Shown here: piece after piece, positions 1-64,000 of the stretch
Position numbering within the stretch: position 1 is the stretch's first letter
Layout of the letters: every line of letters starts with the position of its first letter
NCBI GenBank assembly: GCA_934167495.1
Contig: CAKPKP010000006.1
Span: 10,789-74,788 of the forward strand
DNA length: 64,000 bases
Direction: 5' to 3'
From: an uncultured Clostridia bacterium
GTDB lineage: Bacteria; Bacillota; Clostridia; TANB77; CAG-508
The notes under the pieces: model-generated
Databases searched by the model: none
What the model was told of the DNA's origin: nothing
The model's input: the letters and a program-made list of their open reading frames with translations, nothing else
Program-made: the position numbers and the translations under genes

Positions 1-174
1 GCTATAAAACAAACAGCAGATTTAGAGGTTAAAGAAGTTAATGTTAAAGTTAAAAATATAAATATGAAGCAACCATATAAAATGCTTGCAGAGAAAAGTG
101 AAGTAACAGAAACTGTACCAGAACCTGTAGCAGAAGAAGTAGTAGAAAATAATGGAGGTAGCCAAGATGAATAG
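1..174 (+). CDS. C-terminal fragment of an Asp23/Gls24-like alkaline shock protein; the gene runs off the window start
   Basis: Open frame from nt 1 to TAG at 172-174 (…PEPVAEEVVENNGGSQDE*). The acidic tail is typical and the position upstream of nusB is conserved in Firmicutes. Confidence 0.4.
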   Translation, partial: AIKQTADLEVKEVNVKVKNINMKQPYKMLAEKSEVTETVPEPVAEEVVENNGGSQDE

Positions 175-592
175 AACAGAAATGAGAGAATTGGCTTTTA
201 AATTAATATATGAAACAGAAATTCAAAAAGATATGTCAGAAGAGCAAGTTGAATTATTTGTTACAAATAATAATATTGAAGATGCTAAAATAATAAAATA
301 CTTAAAAGATATAGTAAATGGAATAGAAACTCATAAAGAAGATATTATAAAAAATATATCTGAAAATTTAAAAGAGGATTGGGATATAACTAGAATTTCT
401 AAAATAAACTTAGCTTTATTAAAAATTTCTCTATATGAAATGCTTTATGCAGATGTTCCTTATAAGGTTGCAATAAATGAAGTAATAGAACTTGCAAAGA
501 AATATGCAGATGAACAATCACCAATATTTATTAATGGAGTTTTAGCAAGTGTTGTAAAAAAGAATAATTTAAGTGGTGGTGTAAATAATTAA
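167..592 (+). CDS. nusB: Transcription antitermination factor NusB
   Basis: MNRTEMRELAFKLIYE… is a NusB fold signature. GGAGG lies 8 nt upstream of the ATG at 167; the ORF track begins at 152. Confidence 0.9.
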   Translation: MNRTEMRELAFKLIYETEIQKDMSEEQVELFVTNNNIEDAKIIKYLKDIVNGIETHKEDIIKNISENLKEDWDITRISKINLALLKISLYEMLYADVPYKVAINEVIELAKKYADEQSPIFINGVLASVVKKNNLSGGVNN

Positions 593-1779
593 TGAGACCA
601 GAACCAATATCTGTTAGTGATTTAAATAAATATATGAAAGAAAAAGTAGCATCAGATGAATATTTAAATAGTGTACTAGTTAAAGGAGAAATATCAAATT
701 TTAAACATCATTATACAGGTCATTTATATTTTACTCTTAAAGATGAAAGTTCTCTTATAAAATGTATAATGTTTAAAACATCAACTGCTACTTTAAATTT
801 TGTACCAAAAGATGGAATGAAAGTAATAGTTTTAGGAACAGTTTCAGTTTTTGAAAGAGATGGAGTTTATCAAATTTATTGTAAAGCAATGAAAGAAGAC
901 GGAATGGGAGATTTGTATACTGCATATGAAAAATTAAAAGCCAAACTTGAAAACGAAGGCTTATTTGATGCAAAATACAAAAAGAAGATTCCATTCATGC
1001 CAAAGGTAATAGGTGTTTTAACATCTAATACAGGGTCTGTTATAAAAGATATAATAAATGTTTCTACAAGAAGAAATCCAAATGTATATATAAGATTGTT
1101 ACCAGTTCCAGTTCAAGGAGAAGGAGCTTGTATAAAAATAGCAGATGCAATTAAAATTATGAATGAAAAGAAATTAGCAGATGTAATAATCGTTGCAAGA
1201 GGTGGAGGTTCTTTAGAAGATTTATGGCCGTTTAACGAAGAAGTAGTTGCAAGAGCAATCTTTGATTCAGAAATTCCTATTATTTCAGCAGTAGGACATG
1301 AAACAGATTTTACAATTGCGGATTTCGTAGCAGATTTAAGAGCTCCAACACCTTCAGCTGCAGCAGAGTTAGCTGTTACAGATATAACAGATTTAAAGTA
1401 TACTCTTAATTCATATAATAATAGATTTAAACAAGCTTTGCAAAATAGAACTAAGTTAATGAGATTAAGATATGAAAAATGTATAAATTCCAGAGCTTTT
1501 ACAAATCCAAAACAAAAAATTAATGATAAATATGTATTATTAGATAAAAGTTTAAAAAGAATAGAAAATGCTATAAAAAATAAAATAAAAGATGAAAAAA
1601 TAAAATCAGCAGAATTAATATCAAAATTAGATGCAATGAGCCCATTAAAAACACTAACAAGAGGATATTCTTTAACAGAATGTAATGGTAAGGTTATTAC
1701 TAAGAGCTCTATGTTAGTTAAAGACGACGAGATTTCTATAACATTTCAAGATGGGAAAAAGAAAGCGAGGGTTTTATAA
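592..1779 (+). CDS. xseA: Exodeoxyribonuclease VII large subunit
   Basis: 395 aa with an N-terminal OB-fold region and the tRNA_anti/ExoVII_L pattern (VKGEISNFK…HLYFTLKD). xseB lies two ORFs downstream. Confidence 0.9.
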   Translation: MRPEPISVSDLNKYMKEKVASDEYLNSVLVKGEISNFKHHYTGHLYFTLKDESSLIKCIMFKTSTATLNFVPKDGMKVIVLGTVSVFERDGVYQIYCKAMKEDGMGDLYTAYEKLKAKLENEGLFDAKYKKKIPFMPKVIGVLTSNTGSVIKDIINVSTRRNPNVYIRLLPVPVQGEGACIKIADAIKIMNEKKLADVIIVARGGGSLEDLWPFNEEVVARAIFDSEIPIISAVGHETDFTIADFVADLRAPTPSAAAELAVTDITDLKYTLNSYNNRFKQALQNRTKLMRLRYEKCINSRAFTNPKQKINDKYVLLDKSLKRIENAIKNKIKDEKIKSAELISKLDAMSPLKTLTRGYSLTECNGKVITKSSMLVKDDEISITFQDGKKKARVL

Positions 1780-2288
1780 TGAGAAGATCAACTAAAATAA
1801 TTATAGCTGGATTATGTATATTTGTTGTTGCTTTAACATTATTTTTGATTTTTGATATGCAAAGGCAGTTAAGTAAAAGAACTTCAAATAATCCAATTGA
1901 AGAAAATACTGCTACAAATAGTAATTCCACTTCTAATGTTCAAGCTAACACTACAAACACAGCAAAAAATGAAAATAACACAGTTAACGAAACTGTAACT
2001 AAAAATGAAGTAACTCAAAATGTTGTAGAGCAAAATACAGTAAAAAATAATGATGTGATACAAGAAACTGAAATGAATCAAGTAGTAGAAACAGAAAAAA
2101 ATAATGAAACAGCAATAGATTTAGTAAAGAAAAAATGGGGAGCAGATGATGAATCAGTTTATTATACAAATGAAGGAATAAATGATACTGGAGAATACTT
2201 AGTTGCTGTAAGATCAAAAGAATCTACATTTGCAATTGCAAATTTCAAAGTTAATATGTCTACAAAAGAAGTAGAAATAGATTTATAA
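1779..2288 (+). CDS. Hypothetical membrane-anchored protein with an N/T-rich low-complexity region
   Basis: N-terminal TM helix followed by an Asn/Thr-rich linker. The start overlaps the xseA stop (ATAATGA). Confidence 0.45.
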   Translation: MRRSTKIIIAGLCIFVVALTLFLIFDMQRQLSKRTSNNPIEENTATNSNSTSNVQANTTNTAKNENNTVNETVTKNEVTQNVVEQNTVKNNDVIQETEMNQVVETEKNNETAIDLVKKKWGADDESVYYTNEGINDTGEYLVAVRSKESTFAIANFKVNMSTKEVEIDL

Positions 2289-2303
2289 ATATAGAGGGGA
2301 AAT

Positions 2304-2546
2304 ATGAAAGAAAATTTAGAAGAATATAGTTTTGAAGATTTAATGGAAAAATTAGAAGAAATAGCTTGTGAGCTTGAGAAAGGCGAACTAAACTTAGATG
2401 AATCTGTTAATAAATTTGAAGAAGGAATGGAAGTTTCAAAACAGTGCAGTAAAAGATTAGATGATGCAGAAAAAAGAATTTCTATTTTATTAAAACAAGG
2501 TGAAGAATTAGTTGAAGAAAATTTTTTGCCAGATAATAATGATTAA
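2304..2546 (+). CDS. xseB: Exodeoxyribonuclease VII small subunit
   Basis: 80-aa acidic helical protein (FEDLMEKLEEIACELEKGELNLDESV) immediately after xseA. Confidence 0.85.
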   Translation: MKENLEEYSFEDLMEKLEEIACELEKGELNLDESVNKFEEGMEVSKQCSKRLDDAEKRISILLKQGEELVEENFLPDNND

Positions 2547-2570
2547 GGATTGAAGGGATAAAAGGGATTT

Positions 2571-3011
2571 ATGGATATAGTAGTACAAATATTAGGAAAT
2601 AAGTGTATATATCTACCATTTTGTACATGGTTTTTTATACAACTATTTAAATTTATAACAGATTTTGTAAAAAATAAAAAAATAAACTTTAGAAGATTAT
2701 TAGGAGCTGGAGGAATGCCATCTTCTCATTCTGCTGTTGTATGCTGTTTAGCTATAACAGTAGGAAAAACTATCGGATTTAATTCTCCTGAATTTGCTAT
2801 AGGTACAATATTAGCTTTTATTGTAATGTATGATGCTGCAGGAGTTAGAAGAGCCGCAGGAAAGCAAGCTAGATTATTAAATAAAATAATTGAAACACCA
2901 GGACTTAGCTCAATACAAGTTCAAGAAAGATTAGTTGAAGTTCTAGGACATACACCTGTACAAGTTTTTGTAGGAGCTGTAATAGGTATATTAGTAGGAG
3001 CAGTGTTATAA
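2571..3011 (+). CDS. Divergent PAP2/DUF212 (YuiD-like) membrane protein
   Basis: GGMPSSHSA motif with multi-TM hydrophobic segments. Confidence 0.6.
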   Translation: MDIVVQILGNKCIYLPFCTWFFIQLFKFITDFVKNKKINFRRLLGAGGMPSSHSAVVCCLAITVGKTIGFNSPEFAIGTILAFIVMYDAAGVRRAAGKQARLLNKIIETPGLSSIQVQERLVEVLGHTPVQVFVGAVIGILVGAVL

Positions 3012-3028
3012 ATTTAAAGGAGTAATAT

Positions 3029-4690
3029 ATGGAAGATATTGATATAGCAAGAAAAGCAAATAAAGAGAAAATTAATGTTATAGCAGGCAAAATTAATATT
3101 CCAGATGAATTTGTTGAAAATTATGGTAAGTTCAAGGCTAAAGTTAATGCTAATTTATATAATGAATTAGAAAAAAAAGAAAATGGAAAATTAATTTTAG
3201 TTACCTCTATAAATCCAACACCACTTGGAGAAGGAAAAACAACAGTATCAATAGGGTTAGCAGACAGTCTAAATAAATTAAATAAAAATGCAATATTAGC
3301 TTTAAGAGAACCTTCTTTAGGACCAGTTTTTGGAATAAAAGGAGGTGCAACAGGTGGAGGAATGGCACAAGTTGTTCCTATGGAGGATATAAATTTACAT
3401 TTTACAGGTGATATACATGCAATTACATCTGCTAATAATTTACTTTCTGCGATGATAGATAATCATATATATTATGGAAATGAACTTAAATTTAAAAAAG
3501 TTATATGGAAAAGATGTGTTGATTTAAACGATAGATCTTTAAGAAAAGTAGAAATAGGTTTATCAAATGAAAAAAATATGAAACCAAGAGAAGATTCTTT
3601 TGATATATCTGTTGCTTCTGAAGTTATGGCTATATTATGTTTGTCAAAAGATTTAAAAGATTTAGAAAGAAGAATTGGAAATATAATTGTAGGATATGAT
3701 GAAACAGATAATCCAATAACAGCCAAAATGCTTAAAGCAGAAGGAGCTATGACAGTTCTATTAAAAGATGCCTTTAATCCAAATTTAGTACAAACATTAG
3801 AAAATAACCCAGCCTTTATACATGGTGGACCATTTGCAAATATAGCTCATGGATGTAATAGTATAATAGCAACAAAATTGGCTTTAAAATTAGGAGATTA
3901 TGTTATAACAGAAGCAGGATTTGGTTCAGATTTAGGAGCTGAAAAATTTATAAATGTAAAATGTAGAACAGCTTCAATAAAACCAAATGCAGTTATTTGT
4001 GTAGCAACTATAAAAGCTTTAAAATATCATGGTGGAATGCCAATATCAGAAATAGAAACAGAAAGTACAGATTACTTAAAAAGAGGTATGAAGAATTTAT
4101 TTAAGCACATAGAAAATTTAAAAGATAAATTTGGATTAAATGTAATTGTTGCTATAAATAAATTTAAAACAGATACAGAGGCTGAAATAGAACTTATTAC
4201 TAGTGAACTAAAAAAAGTAGGCGTAGATATAAGTTTAGTTGAAGTATGGGGAAAAGGTAGCCTAGGAGGAATAGATTTAGCTGAAAAAGTAATTGAATTA
4301 TGTGAAAAAGAAAATGAAATGAAATTTACATATGATGTTAATGATTCGATAAAAGAAAAAATACTAAAAGTAGCTAAAAATATATATGGAGCAGCCAATG
4401 TAGAATATTCAGAAGAAGCAAATGAATCAATTAAAATGATTGAAAAAATAGGAAAAGATAGACTTCCTATATGTATTGCAAAAACTCAATATTCTTTTTC
4501 AGATGATGCTAAAAATTTAGAATGTTTAACACCTTTTACAATAAAAATAGACGAAGTAAATCTAAAAAACGGTGCAGAATTTATAGTAGCAAAAGCTGGA
4601 AAAATATTTACAATGCCTGGTTTACCAAGAGTTCCTTCAGCAGAGAAAATAAGATTAGATGAAAATAATCAAATAGTAGGAATTTTTTAA
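3029..4690 (+). CDS. fhs: Formate--tetrahydrofolate ligase
   Basis: 553 aa carrying the TPLGEGKTTVSIGL P-loop and the full-length FTHFS pattern. Confidence 0.95.
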   Translation: MEDIDIARKANKEKINVIAGKINIPDEFVENYGKFKAKVNANLYNELEKKENGKLILVTSINPTPLGEGKTTVSIGLADSLNKLNKNAILALREPSLGPVFGIKGGATGGGMAQVVPMEDINLHFTGDIHAITSANNLLSAMIDNHIYYGNELKFKKVIWKRCVDLNDRSLRKVEIGLSNEKNMKPREDSFDISVASEVMAILCLSKDLKDLERRIGNIIVGYDETDNPITAKMLKAEGAMTVLLKDAFNPNLVQTLENNPAFIHGGPFANIAHGCNSIIATKLALKLGDYVITEAGFGSDLGAEKFINVKCRTASIKPNAVICVATIKALKYHGGMPISEIETESTDYLKRGMKNLFKHIENLKDKFGLNVIVAINKFKTDTEAEIELITSELKKVGVDISLVEVWGKGSLGGIDLAEKVIELCEKENEMKFTYDVNDSIKEKILKVAKNIYGAANVEYSEEANESIKMIEKIGKDRLPICIAKTQYSFSDDAKNLECLTPFTIKIDEVNLKNGAEFIVAKAGKIFTMPGLPRVPSAEKIRLDENNQIVGIF

Positions 4691-4748
4691 ACAAAAAGAA
4701 GACCAAACATAATTTATGTTTGGTCTTCTTTTTGTTTAAAAAATAAAA

Positions 4749-5567
4749 TTAATCTTCAGTTGTTTTTCTTTTTTTGTAGTTTCCAGTTATTAATTTTGGA
4801 ATAGTGTGTAATATTCTATATAAAGCTAATTTCAATTTTCTTCTGAAAGTGAAGAATTTTGAATAAGATTTTGTATCAACAGGTAAAAATTGACCATTAC
4901 TTTCGTCTGCATAAAAAGGTACTAAAACATCTTCTACTAATAAAGAAGTTTTATTTACATGTACAGGATTTTCATTTGGTGTTACTTTTTCTACTTTATG
5001 TTCTTCAAAATAAGAAACAGGTTGTTCTTGAACTGGAGTAGGAGTAACTATTTCTGTATTTAGTATTTCATCAATTATTGCATCTATATTAAAAGATTTT
5101 CTTTCTGTACATTCAGAAGGTGTAGAGATTTCTTCTACATTTTCTTGTTTTGTTTCGTTAGCAATAGGTTCAATTTTGGCTTCTAATATATTTTCTATAT
5201 TATTTACATCATCATTAACGATTGGAGATGTTTCTACTTTTTGTTCTACTTGCTGTTGAATTTCTTCTTGTTTTTCTTCTATAGGCATAGAATAATTTTG
5301 GTAAGAATTATTATCCCAAACATTATTATTGTTTCTAAAACAAAAGTTAAAATCGTTTACTTCTGTTGGAGTAATTTCTACTGAAAAACCAGAGTCTAAT
5401 TTATTCATTTGCAATTCTGTTATATTATCCCAAGATTCGCCATATCCAAATTTAATAAAAACTTCATCTGAACCTTGATTAAATAAATTACCAGAATAAT
5501 TTATAGTAAATGGTTCATTTTTAAATAATCTTTCTGAATTAAAATTAATATCTTTTGTGATTTTCAT
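4749..5567 (-). CDS. Hypothetical protein with a Q/E-rich linker and a basic amphipathic C-terminus
   Basis: GGAGG lies upstream of the internal ATG (MKITKDINF…). No recognisable catalytic motif; the N-terminal beta-rich region may be carbohydrate-binding-like. Confidence 0.45.
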   Translation of the reverse strand: MKITKDINFNSERLFKNEPFTINYSGNLFNQGSDEVFIKFGYGESWDNITELQMNKLDSGFSVEITPTEVNDFNFCFRNNNNVWDNNSYQNYSMPIEEKQEEIQQQVEQKVETSPIVNDDVNNIENILEAKIEPIANETKQENVEEISTPSECTERKSFNIDAIIDEILNTEIVTPTPVQEQPVSYFEEHKVEKVTPNENPVHVNKTSLLVEDVLVPFYADESNGQFLPVDTKSYSKFFTFRRKLKLALYRILHTIPKLITGNYKKRKTTED

Positions 5568-5802
5568 AATTTCCTCCAACCTATAAAATGGATTATGTAG
5601 TAAATAATATAACCCATATTTTAAATATATATAATATTATATTTATATTTAATATTAAAAGCAATTAAAAAACGGTTACATTTTTATTACAAAATATTAC
5701 AAAAATGTAAAATCTTTGTAATACTAAAACAAAAGCTTTTGTATACATATGAAAAAAATGGATAGAATAAAAAATAATTAATAATATGGAGGATTTTATA
5801 AG

Positions 5803-6492
5803 ATGTCTAAAAAGAAAAAAATAATAGTTATTACAATATTATCTATTTTAGCTTTAATGTTCATAGGATATAATTTATTTTTTAATGAAAACAATGAAGC
5901 TGTTGCTTTATCTAGATATGGCTCAAGAGGTTCAGAAGTAAAAACAATACAAACAAAATTAAAAAGATGGGGATATTATAGTGGTTCTGTAGATGGAATA
6001 TATGGTTCTCAAACCGTTGCAGCTGTTAAGAAATTTCAAAAGAAAAATGGACTTACAGTAGACGGAATAGCAGGTACAAAAACATTAGCTGCTATGGGAA
6101 TAAATAGTTCATCAAATAAAAATACATCATCAGCAAGTAATCAAAACGATATAAACTTACTAAGTAAAGTTATATATTCAGAAGCAAGAGGTGAACCTTA
6201 TAAAGGACAAGTTGCTGTAGGAGCTGTTGTATTAAATAGGGTTGCTAGTTCATCATTTCCAAATACTTTAGCAGGGGTTGTTTATCAATCTGGAGCATTT
6301 GATGCTGTAAGTGATGGTCAAATAAATTTAACTCCAGATGAAACAGCAAGAAAAGCAGCACAAGATGCGATAAATGGCTGGGACCCAACATCAGGATGTA
6401 TATATTATTTCAATCCAGCAACTGCAACATCAAAATGGATTTGGTCAAGACCACAAGTAATTACTATAGGAAAACATATATTTTGTAAATAA
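5803..6492 (+). CDS. SleB/CwlJ-family cell-wall hydrolase with a PG_binding_1 domain
   Basis: Signal/TM segment, then a peptidoglycan-binding repeat (GSQTVAAVKKFQKKNGLTVDGIAGTKT), then the hydrolase_2 core (YSEARGEPYKGQVAVGAVVLNRV). Confidence 0.8.
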   Translation: MSKKKKIIVITILSILALMFIGYNLFFNENNEAVALSRYGSRGSEVKTIQTKLKRWGYYSGSVDGIYGSQTVAAVKKFQKKNGLTVDGIAGTKTLAAMGINSSSNKNTSSASNQNDINLLSKVIYSEARGEPYKGQVAVGAVVLNRVASSSFPNTLAGVVYQSGAFDAVSDGQINLTPDETARKAAQDAINGWDPTSGCIYYFNPATATSKWIWSRPQVITIGKHIFCK

Positions 6493-6495
6493 AAA

Positions 6496-7770
6496 TTATT
6501 TCATTTCTATGTAATTAATATCTCTTTTGCTATATTGTTCTGGTTTTAAACCAACATATTTTTTCATATACTCAAGTATAGCAATTAATGATAAAGTACA
6601 AATACAACCAATTAGAATAGAAGCATAGGCGGTTGTTGTTATATCTAAGAAAAATGAACCTAGGAGTGACAATAGTCCGCCAACAAGACCTTCTATTAAT
6701 GAATTTGCAGAAGATATTTTAACTCTCATATCGCTTGTTGCAAAACTACTTAGATACTGAGTTATTAAAGTATAATAAGGACCTTTAGTTATATATTGTA
6801 CTGTAAATGATGCAAGTATAATAATTAGCATTAAAGGATATGGTAAGTCGAGTATAACAACTAAACCAAAAAGAATAGCAGAAAGAGTGGATGGTAGACC
6901 TAAAATTGATAAAGTTCTATTTCTCCACTTTTTATGAAATTTCACAGCTTTATTTGATGAGATTCCTGCAATAATTCCTAATACAGCAAATATTATACCT
7001 AAAAACTCAGAAGGAACATTTATATCGTTTAATAAACTTCTTCTGTATGTAGCAAGTAAAGGGAAAATTCCAGCTAATACAGCATTAAATAAAATTAAGC
7101 CTCTTAATCTTCTTGAATTTAATATGTATTTAAAAGCAGATAATAAATCTTTAAAATATTTTTTAACAGTTATTTTATCATTCTCTTTATCTTCAGTAAT
7201 TTGTTTAGTATCAACGAACATATAAGACATAATTGTAGAAAGAAGAGCAAACACTAAACAAATTATCATTGGAATATATGGACTAATTAAATATAAAAAT
7301 CCACTTGCTATTGATGTTATACTATCTAATACGTAATAAAAAGCTGTACCTCTACCATCTAGTTTTGCAAAAATTTTTCTTCTATTTTCTGTGTTAGGAA
7401 TTGAATCATACAAAATGTTAGATTCGCAATTAGTTTTTATAACATAACCAAGTGATAAAATAATATCAGCTATTATATATACAGGTAATCCAGTACAACC
7501 AATAACTAGAAGAGCATAAATTGCAATACAAGAATTTGCAAATATTAAACTATTTCTTTTACCAAATTTATCTATTAATAGTATGGATGGAATTTGGAAA
7601 ACAGCTTTGAACAATAAATAAAATGAATCTGCAAAAAGAACTTCGGAAGCAGTTAATTTCTTTTCAGAAGTTAAAAATAAAAGGGATATAGCATAGTAAA
7701 ATAGCAAATCCCAAGATATCATTTTATAGAACGGATATAATTTTATATTTTTTTTCATACTTGAATTCAT
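6496..7770 (-). CDS. MFS transporter
   Basis: About 12 predicted TM helices. The start is set at MNSSMKKN, which has a GAGGTGAG SD and a TTGCAA…TATAAT promoter upstream; the ORF track extends to 7839. Confidence 0.75.
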   Translation of the reverse strand: MNSSMKKNIKLYPFYKMISWDLLFYYAISLLFLTSEKKLTASEVLFADSFYLLFKAVFQIPSILLIDKFGKRNSLIFANSCIAIYALLVIGCTGLPVYIIADIILSLGYVIKTNCESNILYDSIPNTENRRKIFAKLDGRGTAFYYVLDSITSIASGFLYLISPYIPMIICLVFALLSTIMSYMFVDTKQITEDKENDKITVKKYFKDLLSAFKYILNSRRLRGLILFNAVLAGIFPLLATYRRSLLNDINVPSEFLGIIFAVLGIIAGISSNKAVKFHKKWRNRTLSILGLPSTLSAILFGLVVILDLPYPLMLIIILASFTVQYITKGPYYTLITQYLSSFATSDMRVKISSANSLIEGLVGGLLSLLGSFFLDITTTAYASILIGCICTLSLIAILEYMKKYVGLKPEQYSKRDINYIEMK

Positions 7771-7879
7771 ATACTCACCTCGAATTTTTATTGTCCAAAT
7801 TATACCATATGGAATTTTATTTGCAAATAAAATTGACAAAAATGTAATATTATTGATAATATAGTAATATGCAAAAATA

Positions 7880-8389
7880 ATGGAGGAGCTTATGAATTTA
7901 TATCCAAAAATATATCATCAAAGTGTAAAAGACATTACAATAAAAGAGTTAAAAGACAATAATATAAAAGGCTTAATTCTAGATGTAGATAATACTTTAA
8001 TAGATTATGATAAAAATATGCCAGATGGAATAAAAGAATGGTTTGAAAATATAAAAAAAGAAAATATAAAAGGAATAATATTATCTAATAGTAATAAAGA
8101 AGAAAAGGTTAAGAATGTAGCTAAAATACTTGGAATAGAATATATAAATTTTGCTATGAAACCATTTAAATCTGGGTTTAAAAGAGCAAAAGAAAAATTA
8201 GAACTAGATGAAGCAAATATTGCTGTTGTTGGAGATCAGATATTTACAGACGTAATAGGTGCAAATAGATGCAAAATGTTTCCTATACTAGTTGAGCCTA
8301 TTAATAAAAAAGATATTATTATTACTAGAATAAAAAGACCTATAGAGAATATGATAATAAAAAAATTTTTACAAAAGAGGGGAAAATAA
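7880..8389 (+). CDS. YqeG-type HAD-IIIA phosphatase
   Basis: LILDVDNTL HAD motif I in a 169-aa protein. Confidence 0.8.
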   Translation: MEELMNLYPKIYHQSVKDITIKELKDNNIKGLILDVDNTLIDYDKNMPDGIKEWFENIKKENIKGIILSNSNKEEKVKNVAKILGIEYINFAMKPFKSGFKRAKEKLELDEANIAVVGDQIFTDVIGANRCKMFPILVEPINKKDIIITRIKRPIENMIIKKFLQKRGK

Positions 8390-8390
8390 A

Positions 8391-9171
8391 ATGATGTACA
8401 TAAATAATACTCATATAATGTATTATGTTTTATTTGGATTATTTGGGTTATTAGTTGGAGAATTTGTAGCATGGGTAAATACAAGATTGCCAGAATATAA
8501 AAAAGTTATAACAAAAGATTTTTTTAAGGAATGGAAAAAAGGAATAAAGTCAAGTTATTTAATGATGTCTATTACAGCAATAACTTACATGGCGTTCTTA
8601 TATAAGTTTGGAATACAAGAAAACTTTTTGAAAAATTTAGAACTTATAAAATTTATGATATTATCACCAATGTTAATATCAGCATTTTTTATAGACTTAA
8701 AATTAAGAATTATACCAAACAGATTAAATCTTACAATTTTTGAAGTTCGGTTTATTCATAATATTTTTATATGGAATAAACAATGTTAATATAGCAAAAG
8801 ACATGATACTAGGTATGCTAGTAGGTGGAGGTGTATTTGTTATAATAACAATACTTGGTGGAATAGTTTCAGGAAAAGAAGCAATGGGATTAGGTGATGT
8901 AAAGCTAATGGGAGCACTAGGAATTTTTTATGGTGTAAACTCTATTTTAGCTTCAACACTAGTTGCTTTTATAATAGGAGCTGTTGCAAGTATTGTAATA
9001 TTATTAGTTAGAAAATTTATACTTAAATCTAATGATGAATACATACCATTTGGACCTTTTTTAGTTATGGGTGCACTTATATGCATATTTGTAGATTCAA
9101 ATGTAGTGTTTGGAACATTTATGAATTTCTGTCAACTTCTAAGTGATAACATAATAATGTTGTTTCAATAA
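8391..9171 (+). pseudogene. A24 prepilin peptidase (PilD/ComC-like) split by a +1 frameshift at nt 8748
   Basis: Two overlapping ORFs, 8391-8789 and 8740-9171. Together they cover the A24 motifs FIDLKLRIIPNR, GLGDVKLMGALG and IPFGPFLVMGAL. Removing C8748 (gaagttCggttt) fuses them into …LTIFEVGLFIIFLYG…. Confidence 0.75.
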
Positions 9172-9189
9172 TGGTTAAAGATAGGAGGA

Positions 9190-10263
9190 ATGCTTGTGAA
9201 TAAAAAAATAAGATGGCTAAGAGATCAATTAAAATCTCAAAATATACAAGGAATGATAGTTGATAATCCTTTAAATGTAAAATATTTAACTGGTATAGAA
9301 GCAGAAGGAACTTTGCTTCTTACAAGTAAAGATAATATTTTCATAACAGATAGTAGATATATAGAAGCGGTTAATTCACATCTTACACTTGACGATGAAA
9401 TAATAGTTTATAATATAAAAGATATAAGTAGATATGATTATGAAAGCTTTTTTTCTCAATATGAAAATATTGGATTTGAAGAGAAATATATTACATATGA
9501 ACAATATAAAAAATACTTAGTAAATTATAAATCTAATAATCTTATTGAAACAGAAGGAATAATAGAAAATCAAAGAATTGTAAAAGAAGAATATGAAGTA
9601 GAAAATATAAGTAAAGCATGTGAAATTACAGACAAATGCTTTACACATATTATAGATTATATAAAAATAGGAATGACAGAAAAAGAAATAGCTTTTGAAA
9701 TGGAAAGTTATATGATAAAAAATGGAGCAGATTCTTTGGCTTTTGAAACAATAGTAGCCTCTGGACCAAACTCATCAATGCCACATGCGGTTCCAACAAA
9801 TAGAAAAATAGAAAAAGGAGATTGCATTTTATTAGATTTTGGGTGCAAGTACAATGGATACTGTTCAGATATGACAAGAACAATTTTTGTTCAAAGTATA
9901 GATGAAGATGTAAAAGAAGCATATGAGTTTATAAGAAAGTTACAAGAAGATATATTAATAGGAGTAAAAGATGGAGGAAACTTAAAAACATTATCAAAGA
10001 TGTTTGAAAATGAACTTAAATTAAGAAATTATCAAATGTTACATGCATTAGGACATGGTGTTGGATTAGAAGTACATGAATTACCATTTTTTACAACAAA
10101 GTACGATATAGGAATTAAAGAGAATATGGTTTTAGCAGTAGAACCAGGCTTATATATACCAGGAAGATATGGTATTAGAATAGAAGATACAGTATTCGTA
10201 GAAAAAAATAATTGTATAAAATTAACTAAATCTGAGAAGAATTATATTATAATACATGGATAA
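9190..10263 (+). CDS. M24-family Xaa-Pro aminopeptidase
   Basis: Creatinase N-domain plus the M24 pita-bread metal ligands (HGVGLEVHE…). Confidence 0.85.
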   Translation: MLVNKKIRWLRDQLKSQNIQGMIVDNPLNVKYLTGIEAEGTLLLTSKDNIFITDSRYIEAVNSHLTLDDEIIVYNIKDISRYDYESFFSQYENIGFEEKYITYEQYKKYLVNYKSNNLIETEGIIENQRIVKEEYEVENISKACEITDKCFTHIIDYIKIGMTEKEIAFEMESYMIKNGADSLAFETIVASGPNSSMPHAVPTNRKIEKGDCILLDFGCKYNGYCSDMTRTIFVQSIDEDVKEAYEFIRKLQEDILIGVKDGGNLKTLSKMFENELKLRNYQMLHALGHGVGLEVHELPFFTTKYDIGIKENMVLAVEPGLYIPGRYGIRIEDTVFVEKNNCIKLTKSEKNYIIIHG

Positions 10264-10356
10264 ATTTATCATAATAGCTTGATTTTATGCATAAAGTATA
10301 GTATTATATTATAGTAATTATAATAAAATAAATAAAAAAGAAGAGGGGTAATAAAA

Positions 10357-10923
10357 ATGGCAGAAGTATACATGGCAGGAGATTTAAGAAATGGAACAAC
10401 TTTTGAATTAGATAATTCAGTATATAAAGTAGTAGAGTTTCAACATGTTAAACCAGGAAAAGGAGCAGCTTTCGTAAGAACAAAATTAAAAAACGTTATA
10501 AATGGATCTGTTTTAGAAAGAACATTTAATCCATCAGAAAAATTACAAGGTGCAGAAATTGAAAAAAGAGATATGCAATACCTATATAATGATGAAGATT
10601 TATATTATTTCATGGATAATGAAACTTTTGAACAAATTCCATTAAACAAAGAACAATTAGGAGATACTTTAAAATACTTAAAAGAAAACATGAATGTAAA
10701 AATATTATCATTCAAAGGAAAAGTATTTGCAGTAGAACCACCTATATTTGTTGAATTAGAAGTTACATATACAGAACCAGGATTTAGTGGAAACACAACA
10801 ACTACATCTGGAAAACCAGCAACATTAGAAAATGGTTATGAAATATCTGTACCATTATTTGTTAATATTGGTGATGTAATAAGAATAGATACTAGAACTG
10901 GTGAATATATGGAAAGAATTTAA
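10357..10923 (+). CDS. efp: Elongation factor P
   Basis: [21 protein letters not shown] is the EF-P KOW region including the modified-Lys loop. Confidence 0.95.
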
Positions 10924-10939
10924 TGAAGGGAAAGCTTAA

Positions 10940-20121: not shown

Positions 20122-21117
20122 ATGAAAGATATACTAGTACTTGGAATAGAATCAAGTTGTGATGAGACTTCAGTTGCTGTTGTAAAAAATGGTAGAGAAG
20201 TTCTTTCTAATGTTATCAACTCACAAATAAAAATACATGAAGAATATGGAGGAGTAGTACCAGAGATTGCTTCAAGATGCCATACAGAAGTTATAAATCA
20301 AGTAATGAAACAGTCTTTAAAAGAAGCTAATGTAACTTTAGATGATATTGATGTTATAGCAACTACATATGGACCAGGGCTTGTTGGTGCATTACTTGTA
20401 GGAGTTTCATATGCCAAAGGATTAAGTTTTGCAAGTAATAAACCTTTAGTAGGTGTTAATCATATAGAAGGTCATATTGCTGGAAATTATATTACTCATA
20501 AAGAATTAGAGCCTAAGTTTTTAGCATTAATAATTTCTGGCGGACATACACATTTAGTATTAGTTAATGATTATAATAACTATGAAATATTAGGAAAAAC
20601 TAGAGATGATGCTATAGGAGAAGCTTTTGATAAGGTAGCAAGAGTTGTTGGACTTGGATATCCAGGAGGACCAAAAGTAGACAAGCTTGCAAAAGAAGGC
20701 AAAGCAAATATAGAACTTCCAATTACTCATTTTGATAATTTAGATTTTAGTTTTAGTGGAATAAAGACAGCAATTATAAATTTACATCATAAAAATCCTG
20801 ATATAAATAAAGCTGATTTATGTGCAAGTTTTGAAAATGCTGCAACACAAATGCTTTTAAATAATGTAAAAAAAGCAATAAAAGAATACAATATAGATAA
20901 AATTGCTTTAGCAGGAGGCGTATCTGCTAATTCTTATATAAGAACGGAATTCGATAAATTTGCCAAAAGAGAAAATATAAAATTATATTATCCAGAACCA
21001 ATATTATGCACAGATAATGCAGCGATGATAGCATCAGTAGGATATTATAATTATATTGCAGGAAAAAGAGCAGATTTAACATTAAATGCAAAACCAAATT
21101 TAAAAATAGGAGAATAA
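20122..21117 (+). CDS. tsaD: tRNA N6-adenosine threonylcarbamoyltransferase TsaD
   Basis: [16 protein letters not shown]-terminus, typical of the Kae1/TsaD family. Confidence 0.9.
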
Positions 21118-21120
21118 TAT

Positions 21121-21828
21121 ATGGCAATATATGCAATAGGCGATTTACATTTATCTTTTGGAACAAATAAACCAATGGATATATTTGGTTACAATTGGGA
21201 CAAACATGACCAAAAGATAAAAAAAAGTTGGATGGAAAAAGTAAAAGATAATGATACAGTTTTACTTCTTGGGGATTTTTCATGGGCGATGTATTTAGAA
21301 GAAACATTTGAAGATTTTAAATATTTATGCTCAATGCCAGGAAAAAAGATAATGCTAAAAGGAAATCATGATTACTGGTGGTCAACACTTGCTAAAATGC
21401 ATAGTTATTTAAAAAATAATGAATTTGAAAATATAGATTTTATACAAAATAATAGTTTTTTAGTAGAAAATAAAATTGTATGTGGTACAAGAGGTTGGGT
21501 AAATGTAAATAATAAAGAGAATTATCCAATATTAAGAAGAGAAAATTTAAGATTAGAGATGTCAATACAAGATGGAATAAAAAAATATGGTGATGATAAA
21601 GAAATAATAATATGTATGCATTATCCACCTTTTAATAAAGAAAAATATATTCCTGATGAAATTAACTTTGTAAAAACAATGCAAAAATATAATGTAAAAT
21701 ATTGTTTATATGGACATTTACATGGAGAAGCACATAGAGATGCTATAGAAGGAAATATAGATGGAATAGAATATAAATTGTTAAGTTCAGATTATAAAAA
21801 TTTTGAGTTAACACAAATCTATGAATAA
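21121..21828 (+). CDS. Calcineurin-like metallophosphoesterase
   Basis: GDLH…GDF…GNHD metallophosphatase motifs. Confidence 0.75.
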   Translation: MAIYAIGDLHLSFGTNKPMDIFGYNWDKHDQKIKKSWMEKVKDNDTVLLLGDFSWAMYLEETFEDFKYLCSMPGKKIMLKGNHDYWWSTLAKMHSYLKNNEFENIDFIQNNSFLVENKIVCGTRGWVNVNNKENYPILRRENLRLEMSIQDGIKKYGDDKEIIICMHYPPFNKEKYIPDEINFVKTMQKYNVKYCLYGHLHGEAHRDAIEGNIDGIEYKLLSSDYKNFELTQIYE

Positions 21829-21860
21829 TATAAACTATTTTATGATATTTGGAGGAAAGA

Positions 21861-23673
21861 ATGAAAGATCAAGAACTTATTAGAAATTTTAGTATAATAG
21901 CACATATAGATCATGGAAAATCAACTTTAGCAGATAGAATAATAGAGATGACAGGTGTTTTAACATCAAGAGAAATGGAAAGTCAGGTTTTGGACAATAT
22001 GGACATAGAAAGAGAAAGAGGAATAACTATAAAATCTCAAGCTGTAAGAATGAATTATAAAGCTAAAGATGGAAAAACATATGTATTTAATTTAATAGAT
22101 ACACCAGGACATGTTGATTTTAATTATGAAGTATCAAGAAGTTTAGCAGCATGTGAAGGTGCAATTCTTATAGTTGATAGTAGTCAAGGAGTAGAAGCTC
22201 AAACTTTAGCAAATGTGTACTTAGCATTAGATAATAATTTAGAGGTTGTTCCTGTAATAAATAAAATAGATTTACCAAATGCAAGACCTGATGAAGTAAA
22301 ACAAGAAATAGAAGATATTATAGGAATTCCAGCAATGGATGCTCCATGTATATCTGCAAAATCTGGTCTTAATGTAGATCAAGTACTAGAGAAAATAGTG
22401 ACAGATATACCAGCACCTAAAGGAGATGTAAATGGAAAACTAAAATGTTTAATATTTGATTCTTTTTATGATAATTACAAAGGTGCAATAAGTTATGTAA
22501 GAATAAAAGAAGGAACTGTAAAAGCAGGGGATGAAATATTATTCATGGCAACAGGAAAAAGCTTTGTTGTAACAGAAGTTGGATATTTTGGAGCAGGAGA
22601 ATATATTCCAAGTAAAGAACTTTTTGCAGGTGAGGTTCGGTTATATTGCTGCAAGTGTTAAGAATGTATCAGATTTACATGTCGGAGATACAATAACTCA
22701 TAAATCAAATCCAGCAGATGAAGCTCTTCCAGGATATAAAAAAGCAAATTCTATGGTATATTGTGGAATGTATCCAGTAGATGGAAGTGAATATGAAAAT
22801 TTAAAAGTTGCATTAGAAAAATTAAAACTTAATGACGCAGCTTTAGAATATGAACCAGAAACATCAGTAGCTTTAGGATTTGGATTTAGATGTGGATTTT
22901 TAGGTTTATTACATTTAGAAATTGTTATAGAAAGATTAGAAAGAGAATTTGATATAGGACTTATTACTACTGCACCATCTGTTATATATAAAGTGCATAA
23001 AACTGATGGAACTGTTTTAGAATTATATAACCCTACAGATTTGCCAACAACTCAAGAAATAAGTTATATAGAAGAACCTATTATGAAAGCACAAATAATG
23101 CTTCCAAAAGAATTTGTTGGAAATGTAATGGAAATATGCCAAAATCGTAGAGGCGTATATTTAGATATGAAATACCTAGACGAAAATAGAGTTGTATTAG
23201 AATATGATTTACCATTAAATGAAATTATATATGACTTTTTCGATACGTTGAAATCTAAAACAAAAGGTTATGCTTCTGTTGACTATGAGTTCAAAGAATA
23301 TAGAAGATCAGAATTAGTGAAATTAGATATATATATAAACAATGAAGCGGCAGATGCACTATCATTTATAGTATATAAAGATTCTGCTTATACAAGAGGA
23401 AGAAAAATGGTTGAAAAATTAAAAACAGTAATACCAAGACAATTATTTGAAATTCCAATTCAAGCAGTAATAGGAGGAAAAATAATAGCTAGAGAAACAA
23501 TTTCAGCAATGAGGAAAGATGTTTTAGCAAAATGCTATGGTGGAGATATAACAAGAAAGAAGAAATTACTAGAAAAGCAAAAAAGAGGAAAGAAAAAAAT
23601 GAGAGAAATTGGTAGTGTTGAAGTACCACAAGAAGCATTTTTATCAATATTAAAATTAAATGATGAAGAATAG
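21861..23673 (+). pseudogene. lepA: Elongation factor 4 (LepA) interrupted by a +1 frameshift at nt 22638
   Basis: The GTPase N-terminus ([18 protein letters not shown]) is in frame 0 and ends …[11 protein letters not shown]. The rest ([20 protein letters not shown]…) is in frame +1. Deleting C22638 (gaggttCggttat) restores [13 protein letters not shown]. Confidence 0.9.
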
Positions 23674-23685
23674 TAGGGGGAAAGT

Positions 23686-24597
23686 ATGAGAGATAAAAGA
23701 GATTATTTTAATAAAAATAGAGAAGAAAAAAATTTCGGAAGAAATAGTAGAAATGAAAGAAAATTAAAAAATGACAATAAAGTAAATAGAAATGAATTTA
23801 GAAAAAATAATAAAGAGATAGAAAAAAAGAAATATCCAAGTGAAGAATTAGAAAATTCTAAAGAATATGAAGATATTGTAGAAGGAAGAAATGCTGTTTT
23901 GGAATTATTAAATTCTGAAAGAGATATAAATAAAATATTCATTCAAAAAGGAGAAAGACATGGTTCTATAAATAAAATAATAGCAATAGCAAAAGAAAAT
24001 AGAATAGTAACTGTGGAAGTTGAAAAAACTAAGTTAGATATGATGTCATCTACAAATAATCATCAAGGAGTAATTGCTGTAGTTCCTCCATTTAATTATG
24101 TAGAAGTAGAAGATATATTAGACTATGCAAAACAAAAGAAAGAAAGTCCATTTATTTTAATATTAGATGGAATAGAAGATCCTCATAATTTAGGTTCAAT
24201 AATAAGAACTGCCGAAACAGCAGGCGTACATGGAATAATAATTCCAAAAAGAAGAACTGCACAAGTAAATAGTACAGTTAGCAAAGTTTCAGCAGGAGCT
24301 GTTGAACATATGAAAATAGCTAGAGTAAGCAATATAAATGATACAATAAGAAAATTAAAGGAAGAAGGATTATGGATAATAGGAACAGATATGGAAGGAA
24401 AAACAAAATACTATAATCAAGATTTTACTGGACCTATTGCTATAATAATTGGAAGTGAAGGCTTTGGTATGAGTAGATTAGTTAAAGAAAATGCAGATAT
24501 CTTAGTAAATATACCAATGAAAGGAAAAATAACATCTCTAAATGCCTCTGTATCAGCAGGAATAGTAATATATGAAGCATTAAAACAAAGAAATTAA
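23686..24597 (+). CDS. rlmB: 23S rRNA (Gm2251) 2'-O-methyltransferase RlmB with an N-terminal K/R/E-rich extension
   Basis: SpoU/TrmH motifs (LILDGIEDPHNLGSIIRTAE…). About 100 N-terminal residues are basic low-complexity. Confidence 0.85.
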   Translation: MRDKRDYFNKNREEKNFGRNSRNERKLKNDNKVNRNEFRKNNKEIEKKKYPSEELENSKEYEDIVEGRNAVLELLNSERDINKIFIQKGERHGSINKIIAIAKENRIVTVEVEKTKLDMMSSTNNHQGVIAVVPPFNYVEVEDILDYAKQKKESPFILILDGIEDPHNLGSIIRTAETAGVHGIIIPKRRTAQVNSTVSKVSAGAVEHMKIARVSNINDTIRKLKEEGLWIIGTDMEGKTKYYNQDFTGPIAIIIGSEGFGMSRLVKENADILVNIPMKGKITSLNASVSAGIVIYEALKQRN

Positions 24598-24705
24598 AAT
24601 GTTTCAATAATTTATAATTATGATTACAAAAGTATTACAACCATTGAAATAGGATTATATAAAGTATATACTAAAATTATATTTATATAAGTGGAGGATT
24701 AGTTA

Positions 24706-24867
24706 TGGAAGAAAAATTTGGAACTGTAATGATAGATGGTAAATTAATAAATATTGACAACCTTTCTTTAGAAGAATTGGAAAAATTAAAACAACAAGTA
24801 GATGAGAAAGAAAAAAACATAAGAAAAAAATTAAATAAAGTGCTAGACACAGATAACGAAAGATAGA
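24706..24867 (+). CDS. Unlisted small ORF (53 aa) encoding a charged helical protein
   Basis: GTGGAGGATTAGTT-ATG. It translates as MEEKFGTVMIDGKLINIDNLSLEELEKLKQQVDEKEKNIRKKLNKVLDTDNER* and sits just upstream of the 24884 gene. Confidence 0.4.
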
Positions 24868-24883
24868 AGGAAGGAAATGAGGT

Positions 24884-26230
24884 ATGGAACCAAATGATAA
24901 AAACAAAACTGGAAAAGAAGTACTAGAGTTATTAAAAGAATTAGCTGAAGTTCAATCAACAAAAGCACTTTTATCAGCTAAAATATTTGTTGAAAAAGGA
25001 AAACAAAAAGTTGATGAAAAAGTTGGAAATTTAAAACAATCTATATTAGATCAAGCAAAACTATATGGTCAAAAAGCTGATAAAGTAATAAAAGAGTATG
25101 AGTTAAATTCAGTTGAAAGAAATACTATATTAGGTGAATACAAAAGTGTATTAGACGAGATAAATAAAAAATACGAAGAACCTTTGAAAATAGCCATAGC
25201 TGAAAAAAATGAATTTGAAGAATGGGAAGCAGATGATATGGCAGAACAATCATTTTTTCAAGATAGAAAAAATGATATAAAAGAAAGCGAAGGTTATAAA
25301 GAGTATTCTAAAAAGAGAGAAATACTAGTAAAAGAAATAAAAAGTGATTTAGACAAAGGAAATTTTGAAGAAGCTAAGCTTAAAACTGATGCATTAAAAG
25401 AATTTGATGTTAATCCAAATGAAAATCCAGCAGTTTACTATGAAGCAAAAATAAAGCCTATAAAAGAAGAAAGAAAAGAATTAAAAGAAGTTATAGAATT
25501 GTGTAATAGTGAGATAGAAAAAATTACAGCAGAAAGAGATGCTGAAATAGAAAAGGTTGTAGCGGAAAGAGATAGCAAATTATTAGCTTTAAATGATAAA
25601 CAAACACCATTTAGAAGATTAGCTTTTGGAATTTTAAATAGAATAAATGGAGCAAAAAGATTTAAAGATAATGTTATAGATAAAGTTAATGATAATATAG
25701 CAATTATAAGAGATGAAGTTCTACCAAAAGTTGAAAAGAAAGTAGCTGAAAAATCAGAACAATTTGCTAATAAAATTATCGAAAAGAAAAATGAAATGCT
25801 AGAAGAAATGAAAGAAACAGGAGAAACTGTAAAAGAATTTTCAGAAAAAGTAAAAGGTTCTATTACAAAAACAGGAAAACAAATAGGTGAAAACTTTAAT
25901 AAAGCAAAAGACGGAGCTAGTAAAAAAATAAATGAAGGAATAGAATATGCTAAAGAAGGTGTATCTTATATTAAAGATTCTGTAGAATCTAATGTAAAAA
26001 AAGCAGGTGAAAGTGTTAAAGATACAGCTAATAATATAAGAACATCAGTTAAGGAAAATGTTATAGATAAAGGAAAACAAAGCTTTAATGATATTGTAAT
26101 GAGAGGTAGAAATGCTAAAATAAATGTATTACAAAAACTAAATGATTCAATTCAAAATTCTATAGATAAAAGTATAGAAAAAAATAATCAAATGAAAGCA
26201 AAAGGATTAGTTACAAATGAAGGAAGATAA
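24884..26230 (+). CDS. Hypothetical coiled-coil protein, Lys/Glu-rich
   Basis: 448 aa, predicted helical throughout, with no catalytic motif. Confidence 0.5.
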   Translation: MEPNDKNKTGKEVLELLKELAEVQSTKALLSAKIFVEKGKQKVDEKVGNLKQSILDQAKLYGQKADKVIKEYELNSVERNTILGEYKSVLDEINKKYEEPLKIAIAEKNEFEEWEADDMAEQSFFQDRKNDIKESEGYKEYSKKREILVKEIKSDLDKGNFEEAKLKTDALKEFDVNPNENPAVYYEAKIKPIKEERKELKEVIELCNSEIEKITAERDAEIEKVVAERDSKLLALNDKQTPFRRLAFGILNRINGAKRFKDNVIDKVNDNIAIIRDEVLPKVEKKVAEKSEQFANKIIEKKNEMLEEMKETGETVKEFSEKVKGSITKTGKQIGENFNKAKDGASKKINEGIEYAKEGVSYIKDSVESNVKKAGESVKDTANNIRTSVKENVIDKGKQSFNDIVMRGRNAKINVLQKLNDSIQNSIDKSIEKNNQMKAKGLVTNEGR

Positions 26231-26299
26231 AATTTATATGTAAAAACTATTGCAATATGTTTTACAAAGTGTTAAAATAAATGTATTGAATTTGTGAGA

Positions 26300-26350
26300 G
26301 AAAACAGATTAAAAAAAAACTCTTTTTTAGTCTGTTTTTTTTCTTTTTTG
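26300..26350 (+). terminator. Strong hairpin with a T-tract between the 24884 gene and the pyrG promoter
   Basis: AAAACAGATTAAAAAA…TTTTTTAGTCTGTTTT forms a stem of about 16 bp followed by TTTTTTCTTTTTT. A TTGAAA…TATAAT promoter lies downstream. Confidence 0.55.
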
Positions 26351-26392
26351 AAAAATATAGTAAAATGAAATTATAATAATGGAGGTAGTAAA

Positions 26393-27991
26393 ATGAACAC
26401 AAAATATGTTTTCGTAACAGGAGGAGTAGTATCAGGATTAGGAAAAGGAATAACGGCAGCATCTTTAGGTAGATTATTAAAAAATAGAGGATACAAAGTT
26501 GCAAATCAAAAATTTGATCCATACATAAATGTAGACCCAGGAACAATGAGTCCATATGAACATGGAGAGGTTTTTGTAACAGATGATGGAGCGGAAACAG
26601 ATTTGGATTTAGGACATTATGAAAGATTTACAGATGAAAGTTTAACAAGAAATTCAAGTGTAACATCAGGAAGAATATATCAAAATGTAATAAATAAAGA
26701 ACGTAAAGGAGATTATTTAGGAAAAACAGTACAAGTTATACCACATGTTACAAATGAAATAAAAGATAATATATATAGTTTTGAAAACACAGATGTAGAT
26801 ATAGTAATAACAGAATTAGGTGGTACAGTAGGAGATATAGAGGGATTAGCTTTAATAGAAGCTATAAGACAAGTTGGATTAGAAAAAGCTCCAGAAGATG
26901 TTATATATATTCATGTTACATTACTTCCATATATATCAGGGTCATGTGAATTAAAATCAAAACCTACACAACACTCTGTAAAAGAATTACAATCTTTTGG
27001 TATAAAACCAGATGTTTTAGTTTGTAGAAGTGAAACTAACATACCAGATGATATGAGATATAAAATAGCTTTATTCTGTAATGTAAGACCAGAAAACGTA
27101 ATTCCAAATTATACAGCAGATAATTTATATGAAGTACCTTTATTATTAGAAAAAGAAGGATTAGCAAATGTTGTTTGTGAACATTTAAAATTAGAGAAAA
27201 AGAAACCAGATAACTCAAAATGGGAAGAAATGATAAAAAGAGCAAAGTCATCAAAAGGAGAAGTTAAAGTAGCAATAGTAGGAAAATATATGCAGTTACA
27301 AGATTCATATCTTTCAGTTACAGAAAGCTTAAAACACGGTGGAGTAGCAAATGAAGTAAAAGTTAATATTAGTTTTATAGATTCAGAAAATTTAAATGAT
27401 GAAAATGTAAAATCTGTATTAGGAAAGTTTAATGGAATTGTAGTTCCAGGAGGATTTGGCAGTAGAGGTGTAGACGGAATGATTACAGCTATAAAATATG
27501 CTAGAGAAAGTAATACACCATTTTTGGGAATTTGTTTAGGAATGCAAACAGCAGTTATTGAATTTGCAAGAGATGTTTTAAAACTATCAGATGCAAACTC
27601 AACAGAATTTGATAAGAAAACAAAAAATCCAGTTATTCATCTTATGGAAGAACAAAAAGGTGTTGTGAAGAAAGGTGGAACTATGAGACTTGGAGCATAT
27701 CCATGTGTTATAAAAGAGAATACAAAAGCTTTTGAAATTTATGGACAAAAAGAAATTTCAGAAAGACATAGACATAGATTTGAATTTAATAATGACTATA
27801 AAGCAGAATTAGAAAAAGCAGGTCTTATATGTTCAGGAACTTCACCTGATGTAGAGTTAGTGGAAATAGTAGAATATAAGAAACACCCATTCTTTATTGC
27901 AGGTCAATTCCACCCAGAATTTAAATCAAGACCAGACAGACCATCTCCATTGTTTAGAGATTTCATAAAAGCAGCACAAAGAAAAATATAA
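26393..27991 (+). CDS. pyrG: CTP synthase
   Basis: [17 protein letters not shown]-terminus plus the C-terminal glutamine amidotransferase domain (GICLGMQ). Confidence 0.95.
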
Positions 27992-28120
27992 ATATATATT
28001 ACATATTTATCTAATAAGAAATTTTGAGAAGCTTCCTATTAGATGCAAAAGTTTCAAAATAAAAAAAATTTTGAAACTTTTTTTAGATTTAAATTGTGTT
28101 ATAGATATAGGAGGGGAAAG

Positions 28121-28612
28121 ATGTACATATTACCTGAACAAAAAAATAAATATATTGAAGATATGATAAATACATACTCAGATTTAGTTTATAGGTTAGC
28201 AATAACTAGATGTAAAAATAAAGAAAATGCAGAAGATATTTTTCAGGAGGTTTTTCTGATTTTTAATAAAAAACTGCCAACTTTTGAATCAGAAGAACAT
28301 GCGAAGGCATGGTTTATAAGAGTAACTATAAATTGCAGTAAAAATATTATAAACTCATCTTGGAATAGAAAAACCACAGAATTAGATGAAAATATAGAAT
28401 TTGCAACAAAAGAGAATCATGATGTATTTTATGAGGTCTTGAAATTACCAAAGAATTATAAGACAGTAGTATATTTGCATTATTATGAGGGATATAAGAT
28501 TTTTGAAATAAGTAAGCTATTAAATAAAAAAGAATCAACAATAAAAACCTGGATGTTAAGGGCAAGAAAAATTTTAGAGAAAAATTTAAAAGGAGGTTTT
28601 GATGATGAATAG
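28121..28612 (+). CDS. ECF-type sigma-70 family RNA polymerase sigma factor
   Basis: Region 2 (IFQEVFLIFNKK…) and region 4 HTH (…EISKLLNKKESTIKTWMLRARKIL). GGAGGGG lies upstream of the ATG at 28121. Confidence 0.8.
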   Translation: MYILPEQKNKYIEDMINTYSDLVYRLAITRCKNKENAEDIFQEVFLIFNKKLPTFESEEHAKAWFIRVTINCSKNIINSSWNRKTTELDENIEFATKENHDVFYEVLKLPKNYKTVVYLHYYEGYKIFEISKLLNKKESTIKTWMLRARKILEKNLKGGFDDE

Positions 28613-30563
28613 TAAGAATTATAAAGATGCGATGGATAATGTAAAAGCAAGTGAAAAGTTAAAAAAAGAAACTTTATCTAAAATCACTACTAAGAAAAAG
28701 TATGGATTTACTATATTCAAGATAGTATCTATAATGTGTATATTTTTATTTGTATTTGCAATTGCTAAAAATAATAATAGAAAACCTGATATTGTTATGA
28801 ATGAGGAAGATAAATATGTTAAATTAGCAACAGAAGATAATATAAAACTACCAACTGTAGATTCTTATGAAAAATTAGTAGAATTATTAGATAAAAATAG
28901 AGAGGAAGTAATTTATTATACTGAAAGAGAAACTAAAGTAGAATCTGTTATGGATACAGCAACAAATTCAAGCAATGAGGAGAAAAATTATTCAGAAACT
29001 AATACTCAAGTGAAAGGTGTAGATGAAGCTGATATAGTTAAAACAGACGGAAAAAACATATATTATGTTGTTAAAGAATATAATGGATATGGGATTGCTA
29101 TAATTAATGTAAACACAAATGAAAAGGTAAACAAAATCGAATATGACAATAATGAAATTTATCCTTCAGAAATTTTCTTATATAAAGATAAATTAATAGT
29201 TATAGGAAATAAATATCAGAATAATAAAACTGTAATAGAAGAAACTGAAACAACAAGTAAAAGATATTTAGAATTAGCAGATGTAGCATATATAGGCAAT
29301 TCGATGACTACAATTGTTGTATATGATGTTTCAGATGTTTTAAATATAAAAGAAATAAGAAAAGTAGAAATAGAAGGAAATTATATATCATCACGAATGA
29401 TTGAAGAAAATATATATGTAATTTCATCAAAAGATTTATATCAATATTATTATGGAAGTTTAAGAGAAGATGAGTTGCAATCTAGATATTTAGATACAGC
29501 AATATCAGATGATTTAATATGCAAAGACTATAAAGATATATATTATTTTCCAGAAAGTGAAGAAAGTAATTATTTGAATATTGCCAGTTTTAATGTAAAT
29601 AATTTAGAAGATGCAAATGTAAAAACATTTTTAGGTGCTGGAAGTGATGTTTATTGTAGTGAGAACAATTTATATATAACGAAAACAAATTGGAATTATA
29701 AAATGATTGAAGATTCTACAGCAGAAACTAGCATATATAAAATATCTTTAAATGGAACAAAATTAGTATTAGAAGCGGAAACTAAAATACCAGGAATGAT
29801 AATAAATCAGTTTTCATTAGACGAATATAACGGAAACCTAAGAATTGCAGTTACAAAATATAATAACAATTCTTCAGAAGATACATCAAATAATCTTTAT
29901 ATTTTAGATTCTAAATTAAGTGTTATAGGTTCAATAGAAAATATGGCAGAGGGAGAAGAAATATATTCAGTAAGATTTATGGGAAATAAAGGTTATATAG
30001 TAACATTTAAACAAGTAGATCCATTGTTTGTAATAGATTTGTCAAATCCTATAAACCCAAGTGTAGTAGGTGAGTTAAAAATACCTGGATACAGTAGCTA
30101 TTTACATCCATATGATGAAAATCATATTATAGGAATTGGATATAATACTACAGAAACATCATATGGTTCAACAGTGAATGATGGTATAAAATTATCAATG
30201 TTTGATGTATCTAATCCAACAAACCCTGTAGAAATGTTTAATACTGTAATTGGTGATAAACACACAAACACGAGTGCAACATATGACCATAAAGCTGTGA
30301 TGTTTTCTAAAGAAAAAAATATAATTGCTATACCAATAGTACAATATAATAGAAAATATGAATCTAAAGCTGTTATCTATAATATAGATTTTGAAAACGG
30401 ATTTAATCAATTAGGAGAAATAGAAGAAGAATCAGATAATATAACATATAGACGTATAGAAAGAATAATATATGTTGGAAGCAATTATTATACATTTTCT
30501 AATAAATGGGTTAATGTATCTGATATGAAAACTTTTGAAACTATTAAAAATATTGAATTATAA
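28599..30563 (+). CDS. Putative anti-sigma factor fused to an extracytoplasmic beta-propeller domain
   Basis: Overlaps the sigma gene stop. Short cytoplasmic N-terminus, one TM helix (IVSIMCIFLFVFAIA), then about 580 aa resembling the COG4880/beta-propeller secreted-protein family. Confidence 0.55.
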   Translation: MMMNSKNYKDAMDNVKASEKLKKETLSKITTKKKYGFTIFKIVSIMCIFLFVFAIAKNNNRKPDIVMNEEDKYVKLATEDNIKLPTVDSYEKLVELLDKNREEVIYYTERETKVESVMDTATNSSNEEKNYSETNTQVKGVDEADIVKTDGKNIYYVVKEYNGYGIAIINVNTNEKVNKIEYDNNEIYPSEIFLYKDKLIVIGNKYQNNKTVIEETETTSKRYLELADVAYIGNSMTTIVVYDVSDVLNIKEIRKVEIEGNYISSRMIEENIYVISSKDLYQYYYGSLREDELQSRYLDTAISDDLICKDYKDIYYFPESEESNYLNIASFNVNNLEDANVKTFLGAGSDVYCSENNLYITKTNWNYKMIEDSTAETSIYKISLNGTKLVLEAETKIPGMIINQFSLDEYNGNLRIAVTKYNNNSSEDTSNNLYILDSKLSVIGSIENMAEGEEIYSVRFMGNKGYIVTFKQVDPLFVIDLSNPINPSVVGELKIPGYSSYLHPYDENHIIGIGYNTTETSYGSTVNDGIKLSMFDVSNPTNPVEMFNTVIGDKHTNTSATYDHKAVMFSKEKNIIAIPIVQYNRKYESKAVIYNIDFENGFNQLGEIEEESDNITYRRIERIIYVGSNYYTFSNKWVNVSDMKTFETIKNIEL

Positions 30564-30633
30564 GAAAGAATATGAAAAATATGTGAAAATTACAGATTAA
30601 CTATTGACAATTTAATTAAATGGGTATAAATTA

Positions 30634-30660
30634 TTAGCAGTCTTAAATAAAGATTGCTAA
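30634..30660 (+). promoter_or_regulatory. CIRCE (HrcA operator) inverted repeat upstream of groES
   Basis: TTAGCAGTC-N9-GATTGCTAA compared with the consensus TTAGCACTC-N9-GAGTGCTAA. A TTGACA -35 lies at 30604-30609. Confidence 0.8.
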
Positions 30661-30681
30661 TATTTTTTTAGGAGGTAATGA

Positions 30682-32622
<1,941 letters not shown>

Positions 32623-32665
32623 TAAATATTAAAGTATTTGTTTAATAGGAAATTCATATTAGATA

Positions 32666-32698
32666 AAAAACCCCATGGGAATTTCCCATGGGATTTTT
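32666..32698 (+). terminator. groESL rho-independent terminator
   Basis: AAAAA-CCCATGGGAA-T-TTCCCATGGG-ATTTTT, a perfect 10-bp stem. Confidence 0.85.
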
Positions 32699-32756
32699 AG
32701 GCTATATAATATGAAAGTAATGCAACTTTCATATTATATAAAATTATATTTTGGTT

Positions 32757-32876
32757 CTAGCAACAACCATTGTTGTTACCACCGCAACAACAGCATATTA
32801 TGATAAGGAATAATATTATCCATATGCAATCATTACCAAATCCAAATCCGCATCCGCAATTTCTGTTTTCTGGCAT
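32757..32876 (-). CDS. Unannotated 39-aa Cys-rich hydrophobic peptide
   Basis: The reverse complement gives AGGGGGGG-aaatgagaa-ATG. It translates as MPENRNCGCGFGFGNDCIWIILFLIIICCCCGGNNNGCC* with 9 Cys. A hairpin (ATATGAAAG…CTTTCATAT) lies downstream on that strand. Confidence 0.45.
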   Translation of the reverse strand: MPENRNCGCGFGFGNDCIWIILFLIIICCCCGGNNNGCC

Positions 32877-33057
32877 TTCTCATTTCCCCCCTTTAAAAAA
32901 GATTAAGTATTTTTGAATTTCATTAGTATGTTATATACTATTCTAAATTCGAAAAAGTGTTACAATATAAATTTAAAAAACTTTTAATAAAGTTATACAC
33001 AAAAAATATTTTTAATGATATAATACGAAAAAATAGAGAAAAATTTGGAGGATACAA

Positions 33058-35553
33058 ATGGGAAAAATAGTTCTATTAGATGATTTAACAATAAATAAAA
33101 TAGCTGCTGGAGAGGTTATAGAAAGACCTGCTTCTGCTATAAAAGAATTAGTTGAAAACTCAATTGATGCAGGTGCTACTAATATTTCAGTAGAAGTAAA
33201 AAATGGAGGAATTTCATATATAAGAATAACAGATAATGGATGTGGTATTTCAGAAGATGATATGGAAATTTCTTTTGAAAGACATGCGACAAGTAAAATT
33301 AGAAAAGCAGAGGATTTAGATACTGTAAAATCTATGGGATTTAGAGGTGAGGCTTTAGCTAGTATCGCAGCTATTGCAAATGTTGAAATGACATCTAGAA
33401 CAGCTGATTCAGAAGTAGGACATAAAATTGTTGTAGAGGGTGGTAAAGTATTGGAATTTACTGAGGTTGGAGCTCCAATAGGAACTACAATAATTGTTAG
33501 AAATTTATTTTTCAACACACCAGTAAGATACAAATTTTTAAAGAAAGATTATACAGAATCAGGATACATAGAAGATGTTATAACAAGATTAGCTTTAGTT
33601 AATAAAGATGTTGCAATAAAATATATAAATACAGGAAAAACAATTATTCAAACAGCAGGAAATGGAGATTCAAAATCTACTATATATAGTATTTATGGAA
33701 AAGATATTGCAAATGGAATTATAGATATAAATTATGAATATGAAGGAATTAAAGTAACAGGTGTAATAGGAAAACCAGAAATTGCTAGATCAAATAGAAG
33801 TAATCAAATATTTTTTGTTAATAAAAGAAATGTTAGAGATAAAAGCTTAACTGCAGCTGCAGAACAAGCATATAAAGGTATGTTACCAATAGGAAAATTC
33901 GGTTTTATTATTTTAAATTTGGACATGGATGCAACAAAAGTTGATGTTAATGTTCATCCTGCAAAATTGGAAGTAAGATTTGAAGAAGAAAGTAAAGTCT
34001 TTAAAGCTGTTTATAATGCAATAAAAGATGGCTTGTTAAAGAAAGAATTAGTTGCAAATGTTGAAAGACCAATAATATTTCAAAGAGAAAATTTTGAAAA
34101 TAGTATAAAGCCAGAAATAAAAGAAGAAAAAGAAGAATCAAAAGGATTTGCTGGATTATTTAAAAAGATGCACAAAGACCAAAATGAAAGTGATGAAGAC
34201 AAAAACAATACTTTAAAAGAAATTTATGAATTTAGAAATGAATTAAAAAAGATAGGTGTGTCACCAGTTTCTACGGTTCCTGTGTCTACTGTTCCAGTAA
34301 CAGTGCCTACTGAATCTAAAGTAGAAAAAGAAGAAACAAAAATTGATGATATTGAAGTTGATGAAAACTTTATAAAACAAACAAATGAAAAAACAAAAAG
34401 TATTATAGAATCATATTACAATAAGGTTTATAATCTTCAAAAGCCAGTAGAAAAGCCTTCTACAGAAAATCAAGAAAGTGTTACAGAAACAGTAAATACT
34501 GAAATAAAAGAAAACAATGAGAATCAAGTTATAAATGAAAAAATTGAAGAAAAAACAAATGATGTAATAGAAAATAGCAATGAAATTATTGAAAATAGAA
34601 TAGAAAATATAAATAATGAAGTTGTAGAAGAAAAGGTAGAAACTGAAAATATAAATAATGAAATAGAATTTGCTGATAACAGTGAAGAGATGGTAGATAA
34701 TGTTACAGAAAAATTAATGCAAGAAATAAAAGATAGCGATGAAGAAAGGACACAAGTAATAGATACACAAACTGTTAGAAAAGCTTTAGAAGAAATGAAA
34801 AAACCAGAAAATAGTGACAAAAACTTTGATGAAATGTATACAAAAATATTTGGAAAATCACCTGTTCAAGAAACTGTAGAAGAGAAAAAAGATGATGCAC
34901 CAAAATTTGAATTTTCAGCTGATGATGAAAATATAACTGTATTTGAAAATAGCGAAGATTACGCTACAAAACCATTAGAATATAGATTTATAGGTATAGC
35001 ATTTTCTACATATATAATAATTGAAATTAAAGATGAAATGTATATAATAGATCAACATGCTGCACATGAAAGAATAATGTATGAAAAGGTTAAGAAGAAT
35101 TATTTTAGTGATGAAGATAAAGATTCACAAATGCTTTTAATACCAGATGTTATAACTTTATCACATAAAGAGGCAGATATAATTAAGCAAAATATTGGTA
35201 TGTTTGAGAAAGCTGGATTTACAGTAGAAGAGTTTGGAGAGAATACAGTAAAATTAACTGGAGTACCAAATATATGTATAGATTTAAATACAAAACAATT
35301 ATTTTTAGATTTATTAGATGAAATAGATACAGTTGCTGTAACTGCAAGACAAGAAATAGAAGAAAAGTTTTTATCAACAATAGCATGTAAATCAGCTGTT
35401 AAAGCAAAAATGAAATTAACTGAAGAAGAAGTACATAAATTAATGGAAGTATTATTAAAATTACCTAATCCATTTACTTGTCCTCATGGAAGACCAACAG
35501 CTATAAAAATGACAAAAGCTGATTTAGAAAAGAAATTTAGTAGAAGAAAATAA
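33058..35553 (+). CDS. mutL: DNA mismatch repair protein MutL with a long low-complexity linker
   Basis: GHKL ATPase N-terminus (LDDLTINKIAAGEVIERPASAIKELVENSIDAG) and C-terminal dimerisation domain. The linker is E/K/N-rich. Confidence 0.9.
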   Translation: MGKIVLLDDLTINKIAAGEVIERPASAIKELVENSIDAGATNISVEVKNGGISYIRITDNGCGISEDDMEISFERHATSKIRKAEDLDTVKSMGFRGEALASIAAIANVEMTSRTADSEVGHKIVVEGGKVLEFTEVGAPIGTTIIVRNLFFNTPVRYKFLKKDYTESGYIEDVITRLALVNKDVAIKYINTGKTIIQTAGNGDSKSTIYSIYGKDIANGIIDINYEYEGIKVTGVIGKPEIARSNRSNQIFFVNKRNVRDKSLTAAAEQAYKGMLPIGKFGFIILNLDMDATKVDVNVHPAKLEVRFEEESKVFKAVYNAIKDGLLKKELVANVERPIIFQRENFENSIKPEIKEEKEESKGFAGLFKKMHKDQNESDEDKNNTLKEIYEFRNELKKIGVSPVSTVPVSTVPVTVPTESKVEKEETKIDDIEVDENFIKQTNEKTKSIIESYYNKVYNLQKPVEKPSTENQESVTETVNTEIKENNENQVINEKIEEKTNDVIENSNEIIENRIENINNEVVEEKVETENINNEIEFADNSEEMVDNVTEKLMQEIKDSDEERTQVIDTQTVRKALEEMKKPENSDKNFDEMYTKIFGKSPVQETVEEKKDDAPKFEFSADDENITVFENSEDYATKPLEYRFIGIAFSTYIIIEIKDEMYIIDQHAAHERIMYEKVKKNYFSDEDKDSQMLLIPDVITLSHKEADIIKQNIGMFEKAGFTVEEFGENTVKLTGVPNICIDLNTKQLFLDLLDEIDTVAVTARQEIEEKFLSTIACKSAVKAKMKLTEEEVHKLMEVLLKLPNPFTCPHGRPTAIKMTKADLEKKFSRRK

Positions 35554-35582
35554 TTTGGAAACGAAGGGAATGAAAAAGAAAA

Positions 35583-36521
35583 ATGGCAAATAAACTTCAA
35601 GTTATAGTTATAGCTGGGCCAACTGCTTCAGGTAAAACTGCACTTTCAATAGAATTAGCAAAGAAAATAAATGGAGAAATCATTTCATGTGATTCTATGC
35701 AAATTTATAAATATATGGATATAGGAACTGCAAAAGTAACTGAAAATGAAAAGTCTGGAATTTGCCATTATCTTATAGATATCATTGAACCTAATCAAAG
35801 GTATAGTGTTTCAAATTATAAAAATGATGCTGAAAAAGCAATAGAAGAAATTTTAAATAAAGGAAAAACTCCAATAATAGTTGGCGGAACAGGATTATAT
35901 ATTGATTCGCTAATATATGGAATAGAATATCCAGAAATTATTTTAGATGAAGAATATAGAGAATACTTAAATAAGATAGCTGAAACAGAAGAAGGATTAG
36001 AAAAATTATATAATGAAGCTAAAAAAATAGATGAAGAAGCTATGAAAAAAATTAGTCAAAATGACAAAAAACGCATTTTAAGAATTTTAGAAATATATAA
36101 AGCAACTGGAAAAAACAAAACAGAACAAGAGATTGAATCACGAAAAAATGAAGTAAAATACGATTATAAAGTATTTGCTCTAAATATGGATAGAGAATTA
36201 TTATATAGTAGAATAAATAAAAGAGTCGATATAATGTTTGAAAAAGGACTTATAGATGAAGTAGAAAAAATCTACAAAAAGTATAGTAGTTTTCCAACAG
36301 CTATGCAAGGATTGGGGTATAAAGAGGTTGTTGAATATTTAGATAACAAAGTATCAAAAGAAGAAATGGTTGAAAAAATTAAACAAGAAACCAGAAGATA
36401 TGCTAAAAGACAACTTACATGGTTTAGAAAAAATAAAGAAACAGTATGGCTAGATGCAACAAATGATATACAAAATAATATAAAAATTATTTTGGAGGTA
36501 TGTAGTGGAGAATCAAAATAA
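35583..36521 (+). CDS. miaA: tRNA dimethylallyltransferase
   Basis: VIAGPTASGKT P-loop in a 312-aa protein. Confidence 0.9.
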   Translation: MANKLQVIVIAGPTASGKTALSIELAKKINGEIISCDSMQIYKYMDIGTAKVTENEKSGICHYLIDIIEPNQRYSVSNYKNDAEKAIEEILNKGKTPIIVGGTGLYIDSLIYGIEYPEIILDEEYREYLNKIAETEEGLEKLYNEAKKIDEEAMKKISQNDKKRILRILEIYKATGKNKTEQEIESRKNEVKYDYKVFALNMDRELLYSRINKRVDIMFEKGLIDEVEKIYKKYSSFPTAMQGLGYKEVVEYLDNKVSKEEMVEKIKQETRRYAKRQLTWFRKNKETVWLDATNDIQNNIKIILEVCSGESK

Positions 36522-37759
36522 AAATAAAGTAAAAGATATAACAATTAAAATATTACTAGGAATTGTATTTTGCTTTTTTATATTATATGTATTGTATAAT
36601 GCTTTAAAATTTATAAAGACTCCAACAGATGTTTTTGTTGTAAAAGAACGGAAAAATATCTAGTGAGGAAAGTTTAGAAGGCTATGTCATTAGAGATGAA
36701 ATTGTACTAGAGGGTGAAAACTATAAAAATGGTATGATACAAATAAAAAATGAAGGAGAACGTGTAGCAAAAGACGAAAATGTATTTAGATACTATTCTA
36801 ATAGTGAAGAGAATATAAAACAAAAAATTTCTAGTCTAGATGATGAAATAACAGAGGCTTTATCTAATGAAACAAATATATTTTCTAGCGATATTGAAAT
36901 AATTGAAAAACAAATAGATACAATATTAGATAACTTATATAAAACAAACGATATACAGAAAATAAATGAATATGATAAAAATATAAGTTCATACATAAAT
37001 AAAAAATCAAAGATTGCAGGAGAGTTTAGTGCTTCTGGTTCTGAAATAAGTAGACTTATGGAGGAAAGAAATTCATATGAAGAACAATTAAAAAATAATG
37101 CAGAGATATTAAAAGCACCTGTAAGTGGGATTGTTTCATATAAAGTAGATGGATATGAAAATGTATTAGGATGTACAGATTTTTCTTATTTAAATTCTGA
37201 TATATTAAAAAGTTTAGATGTAAAAACTGGTGCTATGATTGAGAATAATTCTGAAAAAGGAAAAGTAGTAAATAATTTTGTTGCATATATTGCAATAATA
37301 GGACAATCTGAAAGAGCTTTAGCGGCAAAAGTAAACGATACAGTAACATTAAGATTATCAAATTTAGATGAAATAAAAGGAAAAGTAGTATATGTTTCAG
37401 AAGAAAGTAAAGATAAAAATATAGTAGTATTTGAGATAAACAATTCGATAGAATATTTAGTAAATTATAGAAAAATATCTTTAGATATTGTTTGGTGGTC
37501 AGATAAAGGTAAAAAAGTAAGTAACTCTAGTATTATAGAAGATAATGATTTATCTTATGTAATCCGAAATAAGGCGGGATATTTAGAAAAAGTCTTAGTT
37601 AAAGTATTAAGACAAAATGATACATATTCAATTATAGATAATTATACAAAAGATGAATTAGAAAAAATGGGATATACTGCAGAACAAATAAAACAGATGA
37701 ATACACTAAAATTGTATGATGAAATCATATATCATCCTACAAAAGAAATGTTACAATAA
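36505..37759 (+). pseudogene. HlyD-family membrane-fusion/adaptor-like protein interrupted by a +1 frameshift at nt 36649
   Basis: GTG at 36505 follows GGAGG and encodes an N-terminal TM segment ending …VFVVKERKNI*. The 36734 ORF continues with lipoyl-like half-sites (GMIQIKNEGERVAKDENV…, APVSGIVSYKVDGYE, VTLRLSNLDEIKGKVVYVS). Deleting C36649 (aaagaaCggaaa) gives …VVKEGKISSEESLEGYVIRD…. Confidence 0.55.
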
Positions 37760-37876
37760 AATTACAGAAATGTTTTTTTTGTATAACAACAGAAAAAAGT
37801 ATTGACAATATTTAAAAAAAGTTAGATACTATAGTAAATTATTAATTACGAATGAAAATTTTAGGAGGTTTATATA

Positions 37877-38338
37877 ATGTCAGGAGTTGTAATGAACAAA
37901 ATTTTAGATTTTTTTGGAGTTGAAGGGGAAACAGAAGAAGAAGAGAACGATTTAGATTATGGATATGAAAACGAAGTAGATGAAGAGGAAGATACAGAAG
38001 ATAGAGGAATATTCAAAAGAAAAAAAGTAGTAAGCATGCCACAAGTACAACAAGTTAAAATGAAAATAGCAAAACCAACTACTTTTGAACAATCAGAAGA
38101 TATTTGTAATTTATTAAAAGAAAGAAATTCTATAGTTGTTAACTTAGAATATGTTAACAAAGATGTAGCTAGAAGAATAGTTGATTTTATAAGTGGAGCT
38201 GTTCATGCATTAGATGGACATATTGAAAAAGTTTCAAATTCAATATTTGTAGTAGCACCATGCAACTATAATATAGTTAACGACATGATGTCAAAAGAAG
38301 AATTAAAAAATAAATTATCTGTATCATGGTTAAAATAA
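37877..38338 (+). CDS. sepF: Cell division protein SepF
   Basis: C-terminal SepF domain (…NSIVVNLEYVNKDVARRIVDFISGAVHALDGHIEKVSNSIFVVAPCN). Confidence 0.8.
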   Translation: MSGVVMNKILDFFGVEGETEEEENDLDYGYENEVDEEEDTEDRGIFKRKKVVSMPQVQQVKMKIAKPTTFEQSEDICNLLKERNSIVVNLEYVNKDVARRIVDFISGAVHALDGHIEKVSNSIFVVAPCNYNIVNDMMSKEELKNKLSVSWLK

Positions 38339-38357
38339 TTTTATAGGAGGATAAGTA

Positions 38358-38804
38358 ATGCTTACACCATTAGACATAGAAAATAAAAAATTCCAAAAAC
38401 AAATCAAAGGATATAATGTAGAAGAAGTAGATGATTTTCTAGATGATTTAACAGTAGATTACGAAAAAATATATAAAGAAAATGCTACATTAAATGAAGA
38501 AAATGCAAAATTAAAAAAAGACTTAGAACATTATAGAACAGTTGAGCATACACTTCAAAATACTTTGGTAATGGCTCAAACAACAGCAGAAGATATAAAG
38601 AAAATAGCCAAACAACAAGCAGACCAAATAATTAAAGATGCTCAAGCTGAAGTTAAAACCTCACTAGAAGAATTAAATAGAAAAGAATTAGATAAAAAGA
38701 AAGAATTAGAAGATCTAAAGAAACAAATAGATATCTATAAAGCTAAAATGGAAGCTTTGTTAATATCACAACTAGAATTGTTAAAAGATATAAATGAAGA
38801 ATAG
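38358..38804 (+). CDS. divIVA: DivIVA-domain cell division protein
   Basis: MLTPLDIENKKFQKQIKGYNVEEVDDFLD is the DivIVA N-terminal lipid-binding domain, followed by coiled coil. Confidence 0.85.
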   Translation: MLTPLDIENKKFQKQIKGYNVEEVDDFLDDLTVDYEKIYKENATLNEENAKLKKDLEHYRTVEHTLQNTLVMAQTTAEDIKKIAKQQADQIIKDAQAEVKTSLEELNRKELDKKKELEDLKKQIDIYKAKMEALLISQLELLKDINEE

Positions 38805-38835
38805 AGAAAATTTAATTCTCTTTCTTTTTTTTTAC
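38803..38835 (+). terminator. Rho-independent terminator after divIVA
   Basis: AGAGAAAATTTAATTCTCT followed by TTCTTTTTTTTT. Confidence 0.7.
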
Positions 38836-39014
38836 CTTTATAGAGGAGTATTGCATATTTCATAAAAGTGTGATTAAATATAACAATAAATAAAAAGAAT
38901 TGTTACAAAAAATGTAAAGAAATATTACAATGTTAAGTATATGTTACAATTTGGTTAATAGTATTGACTTATTTTGAAAATAGAATAAAATGGTATATAT
39001 AGAAGAGGTTTACT

Positions 39015-39572
39015 ATGAGAGTAATAAGTGGAAACTCTAGAGGAAGTAAATTATTTTCTTTAGAAGGAGAAAATACAAGACCAACCTTAGATAGAGTTAA
39101 AGAATCTTTATTTAATATAATTCAAAATAATATTGTAGATAGTAATGTTTTGGATTTGTTTGCTGGAAGTGGAGCTTTAGGAATTGAATGTTTGAGTAGA
39201 GGAGCAAGTAAAGTTATATTTTCAGATAATAGCAGTGATGCAATAAACATAATAAATAAGAATTTAGAAAAAACAAAACTTAAATCTAAATCAATTGTAA
39301 TAAATAAAGATTATTTAAAAGTATTAGAAGAATTAAGCAATGAAAAATTTGATTTGATTTTTTTAGATCCACCTTATAAAACAGATTATGCTATAGAGTC
39401 TCTTAAAATAATAACAAGTAAAAAGATGTTAGAAGAAAATGGAATTATAGTTCTTGAAACAGATAGACAAGAAGAAATTTTGAAAAATATAGAAAATATA
39501 AATATTAATATTGCGGATATAAGAAAATATGGAAGAGTTAGTCTTATATTTTTGAACGGAAGGGGTAAGTAA
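39015..39572 (+). CDS. rsmD: 16S rRNA (guanine966-N2)-methyltransferase RsmD
   Basis: RPTLDRVKESLFNII…VLDLFAGSGALGIE…LDPPY methyltransferase motifs. Confidence 0.8.
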   Translation: MRVISGNSRGSKLFSLEGENTRPTLDRVKESLFNIIQNNIVDSNVLDLFAGSGALGIECLSRGASKVIFSDNSSDAINIINKNLEKTKLKSKSIVINKDYLKVLEELSNEKFDLIFLDPPYKTDYAIESLKIITSKKMLEENGIIVLETDRQEEILKNIENININIADIRKYGRVSLIFLNGRGK

Positions 39573-40051
39573 TGGAGATTTTTACACTTTTAGAAACTTT
39601 AGAGGAAATTTTAGAAAAAAGTAAAACATTACCTTTAGTAAACAAAAGTATTGTTGAAAAAGAAGAAATATTAGAAATAATTAAAGAAATTAGACTTAAG
39701 TTACCAGATGAATTAAAACAAGCTAAATGGATTAAAGAAGAAAGAAATAGAATAATTCAAGAAGCACAAAAAGAAGCAGATGACATTGTTAAAGAAGCAG
39801 AAAACAGAATAATTTCTATGATTGATGAACATGAAATTACTAAAAAAGCTTATGAACAAAAAACACAAATTATAGAAAATGCAAATGAGATGTCAAGAGA
39901 AATGTCAAGAAGCACTAAAGAATATGCTGACGGTATTTTAAGTGAAATCGAAAAAACAATTACTGGTTTAGAAGAAAATATGGATAACATAAATCTTACA
40001 TTGAAAAACGCAATTGAATTGATTCAAAATAATAGAAATGAATTAAAATAA
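39572..40051 (+). CDS. Hypothetical charged coiled-coil protein at the position where coaD is usually found
   Basis: 159 aa, E/K-rich, no enzymatic motif. Confidence 0.45.
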   Translation: MEIFTLLETLEEILEKSKTLPLVNKSIVEKEEILEIIKEIRLKLPDELKQAKWIKEERNRIIQEAQKEADDIVKEAENRIISMIDEHEITKKAYEQKTQIIENANEMSREMSRSTKEYADGILSEIEKTITGLEENMDNINLTLKNAIELIQNNRNELK

Positions 40052-40124
40052 TTAATATTTAAAATACTAGAGGCGTAAAGTTTTATGTTTTACGCCTCAA
40101 ATTTGTATACAGGGAGGAAATACT

Positions 40125-42596
40125 TTGGGAAGAAAAAAGAAGAGCTCAAAAAAGAAACAAAAGAAAAACGTATTTAATATAGATGTAGCTGTAGTTTTTA
40201 TGATAGTTTTAAGCATATTATTATTCGTTCTAATATATTCAAATGCAGGAGTACTAGGCGAAGTATTAAGTCCTATGCTAGGTGGAATGATAGGCTTTAT
40301 CAAATATATAATTCCAGTTGGAACTTTTGCTATAGCAATTTGCATGGTTAAAGATGATAAAGATTATCTATTTTCAAAATTAATGCAATATCTTGTATTT
40401 TTAGCATGTGTTGCGGGTATGATGACTATATATCAAATTTCAAAAGGAAATATAAATACTAGTTTAGAATTTGAGAAAGTTATACAAGTTGCTTATGATT
40501 TAGGAATAAAAAATATTGGTGGAGGAACTATAGGTGCTGTAATATCTGTGCCACTAATAAAACTACTTGGAATGTTTGGTGCAACTATATTATTGTTAGG
40601 AATAGCTGTAATGCTTTTAATATTTACTTTTGGTATAAGACCTTCAGAAATTATTATAGCTATACTAGAAAGAATGAATGAAAGAAAAGACGAAATTGCT
40701 GAAGGAAGAGCTGAAGCAATGGATGAAATAAAAGAAAGAAGATTAAAATTAAAACAAGATAAACAAGCAAGAATAAACAATAAAAATAGTCAAGCAAGAA
40801 AAAATGTGATGAGAGAAGAAATTACAGGAGGATTAGATACTCCTTCTCATGAAATAGGCGAAGAAGAAATACAAATAAATATTCCAAATCATGAGGTCAT
40901 GGATGATGGAAAAAATAATAAAGCTAAAAAGGAATCAAAATTTAAACTATTTAAACATGATGATGATTTAATTCCAGAGAAAAAAGTAGAAAAACCAAAT
41001 CCAAATGAAATTGAAGCAAATTTATTTAAAAAAGTGGAAGAGGTAAAAGAAGAAAAAACTAAATATGAATTACAATTAGACACAAATATAACTGAAGTAG
41101 ACGATGAAAATTATGAATTTCCTCCAATTGAGCTTATGAAGCAAGGAGAAGTTAAAAATTTAAAAGGCGGAAAAAAAGCATTAACAGATACAGCTGCAAG
41201 ATTACAAAAAACTTTATACAGTTTTGGTGTATCTGCAAAAGTTGAGAACGTTTCTGTAGGACCTGCAATAACAAGATATGAATTAAAACCAGCAGAAGGT
41301 GTAAGAGTTAGTAAAATAGCTAAATTATCAGATGATATAGCTCTAAACTTAGCAGCAGAAAGTATAAGAATAGAAGCTCCTATTCCAGGAAAACAAGCTG
41401 TTGGAATAGAAATACCAAATTCAGAAAAAGAAGTAGTACATTTAAGAGATATTATAGAATCAGATAAATTTCAAGATGCAGAAAGTAAGTTAGCATTTGC
41501 TCTTGGAAAAGACGTAGGTGGAGAAGCAATAGTAACAGATATTGCAAAAATGCCTCACGTATTAATAGCTGGTTCTACTGGTTCTGGAAAGAGTGTATGT
41601 ATTAATACATTAATTACTAGTATATTATATAAGGCTAAACCAAGTGAAGTCAAACTTGTTATGGTTGACCCAAAAGTTGTTGAATTATCAGTATATAATG
41701 GAATACCACATTTATTAATACCAGTTGTTACAGATCCTAAAAAGGCTGCAGGTGCATTAGCTTGGGCAGTACAAGAAATGGTTAATAGATATGGAAAATT
41801 TGCTGAAAAAGGTGTAAGAGATATAAAAGGTTATAATGAACTTATGAAAGAAGATGGAGAAGAAGGAAAATTACCACAGATAGTAATTATAATCGATGAG
41901 CTTGCAGATTTAATGATGGTTGCACCAAATGATGTTGAAGATGCAATTTGTAGATTAGCACAGATGGCAAGAGCAGCAGGAATGCATTTAGTTATAGCAA
42001 CACAAAGACCATCAGTAGATGTAATAACAGGTATAATTAAAGCAAATGTACCTTCAAGAATAGCTTTTGCTGTGTCATCACAAATAGATTCTAGAACAAT
42101 ACTAGATATGGCTGGTGCAGAAAAGCTATTAGGAAAAGGAGATATGTTATTTTACCCAGTTGGAGTATCAAAACCTGTAAGAATTCAAGGTGCTTTTGTT
42201 TCAGATAAAGAAGTTGAAAAAATAGTTGACTTTTTAAAAGCATCTACAGACGGAAAAACAATATATAATGAAGATATATTAGAAAAAATAGAAAAAGCAA
42301 ATACATCAGACAGAGAACTTGAAAACTCAGAAGATGATGAAGCAGATCCATTTTTGGAGGAAGCAATTGAAACAGTAATAGATATAGGACAAGCTTCTAC
42401 ATCATTTATTCAAAGAAGATTTAAAGTTGGATATGCAAGAGCAGGAAGAATAATTGATCAAATGGAAGAAAGAGGTATTATTTCTGGATATGAAGGAAGT
42501 AAACCAAGACAAGTATTAATGTCTAAAGAAAGATGGGCTGAGTTAAAAATGGCAAAACCAGCTCAAGTTACTCAAGAAGCTAATACAGAAGAATAA
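40125..42596 (+). CDS. ftsK: DNA translocase FtsK/SpoIIIE
   Basis: N-terminal TM helices, linker, motor domain (HVLIAGSTGSGKSVCIN… Walker A/B) and a C-terminal gamma winged helix. Confidence 0.9.
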   Translation: MGRKKKSSKKKQKKNVFNIDVAVVFMIVLSILLFVLIYSNAGVLGEVLSPMLGGMIGFIKYIIPVGTFAIAICMVKDDKDYLFSKLMQYLVFLACVAGMMTIYQISKGNINTSLEFEKVIQVAYDLGIKNIGGGTIGAVISVPLIKLLGMFGATILLLGIAVMLLIFTFGIRPSEIIIAILERMNERKDEIAEGRAEAMDEIKERRLKLKQDKQARINNKNSQARKNVMREEITGGLDTPSHEIGEEEIQINIPNHEVMDDGKNNKAKKESKFKLFKHDDDLIPEKKVEKPNPNEIEANLFKKVEEVKEEKTKYELQLDTNITEVDDENYEFPPIELMKQGEVKNLKGGKKALTDTAARLQKTLYSFGVSAKVENVSVGPAITRYELKPAEGVRVSKIAKLSDDIALNLAAESIRIEAPIPGKQAVGIEIPNSEKEVVHLRDIIESDKFQDAESKLAFALGKDVGGEAIVTDIAKMPHVLIAGSTGSGKSVCINTLITSILYKAKPSEVKLVMVDPKVVELSVYNGIPHLLIPVVTDPKKAAGALAWAVQEMVNRYGKFAEKGVRDIKGYNELMKEDGEEGKLPQIVIIIDELADLMMVAPNDVEDAICRLAQMARAAGMHLVIATQRPSVDVITGIIKANVPSRIAFAVSSQIDSRTILDMAGAEKLLGKGDMLFYPVGVSKPVRIQGAFVSDKEVEKIVDFLKASTDGKTIYNEDILEKIEKANTSDRELENSEDDEADPFLEEAIETVIDIGQASTSFIQRRFKVGYARAGRIIDQMEERGIISGYEGSKPRQVLMSKERWAELKMAKPAQVTQEANTEE

Positions 42597-42620
42597 TAAT
42601 TAAGAAAGGAGTTTTGGATT

Positions 42621-44171
42621 TTGAATAAAGGTAAAAGATTTTTTTCTAAATTAAAAAATTATAATAAATTACTTGAAGAAGTACTAGAAAAAAAATATTT
42701 TTCTGGAAATGCCAAAAATATTTTATTAAGCATGGCTTACAAAATTGAAAACTCATATGATGATTATAAAACTGTAAAAAGAAATGTTAAAACAAAAGAT
42801 GAATTTCTTGTTGAAACAATATATAATGTTCAAAATTATTGTGAACATATAAAATTAGTAGAGCCTAATAGTGAAAAAGCAGAATTATTAAAAAAATATA
42901 ATGTTTTAGCACTTACGAATGAAAAGGAAAAAAGCATTTTATCATTTCCAACAGAAATGGCTCTTTTATATGCCATATCAGACATTTCACCTAAATATTT
43001 TTATATAGATGAAGATTATACATTAAGAAAACAATTTCAATATATGTTAGTTGATGGGTACAATCAAAACAATATTGAAATATTAAAAAATTTTAATGGT
43101 TGGTCATGGTTTAATGAATATGATGAAACTTTAAATTTTGTGAATAATTTAATTTATCAAAATTTATTGATGTTATTAGGAGAAAAATTTTTAAATAATT
43201 GGAAAGAAAATTATACTCAAAATGTAGATAATATATATGAATTAAAAAATAAACTATCAATATTATATGGAAAAATTAATATGCAACGATTTTATATTTC
43301 AATGTGTAGAGTATTGATATTAAATTCAAGAAATAGAAATAAAATTATAAGAAAATTTGATAGAGTAAAATATGAACTTGAAAGAATAAGCAATAAAAAA
43401 ACTTTTTTAGATAGTGTTTCAGAAGAAAAAATAGAAGTTACAAAAAGAATAAAAAATATAGAAATTATAATGAAAAAAGAAATATTATTAAAAAAAGAAT
43501 TAAAGAAAAGAAATGATAAATTAGATAGCGATAAAAGAATACATAGTGTTAAACAACTAGTTCAAATATTAGAAAGAGAAAAGAATGAATATCAGAAAAT
43601 AATTAATCATTTAACTGAAATAGTAAAACCAAAAAATTATTTAATATATAAAGAACAATTAGACCAACAATACGATATAATAAGAGAATTAGAAGAAGCT
43701 GATTTAGAAGAGGAAATTGTAAAACTTCAAAAAGCATTTTTATCTTGTATGACACAAAAATTGCAAAATGTTCATACAAGAGATGATATTATAGATATGA
43801 TATATGAAATAAGATATTATAGAAAAATATATATGTATCATGAAAAAATGGTTAAAGATTATAAAAATATAGAAAATAGAATAGAAAAACTTTTAAAAGA
43901 AATAATTACAATTTCTTGCAAGTTTGGAATAATAAATATCTTTTGTATGGATATAAATTATAATTATGAATTAGTATCTTTATTTTTAGATACTGATATA
44001 ATAGAATTAGAAGAAATAAAATTATTATTAAAATTAAATTATTCTAAAAATAAATTGAAAGTAATTGTATATGATAAAGATATTGTTGAAAAAGAAGTAG
44101 AACTAAAATTTGATTTATCCGAAAAAGATTTAAAAGTAAAACTTAATAGGCCAGTAAGAATTTTTTTATAA
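42621..44171 (+). CDS. Hypothetical protein, 516 aa, Asn/Lys/Ile-rich
   Basis: Long ORF with good codon periodicity and no recognisable domain. Confidence 0.45.
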   Translation: MNKGKRFFSKLKNYNKLLEEVLEKKYFSGNAKNILLSMAYKIENSYDDYKTVKRNVKTKDEFLVETIYNVQNYCEHIKLVEPNSEKAELLKKYNVLALTNEKEKSILSFPTEMALLYAISDISPKYFYIDEDYTLRKQFQYMLVDGYNQNNIEILKNFNGWSWFNEYDETLNFVNNLIYQNLLMLLGEKFLNNWKENYTQNVDNIYELKNKLSILYGKINMQRFYISMCRVLILNSRNRNKIIRKFDRVKYELERISNKKTFLDSVSEEKIEVTKRIKNIEIIMKKEILLKKELKKRNDKLDSDKRIHSVKQLVQILEREKNEYQKIINHLTEIVKPKNYLIYKEQLDQQYDIIRELEEADLEEEIVKLQKAFLSCMTQKLQNVHTRDDIIDMIYEIRYYRKIYMYHEKMVKDYKNIENRIEKLLKEIITISCKFGIINIFCMDINYNYELVSLFLDTDIIELEEIKLLLKLNYSKNKLKVIVYDKDIVEKEVELKFDLSEKDLKVKLNRPVRIFL

Positions 44172-44189
44172 ATTAAGTAGGAGATAAAA

Positions 44190-44630
44190 ATGAGAAAAAA
44201 AGTAATTATTTTATTTATTATTTGTATAATTATAGCTATAATATCTATTATATTTATAAGTAATAAAAATCAGAAACAAGAAAATCAAAATAATGAAAAT
44301 GTGTATTATATAGAATTGCAAGATGGCACTAAGCAAAATGTTAGTCCAAAAATATCAGAAAAAAAGACTTTTGAAAATTTAGATATAGTAAATGCTAGTA
44401 TTGTTTATTCAGATAATATATGCAAAATGAAGTTAAATGTAGAAAACAATTCAGATATTAAATCAGATGATATGATAATTAAAATAAATATTTTTGATAT
44501 CAATAATGATATCATGATTACTTTAACTGGCTTTGTCGCTGAAATAAGTCCAGGAAAATCAATAGAAGTAAATTTAGATTCAAGTTTTGATTATTCAAAT
44601 GCATATGATTATGAAATTTTAAGAAAATAA
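44190..44630 (+). CDS. Hypothetical N-terminally anchored small secreted protein
   Basis: TM/signal-anchor (IILFIICIIIAIISIIFI) followed by a beta-rich domain. Confidence 0.45.
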   Translation: MRKKVIILFIICIIIAIISIIFISNKNQKQENQNNENVYYIELQDGTKQNVSPKISEKKTFENLDIVNASIVYSDNICKMKLNVENNSDIKSDDMIIKINIFDINNDIMITLTGFVAEISPGKSIEVNLDSSFDYSNAYDYEILRK

Positions 44631-44765
44631 TGCTAGAAATGGAAAAGTGTAAAAAGCATATTACAAATATTTTACAATATGTTTACAAAGAGGTAATATA
44701 GATTGTAAAATCATATAGAATGTGATAAAAATATAATAGGATATTAATGAAAAGGAGATTTTAAT

Positions 44766-47735
44766 ATGAAAAAGTCTATGAAAATATTTTATATCTTTAT
44801 TATATTTTTATTTTTGTTTTCTGTTACCGCAAATGCTTTTACAGTAACACTTAGCGGTTCAGAAAATAGCGTTAAAAGTGGCGAATATGTAATATTAAAT
44901 ATAAAAACAGATGAAAAAATAGTTGCTTCAAATTTTTACATAGATTATGATAGCGATAAATTTGAATTTGTTCAAGGAATAAATGTGTCAGCCGCTATAA
45001 ATAATGGAAAATTAGCATGTATATATGCAGATATAACTGGAAATGGAACTGATAATTTTCAAGTGAGGTTTAAAGCAAAAGAATTAAGTAAAGTTTCAAA
45101 GGCTGATTTTTCAATATCAGATTATAAATTTAGAGCAGTAGATAAAGATAGTTCTTATGAAGGGGAAGATGTAAAATTCACATCTAAAAATATAAGTATA
45201 GAAGTTAATCCTTCAAATACAGTAACTCCAACAATTACACCAACTCCTACTGTAGTGCCAACGCCAACAAATTCTCCAGCACCTACAACAGTACCATCAC
45301 CATCTGTTACACCAACACCAACATCAACAGTAACGCCAACAGCTGTTCCTACACAAACTCCAAGACCAACAACAACAATAAATGGAAACAGTAATGACAA
45401 TACTAAATCAGATAAAAAAATACCTAATACAGGAAGCAAAGCTATAATATTAATAGTTTTTGGAGTTATATGTTTAGTATCAGCAGTAATATTTAAAGTA
45501 AAAGAAAATAATATAAAGAAATTGTTTATGTTTTTAGCTTTATTTATATCAGTAACTTTAGTAACAAGTAATGTTAAAGCTGTATCAAATACAGAATTAA
45601 AAATAGACATTAATAATTCAGTAATAAATAACCAAAAAAGTTTACTAATATCTTTAGATAATGCAGATACTACTAGAAAGATAACAAAAACACAATTAGT
45701 TGAAAAAGCAAAAGAAAAAAATATAAATATAAAATCTATTTCAAATAGGAATAATCAAAATATAGAAAGTAATGATTTAGTTGCAACTGGTTATATAGCT
45801 AATATAGATAATGAGAACTATAAAGTAGTTTTATATGGAGATTCAAATGGAGATGGATATATTTGCGATGCAGATGATCTTACAGAAATATTAAATGATT
45901 ATATTGGAAAAAAGAAATTAACAAATGAATATAAATTAGCAGCAAATTTAGCAAACAATGATGATGTTTTAGATAGTGATGATTTAATGCAAATGATAAA
46001 TAGGTTTTTAGGAAAACTAAATGGTAGTTTAGTAGTAAATTATCCAGGAAGTAGCAATCCAACACCAACAGCAACTGTTAGCCCAAGCCAAATACCAACT
46101 GCTACTCCAACAGTAACACCAACACCAAGTTCAATACCAACACCTACTCCAGCAGTAACACCAACACCAAGTTCAATACCAACACCTACTCCAACATCAA
46201 CAGTAACACCAAGTCCAACGTCAACTCCTACAACTGAGCCTACTGCAACGCCAACAACAGAACCAACAGCGACACCAACAATTGAGCCTACACCAACTCC
46301 AACACCTACAACTACACCAGAACCATCAAACATAATAAATAAAACTATAAAAATCGCAAATGTAGATAGAAATGATAATCCTGCTCAAGGAATAAAAATA
46401 CAAGTTAAAGATAGTAGTGGAAAAATAGTAAAAAATAATGATTTAGATTATTTTATCTCAGACTCAGAAGGAAATATAAACATTAATATAGCAATTGATA
46501 AAACAAAATTTGAATTACCACAATATTTAATTGATAAAAATCAAACATTTGAAGAGTCAATAGCAACATACTACACTTTTAGTCAAGTATGCGAAGATGG
46601 GGAAAAAGATGAAAATGGATATTTAAGTAATGGATATTATTTTAATGATGGAGAAAAAATACTAACAATAGCATGTACTGAATCATATGGAGAATACTAT
46701 ATTACTAGCTCTGCTATTAATTCAACTAAGAACTTAGTAAAATTAAAAAATGAAAATGGCGAAGACAAGAATATTATAATAACAAAAGAAGATGTTTCAT
46801 TAAAAATACTTTATAAAAAATTATCAGATTTTAGCGGATTTAAATATGAAAATATCATGAATTATGATGAAACAGAAAACAAATGGAGTTATAGTATAAA
46901 AGTTCAAGTAAGAGATTCAAAATTTAAATTAGAATATTTTTATGGGGAGGATTTAACTAATAAATATGAACTTGAATTTACAGAAAATGAATTAGAAAAA
47001 GTTATAAATATTCCAGATAATATTGATAATTTAAATATAAAAGTTATAAATAAAGATGACAATACATGTGTTGAAACATATACAACAAGTTATGGTATGT
47101 ATATGTGGGGAAAAGGATATAATGATCATTGGGAATATGCTATAAAAGTAGAAAGTAAATATAAAATAAGATACACAATAAATTCAGAAACACAAGTAAT
47201 ATTAGCAGAAAAAGAAAAGAAGTTTACAGATTTTAAATATACCGATAAAGTTACTTTTGAATTATTAGATGAAAATGGAAATGTTTTAAATAAAATTACA
47301 GAACAAGATATATTTAAAGCATTAAAGATTACAGTTCCATCATCAAACACAAAAACTTTGCAATTCAAAATAAAAAATGTAAACACAGATAATGAGCCTC
47401 TAGCAGGAATTTCATATACTGTAATAAATGATAACAATGAAGGATATAATTGTACTATTTCAGATGAAGAAGGAATTTCTAATGTAGAACCTGACTTTGA
47501 AATTGGAAAAACATCACACTTATATATAACTCAAAAAAATAGTATACAAGGTTATAAATCAGATACTGATATTATAGATATAGAAGTTACAGTAACATCA
47601 GATGGAGTAAGTGTTAGTATACCTCGAATAAAAGAAGGCAGATTAAACGAATTAAGCAATGGTAAAATAATTCAAGTAGATGGTTCAAATGTTTACATTG
47701 AGGTAGTACATCAAAAAGAGAGTACAGAAGTTTAA
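44766..47735 (+). CDS. Composite surface protein: cohesin domain, Pro/Thr linker and an internal (I/L)PxTG sorting signal, then a second signal peptide, a type-I dockerin, a Pro/Thr linker and repeated Ig/prealbumin-like domains
   Basis: Signal peptide, then a cohesin-like region (…[19 protein letters not shown]…). IPNTG at 45420-45434 is followed by a TM stretch and a KVKENNIKK tail. With no stop codon, the frame continues into [20 protein letters not shown], then two dockerin repeats ([15 protein letters not shown]…, [21 protein letters not shown]), then TPT linkers and a roughly 450-aa beta-rich C-terminus. Confidence 0.55.
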
Positions 47736-47747
47736 AAAATTATTAAC

Positions 47748-47783
47748 ATAGGAAATATTGAAAAATATTTCCTATATTATATT
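47748..47783 (+). terminator. Rho-independent terminator
   Basis: ATAGGAAATATT-GAAA-AATATTTCCTAT is a perfect 12-bp stem followed by ATTATATT. Confidence 0.6.
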
Positions 47784-47804
47784 AAATAAAACGGAGGATA
47801 ATAT

Positions 47805-49466
47805 ATGAATATAACTTTTTTAGGAGCAGCTAAATCTGTTACAGGCTCAAATTTTCTAGTAGAAGGAGCTGGAAAGAGATTCCTTGTAGATTGTGGAATG
47901 TATCAAGGAAAAGAAGTTTTAGAAAGAGAAAATGAAGAACCATTTATGTTCGATGTGTCTACAATTGACTTTATGTTATTAACACATGCACACATAGACC
48001 ATTCTGGAAGAATTCCAAAATTATATAATGAAGGATATAGAAACCCTATATATGCTACAAAGGCTACTTGTGAACTTTGTACTATAATGTTACCAGATAG
48101 TGGTCATATTCAAGAAATGGAAATAGAATGGAGAAACAAAAAAAGAAAAAGAGAAGGAAAGAAAGAATTACCTCCATTATATACAGCAGAAGAAGCAACT
48201 AAATCATTAGAAATATTTAAACCAGTATCATATGATGATATTATTGAAATAGATGACAATATTAGTGTAAGATTTAATGATGCAGGACACATGTTAGGTT
48301 CAAGTATAATAGAAGTATGGGTTACAGAAAATGGAAAAACAACTAAAGCAGTATTTACAGGAGATATAGGAAATAACGATATACCATTATTAGATTCACC
48401 AACAATGATAGAGAGTGCAGATTATGTTGTAATGGAATCAACATATGGAAATAGACTACATTTAAGAAATGATAAAAAGGCAGAAATATTCTTAGATGTT
48501 GTATCAGAAACAATAGACAATGGAGGAACAGTTGTAATTCCTTCATTCGCAGTAGGTAGAACTCAAGAAATTTTATATGAATTAAATAAATTAAAAGACC
48601 TTCATAAAGATGATGAAGCTTTTGTAAAAAAATATAAAACTTTAATGTCAGTACCTGTATATGTAGATAGTCCTTTGGCTATTTCAGCAACAGAAATATT
48701 TAAAAATAATACAGAACTTTTTGAAGATGAAGTTCAAGAAGCTATAAAAAGTGGAGATAACCCATTAGAATTTCCAGGATTGAAATTTACAAAAACTGCA
48801 GATGAATCAAAAGCTTTAAATGAAAGTGAGCAAGCATCTATAATAATTTCAGCAAGTGGAATGTGTGAAGTTGGAAGAATAAAACATCATTTAAAACATA
48901 ACTTATGGAATCCAAAAAGTACAATTCTTTTCGTAGGATATCAAGCCCCAGGAACTTTAGGAAGAAGTATAGTAGATGGAGCAAAAAAAGTAAAAATATT
49001 TGGTGAAGAAATAAGTGTAGAAGCAAGAATTGAATATATAGAAGGATATTCTGGACATGCTGATCAAGAGTGGTTATTAAATTTTGTATATTCATTTATA
49101 AATAAGCCAAAACATATATTCTTAGTTCATGGTGAAGAAGAAGGACAAGAAGTTTTAAAAGAAAAAATAGAAGAAACAGCAGAAATTCCAGTTACAATAC
49201 CATCATTTGGCGAGAAATATTGTCTAGAAAATGTTCCTCAAATGGTTGAGAAGATAGAAGTAAGAAGAGAAATAAAAGAATGGAAGAAGAAACAATTAAA
49301 AGCTGAATTAGTAGACAGAATGGAAAAATTAAAAGAAGAAATAAAAGACATGGAAACAATTGTAAAAGAAGAGATATTAACAGAAGACGTATCTGATATA
49401 GAAATGGCAAGTTTAATGGAAAGAGTAAAAGAATTAGAAAAACAAATAGTCAAAATTATAGAATAG
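47805..49466 (+). CDS. Beta-CASP RNA-metabolising MBL-fold hydrolase (COG1236/CPSF73-like)
   Basis: HAHIDHSGR metallo-beta-lactamase motif 2 with a beta-CASP region and a C-terminal coiled-coil extension. Confidence 0.7.
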   Translation: MNITFLGAAKSVTGSNFLVEGAGKRFLVDCGMYQGKEVLERENEEPFMFDVSTIDFMLLTHAHIDHSGRIPKLYNEGYRNPIYATKATCELCTIMLPDSGHIQEMEIEWRNKKRKREGKKELPPLYTAEEATKSLEIFKPVSYDDIIEIDDNISVRFNDAGHMLGSSIIEVWVTENGKTTKAVFTGDIGNNDIPLLDSPTMIESADYVVMESTYGNRLHLRNDKKAEIFLDVVSETIDNGGTVVIPSFAVGRTQEILYELNKLKDLHKDDEAFVKKYKTLMSVPVYVDSPLAISATEIFKNNTELFEDEVQEAIKSGDNPLEFPGLKFTKTADESKALNESEQASIIISASGMCEVGRIKHHLKHNLWNPKSTILFVGYQAPGTLGRSIVDGAKKVKIFGEEISVEARIEYIEGYSGHADQEWLLNFVYSFINKPKHIFLVHGEEEGQEVLKEKIEETAEIPVTIPSFGEKYCLENVPQMVEKIEVRREIKEWKKKQLKAELVDRMEKLKEEIKDMETIVKEEILTEDVSDIEMASLMERVKELEKQIVKIIE

Positions 49467-49480
49467 AGGAGTAACAAGAA

Positions 49481-51382
49481 ATGAATAATAAATTTTTTAA
49501 TGATGCTGTAATAGGAAATAGAAAAATGACAGTAAGTTTTAGCAAAACAGGAGAGCTTTTAAGAATGTTTTATCCAACATCAGATTATAAACAGTTTTTT
49601 GAATTGTTTCATGCAGGGATAAAAGTAAATGATTCTGCTTTAATATATCTTCATAATGATATTAATAATGTATATAATCAATATTATGTAGAAGATACAA
49701 ATATATTAAAAACAGAAATTGTAAACACATATTTTAATATAAAAGTAACTCAAACAGATTTCATTCCTATAAAAGAGAATTTATTAGTAAAAAATTATAA
49801 ATTCGAAAATAAAAGCAATATAGAGTTAAATGTAGATTTATTATTTTATTCTAAATTACTTACAAATTATAATAACGACACATGTGGTTTTGTAAAAAAT
49901 GATACTTTAATACAATATAATCATGATTATTCTATGTGTATTTTTTCAAAACAAAAGTTACTTAACAAACAAATAAATGGAAGTAGCAACAGAATAATGG
50001 AAGGAACAATAGGTGGAAAAGACTATATAGGACTTTCATCAGATTCTAGTATAAGTTATTCAATTGGAAAAATAATGCCAGGTGAAGAAAAAGATATAAA
50101 TGTATATATTTATATAAATGATAATAAAGACAAATGTCTATTAAACGAATTAGACAATGAAATTGAAAGAATAAGAAAAATAGACATGAAAAAAGAATAT
50201 GAAAATACTAAAAAATATTGGAGAAAATATGTAAAAGAACATTCTAAAATAACACTAAATCAATCAAGCATTAACAATAAATTAGAAAATATTTATATTA
50301 GGTCTATATTGTTATTTCCATTATTAATAAATGAAGAGACAGGTGGTATATCTGCTGGAATAGAAGTAGATGAAGCAAAAACGAAATGCGGAAGATATTC
50401 ATATTGTTGGACAAGAGATGCAGTTTTTGTAACAAAAGCTTTAGACATATTAGGAATGGAAAAAGAAACAGAAAAGTTCTATAAAAATTTCTGCAAAATG
50501 ACACAAAGCAAAAACGGTATGTGGGAGCAACGTTTCTATACAGATGGAAGATTAGCACCATGCTGGGGATATCAAATAGATGAAACTGCAAGTGTTGTAT
50601 ATGGAGTATATACACATTATGAAAAAGTAAAAGATAAAAAATTCTTAAAAGAAACTTTAAAAATGTGTGAAAATGCATGTGTATTCTTAGAGAAATATGT
50701 AAATGATATATTATCTGGTGAGAAAAAAATGCAAGTATCATATGATTTATGGGAAGAATATGAAGGAATAACATTTTACTCATTATCATCAATATTTTCA
50801 GCATTTGATGCAATGTTAAAGATATATTCAGAAGTAAAAGAACTATTAGAAAATAATAGATTAAAAATAGAAGCTATTACAAAACAAGAAAAAGAATTAG
50901 ATAGATTACAAAGAGAAATAAAAGAATATGTTTTGAAAAATCTTTATGATGAAGAAAAGAAATGTTTTGTAAGAAATTCAAAAGATAAAAAATTGGATAT
51001 AAGTATGCTTGGAGCAATAGTACCATTTAAAATGTTATCACCAAAAGAAAAGAAAGTTTTAAATACTGTAGAAAGAATAAATATGACATTAAGAACATAT
51101 ACAGGAGGATACATAAGATACGAAGATGATAAATACATGGGAGGATATAATCCATGGCCACTAGCAAATTTATGGATGGCATGTTATAATCTAGAAGTTG
51201 GAGAAAAGAAGAAAGCTATAGAAAATTTTGAATTTGTAGTAAATAGTATGTCTGAGCATGGATTTTTAGGAGAACAAGTAAACAATGAAGTGAAAAAACC
51301 AGCATGGGTTATAGGTTTAACTTGGTCACATGCTATGTATATTATAGTATTAGAAAAATTGAGTAAATTAGGATTAATCTAA
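49481..51382 (+). CDS. Glycoside hydrolase family 15 (glucoamylase/glucodextranase-like)
   Basis: N-terminal beta-sandwich plus an (alpha/alpha)6 domain with RYSYCWTRDAVF and MWEQRFYTDGRLAPCWGYQIDE, matching GH15. Confidence 0.7.
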   Translation: MNNKFFNDAVIGNRKMTVSFSKTGELLRMFYPTSDYKQFFELFHAGIKVNDSALIYLHNDINNVYNQYYVEDTNILKTEIVNTYFNIKVTQTDFIPIKENLLVKNYKFENKSNIELNVDLLFYSKLLTNYNNDTCGFVKNDTLIQYNHDYSMCIFSKQKLLNKQINGSSNRIMEGTIGGKDYIGLSSDSSISYSIGKIMPGEEKDINVYIYINDNKDKCLLNELDNEIERIRKIDMKKEYENTKKYWRKYVKEHSKITLNQSSINNKLENIYIRSILLFPLLINEETGGISAGIEVDEAKTKCGRYSYCWTRDAVFVTKALDILGMEKETEKFYKNFCKMTQSKNGMWEQRFYTDGRLAPCWGYQIDETASVVYGVYTHYEKVKDKKFLKETLKMCENACVFLEKYVNDILSGEKKMQVSYDLWEEYEGITFYSLSSIFSAFDAMLKIYSEVKELLENNRLKIEAITKQEKELDRLQREIKEYVLKNLYDEEKKCFVRNSKDKKLDISMLGAIVPFKMLSPKEKKVLNTVERINMTLRTYTGGYIRYEDDKYMGGYNPWPLANLWMACYNLEVGEKKKAIENFEFVVNSMSEHGFLGEQVNNEVKKPAWVIGLTWSHAMYIIVLEKLSKLGLI

Positions 51383-51391
51383 AAACTAGAG

Positions 51392-52760
51392 GTGATTAAA
51401 ATAGCAAAAAATAAAACAATTTTTGTATGCAATGAATGTGGATATGAATCAGCAAAATGGCTTGGAAAATGTCCAGCGTGTAATGAGTGGAATACTCTTG
51501 TAGAAGAAAAAGTAGTAGGAAATTTAAAAACAAATGAAACAAAAAAAGAAAAAGCAATACCTACAAAATTAAATAGTGTAGAAAAACAGGAAATTACAAG
51601 AATTACAACTACTTTTTCAGAATTAGATAGAGTACTAGGTGGAGGATTTGTAAAAGGTTCTCTAACATTACTTGGAGGAGAACCAGGTATTCGGAAAATC
51701 AACATTAATATTACAAATCTGCGATAAAATAAAGGCACCAGGTCCAGTTTTATATGTTTCGGGAGAAGAATCAGCAGAACAAATAAAAATTAGAGCAGAT
51801 AGACTTGGAATTAACAATGACAATATAATGTTTTTAGGTGAAACAGATATAGATGTTGTAGAAAATTCAATAGAGACTGTAAAACCAGGTTTTGTAATCA
51901 TAGATTCTGTTCAAACAATGTATTCAGATGAAGTAACATCTGCACCAGGTAGTGTGAGTCAAGTAAGAGAAATAACAGCAAGAGTTATGAAAATGTGTAA
52001 ACAAAAAAGTATAACAACAGTAATAATCGGACATGTAACAAAAGATGGAAACATAGCAGGACCAAGAGTATTAGAGCATATGGTAGATACAGTTTTATAC
52101 TTAGAAGGTGAAAGATATTTTTCGTATAGAATTTTAAGAGGTGTAAAAAATAGATTTGGTTCAACAAATGAAATAGGAATGTTTGAAATGCAAAATGAAG
52201 GATTAGTAGAAATAAAAAATCCTTCTTCTATACTAATTTCAGAAAGAGATGGAAATCCATCTGGTTCAGTAATTGTAGCAAGTATGGAAGGAACAAGACC
52301 AATACTAATTGAACTTCAAGCATTAACAACTCCAAGTGTTTTTGGAATGCCAAGAAGAAATACAAACGGAATAGATTATAATAGATTAACTTTACTTATA
52401 GCAGTTTTAGAAAAGAGAGCTGGACTAATGCTTGGAAATCAAGATGTATACATGAATATAGTTGGAGGAATAAAAATAAACGAACCAGCTATAGACTTAG
52501 GAATGGTACTCTCTGCTGCATCAAGTTATAAAAATATAAGCATAAAAGAAGATGTTGTAGTAATTGGTGAAGTAGGTTTAACAGGCGAAGTAAGAGCGGT
52601 TAACATGATAGAAAAAAGAATAAAGGAAGCTGAAAAATTAGGATTTAAAACATGTATAATTCCAGAAAATAATAAAAAAGTATTGAAAGAAAAATTTAAA
52701 TTAGATATAATAGGCGCAAAGAATATTATTGATGCAATGAAGTTCTTAGGCTTAAAATAA
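51392..52760 (+). pseudogene. radA: DNA repair protein RadA interrupted by a +1 frameshift at nt 51692
   Basis: N-terminal zinc finger FVCNECGYES…CPAC… and …GGEPGIRKININITNLR* in frame 2. The continuation from 51672 (STLILQICDKI… with Lon-like C-terminus) is in frame 0. Deleting C51692 (ggtattCggaaaatc) restores the Walker A GEPGIGKSTLILQ. Confidence 0.9.
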
Positions 52761-52773
52761 ATTTAAAGGAGTA

Positions 52774-53580
52774 ATGAATAAAATGAAGAAAAATATTTTA
52801 ACAATAATTATATTAGTAATAGTATTAGCACTATTAGGATATGTTGGATTTGGATATTATAAAACTTTAACAAGTGAAAAGAAAAATCCAATAGTAACTA
52901 TGGAAATAGAAAATTATGGAACTATAAAAATGGAACTTTATCCAGATGTAGCACCTAATACTGTAAAGAATTTTATAAATTTAATTCAAAAAGGATATTA
53001 TGATGGTAAAGTATTTTCTGGATTAGATTCAACATGTGTGTATATAGGTAAAAATTCAGAAGGAAATGTAGAAAATGCAAAAATGAGTTTAGTAAATGAT
53101 TCAATAGAAGCTGGTTCAGATGCTGATGTTGAATATTCAATAGAAGGAGAATTTGTTGCAAACGGATATGATAACAATAATTTAAAACATGAAAAAGGTA
53201 CAATATCTATGAGTAGAATAGATTATACACAATTTTCATCATCTTTAACAAAAGAAAGTTATAATTCAGCAAATGCACAATTCTGTATTTTATTAAATGA
53301 TGAAAGAGGACTAAATGGAATGTATGCAGCTTTTGGTAAAGTTATAGAAGGAATGGATGTAGTAGAAAAAATATCACAATTAGAAACAAAAGTTGATGAA
53401 GAATCTACAGATGAAACAACTACTAAAAGCACAAATACATTAAAAACATTTGCAAGTTATCCTGTTATAAAAAGTATGACAGTTGATACTTTTGGAGTAG
53501 ATTATGGAAAACCAGAAGTTTCAAAAGCATTTGATTATTATAATTATATGTATCAATATTATAGCAATCAACAAAAATAG
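52774..53580 (+). CDS. Membrane-anchored cyclophilin-type peptidyl-prolyl isomerase
   Basis: TM anchor followed by a cyclophilin core (MELYPDVAPNTVKNFINL…FGKVIEGMDVVEKI). Confidence 0.85.
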   Translation: MNKMKKNILTIIILVIVLALLGYVGFGYYKTLTSEKKNPIVTMEIENYGTIKMELYPDVAPNTVKNFINLIQKGYYDGKVFSGLDSTCVYIGKNSEGNVENAKMSLVNDSIEAGSDADVEYSIEGEFVANGYDNNNLKHEKGTISMSRIDYTQFSSSLTKESYNSANAQFCILLNDERGLNGMYAAFGKVIEGMDVVEKISQLETKVDEESTDETTTKSTNTLKTFASYPVIKSMTVDTFGVDYGKPEVSKAFDYYNYMYQYYSNQQK

Positions 53581-53608
53581 AAACAAATGAGAAAGGAGAG
53601 TACTTGTA

Positions 53609-55462
53609 ATGATGAATAATAAAGGAATTACACTTATATCACTAACAATAACAATACTTCTTTTAATAATCTTAGCAGGTACTATTACCTATAGTGGAAT
53701 AAACGTATATAAAAATATGTTAGTAGAAAACTTTATTTCTGAAACAAAACTAGTACAAGAAAAAGTAAATTTAATATGCGATAAATATAAAGTATCTGGT
53801 AAAGCAACTTTAAACGAATATTTAGAAAGCACAGGAATTAAAACAGATGCAACTAATATCGAAAAAGCAGGCACTTTAAATAATAAAGTGTCTGAATTAA
53901 TTGCAAATGGTGGCGGAAAAGAAAGTTATTTATATTTTGATAAAGACGCTTTAGAAGGAATATTAGGAATAAAGAAACTAGATCAAGAAGTATTAATAAA
54001 CTTTAATACCAGAGAAGTTATTAGTTTAAAAGGAATAAAAGTAGATAATCAAATATATTACAGACAATATGATTTACCATATGGTGATAAAATAATAGAG
54101 TACGCAGATACTGAAAATAATAAGTTAAGTATAGAAATAAAAAAGAAAATATATGGATTAACAGCCAAATTAATTGTTACTCCAAATATAAAAGAAAATG
54201 TTGAAATATATTATGGAGAAAAATTAGGTGTAAATGACAATAATGCACCTATAGTATCATATTGGGAAGAGGCTACAAATAAATCAAATAATGAATATGA
54301 AATAAATATTAGTAAAACAGGCAATTACGTAGTAAAAGTAAAAGATCAATATGGAAACGAGAAAACAAAAGAAGTAAATGTAACATTAGTTAATAGTCCA
54401 GAACTTACAAATGAATTTATACCAATAAAATATAGCGAAAAAGATAAAAAGTGGTATATAGCTTCAGAAGACGATGGTGATTGGTATGATTATGAAGTTC
54501 AAACTTCAAATGAAAGTTATACATCAAAATGGGCAAATGCGATGCTAAATGATGGTAGATACAAGAAAAAAGCCGATGGAACAATTGAAGACTCAAAAGA
54601 AGGAAAAATATTAAGTTCATTAAAAAATGTTTCAATAGAAGAAAGTGAATTAGGAAGTATATTTGTTTGGATTCCAAGATATATGTATAAAATGGAAGCA
54701 GAAAATAATACAGATGTGTCTGGATGCAATACAAGTACTGCTGGAATTATAAATATAAAATTCTTAAAAGGTACAACTAGTATTCCAACAGATAATACAA
54801 AAATAGATTTAAATGAAAGCATAGCTAATGGAAGTTGGCATGTTCATCCAGTATTTGAAAATGGAATAGTAAATAGCTTTGAAAACGGTGAATGGGATGA
54901 AGAAATAACAGGATTCTGGATAGCAAAATATGAAACTAGCAGAAATGATGCAACAAATGCTTCTATAGGTGAGAGCCAAATTTTAAAAATACAATCAAAT
55001 GTAAAGCCTATAAGCCAAACAAATTTTGTTTCTATGTACACTGAGGCTAAGAATTTTGATGAGAAATTAAATAGTCATTTAATGAAAAATAGTGAATATG
55101 GTGCAGTTGCATATTTGGCATATAGTGAGTATGGCAGAAATAAAAAAGAAGCAGAAAGTAACAACACATCAAATACTGAAAAATTAACAGGATTTAATTA
55201 TAAAGAAGATTATGCAAACACTACAACAGGAAACATTTATGGAATTTATGATTTTGATAATAATTTACCAGAAATTGTAGCTATAAGTCATAAAAACAGT
55301 GAAAAATTAAAAGAAGAAACTTATAAAGAAATGTTAAACGAGAGTGAAAATGCTAAGAAAAGTACAAAATATTTAACTTTATATGCAGACTCTAATAATG
55401 TATATGGTGATGCATTAAACGAAACCTCAGATAAAACAACAAATAAATATTGGAATCGGTGA
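53609..55462 (+). CDS. Secreted protein with a prepilin-like N-terminus lacking Glu+5. The C-terminus is apparently truncated by a +1 frameshift at nt 55457, and the probable true end is about 55599
   Basis: MMNNKGITLISLTITILLLIILAGT is paralogous to the N-terminus of the 17655 gene. The ORF ends …KYWNR*. Deleting C55457 (tggaatCggtga) reads on as …KYWNGENKTISHTNSTQSFLIRGENNGMFYCRTVQEAEENTTFRIVLINN* and ends 10 nt before a terminator hairpin. Confidence 0.6.
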   Translation: MMNNKGITLISLTITILLLIILAGTITYSGINVYKNMLVENFISETKLVQEKVNLICDKYKVSGKATLNEYLESTGIKTDATNIEKAGTLNNKVSELIANGGGKESYLYFDKDALEGILGIKKLDQEVLINFNTREVISLKGIKVDNQIYYRQYDLPYGDKIIEYADTENNKLSIEIKKKIYGLTAKLIVTPNIKENVEIYYGEKLGVNDNNAPIVSYWEEATNKSNNEYEINISKTGNYVVKVKDQYGNEKTKEVNVTLVNSPELTNEFIPIKYSEKDKKWYIASEDDGDWYDYEVQTSNESYTSKWANAMLNDGRYKKKADGTIEDSKEGKILSSLKNVSIEESELGSIFVWIPRYMYKMEAENNTDVSGCNTSTAGIINIKFLKGTTSIPTDNTKIDLNESIANGSWHVHPVFENGIVNSFENGEWDEEITGFWIAKYETSRNDATNASIGESQILKIQSNVKPISQTNFVSMYTEAKNFDEKLNSHLMKNSEYGAVAYLAYSEYGRNKKEAESNNTSNTEKLTGFNYKEDYANTTTGNIYGIYDFDNNLPEIVAISHKNSEKLKEETYKEMLNESENAKKSTKYLTLYADSNNVYGDALNETSDKTTNKYWNR

Positions 55463-55610
55463 AAATAAAACAATTTCACATACAAATTCTACACAATCAT
55501 TCTTAATAAGAGGAGAGAATAATGGTATGTTTTATTGCAGAACAGTTCAAGAAGCAGAAGAAAACACAACTTTTAGAATTGTATTAATAAATAATTAATT
55601 AAATCAGCAA

Positions 55611-55655
55611 AGGGACGGAGTTTTAGTTCATGTGAGCTAAAATACTGTTCCTTTG
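55611..55655 (+). terminator. Imperfect hairpin plus T-tract carrying the GGGACGGAG motif (copy 1)
   Basis: AGCAAAGGGACGGAGTTTTAGTT…CTAAAATACTGTTCCTTTGTT. Confidence 0.5.
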
Positions 55656-55763
55656 TTAATTTTATATAATTGAAATTTAAAATAATATTAATGGACTCTT
55701 AATAAATGTAAATGTATTTATAGTTTATTACGAAAGAAGTTTGAATAATGAAAGGAGGAACAA

Positions 55764-64000: not shown

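What the first reader, a model, noticed from the sequence alone, without database searches (positions are those of the whole stretch)
32757..32876. Unannotated 39-aa peptide with 9 cysteines (…CCCCGGNNNGCC) between groEL and mutL
The groEL-mutL gap of about 430 bp contains, on the minus strand, a very strong SD (AGGGGGGG) spaced 9 nt from an ATG. The ORF is MPENRNCGCGFGFGNDCIWIILFLIIICCCCGGNNNGCC* and a hairpin follows it. The composition is a Gly/Cys N-terminal region, a hydrophobic core and a tetra-Cys run with a Cys-rich C-terminus. It is reminiscent of small membrane toxins, metal-binding or lipidated peptides, or RiPP precursor cores. It is too short to appear in the ORF track.
Basis: seen in the sequence. 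Interest (0 to 1): 0.6.

Follow-up and report, generated by a model that had tools for sequence, protein, structure and literature searches.

The report
Unannotated cysteine-rich sporulation mini-protein gene
The 39-codon ORF is a real, strongly conserved gene for a tiny, very cysteine-rich membrane-type protein, found in many uncultured gut Clostridia, missing from the protein-family catalogues searched, and carrying a promoter of the type used late in spore formation.

Summary
Window 32757-32876 (-) encodes MPENRNCGCGFGFGNDCIWIILFLIIICCCCGGNNNGCC, with a strong ribosome-binding site, its own promoter and its own terminator.

It is a genuine gene.
- A profile search found 71 clusters (50% identity) and 174 clusters (90% identity) of relatives. 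One relative occurs in 558 blocks of the metagenome collection.
- Synonymous sites are nearly saturated (pS 0.6-0.9), while non-synonymous change is 0-0.09.
- The gene almost always sits divergently upstream of mutL-miaA.

No Pfam, NCBIfam or PDB entry matches it. Sources that name it call it "hypothetical protein". It has the build of the YjcZ sporulation mini-proteins, but no detectable homology to them.

The main new result is the promoter, GTAACA-N15/16-[C/A]ATAGTAT. It travels with the gene through changing genomic contexts and matches experimentally mapped Clostridioides difficile sigma-K promoters. It is the 2nd-best match among the 128,000 window positions scored with a PWM built from those promoters, and it fits sigma-E poorly.

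No maturase or antitoxin-like partner is conserved nearby, so the RiPP-precursor and toxin readings are unsupported.

Most likely it is a late mother-cell, membrane- or coat-embedded spore envelope mini-protein. That function is inferred, not shown.

The parts
32757..32876 (-). Coding sequence of the 39-aa mini-protein (MPENRNCGCGFGFGNDCIWIILFLIIICCCCGGNNNGCC) plus the TAG stop
   Evidence: ORF list and sequence. Homologues found. Codon-level purifying selection, pS 0.6-0.9 against pN 0-0.09. Predicted single helix at residues 14-31.
32886..32894 (-). Shine-Dalgarno sequence AAAGGGGGG, 9 nt upstream of the ATG
   Evidence: Sequence. Relatives have AAAGGAGG or AAGGGGTG at the same position.
32957..32963 (-). 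Predicted -35 element GTAACAC of a sigma-K-type promoter
   Evidence: Conserved upstream of the first family gene in nearly all loci. Identical to the -35 of mapped C. difficile sigma-K promoters such as cotE, cotA and CD1067 (PMC7438776 Table S6). PWM rank 2 of 128,000 window positions.
32934..32942 (-). Predicted -10 element AATAGTATA. Relatives have CATAGTATA.
   Evidence: The sigma-K PWM scores it 13.8 bits and the sigma-E PWM -0.4 bits. AATA variants also occur in mapped C. difficile sigma-K promoters, including cotE, cotA and CD1891.
32877..32929 (-). Predicted 5' untranslated leader of about 52 nt. The start site is inferred to lie about 5 nt downstream of the -10 element.
   Evidence: Inferred from the distance between the -10 element and the start site in the mapped C. 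difficile promoters. Not measured.
32702..32741 (-). 17-bp AT-only hairpin in the 3' UTR
   Evidence: RNA fold of the predicted transcript, z = -6.5. Not present in relatives.
32665..32698 (.). Bidirectional intrinsic terminator, A5-CCCATGGG-loop-CCCATGGGG-T6, shared with convergent groEL
   Evidence: Terminator scan and RNA fold. Every relative has its own hairpin plus T-run just after the stop codon.

Best explanation
This is a self-contained, single-gene transcription unit: promoter, about 52-nt leader, strong ribosome-binding site, 39 codons, terminator. It encodes a member of an uncatalogued family of mini-proteins of about 35-45 aa found in low-G+C, mostly gut-derived, uncultured Clostridia.

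The protein has three parts:
- a short polar Gly/Cys-rich head (MPENRxCGCGFGFGxD);
- one very hydrophobic helix of about 15-18 residues (C-I/C-W-I-I-I-x-L-I-x-I);
- a run of three or four cysteines at the helix end, followed by a GGN..GCC tail.

The promoter is of the sigma-K type (GTAACA, then 15-16 nt, then C/A-ATAGTAT). The gene is therefore most likely switched on late in the mother cell during endospore formation. The peptide has no signal sequence. I infer that it inserts by its helix into a membrane facing the mother-cell cytoplasm (the outer forespore membrane) or into the hydrophobic coat or exosporium matrix. There its nine thiols could cross-link by disulfides or metal bridges once the spore meets oxidising conditions.

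What is shown: the gene is real, conserved and under purifying selection; the protein's architecture; the promoter's type, its conservation, and the fact that it moves with the gene. What is inferred: actual sigma-K dependence, the location in the spore envelope, and the cross-linking role.
For: The gene is real.
- 71 clusters at 50% identity have E<1e-3, and 174 clusters at 90% identity have E<=0.01.
- Relative P0081 is indexed in 558 blocks of the collection.
- pS is 0.6-0.9 against pN 0-0.09.
- The position divergent from mutL-miaA is conserved in 16 of 18 loci.
- Residues E3, R5, G8, C17, W19, I20, I21, C29-31 and G32 are nearly invariant.

Architecture.
- AlphaFold2 predicts a single helix at residues 14-31.
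- Paralogues lie in tandem in relatives, up to 5 copies in L013.

Promoter.
- AC-N16/17-[C/A]ATAnnAT lies upstream of the first family gene in essentially every locus. This includes distant members in organisms of 32-44% G+C and in unrelated contexts (L002, L013, L029, L036).
- The background rate of this motif is 0.26 per kb, and 0 of 44 control genes in the window have it.
- I built a PWM from 23 experimentally mapped C. difficile sigma-K promoters (PMC7438776 Table S6). It ranks the window site 2nd of 128,000 positions.
- That PWM scores the family promoters 8-17.7 bits in 21 of 24 units (three score lower), against a control median of 5.0 and a control maximum of 10.6.
- On six representative family sites the sigma-E PWM gives only -0.4 to 8.0 bits, where the sigma-K PWM gives 9.5-17.7.
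- In C. difficile, sigma-K and sigma-E promoters share the -10 element but differ at -35: AC for sigma-K and ATA for sigma-E (PMC3789822).

Spore-former background.
- A SleB-type gene lies in the window at 5803-6492.
- SpoVT lies next to the gene in L002.
- Spore photoproduct lyase lies next to it in L027 and L028.

Analogy.
- B. subtilis yjcZ, a mini-protein of the same build, belongs to the sigma-K regulon (PMC517825).
- The sigma-K-dependent cysteine-rich proteins CdeC and CdeM build the C. difficile exosporium (PMC6101409). CD1067, a sigma-K-dependent gene listed as a conserved hypothetical protein, has a GTAACA...CATAGTAT promoter. From my own knowledge, CD1067 is cdeC.
Against: No expression data exist, so sigma-K dependence rests on sequence alone.

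In the window and its nearest relatives the -10 element starts with A instead of C. The AC-to-ATA spacing is 16 nt, one shorter than the C. difficile mode of 17. Both variants occur among mapped C. difficile promoters, but only in a minority.

The same bases can also be read as a mediocre sigma-A promoter (GTAACA-17-TAGTAT).

The organisms are uncultured, so their ability to sporulate is inferred from a few marker genes.

There is no homology to any protein of known location, so the proposed spore-envelope role is an argument by analogy. Sigma-K regulons also contain non-structural genes.
Confidence: 0.55

Rival explanations
1. A vegetatively expressed small membrane protein, transcribed by the housekeeping sigma factor. 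It would use its cysteines to bind a metal or an Fe-S cluster, or to sense redox state, or it would act as an accessory subunit of a larger membrane complex. It would have nothing to do with sporulation.
For: The promoter can be read as GTAACA-17-TAGTAT or TAATAT, which matches TTGACA-17-TATAAT at 4/6 plus 4-5/6 positions. The gene sits among housekeeping genes: groEL, mutL and miaA. Nine thiols in 39 residues would suit metal binding.
Against: The conserved bases are those diagnostic of sigma-K, not sigma-A. The AC at -35 is invariant and there is no TTG. The C/A-A immediately before TAGTAT is conserved, and there is a G at the third position of the hexamer. A PWM trained only on mapped C. 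difficile sigma-K promoters ranks the site 2nd in the window. The generic sigma-70 scan found no promoter for this gene, and its hit count was at the level of shuffled sequence. In L013 the sigma-A reading fails for several copies while AC-N17-CATA holds.
Confidence: 0.2
2. A membrane-active peptide, either a type I toxin or a holin-like factor. It would permeabilise the membrane of the producing cell, for example to help lyse the mother cell and release the spore.
For: It is short with a very hydrophobic single helix. If expression is late in the mother cell, that would coincide with mother-cell lysis. The gene lies antisense to the general direction of transcription in the window.
Against: Type I toxins typically have a sequestered or weak ribosome-binding site, a charged tail and an overlapping antisense RNA, and they are patchily distributed, often on mobile elements (my knowledge of the Fst, TxpA, BsrG and Hok classes). 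Here the ribosome-binding site is strong and exposed. The tail is Gly/Asn/Cys. The + strand promoter-like hits are no more frequent than in shuffled sequence, and I did not test whether any is conserved. The gene holds a fixed chromosomal position under strong purifying selection. Tandem amplification to 2-5 copies is odd for a toxin.
Confidence: 0.1
3. A precursor of a ribosomally made, post-translationally modified peptide (sactipeptide, ranthipeptide or SCIFF-like), modified by an enzyme encoded elsewhere in the genome.
For: It is Cys-rich, short and conserved at both ends. Clostridia encode many radical-SAM maturases (general knowledge).
Against: No maturase, transporter or protease is conserved next to the gene in any context examined. 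There is no match to SCIFF or to any RiPP precursor model in NCBIfam or Pfam. A 15-residue aliphatic core is not a feature of the known Cys-rich RiPP precursors I considered.
Confidence: 0.04
4. A chance ORF in an intergenic spacer. The conserved sequence would be a non-coding RNA or a regulatory region of mutL.
For: The ORF is very short. The region contains strong RNA hairpins.
Against: Substitutions fall overwhelmingly on third codon positions of this frame. The peptide is conserved where the DNA is not. The unit keeps its promoter and terminator when it is not next to mutL (L002, L023, L029, L036). No Rfam family reaches its threshold.
Confidence: 0.01

Closest known systems
YjcZ family sporulation proteins (Pfam PF09680, TIGR01732)
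   Same: Both are 32-50 aa. Both have a Gly-rich variable head, a strongly conserved aliphatic core of about 15 residues ending at Gly, and a Gly-rich tail that often ends in Cys. Both occur as tandem paralogue arrays; B. cereus locus L032 has three in a row. B. subtilis yjcZ belongs to the sigma-K regulon (PMC517825).
   Different: There is no detectable homology. None of 39 family members hits PF09680 or TIGR01732 even at E<=10. hhalign between the two family profiles aligns only 3 columns. The core is WIIIxLIxI-CCCC here and FALLVVLFILLIIVG in YjcZ. This family has 6-10 Cys per peptide, and most YjcZ have 0-3. The retrieved named YjcZ are all from Bacillales, while this family is in uncultured Clostridia.
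Cysteine-rich exosporium morphogenetic proteins CdeC and CdeM of Clostridioides difficile
   Same: Both are Cys-rich, clostridial, and made late in the mother cell under sigma-K. The CD1067 promoter (GTAACA-N16-CATAGTAT) has the same form as the family promoter; from my own knowledge CD1067 is cdeC. CdeC and CdeM are needed to build the outermost spore layer (PMC6101409).
   Different: From my own knowledge, CdeC and CdeM are far larger (hundreds of residues) and have no transmembrane-like core. No sequence relationship was found.
SCIFF and other Cys-rich RiPP precursors (sactipeptides, ranthipeptides)
   Same: They are short, Cys-rich peptides that are widespread in Clostridia.
   Different: Those precursors sit next to their radical-SAM maturase and lack a hydrophobic helix. 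Here no maturase is nearby in any context, and no model matches.
Type I toxins of Firmicutes (Fst, TxpA, BsrG and similar)
   Same: They are single hydrophobic helices of 30-60 aa and are usually left unannotated.
   Different: Those toxins have charged tails, an antisense RNA and a patchy distribution often linked to mobile elements. This gene has a strong ribosome-binding site, no evidence of an antisense promoter, a fixed chromosomal position and strong purifying selection.

Membership tests
YjcZ family (PF09680 / TIGR01732) | Match to the Pfam PF09680 or NCBIfam TIGR01732 model | tested here: not met
   No hit for the window peptide or for any of 39 family members at E<=10. The same pipeline labels true YjcZ proteins with PF09680.
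YjcZ family (PF09680 / TIGR01732) | Profile-profile similarity to an alignment of bona fide YjcZ proteins | tested here: not met
   hhalign of A3 against A4 aligned 3 columns with probability 52%.
YjcZ family (PF09680 / TIGR01732) | Architecture: Gly-rich head, invariant aliphatic core of about 15 residues ending in Gly, total length 30-50 aa | tested here: met
   Alignments A2, A3 and A5 compared with A4. Predicted helix at residues 14-31. The resemblance is in the build only; the residues differ.
YjcZ family (PF09680 / TIGR01732) | Sigma-K-dependent expression in endospore formers | not testable with these tools
   Only the promoter sequence could be examined, and it is sigma-K-like. yjcZ itself is in the sigma-K regulon (PMC517825).
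Clostridial sigma-K regulon (promoter class) | A -35 element containing AC (GTAACA in C. difficile), not the ATA of sigma-E | tested here: met
   GTAACAC lies at 32957-32963 (-) and is conserved across loci. The sigma-K PWM scores the site 13.8 and the sigma-E PWM -0.4. Reference promoters come from PMC7438776 Table S6. The AC/ATA rule comes from PMC3789822.
Clostridial sigma-K regulon (promoter class) | A -10 element CATAnnAT at the right spacing | tested here: met
   The window has AATAGTAT and many relatives have CATAGTAT. The AC-to-ATA spacing is 16 nt in most of the family and 17 nt in L013. The C. difficile mode is 17, with 16 also observed. AATA variants occur in mapped cotE, cotA and CD1891 promoters.
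Clostridial sigma-K regulon (promoter class) | Transcription lost in a sigK mutant, or confined to the late mother cell | not testable with these tools
   The organisms are uncultured and no expression data are held.
RiPP precursor (SCIFF, sactipeptide, ranthipeptide) | Co-location with a cognate maturase (radical SAM or similar), protease or exporter | tested here: not met
   Pfam labels of neighbours in about 10 distinct contexts show none.
RiPP precursor (SCIFF, sactipeptide, ranthipeptide) | Match to a curated precursor model (for example TIGR03973, SCIFF) | tested here: not met
   NCBIfam scans of the peptide and of 39 members gave only spurious weak hits to lipoprotein signal peptidase.
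Type I toxin | Overlapping or adjacent antisense RNA antitoxin with its own promoter | tested here: inconclusive
   Promoter-like matches on the + strand are no more frequent than in shuffled sequence (5 found, 4.7 expected). No Rfam antitoxin RNA was found. Transcription was not measured.
Type I toxin | Patchy distribution, often on mobile elements, and poor conservation | tested here: not met
   The position next to mutL is stable, and pN/pS is far below 1.
Bacterial lipoprotein | N-terminal signal peptide with a positively charged n-region and a lipobox [LVI][ASTVI][GAS]C | tested here: not met
   Read directly from the sequence. The hydrophobic segment begins at residue 17. The head carries one Arg against three acidic residues. 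The residue before C28 is Ile, not Gly, Ala or Ser.

The most novel reading that the evidence does not exclude
These peptides are the founding members of a new class of membrane-anchored 'poly-cysteine' spore envelope mini-proteins. A helix would be buried in the outer forespore membrane or the coat lipid, and the juxtamembrane CCCC block would be reversibly cross-linked by disulfide or metal, or possibly S-acylated. This would give anaerobic gut Clostridia an oxygen-triggered way to lock the spore surface. The family would be abundant in human and animal gut metagenomes and yet invisible to the annotation libraries searched here.
Probability: 0.2. Interest if true: 0.75.

Novelty: new variant of a known kind. 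Interest (0 to 1): 0.5.

Why it matters
Spore formation is how many strictly anaerobic gut commensals pass between hosts. Almost all knowledge of spore surface proteins comes from Bacillus and C. difficile.

This family is very common in gut metagenomes. One variant alone is indexed in 558 blocks of the collection. Yet it has no Pfam or NCBIfam model, no solved structure and no hit in the held literature, and gene callers often miss it or start it too early.

If it is a late mother-cell product, it offers three things:
- a new and very small building block of clostridial spores;
- a sequence marker for sporulation capacity in uncultured lineages;
- a compact natural sigma-K promoter, ribosome-binding site and terminator cassette.

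With 9 of 39 residues being cysteine, next to a membrane helix, its chemistry is unusual for bacteria.

Tried and rejected
- Single-sequence scans of Pfam and NCBIfam found nothing real. The only hit was to a lipoprotein signal peptidase model (E 0.006, 16 bits against a cut-off of 241), which reflects hydrophobic composition only.
I solved this by adding the in-frame upstream codon, or by putting a 41-aa member first in the alignment.
- YjcZ membership was rejected by the HMM scans and by hhalign.
- I tried a B. cereus YjcZ locus as a positive control for the sigma-K motif. No clear motif lies upstream of that array, so the control was uninformative.
- The generic sigma-70 promoter scan gave hits at the level of shuffled sequence and none for this gene.
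- Rfam gave only sub-threshold matches, all caused by the terminator hairpins. The best was His_leader at 34 bits against a threshold of 49.
- The PDB sequence search returned nothing at E<=1.
- PHROGs gave only weak hits to phrog_16490, of unknown function, best E 2.6e-4. I judged these compositional.
- Literature string searches for peptide motifs found nothing relevant.
- No gene with exactly the window peptide's sequence is on record.
- The RiPP and toxin readings were rejected on the grounds given under the rival explanations.
- I did not run a fold search. A single low-confidence helix (mean pLDDT 62) would give meaningless matches.

Full report
**1. The observation**

Window 32757-32876 on the minus strand is an ATG-to-TAG ORF of 39 codons. 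It encodes MPENRNCGCGFGFGNDCIWIILFLIIICCCCGGNNNGCC, which has nine Cys. The sequence AAAGGGGGG lies at 32886-32894 and ends 9 nt before the ATG.

The ORF sits in the 435-bp gap between a + strand ORF at 30985-32622 and mutL at 33058-35553. MutL was confirmed by Pfam as HATPase_c, DNA_mis_repair and MutL_C. The first ORF corresponds to the Cpn60 gene of syntenic relatives.

Two hairpins lie downstream of the stop codon. One is a 17-bp AT-only hairpin at 32702-32741. The other is a G+C-rich stem flanked by A5 and T6 at 32665-32698, which can terminate both this gene and the convergent groEL.

The window has 26.7% G+C. Among all ATG-started ORFs of 20-90 aa in six frames, this one has the most cysteines.

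**2. It is a real gene**

A search with the peptide found close relatives immediately. One in-frame upstream codon was added to reach the 40-residue minimum.
- A profile of five sequences, scored against 1.84 billion cluster representatives, gave 71 proteins with E<1e-3 and 24 with E<1e-10.
- A wider profile found 174 clusters at 90% identity.
- The consensus is MPENRGCGCGFGFGDDCIWIIIVLILICCCCGGNRGGCC.
- Residues E3, R5, G8, C17, W19, I20, I21, C29-31 and G32 are nearly invariant.
- Many database entries are over-extended at the N terminus or run through the stop codon, which shows that gene callers handle this ORF badly.

Among seven loci with 39-codon versions, synonymous differences per synonymous site are 0.6-0.9 between lineages. 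Non-synonymous differences are 0-0.09, and several pairs differ at 2-7 synonymous sites with no amino-acid change. That pattern belongs to the minus-strand frame and rules out a non-coding or + strand explanation.

**3. Genomic setting**

- Eleven loci came from species-representative genomes, all MAGs labelled uncultured Clostridium sp., Clostridia bacterium or Bacillota bacterium. Several are from sheep ileum or duodenum and from rabbit. Five loci came from metagenomes.
- In 16 of these 18 loci the gene lies divergently upstream of mutL, usually followed by miaA.
- The commonest variant, P0081, is indexed in 558 blocks of the assembly collection. It has the same layout as the window: CTP synthase ... 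groES-groEL-(one variable gene)-peptide, then in the opposite direction mutL-miaA-...-SepF-DivIVA.
- Other members sit in different surroundings. L002 lies between TRAM and HIT genes, with SpoVT nearby. L023 lies beside an integrase, with groEL retained. L027 and L028 lie beside spore photoproduct lyase. L029, L033 and L036 have unrelated neighbours.
- Across all these contexts no radical-SAM enzyme, other tailoring enzyme, exporter or protease recurs.

Every copy is followed at once by its own hairpin and T-run. In many relatives a second, related mini-gene lies between the promoter and the MPENR-type gene. An example of this "type A" gene is MRGCNGEILWFIVLILLLCGCCGGNNCGCGCGSDNNCGC. One MAG of 42.7% G+C (L013) has five tandem copies. 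Fused two-repeat ORFs also exist. The window has a single copy.

**4. What the protein looks like**

With a 44-sequence alignment, AlphaFold2 predicts one helix at residues 14-31 with disordered ends. Mean pLDDT is 62, rising to 76 over residues 21-30. The stretch C17-C31 averages about 3.3 on the Kyte-Doolittle scale (my arithmetic), which is as hydrophobic as a transmembrane segment but only 15 residues long. There is no signal peptide and no lipobox. Charges are few: E3, R5, D16, and in most relatives one Arg in the tail.

**5. Comparison with catalogues**

- No Pfam or NCBIfam model matches the window peptide, or any of 39 members, at E<=10.
- There is no PDB sequence match and no Rfam family above threshold.
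- PHROGs gave only weak, probably compositional, hits to one family of unknown function.
- Sources that name the protein call it "hypothetical protein".
- Text searches for peptide motifs found no paper.

The architecture recalled the YjcZ sporulation mini-proteins. I retrieved 74 real PF09680 proteins with a probe built from the family's published core motif, aligned 40 of them and compared the two profiles. hhalign aligned only three columns. The build is the same: a Gly-rich head, a conserved aliphatic core of about 15 residues ending at Gly, a Gly-rich tail that often ends in Cys, and tandem arrays. Homology is not detectable, so I do not file this peptide as a YjcZ.

**6. The promoter (main new result)**

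Alignment of upstream regions shows a block that moves with the gene: GTAACA, then 15-16 nt, then [C/A]ATA(G/A)TAT. It lies 33-80 nt before the start codon of the first family gene in the unit.
- In the window it reads GTAACAC (32957-32963), then N14, then AATAGTATA (32934-32942).
- In the P0081 group it reads GTAACA-N15-CATAGTATA.
- Four of the five L013 copies each have AC-N17-CATAnnATA.
- The very divergent P0072 (L036, 44% G+C) has GTAACA-N16-AATATTATA.
- L002 and L029, in unrelated contexts, also carry it.

The loose pattern occurs 0.26 times per kb in all held DNA. It occurs upstream of none of 44 control genes in the window.

For an independent yardstick I took the experimentally mapped sigma-K and sigma-E promoters of C. 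difficile from Table S6 of PMC7438776. Their sigma-K -35 element is literally GTAACA in cotE, cotA, CD1067, CD1518, CD1891, CD2144 and CD3613. The commonest -10 element is CATAGTAT, with AATA variants in cotE, cotA and CD1891.
- A PWM from 23 of these sigma-K promoters, scanned over both strands of the window, places the peptide's promoter 2nd of 128,000 positions.
- It scores family promoters 8-17.7 bits in 21 of 24 units. The three lowest are 3.7, 5.6 and 8.0. The control median is 5.0 and the control maximum 10.6.
- A PWM from 31 sigma-E promoters gives the six sites tested only -0.4 to 8.0 bits. True sigma-E promoters score a median of 12.5 on their own PWM and 3.5 on the sigma-K PWM.

This agrees with the published rule that the two mother-cell sigma factors share the -10 element but differ at -35, with AC for sigma-K and ATA for sigma-E (PMC3789822). 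It also agrees with the B. subtilis spacing of 14-16 nt between the two blocks (PMC517825).

There are caveats.
- The window clade has A for C at the first -10 position.
- Its spacing is one nucleotide shorter than the C. difficile mode.
- The sequence can also be read as a weak sigma-A promoter.
- Nothing here measures transcription.

**7. Are these spore formers?**

The window encodes a PG_binding_1 plus Hydrolase_2 protein with SleB architecture at 5803-6492. SpoVT and spore photoproduct lyase lie next to family genes in other contigs. This is suggestive but not conclusive. The full genomes could not be fetched.

**8. Most likely mechanism**

What is shown is a conserved, independently transcribed mini-gene with a sigma-K-type promoter. 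It encodes a single hydrophobic helix flanked by thiol-rich segments.

I infer the following steps.
- The gene is transcribed late in the mother cell.
- The peptide has no secretion signal, so it partitions into a membrane facing the mother-cell cytoplasm (the outer forespore membrane) or into the hydrophobic coat or exosporium matrix.
- Its cysteines take part in disulfide or metal cross-links.

The last step is proposed by analogy with the sigma-K-dependent cysteine-rich exosporium proteins CdeC and CdeM of C. difficile (PMC6101409). I give about 0.97 to "real protein-coding gene", about 0.75 to "sigma-K-type promoter" and about 0.45-0.5 to "structural spore-envelope component".

Rivals are:
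- a vegetative membrane, metal or redox mini-protein (0.2);
- a late membrane-active lysis or toxin peptide (0.1);
- a RiPP precursor with a distant maturase (0.04);
- a chance ORF (0.01).

**9. Novelty and verdict**

The gene family is not in the catalogues or the held literature. In kind, however, it resembles things already known: tiny hydrophobic sigma-K-dependent sporulation proteins such as YjcZ, and cysteine-rich spore surface proteins. I rate it a new variant of a known kind and score interest at 0.5. It is a solid, well-supported new small-protein family with an unusual composition and a testable regulatory assignment, but it has no demonstrated function.

Noticed in passing
window 32702-32741: A perfect 17-bp hairpin made only of A and T pairs lies between the peptide's stop codon and the terminator. 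It is absent from the 3' regions of relatives, so its role is unclear. It could be a 3' stabiliser, a remnant or chance.
   Followed up: partly
window 33015-33023 (+): An extended -10 element, TGATATAAT, lies 35 nt upstream of the mutL start codon. It is conserved in relatives, where it appears as 'gaattatatcatta' on the peptide strand. It is probably the mutL sigma-A promoter, back-to-back with the peptide's promoter.
   Followed up: partly
window 33058-35553: MutL is unusually long at 831 aa, and 773-858 aa in relatives. The N-terminal 337 residues and the C-terminal 250 or so residues are conserved. A linker of about 200 residues aligns with no relative.
   Followed up: partly
L003-L008, L012, L014, L015, L018, L026-L028 (about 150-200 nt upstream of the MPENR/MPDK gene): A second, 'type A' paralogue lies between the shared promoter and the main gene, forming a two-gene unit. 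Examples are MRGCNGEILWFIVLILLLCGCCGGNNCGCGCGSDNNCGC and MCNNDNILWFIILFLLLFCGGCGNKNCCDNNFNS. The window lineage lacks it.
   Followed up: partly
L013 4280-5612: Five tandem copies lie in a Bacillota MAG of 42.7% G+C. Four have their own AC-N17-CATAnnATA promoter. Several have a short hairpin in the 5' leader, as do L019-L022 (GCGATTgagaAATCGC). This may be a conserved 5' stabiliser.
   Followed up: partly
L003-L008 (about 30 nt upstream of the second gene): The conserved element actactCATAaagTAgt lies between the two mini-genes. It can be read either as a second sigma-K-like -10 element with no AC at -35, or as a 5-6-bp hairpin. L005 carries an insertion that keeps the stem.
   Followed up: no
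P0011 (78 aa), P0144 (71 aa; L033-L035): Some relatives are single ORFs that contain two complete head-helix-CCCC repeats, which look like fused tandem genes.
   Followed up: no
window 5803-6492: This gene has PG_binding_1 plus Hydrolase_2 domains, the architecture of the spore cortex-lytic enzyme SleB. It hints that the organism forms endospores.
   Followed up: partly
window 28043-28612 and 55764-56288: Two ECF-type sigma factor genes are present. Each is followed by a gene that looks like a membrane anti-sigma factor.
   Followed up: no
window 17752-17782 (+): This is the best match in the window to the C. difficile sigma-K PWM (15.1 bits). It lies inside ORF 17655-19322 and is probably chance, but I did not examine it.
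   Followed up: no
window 32771-32792: The Cys codons (TGT TGT TGC) and Asn codons (AAC AAC) of CCCCGGNNN form an internal inverted repeat, which the terminator scan flagged. It is only partly kept in relatives, so it is probably a by-product of codon choice.
   Followed up: partly
window 32881-32883: An out-of-frame ATG 7 nt upstream of the real start opens a 16-codon ORF that overlaps the start of the gene. It is seen only in the window.
   Followed up: no
L032 1501-1901 (Bacillus cereus group): Three YjcZ-type mini-genes lie in tandem, each with its own GAGGAGG ribosome-binding site. The third copy is not labelled PF09680 in the precomputed annotation, although it clearly belongs to the family.
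   Followed up: no

What the first reader, a model, noticed from the sequence alone, without database searches (positions are those of the whole stretch)
44766..47735. Cohesin and dockerin encoded in one ORF, separated by a complete sortase sorting signal and a second signal peptide
Residues 1-245 look like a finished Gram-positive surface protein: signal peptide, cohesin-like beta-sandwich ([15 protein letters not shown]), PT linker, IPNTG, hydrophobic span and KVKENNIKK tail. Instead of a stop codon the frame continues into a canonical signal peptide ([20 protein letters not shown]), a type-I dockerin duplicated calcium loop, PT linkers and a large repeated beta domain. Two readings are possible. 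One is that two adjacent genes, a wall-anchored cohesin and a secreted dockerin-bearing partner that would dock onto it, have been fused by loss of a stop codon or a local error around 45510-45530. The other is a genuinely single polypeptide that sortase would split. Both describe a compact, self-contained cohesin-dockerin surface assembly module outside a classical cellulosome. Such pairs are known in Clostridium perfringens for toxin and glycosidase complexes. The cargo domain here is uncharacterised.
Basis: partly seen in the sequence, partly recalled or inferred. Interest (0 to 1): 0.7.

Follow-up and report, generated by a model that had tools for sequence, protein, structure and literature searches.

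The report
One-gene split-and-dock surface display protein
A human-gut Clostridia gene encodes, in one reproducible reading frame, a wall anchor (cohesin plus sortase signal) and its own cargo (second signal peptide, dockerin, adhesin-like domains), apparently made to be cut apart during secretion and then re-joined non-covalently on the cell surface; dozens of divergent relatives share this undescribed layout.

Summary

The read-through is not an error. The identical protein occurs on 29 contigs from independent human-gut metagenomes. About 46 representatives only 20-40% identical keep the same junction, with unrelated cargos. A relative (L050) has the two halves as adjacent genes (stop, Shine-Dalgarno, ATG). 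About 25 MAG loci carry cohesin-LPKTG, sortase and cargo-dockerin as three genes.

Best model (inferred): sortase links the cohesin stalk to peptidoglycan, signal peptidase frees the dockerin-cargo, and the two dock. The junction matches the N-terminal LPXTG / two-span / second signal-peptidase-site cassette of streptococcal Zmp/IgA1 proteases. I found no report combining it with a cohesin-dockerin pair. The "repeated beta domain" is not supported. Verdict: new variant of known kinds, interest about 0.7.

The parts
44751..44757 (+). Shine-Dalgarno (aaaGGAG), 8 nt before the ATG
   Evidence: Read directly from the sequence. No comparable motif precedes the internal ATG at aa 255.
44766..44837 (+). 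N-terminal Sec signal peptide, aa 1-24 ([24 protein letters not shown], predicted cut after ANA)
   Evidence: Hydropathy; helix 2-18 in the AF2 model; conserved in all family members. Cleavage is inferred from the -3/-1 rule.
44838..45218 (+). Cohesin domain, aa 25-151
   Evidence: Pfam Cohesin 22.8 bits; profile against PDB cohesins; AF2 pLDDT 93-97 and Foldseek top hits are cohesins.
45219..45419 (+). Pro/Thr-rich linker 1 plus N-rich stretch, aa 152-218 (stalk between cohesin and sorting motif)
   Evidence: Sequence; pLDDT below 50, so predicted disordered.
45420..45434 (+). Sortase motif IPNTG, aa 219-223
   Evidence: The equivalent position is LPxTG or LPxAG in 40 or more of 44 parsed family members. 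Pfam Gram_pos_anchor scores 17.7 bits on the segment, below the gathering score of 20.
45441..45494 (+). Hydrophobic span 1 (TM1) of the sorting signal, aa 226-243
   Evidence: Hydropathy; helix 224-244 in the AF2 model.
45495..45521 (+). K-rich loop KVKENNIKK, aa 244-252: charged tail of the sorting signal and n-region of the second signal peptide
   Evidence: Family median is 9 residues with 4 K/R against 1 D/E. In split relative L050 this is where the stop, Shine-Dalgarno and ATG lie.
45522..45581 (+). Second signal-peptide-like segment: h-region [16 protein letters not shown] plus c-region NVKA, aa 253-272, predicted signal-peptidase cut after VKA
   Evidence: Aligns with the true N-terminal signal peptides of standalone relatives such as P0123. 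AxA-like ends occur throughout the family. Cleavage is inferred.
45582..45821 (+). Spacer domain, aa 273-352: small alpha/beta domain packed on the dockerin
45822..46040 (+). Dockerin, aa 353-425, with Ca loops at nt 45840-45878 and 45945-45983
   Evidence: Eleven family members pass Pfam Dockerin_1 on their own, best E=7.8e-8.
46056..46325 (+). Pro/Thr-rich linker 2, aa 431-520
   Evidence: Sequence. It caused the spurious hits.
46326..47732 (+). Cargo, aa 521-989: unknown beta-rich region plus one SpaA/prealbumin-like (Cna-B type) domain at aa ~867-950 (nt 47364-47615)
   Evidence: Pfam SpaA 27.1 bits against a gathering score of 23.1. No other family match and no homologues outside the 90% cluster in the sets examined.

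Best explanation
The gene encodes a self-anchoring surface-display precursor. Shown: the order of the modules, the cohesin and dockerin identities, and conservation of the junction. Inferred: every processing step. Proposed sequence of events: (1) Signal peptide 1 starts Sec export, and the cohesin and PT stalk cross the membrane. (2) IPNTG, hydrophobic span 1 and the K-rich stretch act as a normal cell-wall sorting signal and stop transfer. (3) The same K-rich stretch serves as the n-region of a second, internal signal peptide (span 2 plus VKA). This re-initiates export, so the two spans form a hairpin with the positive loop in the cytoplasm, and the spacer, dockerin, PT linker and cargo are exported. 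(4) Signal peptidase cuts after VKA272 and frees the dockerin-cargo. Sortase cuts IPNT|G and links the cohesin stalk (aa 25-222) to peptidoglycan. A hairpin of about 49 aa is left in the membrane. (5) The dockerin binds a wall-linked cohesin, its own or a neighbour's. The cargo is then held on the surface by its N-terminal end, non-covalently, in a 1:1 ratio with anchors. Cargos in the family are mostly adhesin-type Ig-like or lectin-like modules, so the likely role is display of adhesins or binding proteins by an uncultured human-gut Clostridia species.
For: The frame is real and reproducible: identical protein on 29 contigs, 66 variants of 979-995 aa, junction DNA identical in an independent run, and at least 24 gut-metagenome contigs with the same context. 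Conservation: an exhaustive profile search found 673 relatives of the spacer-dockerin module. Of the best 150, 53 carry cohesin and dockerin, and about 46 of those have LPxTG/LPxAG, TM1, a K/R loop, and TM2 with an AxA-like end between them, at 20-40% identity and with unrelated cargos. Span 2 is homologous to genuine N-terminal signal peptides of about 90 standalone spacer-dockerin-cargo proteins. The split ancestor-like form is seen in L050. About 25 MAG loci have cohesin-LPKTG, a sortase (TLITC) and a dockerin protein as neighbours, which ties this cohesin family to sortase anchoring and to dockerin partners. Cohesin and dockerin folds are confirmed. AF2 gives pTM 0.68 for aa 1-431 even though about 140 residues are disordered. 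By my estimate, the spacer-dockerin unit alone could give only about 0.36, so the value implies that the model places cohesin and spacer-dockerin confidently against each other (inference). There is no Shine-Dalgarno before the internal ATG. The same topogenic cassette, with the same proposed model, is documented for streptococcal Zmp/IgA1 proteases (PMC3518915).
Against: No step of processing or binding is demonstrated. No sortase gene lies in the 64 kb window, and the rest of the genome was not available. Single-sequence Pfam/NCBIfam scores for Cohesin, Dockerin_1 and the LPXTG anchor are all below curated cut-offs. Dockerin loop 2 is atypical (one-residue insertion, fewer acidic ligands), and loop 1 has Cys at position 9. 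Direct cohesin-spacer-dockerin mini-proteins (P0122, P0138, P0154) suggest binding in trans (chains) rather than strictly to the protein's own cohesin.
Confidence: 0.65

Rival explanations
1. Artefact or recent accident: two adjacent genes (wall-anchored cohesin; secreted dockerin protein) appear fused because of a sequencing or assembly error, or a very recent loss of a stop codon near 45510-45530. The functional products would then be two separately translated proteins.
For: A split two-gene form exists in a relative (L050). One low-coverage contig (L051, 2.4x) has an in-frame stop inside span 2.
Against: The identical open frame occurs on 29 contigs and in at least 24 independent gut metagenome assemblies. 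There are 66 variants, and the listed ones are all 979-995 aa. The junction DNA is identical in an independent run. About 46 divergent representatives keep the fusion. Most have no Met in the junction, and the window's internal ATG has no Shine-Dalgarno and would give a signal peptide without an n-region.
Confidence: 0.02
2. One polypeptide, but the second site is not cut. After sortase cleavage, the spacer-dockerin-cargo stays in the membrane on the two-span hairpin. The cohesin-dockerin contact then bridges membrane and wall, or the cargo is simply a membrane-tethered surface protein.
For: Cleavage after VKA272 is only predicted. Span 2 is short (16 aa) and directly follows another span. AF2 models the two spans as a helical hairpin. 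The long PT linker 2 (90 aa) could carry the cargo through the wall from a membrane anchor.
Against: Span 2 with its c-region is homologous to cleavable N-terminal signal peptides of standalone relatives, and nearly all members keep small residues at -3/-1. A membrane-tethered dockerin gives the cohesin-dockerin pair no obvious purpose.
Confidence: 0.18
3. The protein is processed as in the best model, but the cohesin and dockerin of one precursor are not partners of each other. Each binds other proteins (free cohesins, cohesin-dockerin adaptors, other dockerin cargos) and builds a heterogeneous surface network or chains.
For: Related loci have extra cohesins: a 158 aa membrane-tethered cohesin beside two fused paralogues in L001, and a cohesin-LPQTG gene beside a fused gene in L007/L008. 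Mini-proteins of cohesin-spacer-dockerin without cargo look like chain extenders.
Against: Only one cohesin/dockerin gene lies in this 64 kb window. The AF2 pTM suggests the two modules of the same chain fit each other. The fusion gives a 1:1 ratio that would have no purpose if the two were not partners.
Confidence: 0.15

Closest known systems
Streptococcal zinc metalloproteases ZmpA (IgA1 protease), ZmpB, ZmpC, ZmpD: N-terminal LPXTG cassette (PMC3518915, citing Bender & Weiser 2006)
   Same: [quoted passage not shown] The same proposed secretion model applies, with the second span acting as a second signal peptide.
   Different: No sequence relationship was found. Zmp proteins have only a short segment before LPXTG and carry G5 and M26 protease domains. 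Here the segment before the motif is a folded cohesin, and the part after the second signal peptide starts with a dockerin, which provides an explicit re-association device. Different phylogenetic group (gut Clostridia, not Streptococcus/Gemella).
Sortase-anchored single-cohesin scaffoldins of Ruminococcus (ScaE-type) and their dockerin partners
   Same: One cohesin, a linker and an LPXTG signal covalently fixed to the wall by sortase, serving as the docking site for dockerin-bearing proteins (PMC11557425; bioRxiv 10.64898/2026.02.05.704116). A domain precedes and packs on the dockerin, as in X-dockerins.
   Different: Anchor and partner are separate genes there. The partners are scaffoldins or CttA within a cellulosome, and the X-module is Ig-like, whereas the spacer here is beta-grasp-like and the dockerin is closest to type I. 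No CAZyme cargo here.
Clostridium perfringens non-cellulosomal cohesin-dockerin pairs (NagJ cohesin - NagH dockerin, PDB 2ozn/2jh2/2o4e)
   Same: A cohesin-dockerin pair used outside plant cell-wall degradation in a low-GC Clostridium-like organism. NagJ cohesin and NagH dockerin are among the sequence and fold matches.
   Different: Those modules join secreted glycosidases or toxins to each other. There is no sorting signal or second signal peptide between modules, and cohesin and dockerin are on different proteins.
Monovalent adaptor scaffoldins and enzymes with one cohesin and one dockerin (e.g. R. bromii Amy4; the Amy4 detail is from my own knowledge, the adaptor class from PMC11557425)
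   Same: Cohesin and dockerin in one polypeptide. The direct cohesin-spacer-dockerin relatives P0122, P0138 and P0154 fit this class.
   Different: Adaptors stay in one piece. The window protein has a complete sorting signal and signal peptide between the two modules, which predicts separation into two proteins.
Three-gene cassette found here in about 25 gut Clostridia MAGs: cohesin-LPKTG, sortase, cargo with C-terminal dockerin (L011, L015-L042)
   Same: The same cohesin family (matched by the local HMM built from the window's relatives) and the same logic of a wall-linked cohesin plus a docked cargo.
   Different: Three separate genes with a dedicated sortase. The dockerin is C-terminal rather than N-terminal, and there is no hairpin junction.

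Membership tests
Cohesin (Pfam PF00963) | Sequence match to the family model at the curated threshold | tested here: inconclusive
   Isolated domain scores 22.8 bits, E=1.1e-4, against a gathering score of 24.1. The whole protein gives no hit. The family profile against PDB sequences has cohesins as its top five hits, best E=9.5e-5.
Cohesin (Pfam PF00963) | Cohesin beta-sandwich fold | tested here: met
   AF2 pLDDT 93-97 over aa 30-150. About 35 of the 36 best Foldseek PDB hits are cohesins (2vn5_C E=9.5e-9; 2jh2_A TM 0.71).
Cohesin (Pfam PF00963) | Binds a dockerin | not testable with these tools
   Only indirect: pTM 0.68 for aa 1-431 implies the model packs cohesin against spacer-dockerin. 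No coordinates or PAE were available.
Dockerin type I (Pfam PF00404) | Sequence match to the family model at the curated threshold | tested here: inconclusive
   The window sequence alone scores 15.5 bits, E=0.02, over profile positions 1-57 of 57, against a gathering score of 22.9. A 31-sequence family profile against PDB gives 2ccl_B E=3e-6. Eleven homologous fused proteins match on their own, best E=7.8e-8.
Dockerin type I (Pfam PF00404) | Duplicated loop-helix (F-hand) motif with Ca-binding D/N residues | tested here: met
   Loop 1 is [13 protein letters not shown] (D1, N3, D5, D12). Loop 2 is [13 protein letters not shown], which aligns with a one-residue insertion (N, N, D, D, D). Helices at aa 369-379, 387-393 and 404-414. 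Ca binding itself was not tested.
Dockerin type I (Pfam PF00404) | Dockerin fold | tested here: met
Sortase substrate (cell-wall sorting signal, PF00746 / TIGR01167) | LPXTG-type motif, hydrophobic span and positively charged tail | tested here: met
   IPNTG, an 18-residue hydrophobic span and KVKENNIKK. HMM scores are below cut-off (17.7 against 20; 12.6 against 15.9). Five relatives match on their own, best E=1.4e-5.
Sortase substrate (cell-wall sorting signal, PF00746 / TIGR01167) | Signal located at the C-terminus of the protein | tested here: not met
   The signal ends at aa 252 of 989. The frame continues for a further 737 residues.
Sortase substrate (cell-wall sorting signal, PF00746 / TIGR01167) | A sortase in the same genome | tested here: inconclusive
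   No TLxTC sortase in the 64 kb window. Sortase genes lie next to homologous cohesin genes in about 25 related MAG loci. The rest of this genome was not available.
Zmp/IgA1-protease-type N-terminal anchoring cassette | Signal peptide, LPXTG, two hydrophobic spans, second signal-peptidase site, then the main extracellular part | tested here: met
   All five elements are present in this order. Definition taken from PMC3518915.
Zmp/IgA1-protease-type N-terminal anchoring cassette | Homology to Zmp proteins (G5 domain, M26 HExxH protease) | tested here: not met
   No Pfam match to G5 or Peptidase_M26 in the window protein or in 44 relatives. The resemblance is in topology, not ancestry.
Cellulosome / amylosome-type multi-enzyme complex | Scaffoldin with several cohesins and dockerin-bearing carbohydrate-active enzymes | tested here: not met
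   One cohesin and one dockerin, and no other such gene in the window. Cargos are mainly Big_2, Big-like, Big_3, Invasin_D4, SpaA and lectin modules; only one GH42 hit among 44 members.

The most novel reading that the evidence does not exclude
This is the founding example of a widespread but undescribed secretion design in gut Clostridia: a single gene makes both a sortase-linked cohesin anchor and its dockerin-tagged cargo. It does so by placing a complete cell-wall sorting signal back-to-back with a complete signal peptide, so that two host proteases split the precursor and the halves re-assemble non-covalently, possibly before the anchor is incorporated into the wall. Cargo modules are freely exchangeable, which would make it a natural plug-in system for N-terminally tethered adhesins with a built-in 1:1 anchor-to-cargo ratio.
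Probability: 0.5. Interest if true: 0.8.

Novelty: new variant of a known kind. Interest (0 to 1): 0.7.

Why it matters
Three points.

1. It would extend the odd 'N-terminal LPXTG' design, so far discussed for streptococcal Zmp proteases, to a different lineage. The way the released half stays on the cell would be readable from the sequence (cohesin plus dockerin), which makes the Zmp-type model directly testable.

2. It shows cohesin-dockerin pairs being used by abundant uncultured human-gut Clostridia for display of adhesin-like proteins rather than enzyme complexes. These genes are missed by standard annotation: no Pfam domain is on record for the products.

3. A natural one-gene cassette giving anchor and cargo in a fixed ratio is of practical interest for surface display in Gram-positive hosts.

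Tried and rejected
- **Whole-protein HMM scans.** Pfam and NCBIfam scans of the whole protein gave nothing useful. The domains had to be scanned separately.
- **First homologue search.** It was swamped by Pro/Thr-linker hits; P0004-P0120 are not relatives.
- **Other word-indexed searches.** The search with the junction alignment returned only 4 proteins. The cargo search returned none and did not even recover the 98% identical P0001, so these negatives are limits of the tool.
- **Cargo.** No homologues in any collected set, no internal repeats, and no Pfam match apart from SpaA. I ran no further search on it because the alignment would be effectively one sequence.
- **Sortase in the window.** None found.
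- **Separate translation of the second half.** No Shine-Dalgarno before the internal ATG, so this was rejected.
- **Spacer as a type II/III X-module.** Rejected: only weak beta-grasp-like matches.
- **Promoter and terminator scan.** Uninformative in this AT-rich DNA; no terminator found.
- **Source organism.** The genome scan did not find the window's own species.
- **Literature.** Searches for an internal LPXTG or a second or internal signal peptide together with cohesin/dockerin found nothing. Two recent surveys do not mention the layout.
Full report
**1. The observation**

The window has a single ORF at 44766-47735 (+), 989 aa. Its ATG is preceded by aaaaGGAG. Hydropathy shows three hydrophobic segments:
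- aa 1-24, the N-terminal signal peptide ending ANA;
- aa 226-243, which directly follows IPNTG (aa 219-223);
- aa 253-268, which is followed by NVKA.

The nine residues between the last two segments are KVKENNIKK.

Whole-protein scans against Pfam and NCBIfam returned only a weak LPXTG-anchor hit. The two Pro/Thr linkers interfere, and the domains are divergent.

**2. Are the cohesin and dockerin real?**

Scanned on its own, aa 25-151 matches Pfam Cohesin at E=1.1e-4, 22.8 bits against a cut-off of 24.1. Residues 350-422 match Dockerin_1 over the whole profile at E=0.02. Both are below threshold, so I built family profiles from homologues.

*Cohesin.*
- The cohesin profile's five best PDB hits are all cohesins: C. 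thermocellum 3ul4_A at E=9.5e-5 and the C. perfringens NagJ cohesin entries at 5e-3 to 9e-3.
- An AlphaFold2 model of aa 1-431 (26-sequence alignment) is confident for the cohesin (pLDDT 93-97). About 35 of its 36 best Foldseek PDB matches are cohesins, with 2vn5_C at E=9.5e-9.

*Dockerin.*
- A 31-sequence profile of spacer plus dockerin hits C. thermocellum dockerin 2ccl_B at E=3e-6. About 26 of its 29 hits are dockerins.
- Ca loop 1 ([13 protein letters not shown]) is canonical apart from a family-conserved Cys at position 9. Loop 2 ([13 protein letters not shown]) aligns to dockerin loops with a one-residue insertion.
- Eleven fused relatives match Pfam Dockerin_1 by themselves, best E=7.8e-8.

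**3. Error or design?**

The identical protein is on record from 29 contigs (NCBI, ENA). Its 90% cluster holds 66 variants; the 15 listed are all 979-995 aa. At least 24 contigs from independent human-gut metagenomes, including Hadza samples, carry it in the same gene context. The junction DNA is identical in an independent run whose protein differs elsewhere.

Divergent relatives matter more. P0002 and P0003 (36-39% identical over aa 1-430) keep the whole N-terminal arrangement in one ORF, yet have an unrelated cargo.

An exhaustive profile search with the spacer-dockerin module found 673 representatives at E<=1e-3 and 37 at E<=1e-30. I classified the best 150 with local HMMs.
- 53 carry both cohesin and dockerin.
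- About 46 of these have the same junction: LPxTG or LPxAG, 0-7 polar residues, a 15-20 residue hydrophobic span, a loop of median 9 residues with 4 K/R against 1 D/E, a second 12-20 residue span, and an ending such as VYA|A, VKA|V or VNA|I that fits the -3/-1 rule.
- Four (P0127-P0130) have the hairpin without a sorting motif.
- Three (P0122, P0138, P0154) join cohesin directly to spacer-dockerin.
- About 90 others are standalone proteins in which the segment aligned to span 2 is the real N-terminal signal peptide (for example P0123).

Separate translation of the second half is unlikely. The window's internal ATG (aa 255) has no Shine-Dalgarno, and a product starting there would have no n-region. 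Most relatives have no Met in the junction.

**4. Evolutionary context**

L050 shows the split state. One gene ends cohesin...LPQTG-hydrophobic-NKIRVDRFKDIK-TAA. It is followed by aGGAAGGGa and an ATG that opens P0123, which consists of signal peptide, spacer, dockerin and cargo. The fused form is what results when the stop and intergenic spacer are lost, and the charged tail of the sorting signal merges with the n-region of the signal peptide.

Other arrangements in related loci:
- L001 has a membrane-tethered free cohesin followed by two tandem fused paralogues.
- L005 also has two tandem fused genes.
- In L007 and L008 a cohesin-LPQTG gene precedes a hairpin-type fused gene.
- About 25 MAG loci (L011, L015-L042) carry three separate genes: cohesin-LPKTG, a sortase (TLITC), and a cargo with a C-terminal dockerin. 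This links the cohesin family to sortase anchoring and to dockerin partners.

All of these loci come from uncultured Clostridia, Clostridium sp. or Clostridiaceae gut MAGs. The window itself has 26.7% GC and housekeeping neighbours (FtsK, a beta-CASP RNase, GH15). It has no sortase and no second cohesin or dockerin gene.

**5. Mechanism (inferred)**

The junction is a complete cell-wall sorting signal placed back-to-back with a complete n-h-c signal peptide. The simplest reading runs as follows:
- Signal peptide 1 exports the cohesin and its stalk.
- The sorting signal stops transfer.
- Span 2 re-initiates export of everything downstream, with the positive loop in the cytoplasm.
- Signal peptidase cuts after VKA272.
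- Sortase cuts IPNT|G and links the cohesin stalk to peptidoglycan.
- The freed dockerin-cargo docks on a wall-linked cohesin.

The pTM of 0.68 for aa 1-431 bears on docking. About 140 residues are disordered, and by my estimate the spacer-dockerin unit alone could contribute only about 0.36. The value therefore implies that AlphaFold places cohesin and spacer-dockerin confidently relative to each other.

The design would tether the cargo by its N-terminal end, reversibly, in a 1:1 ratio with anchors, and close to its own anchor at the moment of secretion.

The hairpin-only relatives (P0127-P0130) suggest that the splitting function of span 2 does not depend on sortase. In those proteins the cohesin would stay membrane-bound.

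Cargos across 44 fused members are mainly Big_2 (11 members), Big-like, Big_3, Invasin_D4, SpaA, an RCC1 propeller and a ricin lectin, with one GH42 hit. The window's cargo has one SpaA domain at aa ~867-950 and is otherwise unmatched. The likely role is display of adhesins or binding proteins, not a multi-enzyme complex.

**6. Comparison with what is known**

[quoted passage not shown] The second span is proposed to act as a second signal peptide there too (PMC3518915). There is no homology to those proteins, since no G5 or M26 domain was found.

Several related elements are known:
- sortase-anchored single-cohesin scaffoldins and monovalent cohesin-plus-dockerin adaptors (PMC11557425);
- non-cellulosomal C. 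perfringens cohesin-dockerin pairs, which are among the structural matches here.

I found no description of a cohesin and dockerin separated by a sorting signal and a signal peptide. That search covers open-access full text only.

**7. Verdict**

The sequencing-error reading is refuted. The single-precursor reading is strongly supported by conservation, but processing and binding have not been tested experimentally. I rate it a new variant that combines two known kinds (Zmp-type N-terminal sortase anchoring and cohesin-dockerin docking). It is found across many uncultured gut Clostridia and is invisible to routine annotation.

Noticed in passing
window 42621-44171 and 44190-44630: The two genes just upstream always accompany the gene in independent assemblies (L002, L045-L049). 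One is a 516 aa K/E-rich protein with no Pfam match. The other is a 146 aa protein with an N-terminal membrane anchor and a small beta-rich domain. Whether they work with the display protein is unknown.
   Followed up: partly
L011, L015-L042 (e.g. L016 2262-6309): About 25 gut Clostridia MAG loci share a three-gene cassette: cohesin protein with a C-terminal LPKTG (~350 aa), a ~200 aa sortase (TLITC), and a 330-750 aa protein with a C-terminal dockerin. It looks like a dedicated-sortase cohesin-dockerin display system.
   Followed up: partly
L003 2864-3823 (P0122); also P0138, P0154: Mini-proteins of about 310 aa consist only of signal peptide, cohesin, spacer and dockerin, with no cargo and no sorting signal. 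They could be adaptors or chain extenders that polymerise head to tail.
   Followed up: no
P0127-P0130; L007 3088-4710, L008 5473-7095: These fused relatives have the two-span hairpin but no LPXTG motif, so the cohesin would stay membrane-anchored. In L007 and L008 each is directly preceded by a separate 214-218 aa cohesin-LPQTG gene.
   Followed up: partly
L001 9493-14211: A 158 aa cohesin with only an N-terminal membrane anchor lies directly upstream of two tandem fused paralogues (687 and 683 aa). Their cargos look like BspA-type leucine-rich repeats; that reading is by eye and was not tested.
   Followed up: partly
L051 3-260: A low-coverage contig (2.4x) has an in-frame stop inside the second hydrophobic span (KAGG*MLAITVV), and the sequence upstream is garbled. 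It is probably sequencing error or a pseudogene.
   Followed up: no
window aa 367 (nt 45864-45866): A Cys sits at position 9 of dockerin Ca loop 1, where dockerins usually have Asn/Asp. It is invariant in the closer relatives and replaced by Asn in more distant ones.
   Followed up: no
window 45155-45610 (-) and 46040-46333 (-): Antisense ORFs of 151 and 97 aa made of GVGV repeats lie opposite the two Pro/Thr linkers. They are by-products of the repetitive ACN/CCN codons, not genes.
   Followed up: no
(tool behaviour): The word-indexed homologue search failed to return the 98% identical P0001, both for the junction alignment and for the cargo. Its negative results for N/K-rich, low-GC proteins should not be trusted.
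   Followed up: yes
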